IMG/VR virus record: IMGVR_UViG_2609459856_000011
Span: 1 to 21,872 of that record
Length of the DNA: 21,872 nucleotides
Source: a virus
Taxonomy: Duplodnaviria; Heunggongvirae; Uroviricota; Caudoviricetes
Direction: 5' to 3' (one strand)
Positions 1-21,872 of the stretch are shown here, one piece after another (the first letter of the stretch is position 1; the number at the start of each line of letters is the position of its first letter). The notes beneath the pieces were generated by a model that ran no database searches, was not told where the DNA came from, and saw nothing but the letters and a program-made list of their open reading frames with translations. The translations under genes were made by a program, and so were the position numbers.

Positions 1-6072: not shown

Positions 6073-8898
6073 ATGACGGCAGAGCACATCAGGGACTGGC
6101 AACAACCGCGCCACGCAGTGGGGCGTGAAGGAACGGGGATCCCCGCTCCTGAATCCGCGCTTTCCTCCTGGCTGGATGCCTACCGGGCAGAGAACGAGCG
6201 CCGCAAGGAAATGGCTGATGCGGCGTTCTCCGCCACGCCGCTGGGCAACCTGATTAATAAAAGCCTGGACGCACAGGAAAAACAGGACAAAACCATCACA
6301 CTGGCAGGAGACGCCAGAAAACAGGCACGCGGCGCAGTGGATGAAGCCATGGCCTCGCTGCGCCTGCTGCCGTCCTATCTGCGCGATCCGCTTATTCGCC
6401 ACCTCTCCTTCCTGCGCAAAAAACAGGAAGCCGATCGCCGGAAAGGCAAAAAGAGCTGGCAGGCGGAACGCTATGCACGCGGAACCCTGCGCAAAATATT
6501 CGAACGTCTGGACCGCACCGATCACCGCTGGCTGACACCGGGTTATCGCTCCCTTGCCGGACGCGAACGCCTGGACGATTTGCTTTACCTGCCGCAGCTC
6601 AACAAACACCAGATACAGACGCTGGCCACCATGACGGCGGCGATGTTCAGCAGCACCTTCGAAAAACTCTGCGATGGCTTTGGCGCGACCGATGGCGAGC
6701 TGACCATGGATGTAACGCTGAAGGCGTATCAGATGCTGGCCCGCATGGCGTTACACCTGCACGCCATGCCTCCACATTATGACGCACTGACAACAGACAA
6801 AGACCGGAGGAACGAACCAGACACGGAGCTGCTGCCGGGCGCAATCCTTCGCCTGACCTGTGCGGAATGGTGGAAACGCAAACTGTGGCTGTTACGTTGC
6901 GAGTGGAGAGAAGAACAACTCCGCGCCGCCTGTCTGGTTTCCAGAAAAACATCACCCTATCTGAGCCAGGACGCGTTAAGCGAGTTTCGCGCACAGCGCG
7001 AGAAAACACGCAATTTTCTGAAAAGTTTCATGCTGGAAAACGAAGACGGGTTCACGATTGATCTCGAGACAGTGTATTACGCGGGAGTAAGTAACCCGGT
7101 TCACCGTAGGGCAGAAATGATGGCCACCATGAAGGGACTGGAACTTCTGGCCGAAGCCCGTGGCGACAAAGCGGTGTTTCTGACTGTCACCTGCCCGTCA
7201 AAATACCACGCAACAACGGAGAACGGTCATCCGAACCCCAAATGGAACGGGGCCACCATGCGCGACTCCAGCGATTACCTGGTTAACACGTTTTTTGCGG
7301 CGGTCCGCAAAAAACTGAACCGCGACGGCCTGCGCTGGTATGGCATCCGCACGGTGGAGCCTCACCATGACGGAACCGTGCACTGGCATATGATGGTCTT
7401 TGCCCATCCGGAAGAAATCGACACCATTGTGTCCCACACCCGCGATATTGCCATTCAGGAAGATCGTCACGAGCTGGGCGATGATATTACTCCGCGCTTT
7501 AAGGCGGAGTATGTAGACGGCTCAAAAGGCACGCCAACCAGCTACATCGCCACCTACATCGGAAAGAACCTGGACAGCCGCGCCGTGGATGGCATCGACC
7601 CGAAAACGGGCAAGCCACGCGTTGACCACGAAACAGGAAAATCAATGGCCGAGAGCGTGGAGCGCGCCATCGGCTGGGCGCGCCTTCACCGGGTCCGCCA
7701 GTTCCAGTTCTTTGGCATTCCCTCCCGTCAGGTGTGGCGTGAACTCCGCCGCCTTGCCAGCCAGATGGCACGCAACCCGGAGGGCCCGCAACGGCTGAAG
7801 GATGACGCAATGGATGCGGTTCTTGCTGCCGCTGATGCCGGGTGTTTTGCCACCTACATTGAAAAACAGGGTGGCGTACTTGTTCCGCGCAAGGACTACC
7901 TGATTCGCACAGCCTACGACCTCGCAGATGAGCTGAACGATTACGGCGAACAGAGTGTACAGATTTACGGGATCTGGTCGCCACTCATCGGGGAATCCTC
8001 CCGTGTGTGCACGCACCCGGATAACTGGAAGCTGGTAAGACGTAAACCGGAAGCGGAAGACAGCACCCACGAAAATGGTTTTGACCTTCAGGGCGGCCCT
8101 GCCGCCCCTTGGACTCGTGGCAATAACTGTCCCCGTGTACAGGAAACGGACAACAACGGGACAGAACAGCCGGAAGAACGGCCAGCACCGTGGCCGCAGC
8201 TCCCTGACGGCGTTGAAGTGAACGAATGGATGCGCTCACTGAAACGGCACGAACGCCGAGCGCTGATGCGTTCGCTGCGTGACAAACAGGCAAAAAACAG
8301 CAGTGATGAAACGCAGAACTGGACACAGAGCCGCAAACAGCCACGGCCTTTGCCTGATAACCACGAGTTACTCGCTAAAGAATGGCGGGAGGCTGCCGAA
8401 TCTCTCGGCCTGCATATCGGTGAACAGCAGATGCAGCACCTGTTACGGGGCGGCACTCTGTACGTTGACGGTAGCATCATTGCACCGCAGGGATTTGAAA
8501 TTGTACGCAAACCGGATACCCGCCCGGACAGCCGAATCACGCAGCTCTGGCAGCGCCTGAGCCGTAATCACGGCGTAAGCAGCACGGAGATCCGCCATAA
8601 CCCGGTCGCCAGCTATCTGGAGCAGCTCGGGGCATCAGACCCCGAAGCCGCCGCACGCCTAGCATCCACAATTCAGCAGGACCAGAACACCATGAAAACT
8701 CCCGTTACCGTGCTTTCTGACATGCTGCGCGCCATCCGTGACGCAGAGCACGCACAAAGAATCAATGAAACCACTGAACGCGCCCGCCGCAAGGCTACTT
8801 TGCTCCAAAAGAGAGGCAAACAGCACTTTAGTAATCAAAATGATGATGAGAAAAAACAATTACAAAGTTGGATATGCCTTTTCCATCATGAGGGATGA
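6073..8898 (+). CDS. A: Replication initiation endonuclease, P2 gpA-like (HUH rolling-circle initiator)
   Basis: 941-aa ORF. Contains an HUH motif (TVHWHMMVFAHPEE) and a downstream paired-tyrosine motif (SYIATYIGKNLD), as in P2 A-family nicking proteins. Position after the early ORFs and before the late genes fits P2 synteny. Start codon and the long C-terminal tail are uncertain. Confidence 0.85.
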   Translation: MTAEHIRDWQQPRHAVGREGTGIPAPESALSSWLDAYRAENERRKEMADAAFSATPLGNLINKSLDAQEKQDKTITLAGDARKQARGAVDEAMASLRLLPSYLRDPLIRHLSFLRKKQEADRRKGKKSWQAERYARGTLRKIFERLDRTDHRWLTPGYRSLAGRERLDDLLYLPQLNKHQIQTLATMTAAMFSSTFEKLCDGFGATDGELTMDVTLKAYQMLARMALHLHAMPPHYDALTTDKDRRNEPDTELLPGAILRLTCAEWWKRKLWLLRCEWREEQLRAACLVSRKTSPYLSQDALSEFRAQREKTRNFLKSFMLENEDGFTIDLETVYYAGVSNPVHRRAEMMATMKGLELLAEARGDKAVFLTVTCPSKYHATTENGHPNPKWNGATMRDSSDYLVNTFFAAVRKKLNRDGLRWYGIRTVEPHHDGTVHWHMMVFAHPEEIDTIVSHTRDIAIQEDRHELGDDITPRFKAEYVDGSKGTPTSYIATYIGKNLDSRAVDGIDPKTGKPRVDHETGKSMAESVERAIGWARLHRVRQFQFFGIPSRQVWRELRRLASQMARNPEGPQRLKDDAMDAVLAAADAGCFATYIEKQGGVLVPRKDYLIRTAYDLADELNDYGEQSVQIYGIWSPLIGESSRVCTHPDNWKLVRRKPEAEDSTHENGFDLQGGPAAPWTRGNNCPRVQETDNNGTEQPEERPAPWPQLPDGVEVNEWMRSLKRHERRALMRSLRDKQAKNSSDETQNWTQSRKQPRPLPDNHELLAKEWREAAESLGLHIGEQQMQHLLRGGTLYVDGSIIAPQGFEIVRKPDTRPDSRITQLWQRLSRNHGVSSTEIRHNPVASYLEQLGASDPEAAARLASTIQQDQNTMKTPVTVLSDMLRAIRDAEHAQRINETTERARRKATLLQKRGKQHFSNQNDDEKKQLQSWICLFHHEG

Positions 8899-8920
8899 GA
8901 TGTGAATCGCTAACCGAATA

Positions 8921-8995
8921 TTGTGTTGAATAGAATGCAATTGATATAATTCCCCTTAATTCATTGAAAACTGGATTTTTTGCATAACTATGCAA
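8921..8995 (+). promoter_or_regulatory. Putative promoter and palindromic operator upstream of the methyltransferase-ATPase cargo operon
   Basis: AT-rich intergenic region. TTGTGT (8921..8926), 18-bp spacer, perfect TATAAT (8945..8950). Downstream is an 8-2-8 perfect palindrome TTTGCATA-AC-TATGCAAA (8978..8995), preceded by TTGAAA at 8964..8969. Confidence 0.35.
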
Positions 8996-9083
8996 ATATC
9001 TATGGACGGCGACGATGTTTTTTATCGGGAAAACTCAAGTGCCATGTTAAGATTATGTTTATTTTTTACTGAGAAAATCGTGG

Positions 9084-9929
9084 ATGACAAAGCCTTCTCA
9101 TTTTAGAACCCCTCTTCGTTATCCGGGAGGTAAGGCAAAATTCTTGCCACATATTGAACAAATACTCCGCAACAATGATCTCATTGGTGGAAGTTATGCT
9201 GAACCTTATGCAGGTGGAGCCGGTGTAGCATTAGGTTTGCTCCTTAACGGTCTTGTTGAAAATATCTTCATAAATGATATTGATCCTGCCCTTTATTCTT
9301 TTTGGTTTGCAGTGGTTAATCATAACGATCTGTTATGTGAAATGATTGATGAAGTTCCTGTGACTATTGAAAATTGGCATACTCAAAAGGAGATACTCCT
9401 AAACAATGATAAATATAGTATGCTTGAAGTCGCATTATCTACTTTCTTTTTAAATAGAACAAACCGTTCAGGAATACTTAAGGCTGGCGTTATTGGAGGG
9501 AAAGAACAAAAAGGACCATGGAAGTTAGATGCAAGATTCAACAAAAAAGAGTTAATTAAAAGGATTGAACTAATTGGTGCATATAAGGAGAAAATTTACG
9601 TATCGAATTTTGATGCTGTAGATTTTCTGCTACACCAAAAAGCATTGCTACCCCAAAATAGTCTAATATATCTTGATCCACCTTATTATGTTAAAGGAGC
9701 AGAGTTATATAGAAATTTTTATAAACATGATGATCATGTAAAAATTGCTAATACACTACGGGAAATTCAACTACCTTGGGTTGTGTCTTATGACAATGTG
9801 CCTGAAATAAAAAGCATATATCATGAATTCAACATGACTGATTATACGCTTAATTATACTGCACAAGATAAGAAAAAAGGTCTAGAAATTATCATTTATA
9901 ATCATGGTATAAAAATCCCTGACATTTAA
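9084..9929 (+). CDS. DNA N6-adenine methyltransferase, D12 class (Dam-like)
   Basis: 281-aa ORF. N-terminal GGK motif (LRYPGGKAKFL), AdoMet-binding motif I (AEPYAGGAGVAL, the EPFxGxG type) and catalytic motif IV DPPY (IYLDPPYYV), in the order typical of Dam-family enzymes. Strongly AT-rich relative to the flanking phage genes. Confidence 0.85.
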   Translation: MTKPSHFRTPLRYPGGKAKFLPHIEQILRNNDLIGGSYAEPYAGGAGVALGLLLNGLVENIFINDIDPALYSFWFAVVNHNDLLCEMIDEVPVTIENWHTQKEILLNNDKYSMLEVALSTFFLNRTNRSGILKAGVIGGKEQKGPWKLDARFNKKELIKRIELIGAYKEKIYVSNFDAVDFLLHQKALLPQNSLIYLDPPYYVKGAELYRNFYKHDDHVKIANTLREIQLPWVVSYDNVPEIKSIYHEFNMTDYTLNYTAQDKKKGLEIIIYNHGIKIPDI

Positions 9930-9946
9930 ATTTAAGGATGATATAG

Positions 9947-11644
9947 ATGATTAAAGAAATTAGTTTTAAAAAATTTAAGAAACTGATAGATATTGACTTC
10001 TCATTCAATGAAGATATCAATATAATATCAGGAACCAATGGGACATGTAAGACAACATTGCTTCATTTAATTAGCAATGGTTTCCAAATGCCACCATCTC
10101 GATCACAAAATTATTCAAATAGTAATTGTGTTAGAGTTATAAAATCTATAAACAAAATAGCCAACCCCAAAATGGAAGCAATTGTTAGGGAATCAAAAAA
10201 TTACACCGATCCGGCAGAGGGAACAAAAGGTGTGTTATTTTCTATTAACTATTTGGATCATAGCACACTAGACTTCAGAAAGCACAACTCAAAAAATCCA
10301 GACGAAGCGCAACGGTATGCTATCAAACCAGTATACCCACGCGGAAAAGAAAAACAATCACTTCCAGCTAAACCAGTTTTATATCTTGGATTATCGCGAC
10401 TATTCCCGATTGGTGAAACTAAAGACGACGCCCTTACAAAAATTCCGTTAAACCTACCAGAAGAGTATGTTGGTTATATATCGAAAATATATAATGAACT
10501 TTTGGGCATTAATATTATAAATATAGAATCAAACAATATCGGAGATTTTAAAGCTGGCCCATTATTTGATACCGATAACCCAGCAATTGATTCTAATACC
10601 ATATCATCCGGGGAAGACAATATATTCATTATAATCAAGGCATTAGTTAGCCTTAGGTATTATTTTGAATCACTTATTCAATCCACTGATCAAAAAGAAA
10701 GCATTCTGTTAATAGATGAATTTGATGCCACTTTACATCCTTCTTTACAAATAAGGTTATTAGATAAAATTTATCAATACGCAAAAGATTATAAGATTCA
10801 AGTATTTTTCACAACGCACAGTCTAACATTGCTAGAATATGCTTTTCATAAAAAATACCATGTTGTCTATCTAATTAACAATATTACAAAGGCTCTGCTT
10901 TTGGATAATCCTGATATATTAAAAATAACAATGTATCTGAAAACACAAACAAAGGATGAGATATACACAAGGAACAAGATACCAGTTTTCACGGAAGATG
11001 AAGAAGCTCGCTTTTTATTTAATGAAATACTTGGTTATTGGATAAGCAAATATCCAAATTTTGCTATAGTTAGTAATTCATTTCACTTAATTGATTGTTT
11101 CATTGGTGCAGACAATTTAAAAACTATTTTTAATGATTCTCATCTTAAGGAAACCTCGTTAAAATCAATTTGTATTCTTGATGGAGATCACAGCCCTGAG
11201 GATCAGAGAGGAATTATATCACTGCCGGGTGAAAAAGCTCCAGAACAATTGATATTTGAGCATTGTGAGCACCTTTATAATACCGACGACTCTTCCTTCT
11301 GGGAAAATCAGGATATAATTAACAATGGTTTTTCGAAAGAGTTATACTTACTCAAGATACGTCCTCAATTACAATCAATTGAAACTGAAATTCAGAAAAG
11401 AAAAGACAACCATGAGTCTACATCCGGTTTAAGAAGAAAATTAAATAAGAAAATATTCAATCAGCATATTGAATTCTTTAGAATGATTACAAGAAACTGG
11501 TTAGACAAACCAGAAAATCAGAAATCTCTCCAGTATTTTTACAATGGATTACGATCCTTATTCTACCGGGTTACACCAACAAACGGCATTGACAGAAAAA
11601 TTTGGGATTTTGACTATAACAAAATCATTAAAGAGGATAAATAA
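9947..11644 (+). CDS. OLD-family-like ABC-type ATPase with a putative C-terminal TOPRIM nuclease domain
   Basis: 565-aa ORF 17 nt downstream of the methyltransferase. Walker A (SGTNGTCKTTLL), ABC-signature-like SSGEDN, Walker B plus D-loop (ILLIDEFDATLHPS), H-loop (FFTTHS). C-terminal half has an acidic strand motif (IPVFTEDEEARF) and a DxD motif (ICILDGDHSPED), which fit a TOPRIM fold. Same AT-rich composition as the methyltransferase. Confidence 0.7.
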   Translation: MIKEISFKKFKKLIDIDFSFNEDINIISGTNGTCKTTLLHLISNGFQMPPSRSQNYSNSNCVRVIKSINKIANPKMEAIVRESKNYTDPAEGTKGVLFSINYLDHSTLDFRKHNSKNPDEAQRYAIKPVYPRGKEKQSLPAKPVLYLGLSRLFPIGETKDDALTKIPLNLPEEYVGYISKIYNELLGINIINIESNNIGDFKAGPLFDTDNPAIDSNTISSGEDNIFIIIKALVSLRYYFESLIQSTDQKESILLIDEFDATLHPSLQIRLLDKIYQYAKDYKIQVFFTTHSLTLLEYAFHKKYHVVYLINNITKALLLDNPDILKITMYLKTQTKDEIYTRNKIPVFTEDEEARFLFNEILGYWISKYPNFAIVSNSFHLIDCFIGADNLKTIFNDSHLKETSLKSICILDGDHSPEDQRGIISLPGEKAPEQLIFEHCEHLYNTDDSSFWENQDIINNGFSKELYLLKIRPQLQSIETEIQKRKDNHESTSGLRRKLNKKIFNQHIEFFRMITRNWLDKPENQKSLQYFYNGLRSLFYRVTPTNGIDRKIWDFDYNKIIKEDK

Positions 11645-11720
11645 TGTATTCTAATAGAATATAAACATCAAAGCTATATTTTTTACACATATCAAGAGTA
11701 AAAAATAATTTAACTTTTAC

Positions 11721-11760
11721 ATAACGACCTCTTTTACAAATAAGTAGAAAAGGTCGTTAT
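11721..11760. terminator. Putative stem-loop or terminator downstream of the cargo operon
   Basis: Inverted repeat ataacgacctctttt / aaaaggtcgttat with a 12-nt loop, about 80 nt after the ATPase stop. No clean T-tract follows the stem, so terminator function is uncertain. Confidence 0.3.
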
Positions 11761-11883
11761 AACTCTCATCTCCATTGCATGTAATTTTCTTTGCATATTT
11801 TCACATAACAGTCAGGAATGTATTTATAAGCAACGTCGTATACATAGGCTCAATTTTTCTATAAATAAGCACTCCGTTCGGTT

Positions 11884-11910
11884 TGCACAATAGTGCACAA
11901 ATTTGCACAA
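11884..11910. repeat. Three perfect TGCACAA heptamers at exact 10-bp spacing, followed by a T7 run
   Basis: gttTGCACAAtagTGCACAAattTGCACAAttttttt; copies start at 11884, 11894 and 11904. Lies in the intergenic region between the cargo operon and the portal gene, where the cos site is expected. Confidence 0.6.
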
Positions 11911-12276
11911 TTTTTTTGAACGACTTTTTGCCCTTCCGGCCCGCATGGCGGCTGGATCCGTCAAGGATCCGTGCGTGCACAAAAAAACGCGTTTTTTCTG
12001 CGCGCAGGTGACGGGGGAACAGCCCGCGTTTCAGGGGGTAAATAGCATCCCCTGAATGATGTCGCAGCGACACAACAGAATGGCTGTCTTTCTCACGCTG
12101 AGCGTGAAGAATACGTGAGTGATTCTGATTTGATGGAGTGAAAGGTAAGGCCGTCAAAATCGCACTGAGGCGGCGAGAACATGCAGTCAGCGCAGTGGGA
12201 TTGCGTAAGAGTCTGACCGTCGATGATGGCAATAAGCAGGAAAGCGTCGTGAAATTATCTGACTGATACAGGAGCT

Positions 12277-12301
12277 GGAGAGTCGGGGCATAAATTTTTT
12301 A
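12277..12301. other. Perfect hairpin next to the portal gene 3' end, in the putative cos region
   Basis: GGGGCATAAA-ttt-TTTATGCCCC (10-bp arms), 34 nt from the portal stop, followed by a GC-rich segment ggcgaagcagcagacaagcgaagcgcgtcagg. Confidence 0.5.
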
Positions 12302-12334
12302 TGCCCCGGCGAAGCAGCAGACAAGCGAAGCGCG

Positions 12335-13381
12335 TCAGGATGTGGGCTGGGTATCTAACAGTGCGTAAGGGTTAAAGCGGATCACCTCTTCGCCAAGCCA
12401 GTCATTGATGTGCTTCATGGCCTCCATGACGGGCATCAGCTCGTTAATTGCGTAAACCCGCGCGGCCTTCTCCACATCACCAAACGCACTTTTTTCGCCC
12501 GGCATCGCCCCCATCAGTTGCGGCGGAACGCGGTGCGCAGCCAGCACATCATCACGGGATGCCGCCTTAACATTCATGAACTCATCTTTTGCGGTGATCT
12601 GCTGGAACGGCAAAATTTGCACCCCCTCTTTGCCCCCGTTGGGCGCATGAATGAGCACGTTTTTAAACGCACCACCACCACGTGCCCCCTGTAGCGTTTC
12701 TTTCAGGGAGTCCATGCTTTCGCGGTTTACCTGCGCTGCACCGATGTAGATGATGCACCCGGCGTGGGATCCGTTGTCATAGTACAGTTTTCTGAACATG
12801 TCCGCCGAATGAGAAAGGCTGGCCGAGAGTAATGCGCCAAGATATTCCGGCATGCCGTAGATTTCCTGGTTAATATCCGGATTCATCAGGTGGCACACTT
12901 TGCCAGGACGAAACTGGAACTCGTCCTTGCCATCCTGCACATACCACCATGATTCAAGATCGCTTCCGCGTCGCATGTATTTCGCCAGGGCGTGCCGTAA
13001 TTTAAGCGGTTCGCCGAGCATATTGCTTCGAAGCTCAAGGAATGCGTTACCGAACACAAACCAGTCCAGCGCCAGCGCCGAGAAATCCTGCCGGGAAAGC
13101 AGCGGGTGCGGGATGTAGCAACCGAGTAATACATTGCGCTTAAAGTAAAGCGCAGACTGATGCCAGGACGTTTGCCGGGCAGCTCTTGCCAGACCGTACC
13201 AGTCCACCGGGGTTTCATACCACCGCCCGTTATCAGCACAGTACATATTATCCAGCAGGTCATGCCAGGTCAGGCGATAAGGACCATCAAATGTGAATGC
13301 ACTGAGCGATGATTCTTTCCTGAGCGCATCAGCGAGATCAATGCGTGAACTCATGCGCACTTTTTTATTTTTTCTGCTCAT
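12335..13381 (-). CDS. Q: Portal (capsid portal) protein, P2 gpQ-like
   Basis: 348-aa ORF, leftward, sharing an ATGA overlap with the large terminase gene. Size and Q-P leftward / O-N-M-L rightward arrangement match P2. An alternative start exists at the tenth codon. Confidence 0.85.
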   Translation of the reverse strand: MSRKNKKVRMSSRIDLADALRKESSLSAFTFDGPYRLTWHDLLDNMYCADNGRWYETPVDWYGLARAARQTSWHQSALYFKRNVLLGCYIPHPLLSRQDFSALALDWFVFGNAFLELRSNMLGEPLKLRHALAKYMRRGSDLESWWYVQDGKDEFQFRPGKVCHLMNPDINQEIYGMPEYLGALLSASLSHSADMFRKLYYDNGSHAGCIIYIGAAQVNRESMDSLKETLQGARGGGAFKNVLIHAPNGGKEGVQILPFQQITAKDEFMNVKAASRDDVLAAHRVPPQLMGAMPGEKSAFGDVEKAARVYAINELMPVMEAMKHINDWLGEEVIRFNPYALLDTQPTS

Positions 13382-15132
13382 CAGAACTCCATAACCGTGA
13401 AACGCTCGTTTTCTCCTTCGCCGCCAATCGGTTCGTTAATGACAGCAAGCATGGTTGCCCACGCAAGGTCGCCGTGGCTGATCCCCCTCGCTCGGTCCGT
13501 TTCGTAAGTGATAAAGCCGCCCGGTGTTTTCACCTTACGCACGGCGTTAAAGGCCGCGACCAGCTCGCGTTCGGCGCGATCGTATTCCCACCGCCCGGCA
13601 CGCATTATTTGCAGCATTTTCAGTACCAGCGACCGTTTTGATGACAGCGTGAAGGTGTACGGAATAGCAGCAGGGAAAAACCGCTTCACTATCTGATAAA
13701 CAGCCTCCCCGTTCCCGCCCGTCACATCAATGCCGATGTGTTCCACGTTGTAGCGATACGTGAACTCTTCAATGACTCTGGCCTGTTCTTCAAACTCCAG
13801 CCCCTGAACGCGTCGCGTCTCCACCGTTCGAAAACGGCCACCAGGAACAGCCGGAGGAACCACCACGGACACAGCGCCGCTGTCGCCGTTGCCACTACTG
13901 CCGTTTGCGTCATACCCAATCCATACCGGACGATTCCCCATCGGGCGGGGAGCAAAAGGTTTCCAGTCTTTCCAGTCGTCGTATCCGTCAACACCGCAGC
14001 CAATCAGGATATTCAGGTTAAATGCCGATTCCCCTTCGCGGACAAACTCACACATATAGAGATTGAGGAACTCGTCTTCGGTGTTTTCATCACGAATTTC
14101 GTCGATATCGGTGTGTTTCCAGCCGTGATTAACCACATCTTCCAGCGTGACAATTTGCCGCCACGTCCGGTCAGGGCAGATAAGCCCGTTATGCAGCGTT
14201 TTCCAGTCCACAGAAAAACGCTGGCGTTTATGCGAGGCCTTTTTCTCGTTCCAGCGGTCGCCGTTCCAGTAGGCGTATGCCTCGTGCGTTTCGGTGGATG
14301 GCGTGGAGAAGTAGGTGCGCCGCAGTCCGCTGAGGGTTGCCATAGCGCCAGCCACCTTGCGCAGTTCAGCAAAGCGACTGACCCAGAAAAATTCATCAAA
14401 ATAAAAATTGCCCGTATAGGACTGTGCCGACGCAGCAGAAGTGCCGAGAAAATGCAGCTCTGCGCCGTTTGAGAGGATGATTTTATCGCCCCCTTTCAGC
14501 TCCACATCAACTTCAGCCGCGGCCTTCTGAATAATGCTTTTAAACTGGAACGCCTGACGACGCGACGCAGACAAAAAAATCTGGTTACGCTGGTAAGGTT
14601 GTGCCACATCGTCACGCAGCGCCATCAGCAGTGCTTCCTGTGCAAAATACCAGGTCGCCCCAATCTGTCGGGATTTCAGGATCATCCTGTTACGTATCCC
14701 GGCTTCCCTGCAAAGGGTCAGGGAGTCAAACCAGCCCCGCTGATGCCACTCCAGCCTGCTGATGATTTTTTCCCGCAGTGCGGCAATCTGTTCCGGCGTG
14801 AAATGATTTTTGAGTTTTTTCACCCGGCCTTTCTTTCCTGCGGCCATTACATCCGGCTGGCCATCATGCAGCTTTTTAAGCTGCCGGGTCAGCAGGTCTA
14901 TTTCCTTAAAGTCACCGCCTGTTTTATTCTGTTTTTCAGTAAGCTGGATGAGGCGCGCATCGATGGACTGCGTGACACGCTGCACGGGTGGCGTTTCATC
15001 CCACTGGTCGCGTTTTTTCCACGCATAAATCGTGTTCGGGTTTATTCCCATCAGACGTGATATTTCTGCGGGCGGATAACCCTGCCAGTAAAGTTGCCGC
15101 GCACGCTGGCGCACAAAAGCGTCCTGAATCAT
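13381..15132 (-). CDS. P: Terminase large (ATPase) subunit, P2 gpP-like
   Basis: 583-aa ORF divergent from the scaffold gene. N-terminal HTH-like segment (GYPPAEISRLMGINPNTIYAWKKR), then ATPase region (ILKSRQIGATWYFAQEALLMAL). Length close to P2 P (about 590 aa). Confidence 0.9.
   Translation of the reverse strand: MIQDAFVRQRARQLYWQGYPPAEISRLMGINPNTIYAWKKRDQWDETPPVQRVTQSIDARLIQLTEKQNKTGGDFKEIDLLTRQLKKLHDGQPDVMAAGKKGRVKKLKNHFTPEQIAALREKIISRLEWHQRGWFDSLTLCREAGIRNRMILKSRQIGATWYFAQEALLMALRDDVAQPYQRNQIFLSASRRQAFQFKSIIQKAAAEVDVELKGGDKIILSNGAELHFLGTSAASAQSYTGNFYFDEFFWVSRFAELRKVAGAMATLSGLRRTYFSTPSTETHEAYAYWNGDRWNEKKASHKRQRFSVDWKTLHNGLICPDRTWRQIVTLEDVVNHGWKHTDIDEIRDENTEDEFLNLYMCEFVREGESAFNLNILIGCGVDGYDDWKDWKPFAPRPMGNRPVWIGYDANGSSGNGDSGAVSVVVPPAVPGGRFRTVETRRVQGLEFEEQARVIEEFTYRYNVEHIGIDVTGGNGEAVYQIVKRFFPAAIPYTFTLSSKRSLVLKMLQIMRAGRWEYDRAERELVAAFNAVRKVKTPGGFITYETDRARGISHGDLAWATMLAVINEPIGGEGENERFTVMEF

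Positions 15133-21872: not shown

Follow-up and report, generated by a model that had tools for sequence, protein, structure and literature searches.

The E. coli system PD-lambda-5 (ECOR7 RCQ13837.1 and RCQ13838.1) is carried by a P2-like prophage and was validated as a combination of two proteins, A and B (Vassallo et al., 2022, Nat Microbiol). An mrr-deleted host was needed for this system, which implies an active methylase other than Dam. The strongest protection was seen with T-even phages, a group resistant to classical restriction-modification (R-M), and the system was interpreted as 'RM+Abi' (Vassallo et al., 2022). The P2 hotspot harbors old, tin, PARIS, and other cargo. Members of the OLD family are either solitary (Class 1: P2 Old and Thermus OLD) or accompanied by a UvrD/PcrA-like helicase (Class 2: Burkholderia and Xanthomonas OLD and GajA) (PMC6755086). 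The OLD-type ATPases characterized so far are mostly infection sensors and not methylation readers, and the choice of targets by OLD-family nucleases has been a long-standing question since P2 old. PARIS is described as an abortive system in which AriB cleaves tRNA, not DNA (PMC12839542). For HEC-04, mutants of the Walker A motif and of the E/D/D metal site were shown to abolish defense (Payne et al., 2024, preprint).

The cargo island and its borders

The window, i.e., the whole stretch of 21,872 nucleotides that was analyzed, contains a cargo island of a P88-type P2-like E. coli prophage, with replication gene A on one side and cos/portal on the other. The features of the region are as follows:

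6073–8898 (strand not given): gene A (Pfam Phage_GPA, 8.6e-132)
8899–11883 (no strand): AT-rich cargo island in the P2 gene A-to-cos hotspot, delimited by the drop in GC, the stop of gene A, and the resumption of P88-like similarity
8945–8950 (+): TATAAT, candidate −10 hexamer for a promoter of the two-gene operon, read from the letters
9084–9929 (+): D12-class (alpha-group) DNA methyltransferase of the PD-Lambda-5_B family, 281 aa (M), from Pfam, PADLOC, and motifs
9947–11644 (+): OLD-like ABC ATPase-TOPRIM protein, 565 aa (T), predicted effector, from Pfam, PADLOC, and AF2/Foldseek
11721–11760 (no strand): inverted repeat downstream of the ATPase gene, with 17-nt arms (88% complementary) and a 6-nt loop, from a repeat search
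11884–12334 (no strand): conserved cos-proximal phage backbone from the island to the portal gene, outside the cargo, with 94–96% identity to P88, 520873, 500465-2, and other Peduoviridae
12335–13381 (−): portal gene, flanking the island on the right

The GC content across 8800–11999 was 0.28–0.36, as compared to 0.57–0.60 inside gene A and 0.49–0.55 beyond the island. This is in agreement with the initial annotation, which had placed an AT-rich insert in the A-to-cos cargo slot of P2. Gene A, with its stop at 8898, sets the left edge. The right edge, however, is not at 11800 as had been proposed, since P88-like (Xuanwuvirus) similarity restarts at query positions 237–240 of 11645–12334, i.e., at ∼11881–11884. 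P88 carries a different cargo at the equivalent position. The gene arrangement is identical in a P2-like prophage annotated in E. coli FDAARGOS_1285, and the island was present in 15 of the 5426 complete E. coli genomes with an identity of at least 97.9%.

Only two long ORFs were found in the island, co-oriented and separated by 17 bp, as claimed earlier; neither of them is a PD-Lambda-5_A gene. The protein pair has the accessions WP_001581117.1 and WP_001581118.1. The TATAAT hexamer, preceded by TTGTGT 18 nt upstream, might tentatively be regarded as a promoter element of the operon. In a consensus scan of the island for promoters and terminators, the counts were no higher than those of shuffles, and this hexamer was not among the matches. 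A Shine-Dalgarno-like stretch, GGATGA, precedes the ATG of the second ORF. The inverted repeat lacks a T run and could possibly mark the end of the operon. No RNA element was detected inside the island by Rfam and tRNA scans.

Properties of M and T

Profile searches assigned M to the D12-class methyltransferases, as a complete member of the PD-Lambda-5_B family. It matched MethyltransfD12 (PF02086) in Pfam at 6.7e-20, and in PADLOC it matched PD-Lambda-5_B (PDLC04018, 4.7e-122 over residues 6–280), a component of the validated P2-hotspot system, along with MTase_II (PDLC03358, 2.8e-108); the match to oMTase models was weak (2.5e-28). The motifs EPYAGGAG (also given as EPxAGGG) and DPPY, on which the methyltransferase had been called, are both present in the ORF and were invariant in 35 homologs. 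With the catalytic motif IV (DPPY) retained, M is predicted to be a SAM-dependent methyltransferase. The earlier label 'Dam-like' is apt with respect to the D12 class but not to the Dam subfamily, as the score of M against TIGR00571 (68.8 bits) is below the cut-off of 114.85, and orthology to Dam was rejected. RefSeq names M 'DNA adenine methylase'; the base that it modifies is not fixed by this annotation because the closest solved structure is that of M.CbeI, an N4-cytosine methyltransferase, likewise with DPPY.

The sequence and structure analysis of T revealed three domains:

9947–10936 (+): ABC ATPase head, residues 1–330, from invariant motif residues and PDB profile matches
10964–11236 (+): TOPRIM-like domain, residues ∼340–430, with E350 at 10994–10996 and D412-G-D414 at 11180–11188
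11237–11641 (+): C-terminal all-helical domain, residues ∼431–565, family-specific, from AF2 helices and phmmer

The acidic motifs that the initial annotation had listed for this 565-aa ORF were recovered, namely, FTEDEEAR (10985–11011) and LDGDHSP (11171–11197). Walker A GTNGTCKT (10031–10054), Walker B ILLIDE (10703–10720; ILLIDEFD from ∼10700), the signature ISSGED, and the H-loop residue H291 are also present. Since K35, S220, G222, D257, E258, and H291 were invariant in 63 homologs, T is identified by its sequence as a complete ABC ATPase with the motifs for ATP binding and hydrolysis preserved. Pfam matches comprised AAA_15, AAA_21, and SMC_N. The best PADLOC matches were HEC-04, PtuA, ATPase-Toprim_I-B, AriAB, and GajA (1e-14 to 1e-16), HEC-04 being the best of all (1.3e-16, residues 249–444). 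The alignments of ATPase-Toprim_I-B and HEC-04 extended to residues 419–444 of T, and the matches of GajA HMMs were partial (1e-12 to 1e-14). These are generic ATPase or ATPase-TOPRIM models, and PADLOC 2.0.0 has none dedicated to T. PDB profile matches (PtuA, AriA, OLD, and Rad50) were confined to the ATPase head, and hhalign of T with P2 Old aligned the Walker B region and nothing else.

The AF2 model of T had a pLDDT of 81.8, with helices spanning residues 432–562 at pLDDT >90. A Foldseek search with the full-length model placed the retron Eco8 OLD effector (3e-11), GajA, and Thermus OLD 6p74 on top. E350 and D412-x-D414 were invariant among the homologs and are located at strand ends of the model. 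By structure, the C-terminal TOPRIM-like domain was closest to AriB and the retron Ec67 TOPRIM. The TOPRIM-like character that had been assigned to the C-terminal half is consistent with the invariant acidic residues and with the matches of the full-length model to OLD proteins, but Foldseek returned no match for the isolated domain, and Pfam detected no TOPRIM in T. In its overall layout, T resembles the OLD nucleases, with an ABC ATPase, a TOPRIM-like, putatively metal-binding domain with the invariant E...DxD residues, and a helical domain, the TOPRIM scores being modest. A phmmer search with residues 330–565 against 1.84 billion representatives retrieved 156 proteins at E ≤0.001, and nearly all the full-length matches corresponded to the region ∼320–560 within proteins of 530–625 aa. 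NCBI lists several homologs as 'ATP-dependent nuclease'. The identical T sequence is recorded on 759 contigs, and relatives occur in at least seven phyla.

Linkage of the two genes and exchange of partners

Genome loci seeded on T (80) were analyzed for the presence of M, which was adjacent in 70, in 63 of them within 150 bp. The remaining 10 were all cut by a contig end, leaving 70 evaluable loci. T-family genes therefore adjoin a D12 methyltransferase gene of the M family wherever the flanks are readable (70/70), and the pairing noted at this single locus is no accident. Neither independent occurrence of the two genes nor a C-terminus devoid of a nuclease fold, the two computational outcomes that would have spoken against the initial interpretation, was the result obtained, the scores behind the fold being modest. 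These loci span Proteobacteria, Firmicutes, Actinobacteria, Spirochaetes, Fusobacteria, Deferribacteres, and others. They are located in prophages, integrase islands, and chromosomal sites, also near conjugation genes, and the adjacency is kept across four gene orders/orientations. The best 150 representatives retrieved with the C-terminal module of T included no fusion of M and T.

When viral contigs were seeded on M (n = 80), T was beside it in 37, the PD-lambda-5 ParB/HEPN protein (A) in 33, both in 1, and neither in 9, of which 4 were cut by contig ends. M-family genes thus pair with T or with A, and sometimes with both. Approximately one-fourth of the T loci also contain A, while about three-fourths have only M; three-gene A+M+T loci are present in Pantoea and many Firmicutes. 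The methylases beside T and those beside A were interleaved, their mean identity being 46% for pairs from one class and 44% for pairs from different classes. The most similar T-paired and A-paired methylases shared 80% identity. The possibility that T itself is a PD-Lambda-5_A protein was rejected, as no A model was among its best 25 PADLOC matches (down to 2e-11); true A proteins at other loci score 1e-150 to 1e-254 with PD-Lambda-5_A.

M was complete in all the 120 loci inspected, and T was frameshifted in at least one. Such an asymmetry, with the methylase always intact and the ATPase gene sometimes broken, is expected if the nuclease is harmful in the absence of the methylase. An apparent natural knock-out of the methylase with intact T in Salmonella (L006, 195-aa methylase call) was discarded, as its DNA is identical to that of L003 and the shorter call reflects an alternative start.

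Proposed function and relation to known systems

The explanation that we favor, with confidence evenly divided, is that the two genes of the island form an anti-phage cargo module of the restriction-modification type, with T in the place of A as the effector. M would methylate the chromosome of the host and its prophage at a short target, probably as m6A and at a site other than GATC. T would engage DNA by binding or hydrolyzing ATP and would cut unmarked DNA through its TOPRIM site, thereby restricting incoming phages. T would then be a non-homologous substitute for PD-Lambda-5_A, both being linked to M through the DNA mark and not through a dedicated protein interface. The family of M, the architecture of T, the linkage, the partner swap, the decay pattern, and the hotspot were counted in favor of this explanation. 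What was counted against it is that the nearest domain structures, AriB and the retron Ec67 TOPRIM, both come from abortive systems, that the target of AriB is tRNA, that known OLD-type ATPases are mostly infection sensors, and that PD-lambda-5 is strongest against T-even phages, which are resistant to classical R-M. Since A is also present in about a quarter of the T loci, T could be a back-up layer and not the primary restriction enzyme. In broader terms, it is plausible, though somewhat short of probable, that one widespread methyltransferase family serves as a plug-in 'self-mark' hub for two unrelated effectors, ParB/HEPN or T.

The main rival, which we regard as unlikely, is an abortive guard of the PrrC/PARIS type. 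In this case, T would be a suicide nuclease acting on DNA or tRNA that stays latent as long as M or continuing methylation restrains it. A phage that disables methylation or restriction, for instance with an Ocr-type DNA mimic, an inhibitor of the methylase, or an enzyme that degrades SAM, would trigger it, and the cell would die before phage release. The structural closeness of the C-terminal domain to AriB and the retron Ec67 TOPRIM argues for such a role, as does the resemblance of the ATPase to the infection sensors AriA, PtuA, GajA, and retron effector ATPases. The literature sees OLD-ABC and TOPRIM proteins beside modification systems as back-up suicidal effectors, with PrrC beside Type I R-M as the archetype; the reading of PD-lambda-5 as 'RM+Abi' by Vassallo et al. 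and the occurrence of A+M+T loci point in the same direction. However, most T loci (∼3/4) have only M and thus no separate restriction enzyme to guard, and the exchange of T and A on methylases of up to 80% identity is contrary to a partner-specific interface. Moreover, PARIS, Gabija, Septu, and HEC-04 work without a methylase.

It is improbable that the two genes are independent neighbors, with M an orphan phage methylase (for anti-restriction or gene regulation) and T a self-sufficient defense. Orphan D12 methylases are frequent in phages, with the oMTase match of M being weak, and P2 Old and HEC-04 are indeed single-protein ATPase-TOPRIM defenses; such a coincidence is difficult to reconcile with adjacency at every evaluable locus across phyla and element types despite the shuffled gene order, and with the few viral loci in which M has neither T nor A. 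Least probable of all is a function outside defense, as an addiction or stabilization cassette of a mobile element or in epigenetics or repair. R-M-like pairs can behave as selfish addiction modules, and the pair also resides in integrase islands and near conjugation genes, but the island lies in the P2 defense hotspot, M is homologous to a validated defense component, and T is related to defense ATPases only; moreover, addiction and defense can coexist.

No explicit account of a methylase paired with an OLD/ATPase-TOPRIM protein, and no name for the M and T pair, was found in the literature; an earlier description is possible, likeliest in Krishnan et al. (2020, NAR 48:10045). As PADLOC 2.0.0 lacks a T-specific model, the pair would probably be overlooked as a system, despite the 759 contigs, 15/5426 E. 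coli genomes, 156 clusters of the C-terminal module, and at least seven phyla. A clade with a methyltransferase as its sole constant partner provides a testable handle on whether cleavage by OLD-family nucleases is governed by methylation. If the methyltransferase is indeed such a hub, T would be the first member of the OLD family with a demonstrated ability to read methylation marks on DNA, and would represent a new type of ATP-dependent restriction enzyme and a further OLD class defined by its methylase partner.

Compared with known systems, T shares with the OLD family (P2 Old, Thermus OLD, Burkholderia/Xanthomonas OLD, GajA, and the retron Eco8 effector) the ABC ATPase, a TOPRIM-like domain with putative acidic metal ligands, the C-terminal helical domain, and matches in full-length fold, and P2 Old is found in the same phage hotspot. 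However, T and the OLD proteins match in sequence only at the ATPase motifs, and T has E-D-x-E as its acidic motif, where OLD has E-G-x-x-E. The C-terminal module of T forms a separate small family (156 representatives). The neighborhood that defines the OLD classes also differs, with a D12 methyltransferase beside T at all the 70 evaluable loci, whereas OLD proteins stand alone or next to either a reverse transcriptase or a UvrD-like helicase. The island has no helicase ORF and thus lacks the GajA–GajB (UvrD-like helicase) pair of Gabija. PARIS comprises the AriA ATPase and the AriB DUF4435 TOPRIM, encoded either separately or as a fusion, is triggered by Ocr, and has no methylase; this combination is not what the locus encodes. 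In PrrC-EcoprrI, PrrC is a HEPN anticodon nuclease inside a complete Type I hsd locus, and, unlike in PARIS and PrrC, the sole constant partner of T is a solitary Type II-like methylase. HEC-04 resembles T as a single-chain ABC ATPase-TOPRIM defense protein (Payne et al., 2024, preprint), but the similarity is distant and partial, and HEC-04 acts alone, inside Hachiman loci, without a methylase.

The arrangement also resembles Type II R-M in the tight linkage of a solitary D12 methyltransferase to a predicted nuclease gene, in the methylase being always intact, and in the exchange of non-homologous predicted nucleases on one methylase family. ATP dependence of T would be unlike orthodox Type II enzymes, and we know of no characterized Type II endonuclease that is an ABC ATPase-TOPRIM protein. 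With PD-lambda-5, the module shares the methyltransferase family, the two-gene operon, the location as P2-like prophage cargo, and an effector gene beside the methylase; the partner there is the ParB/HEPN protein PD-Lambda-5_A (∼480–500 aa), and here it is the unrelated T. PADLOC has models for both A and B, of which B alone matches here, and a rule requiring A and B would be expected to miss the locus. Owing to the family of M, the module can be grouped as a partner-swapped relative of this known system. PD-lambda-5 is thereby recast as one arm of a modular family with one methylase and two interchangeable effectors, sometimes both, which makes it well suited to studies of the way in which restriction is combined with abortive layers.

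Prophage setting and borders of the island

The window carries a P2-like prophage, and an identical arrangement, adjoining btuC, is annotated in E. coli FDAARGOS_1285. Between the replication gene A and the cos-proximal backbone, the GC content falls from 0.57–0.60 to 0.28–0.36, which bears out the AT-rich insert reported in this position by the initial annotation. The two co-oriented ORFs described there were recovered with the claimed sizes and spacing, along with all the motifs quoted for them. The right end had been placed at 11800 and needed correction, as the P88-like backbone restarts at ∼11883, about 80 bp farther.

Features of the island and its borders
6073–8898, gene A, replication endonuclease (Pfam Phage_GPA, 8.6e-132)
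9084–9929 (+), ORF1, D12-class methyltransferase (M), 281 aa
9947–11644 (+), ORF2, ABC ATPase with TOPRIM-like C-terminal half (T), 565 aa, co-oriented with ORF1 and 17 bp after it
11721–11760, imperfect 17-nt inverted repeat, 77 nt past the ATPase stop
11801–12232 (−), TTG-initiated ORF, 143 aa, overlapping both the edge of the island and the conserved backbone near cos
12284–12308, perfect 11-bp hairpin flanked by T/A runs, just beyond the portal gene stop
12335–13381 (−), portal gene, with the terminase gene behind it, followed by the capsid genes

The backbone to the right of the island showed 94–96% identity to phage P88 and its relatives (Peduoviridae, Xuanwuvirus). P88 carries unrelated genes at the island position, in keeping with the A-to-cos hotspot known from P2 (Rousset et al.; Vassallo et al.). 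The island was found in 15 of 5426 complete E. coli genomes, and the exact ATPase sequence is recorded on 759 contigs. The 143-aa ORF is probably spurious, since the P88 annotation shows no more there than two tiny hypothetical genes, and the hairpin is probably a bidirectional terminator.

Elsewhere in the prophage, gathering-level Rfam matches to isrK (5144–5218 (+), 64 bits) and C4 antisense RNA (5254–5341 (+), 83 bits) lie within or beside an Ash-family ORF (5087–5704), and the region 5144–5341 resembles an antisense immunity element of the P1/P7 type, located in the early region of a P2-like phage. The Hfq-binding sRNA isrC was strongly matched (150 bits) at 20766–20888 (+), amid tail and morphogenesis genes. 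At the prophage end, two small ORFs past the integrase (193–1231 (−)) may be further cargo; the 184-aa ORF gave coiled-coil-type matches only, with weak PADLOC ones at 5e-05 and above, and the 166-aa ORF a weak Zn-ribbon hint, neither having a convincing defence-model match.

Sequence and predicted fold of the two proteins

M and T, named “DNA adenine methylase” and “AAA family ATPase” in RefSeq, are both intact, with invariant catalytic motifs present. M matched Pfam MethyltransfD12 (6.7e-20) and, in PADLOC, PD-Lambda-5_B (4.7e-122) and a Type II MTase model (2.8e-108). The label “Dam-like” applies only in the sense of the D12 class, as M scored 68.8 bits against the TIGR00571 cut-off of 114.85 and is not a Dam orthologue. 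Its nearest solved structure, M.CbeI (7m6b, 5.9e-18), shares the DPPY motif but is an N4-cytosine methyltransferase of the alpha class; hence adenine is the likely rather than the established target base of M, and the “adenine” annotation of the modified base may be wrong for the M family.

T matched only AAA_15, AAA_21, and SMC_N in Pfam, and its best PADLOC matches were HEC-04, PtuA, ATPase-Toprim_I-B, AriAB, AriA, and GajA (about 1e-14 to 1e-16), PADLOC 2.0.0 holding no dedicated model for it. Alignment of 63 homologs (45–83% identity) revealed invariant ATPase residues, i.e., Walker A K35, signature S220/G222, Walker B D257/E258, and H-loop H291, as well as invariant E350, D351, E353, and D412-G413-D414 in the C-terminal half. 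Over 500–650 alignment columns, the full-length model (pLDDT 81.8) matched the OLD-family effector of retron Eco8 (3e-11), GajA, and the OLD protein of Thermus scotoductus. Residues 330–565, modelled separately (pLDDT 93.5, pTM 0.90), were predicted to form a four-stranded α/β unit followed by a helical domain, with AriB and the retron Ec67 TOPRIM as nearest structural relatives at modest scores. A TOPRIM domain was detected neither at the sequence nor at the 3Di level (Foldseek, Pfam, PDB profile search, and hhalign against P2 Old). Owing to these modest scores and missed detections, T is termed OLD-like: the OLD-family architecture initially proposed agrees with the architecture and predicted fold, but the sequence family is a separate one. 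Consistent with a distinct family, phmmer found the C-terminal module in only 156 proteins among 1.84 billion representatives, and nearly all matches that were full-length proteins carried it at residues ∼320–560 of a 530–625-aa chain.

Linkage of T to M and exchange of partners

T homologs looked up singly had an adjacent methyltransferase every time, namely, in a Desulfosporosinus prophage (48% identity, T preceding M), in one contig from a metagenome, in integrase islands of Salmonella and E. coli, and in Pantoea. In locus L001 (3002–3784 (−) and 8744–13668), the Desulfosporosinus pair neighbours genes for holin, tail fibre, and a second, unrelated D12 methylase, indicating that the pair is prophage cargo in Firmicutes as well. 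A T-seeded scan with one genome per species yielded 80 loci from Gamma- and Alphaproteobacteria, Neisseria, many Clostridia and Bacilli, Collinsella, Corynebacterium, Brachyspira, Treponema, Leptotrichia, Mucispirillum, Thermoguttaceae, and others. A same-family methyltransferase was present in 70: within 150 bp of T in 63, within 2.5 kb in five (four with a homolog of PD-Lambda-5_A, the ParB/HEPN protein of PD-lambda-5, in between), and at ∼3.7 kb in two Rhizobium relatives. The other 10 loci, with no methyltransferase found near T, were each ended by a contig end, so that all 70 evaluable loci had the methyltransferase, and the lack of conserved pairing that had been named beforehand as grounds for refutation did not hold. 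Gene order was T-M on the same strand in 58, M-T on the same strand in eight, and opposite-strand in four. In the genomic sense, T needs M.

PD-lambda-5 is a validated two-gene system (“ParB/HEPN, methyltransferase”) from a P2-like prophage of ECOR7, which was cloned in an mrr-deleted host and protected best against T-even phages (Vassallo et al.). Upstream of ∼60%-identical M relatives in Pseudomonas aeruginosa and a metagenome, the encoded protein matched PD-Lambda-5_A (1e-190 to 1e-254). An M-seeded scan of viral contigs gave 80 loci, with M beside a T-type ATPase in 37 (the alignment mostly extending through the TOPRIM region), beside an A-type protein in 33, beside both in one, and beside neither in nine, four of which were cut by contig ends. 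T-paired and A-paired methylases were interleaved (mean identity 46% within and 44% between classes, up to 80% across classes), which shows the family to be modular. One methylase family is hence combined with two unrelated and mostly alternative effectors.

A homologs also occurred, in several orders, in 18 of the 70 T+M loci. The order A-M-T forms a three-gene operon in Pantoea and Pluralibacter (L008/L009, 2557–6698; L018 and L057, 2545–6686), and A-T-M, T-A-M, and T-M-A were seen in Clostridia, Bacilli, Collinsella, and others. The three-gene locus may be the full “RM+Abi” form, with the window and PD-lambda-5 as two-gene versions. Locus L015 (3421–9173) carries a classical PD-lambda-5 pair. 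After it, on the other strand, come a distinct ATPase-Toprim-like gene of 519 aa (PADLOC ATPase-Toprim_I-B, 1.7e-18) and a 567-aa protein without any PADLOC defence-model match.

Proposed mechanism and comparison with known systems

That M and T are independent neighbours, or that the module has a non-defence function, is unlikely in view of the linkage and the hotspot location. We favour a restriction-modification-like mechanism, in which M would mark self DNA and T, in place of the ParB/HEPN protein, would cut unmethylated DNA at its TOPRIM site in an ATP-dependent manner. The chief alternative would be an abortive guard of the PrrC/PARIS kind. In its favour, the two proteins structurally nearest to the nuclease-like domain of T, AriB and the TOPRIM of retron Ec67, belong to abortive systems. 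The substrate of AriB is tRNA, not DNA (PMC12839542). The guard reading also draws on the current view of OLD-ABC plus TOPRIM modules beside modification systems as back-up suicidal effectors, and on T-even phages being the best targets of PD-lambda-5. However, most T loci contain nothing else nucleolytic for T to guard, which favours the restriction-modification-like reading. So does the service of methylases up to 80% identical to unrelated partners, a DNA mark being easier as a signal than a protein interface, and the lack of M-T fusions among the best 150 of 156 representatives of the C-terminal module. The methylase ORF was complete in 120 of 120 loci and T was broken in some (at least one frameshifted), a decay asymmetry of toxin-like nucleases, and the mrr-deleted host needed by PD-lambda-5 implies that the methylase family is active in vivo; both point the same way. 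The initial observation is confirmed and its interpretation supported in part, with a mechanism that we infer.

Literature searches found no published description of the M and T pair, an earlier computational mention being possible (Krishnan et al.). The island lacks component A and thus falls outside PD-lambda-5. T is similar to the OLD family in architecture, but its neighbourhood is unlike those of the defined OLD classes, given as “none” or a UvrD-like helicase (PMC6755086). PARIS, Gabija, and HEC-04 differ from the island in partners and in sequence. The resemblance to Type II R-M is one of logic; ABC ATPase-TOPRIM proteins are, to our knowledge, absent from the characterised Type II enzymes. 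Judged from its sequence, the island is best described as a conserved methyltransferase and OLD-like ATPase-TOPRIM module, a partner-swapped relative of PD-lambda-5.

Follow-up and report, generated by a model that had tools for sequence, protein, structure and literature searches.

Repeats that serve terminase recognition beside a cos or pac cleavage site are well known as a general kind of packaging signal, and in other phages the subunit that reads such a site is usually the small one, TerS. Phage lambda uses IHF together with gpNu1 at its cosB (R3-I1-R2-R1). In SPP1, short boxes in helical phase at pacL and pacR are bound by G1P, and an oligomer of terminase connects the two regions around the place of cleavage. 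For P2 and P4, Ziermann and Calendar reportedly described in 1990 a '55-bp core' of cos with 19-nt cohesive ends. The accessible literature on P2/P4 cos takes this 55-bp core as the conserved sequence, a distal triple of repeats forming no part of it. P2 also harbours an anti-phage defence hotspot, which has been described as 'adjacent to cos' (Rousset et al. 2022), and P2/P4 cosmids that carry longer cos flanks give a transduction that is about 2000-fold better, 0.035 against 1.7e-5 (PMC9594776).

We analysed a 21,872-nt stretch of viral DNA, which as a whole is called the window here, and which carries three phased TGCACAA heptamers between a cargo operon and a portal gene. Our main reading, based on comparative sequence analysis, is that this array is probably (about 0.7) the distal terminase-recognition module of a cos packaging site, whichever subunit reads it.

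The repeat array and the putative cos core

Pfam matches identify the window as a P2-like prophage, in which gpA (6073-8898) is followed by cargo, the array and core, Q and P on the minus strand, and then O, N, M and L on the plus strand. The annotations of P2 and 186 show the same order, P and Q being read in the direction of cos. The features referred to below are as follows; the counts of perfect copies of R1-R3 were made in 72 unique cos regions of the window's class, chosen without using the pattern.

11721..11760, + strand: terminator hairpin of the cargo operon, outside cos (17-nt arms; -18.7 kcal/mol, z = -7.1; cargo-specific flank)
11884..11890, + strand: R1, TGCACAA, first base of the conserved backbone, at which the cargo hotspot has its border (perfect in 43/72)
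11894..11900, + strand: R2, TGCACAA, distal repeat (perfect in 54/72)
11904..11910, + strand: R3, TGCACAA, distal repeat, 103 bp before the cos core (perfect in 58/72)
11911..11917, + strand: T7 tract after R3 (TTTTTTT in 54/72 unique sequences of the class)
11925..11942, + strand: moderately conserved box TTTTTGCCCTTCCGGCCC in the spacer (GCCC...GCCC invariant in two phage genera and two satellite-like elements)
11976..11987, + strand: R4 with its A-tract (TGCACAAAAAAA), proximal repeat, 31 bp before the cos core (GCA invariant, C 0.97; n=72)
12007..12025, + strand: putative 19-nt cohesive-end core GGTGACGGGGGAACAGCCC (13/19 identity to annotated P2 cosL/cosR)
12026..12043, + strand: conserved right flank of the core, GCGTTTCAGGGGGTAAAT (common to P88 and the satellite-like element L205, which diverges beyond it)
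12335..13381, - strand: portal gene Q (PF04860; 45-47% identity to the P2 and 186 portals; 3' end faces cos, as in P2)
13381-15132, - strand: large terminase gene P (Pfam)
14944..15117, - strand: N-terminal HTH of gpP, residues 6-63, a candidate for reading the repeats (PF06056 Terminase_5, 1.8e-26; overlapping HTH_23/HTH_28)
17245..18045, + strand: small terminase gpM, alternative reader or assembly partner (PF05944, 1.9e-36)

Three plus-strand TGCACAA copies at a start-to-start distance of exactly 10 bp, with a T-tract directly abutting the last of them, had been reported in a sequence-only reading of this DNA, and both the pattern and its coordinates were confirmed. A fourth copy, R4 (11976-11982), which runs into an A-tract, was absent from that reading. 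TGCACAA alone is not enriched in the window, where 9 matches were found against 4.8 expected and 6/100 shuffles reach 9. R1-R3 are the one case in the window of a 7-mer repeated three times with an 8-12 bp period, and any such triple appeared in 1/300 first-order Markov simulations with local composition. Since the heptamer by itself shows no significant enrichment, it is the phased triple, and not the heptamer count, that is the unusual feature. The non-coding region of about 690 bp in which the array had been placed is likewise correct (11645-12334); it is composite, though, consisting of an AT-rich cargo flank from 11645 to about 11880 and, from 11881/11884 rightwards, of conserved backbone. 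Small ORFs over the array (11883-12011, 11903-12055, 11801-12232 minus strand) span the break between cargo and backbone, showed no evidence of being genes and were judged mechanical. The covariance models of Rfam 15 gave no match in 11600-12400 up to E = 1. Between the core and the portal gene lies a 42-aa ORF (12138-12266, + strand), for which P88 and P884B11 have a hypothetical protein annotated; after it comes a hairpin with perfect 11-bp arms (12284-12308, z = -5.4) that occupies the position of the P2 terminator tQ.

R1-R3 lie 103-123 bp upstream of GGTGACGGGGGAACAGCCC, and R4 lies at -31. This 19-nt sequence is G-rich, near-invariant within the window's class and identical at 13/19 positions to the annotated P2 cosL/cosR sequence GGCGAGGCGGGGAAAGCAC, and from this identity we infer the nick positions of a putative cohesive-end core. 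P2, 186 and P4, the cos ends of which are annotated, carry TGCAT at -124/-111/-101 and at -29. Their third TGCAT stands exactly 101 bp before cos in all three, the corresponding window values being 103 bp and, for the proximal site, 31 bp; TGCACAAAAAAA at -31 in the window corresponds to TGCATTAAAA at -29 in these phages, and the TGCAT at -29 is inside the P2/P4 55-bp core. An equivalent array is found in P2, 186 and P4 at the same distance from annotated cohesive ends, in agreement with the cos-proximal placement that had been proposed from the window's letters. Outside cos, P2 and P4 show no relationship, and from -97 to -35 their sequences are unalignable, with 0-4 matches per 10 bp; the repeats are nonetheless in register.

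In the window, as in P2, 186 and P4, the site is located between the hotspot on the gpA side and the end (3') of the portal gene, and the cores are G-rich and related; about 30 bp upstream of the core there is a proximal repeat, and the three distal ones are found about 100-125 bp upstream. The window differs from them in its word (TGCACAA, theirs being TGCAT), in the spacing of the distal repeats (10/10 against 12-13/10), in having a T7 tract, in the sequence of the core and in the distance from core to portal stop codon, which is 309 bp as against 167 bp in this comparison. Gene position, a related G-rich 19-nt core and a conserved left flank with a proximal repeat, by which a P2-family cos site can be recognised, were all found in the window, and related cores were present in about 50/85 portal loci. 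Enterobacter phage phiT5282H, a member of a different genus, matches the window at 11884-12028 only and diverges in both flanks, and it keeps the array, the T-tract, the fourth repeat and GGTGACGGGGGAACAGCCC. In the public record LR595891 the linear sequence is opened at 11929, to the right of the array and to the left of the proximal site, and it has no terminal redundancy; its start is probably an arbitrary cut. The annotated starts of the P2 old-tin transcript are found 27-29 bp to the left of the first TGCAT (L005 2425-2475; P2 33424-33474), so that the -35 region of its promoter overlaps the distal array of cos.

The border of the cargo hotspot and the satellites

The cargo in the gpA-cos hotspot of the window (9084-11644) comprises a D12 N6-adenine methyltransferase (9084-9929), which matches PADLOC PD-Lambda-5_B (4.7e-122), and a 565-aa AAA_15/AAA_21 ATPase (9947-11644), the PtuA/GajA/AriA-like matches of which are weak. 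GC content is 0.21-0.44 over the cargo and reaches 0.5-0.6 directly to the right of the array. At the other end, it drops from about 0.6 to about 0.35 within roughly the final 50 codons of gpA (941 aa; window 8750-8898), and the GPA domain of this protein spans residues 179-503 only, which suggests that the variable region may begin inside the 3' end of gpA.

When the 690-bp intergenic region was compared by BLAST with P88, 520873, 500465-2, PhiR44_2 and others, all of which carry different cargos, the match began only at query position 237-240, that is, at 11881-11884 of the window. Among RefSeq complete genomes of E. coli, the 158-bp block 11878-12035 is present in 1,106/5,426 (1,254 places), always at a coverage of at least 80%, and in a 60-row sample across the whole ranking the alignments start at query 4-7 (11881-11884), a single row with the same cargo excepted. 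The whole 690 bp, cargo-side flank included, was found in only 14/1,143 E. coli genomes with this cos block. Since alignments across different cargos start at R1, the array belongs to the backbone and not to the cargo; as judged from these alignments, it is the first conserved sequence of the backbone, and more than 1,000 independent cargo contexts show no intrusion into it. The sequence-only reading had named two outcomes that would speak against it, namely that the array is part of the inserted cargo island or is absent from closely related functional phages. The array proved to lie outside the island, homology across different cargos beginning at 11881-11884, and it is kept in P88, phiT5282H and others. 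The end of the hotspot would in this way be explained to the base, the first repeat being its border. In P4, the hotspot (gop, beta, cII) occupies the opposite side of cos and the array is found left of cos beside psu. As the P4 hotspot sits across cos from the array, the array is tied to cos and not to the hotspot.

Retention of the array by elements that lack a portal gene was observed for both words. Out of 74 TGCAT-type loci, 41 have a portal gene and 28 have psu and no portal; this combination marks the 28 as P4-like satellites, and since 24/28 have at least 1.5 kb of downstream DNA, the absence of the portal is real. For the TGCACAA type, two uncharacterised satellite-like elements, L205 and L209, were found in IMG/VR contigs; the TGCACAA architecture is present in both, and genes for a portal and for a large terminase are missing. 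In L205 (1-4500), the array and a P88-type cos are followed by genes for a coiled-coil protein of 236 aa, for a protein of 470 aa in which residues 179-466 match the P2 major-capsid domain and, judged from translations, for a MazE/MazF-like pair; no portal gene lies within 4.2 kb. In L209 (about 930-13613), an integrase and a ProQ-like gene are followed by the array, the proximal repeat and a divergent G-rich core, after which come genes for a gpO truncated to its protease domain (187 aa), for gpN, for a gpM-like protein and for a Toprim primase. When the window was aligned with P88, phiT5282H, L205 and L209, the five sequences had only the array, the GCCC...GCCC box, the proximal repeat and the core in common. 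In sequence terms, what is retained by elements that borrow the packaging machinery of a helper is exactly the module of array, proximal repeat and core. E. coli RefSeq genomes show no excess of P88-type satellites, with 1,254 places for the 158-bp block against 1,309 for the 690-bp query, and the 78% outlier among the 158-bp matches (H118) is a portal-adjacent prophage and not a satellite.

Repeat words, conservation and candidate readers

From 80 portal loci in one-genome-per-species bacterial genomes, we obtained 45 non-redundant cos regions with a recognisable core. These P2-like loci of beta- and gamma-proteobacteria have repeats at about -125/-115/-105 and at about -30. When anchored on the core, starts of [TC]GCA[CT] number 22/29/28 in the -125/-115/-105 bins and 9/14/29 in the -40/-35/-30 bins, with 7 in the entire spacer. 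The word itself changes with lineage, being TGCACAA in P88-like phages and Novemvirus, xCACAA in Xenorhabdus and Morganella, TGCAT in P2/186-like phages, GCGTCA in Collimonas and CCCGTCA in Acidovorax. The 5-mers of the proximal site are found again 6.6 times per locus in the distal region as against 0.7 times in the spacer, and the pairing of proximal and distal sites from the same locus (6.6) exceeds that across loci (3.0), a result matched by 0/5000 permutations. The repeat word is lineage-specific, and the distal and proximal sites change together.

The distance is as constrained as the word. The core stands 101-104 bp (corrected) after the third repeat in 106/119 IMG/VR loci with a TGCACAA triple, and 100-101 bp after it in 74 loci with a TGCAT triple, a class from which the T-tract is absent. 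Per-base conservation in the 72 unique sequences of the window's class is 0.0-0.3 left of R1 (one position 0.6), 0.7-0.9 in the heptamers and 0.5-0.7 between them, with a fall past the T-tract and a renewed rise at the proximal repeat and the core. The heptamer positions are also scored at 0.89-0.98, with GCAC at 0.93-0.98. Conserved heptamers, more variable linkers and a sharp drop to the left make up a conservation pattern consistent with a protein-binding array, as had been suggested from the phasing. What is expected of terminase recognition sites, namely several copies of one word that stand at a constrained distance and are conserved against variable flanks, was observed at this locus.

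Within the array, conservation falls from R3 through R2 to R1 (58, 54 and 43 perfect of 72). Loci L264-L289 of IMG/VR, which have the core GGTGACGGGGGGCAAGCCC, keep the proximal TGCACGAAAAA, and several members (L267, L272, L278, L282) have distal copies that are degenerate or have in part given way to other sequence. Taken together, this gradient and these degenerate copies suggest that the array may enhance packaging rather than being required for it.

Two terminase subunits are candidates for reading the repeats. The HTH at the N-terminus of gpP, which the 186 record likewise annotates, includes a motif that is N-T-x-Y-x-W in 15/15 CACAA-class loci and x-T-x-(H/Q)-S-W in 15/18 GCAT-class loci, the remainder being near variants; the window has N-T-I-Y-A-W. 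The two motif classes separate even where the first 12 bases of the core are identical, and the association of HTH and word is confounded by phylogeny. An AlphaFold model of gpM (31 homologues; pLDDT 82.6) shows an all-alpha repeat, the structural matches of which are TPR-like and weak, and a basic, disordered tail (residues 230-266). It contains no HTH, winged helix or recognisable DNA-binding domain and is unlike solved TerS structures, and a search by sequence returned no solved structure for either gpM or gpP. The IMG/VR set assembled with gpM belongs wholly to the TGCACAA/GGTGAC superclass, so covariation within it does not discriminate between gpM and gpP.

Packaging model and alternative readings

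A phased word, a second site at a fixed distance, covariation between the two and retention by satellites together point to a multi-site signal for one DNA-binding protein specified by the phage. In the model that we propose, the cos unit would extend from 11884 to about 12043 and comprise the phased triple with its T-tract, a spacer, R4 with its A-tract at -31 and the core at 12007-12025. The word would be bound by several terminase protomers, in the distal triple as well as in the proximal repeat, and the fixed distance of about 101-104 bp would allow the intervening DNA to loop or wrap, so that the nuclease is assembled and positioned on the core. Any DNA packaged by that terminase, whether phage or satellite, would need the same word. 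If the array is needed, turnover of cargo in the defence hotspot would halt exactly at its first base. A role of the array in termination, similar to that of cosQ, may also be considered.

As to the reader, the N-terminal HTH of the large terminase gpP is a more likely candidate than gpM, since its motif tracks the repeat word and the gpM model lacks a DNA-binding fold; we hold this identification of gpP tentatively, at slightly less than even odds. The sequence-only reading had pointed to the small terminase and to IHF as proteins that might bind the array. A gpM oligomer that reads the phased sites, as gpNu1 does at lambda cosB or G1P at SPP1 pacL, would leave the packaging role unchanged. 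gpM is the TerS of this family (PF05944), its tail is basic and disordered, and in L209, which has no large terminase, a gpM-like gene lies 1.9 kb from the element's own array, an arrangement that by analogy with SaPI TerS favours gpM as the reader. However, the confident model, all-alpha with weak TPR-like matches and no resemblance to solved TerS, does not support this role, and the gpM-like protein of L209 is equidistant from the gpM of the two classes (29% to the TGCACAA and 31% to the TGCAT class) despite its TGCACAA array, which makes gpM an unlikely reader, though one to be taken seriously. A host architectural protein might instead bend cos DNA at the repeats, leaving only the core to be read by the terminase. 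Such a protein would account for the GCA(T/C) core common to many lineages in different hosts and for the A- and T-tracts that flank the repeat sites, and lambda cosB offers a precedent in IHF. The words TGCAT (P2/186/P4) and TGCACAA (P88-like) nevertheless coexist in phages of one host species, E. coli, Collimonas and Acidovorax prophages use GCGTCA and CCCGTCA, and the word tracks a motif in a phage protein, gpP. The coexistence of two words within E. coli phages and the link to the gpP motif make a host protein improbable. The suggestion of IHF in particular found no support, as inspection by eye gave no good consensus with correct spacing; in 11911-11975 only ATCAA/TTCAA-N5-TTG was seen, on the minus strand and one base off the WATCAANNNNTTR spacing.

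Readings that detach the array from packaging fare worse. The array could serve the hotspot, as a promoter or operator of the cargo or as a recombination landmark for cassette exchange, and the coincidence of the hotspot border with R1 and the overlap of the array with the -35 region of the P2 old-tin promoter speak for this. Set against them are the transcription of the window's cargo towards the array, ending at its own terminator, the position of the array left of cos in P4 even though the hotspot is across cos, and a distance that is fixed to the core and not to any cargo gene, so that we consider a hotspot function very improbable. A consensus scan flags GTGCACAAATTTGCAC followed by T7, as if the array and T-tract formed an intrinsic terminator insulating cos from read-through. 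The stem is 5 bp (z = -1.67) and 14/200 shuffles fold equally well; moreover, a strong terminator is carried by each cargo, at 11721-11760 in the window (z = -7.1) and just before the array in P88, and the TGCAT class has no T-tract. As the fold is no better than that of shuffled sequence, this reading was rejected, and we give it next to no credence. Iterons, which the sequence-only reading had also mentioned, are short phased direct repeats in an AT-rich setting, as here, and TGCACAA arrays in unrelated viral contigs look iteron-like (L106, L111, L163). The idea did not hold up, since the module is common to elements with different replication genes, both gpA phages and primase-encoding satellites, and always accompanies the cos core at a fixed distance; the P2 origin, moreover, lies inside gene A. 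A replication origin at the array is thus extremely improbable. Resemblances to NtrC, sigma-54, Ogr/B-activator and Cox-box sequences were dismissed for unsuitable spacing or symmetry.

With terminase recognition as the preferred reading, the locus resembles lambda cosB in having multiple copies of a word beside the nick site at a constrained distance, bendable DNA and sites presumed to load the terminase on the nick site. It differs from cosB in that the P2-family sites are all on one side, the future right end of the mature DNA, in that the reader may be the HTH of the large subunit instead of TerS, and in that an IHF consensus was not found by eye. SPP1 is similar in its helically phased short boxes and its two separate binding regions. 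It differs in using a headful pac with boxes that flank the cut on both sides, whereas here the site is cos and both regions are on one side. As in SaPI/PICI and P4 mimicry, where satellites carry the packaging signal of the helper, P4-like elements and L205 keep the array, the proximal site and the core; the shared signal is here a multi-part cos of about 160 bp and not, as for SaPI/PICI, a pac site inside terS.

Extended to the whole P2 family, the proposal would be that the HTH of gpP, and not the small subunit, sets packaging specificity through a four- to five-site array, in which three phased distal sites and one or two proximal ones nucleate a terminase oligomer on looped DNA. We regard this extension as possible, with the odds rather against it. 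If it is true, the repeat word would be a packaging 'dialect' on which the choice of helpers open to a satellite depends, and it would fix the border of the hotspot.

The distal array of the P2 family is undescribed in the accessible literature, two large hotspot studies included, and older papers may cover it. The same literature likewise contains no description of the lineage-specific words, their covariation with the proximal site and the gpP HTH, or the role of the array at the hotspot border. Deletion end-points of relevance may be given by Ziermann and Calendar (1990) and by Dodd and Egan (1996). If our main reading is correct, the functional cos of the P2 family would be a multi-part signal of about 160 bp in place of the 55 bp given in textbooks. 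This would offer a testable explanation for the gain seen with longer-flank cosmids and would be relevant to engineered P2/P4 delivery particles. Words that change together with the HTH motif of the terminase suggest a simple code for helper-satellite compatibility, and they make it cheap to search sequences for cos sites and new satellites, which is how L205 and L209 were found.

TGCACAA arrays of at least 3 copies were also observed in unrelated viral contigs (L106, L111, L139/L160, L148, L163, L207) that have no cos-like core nearby. Some of these have many copies in both orientations (L163) and look like iterons or operators of other systems. A cos block essentially identical to that of the window, beside a portal gene 99% identical to the window's, was observed in a 226-kb record with a Firmicute label (L022; NZ_JBQPOM010000071.1, 'Vagococcus sp. 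WN89Y'), which is probably enterobacterial contamination or a mislabelled record.
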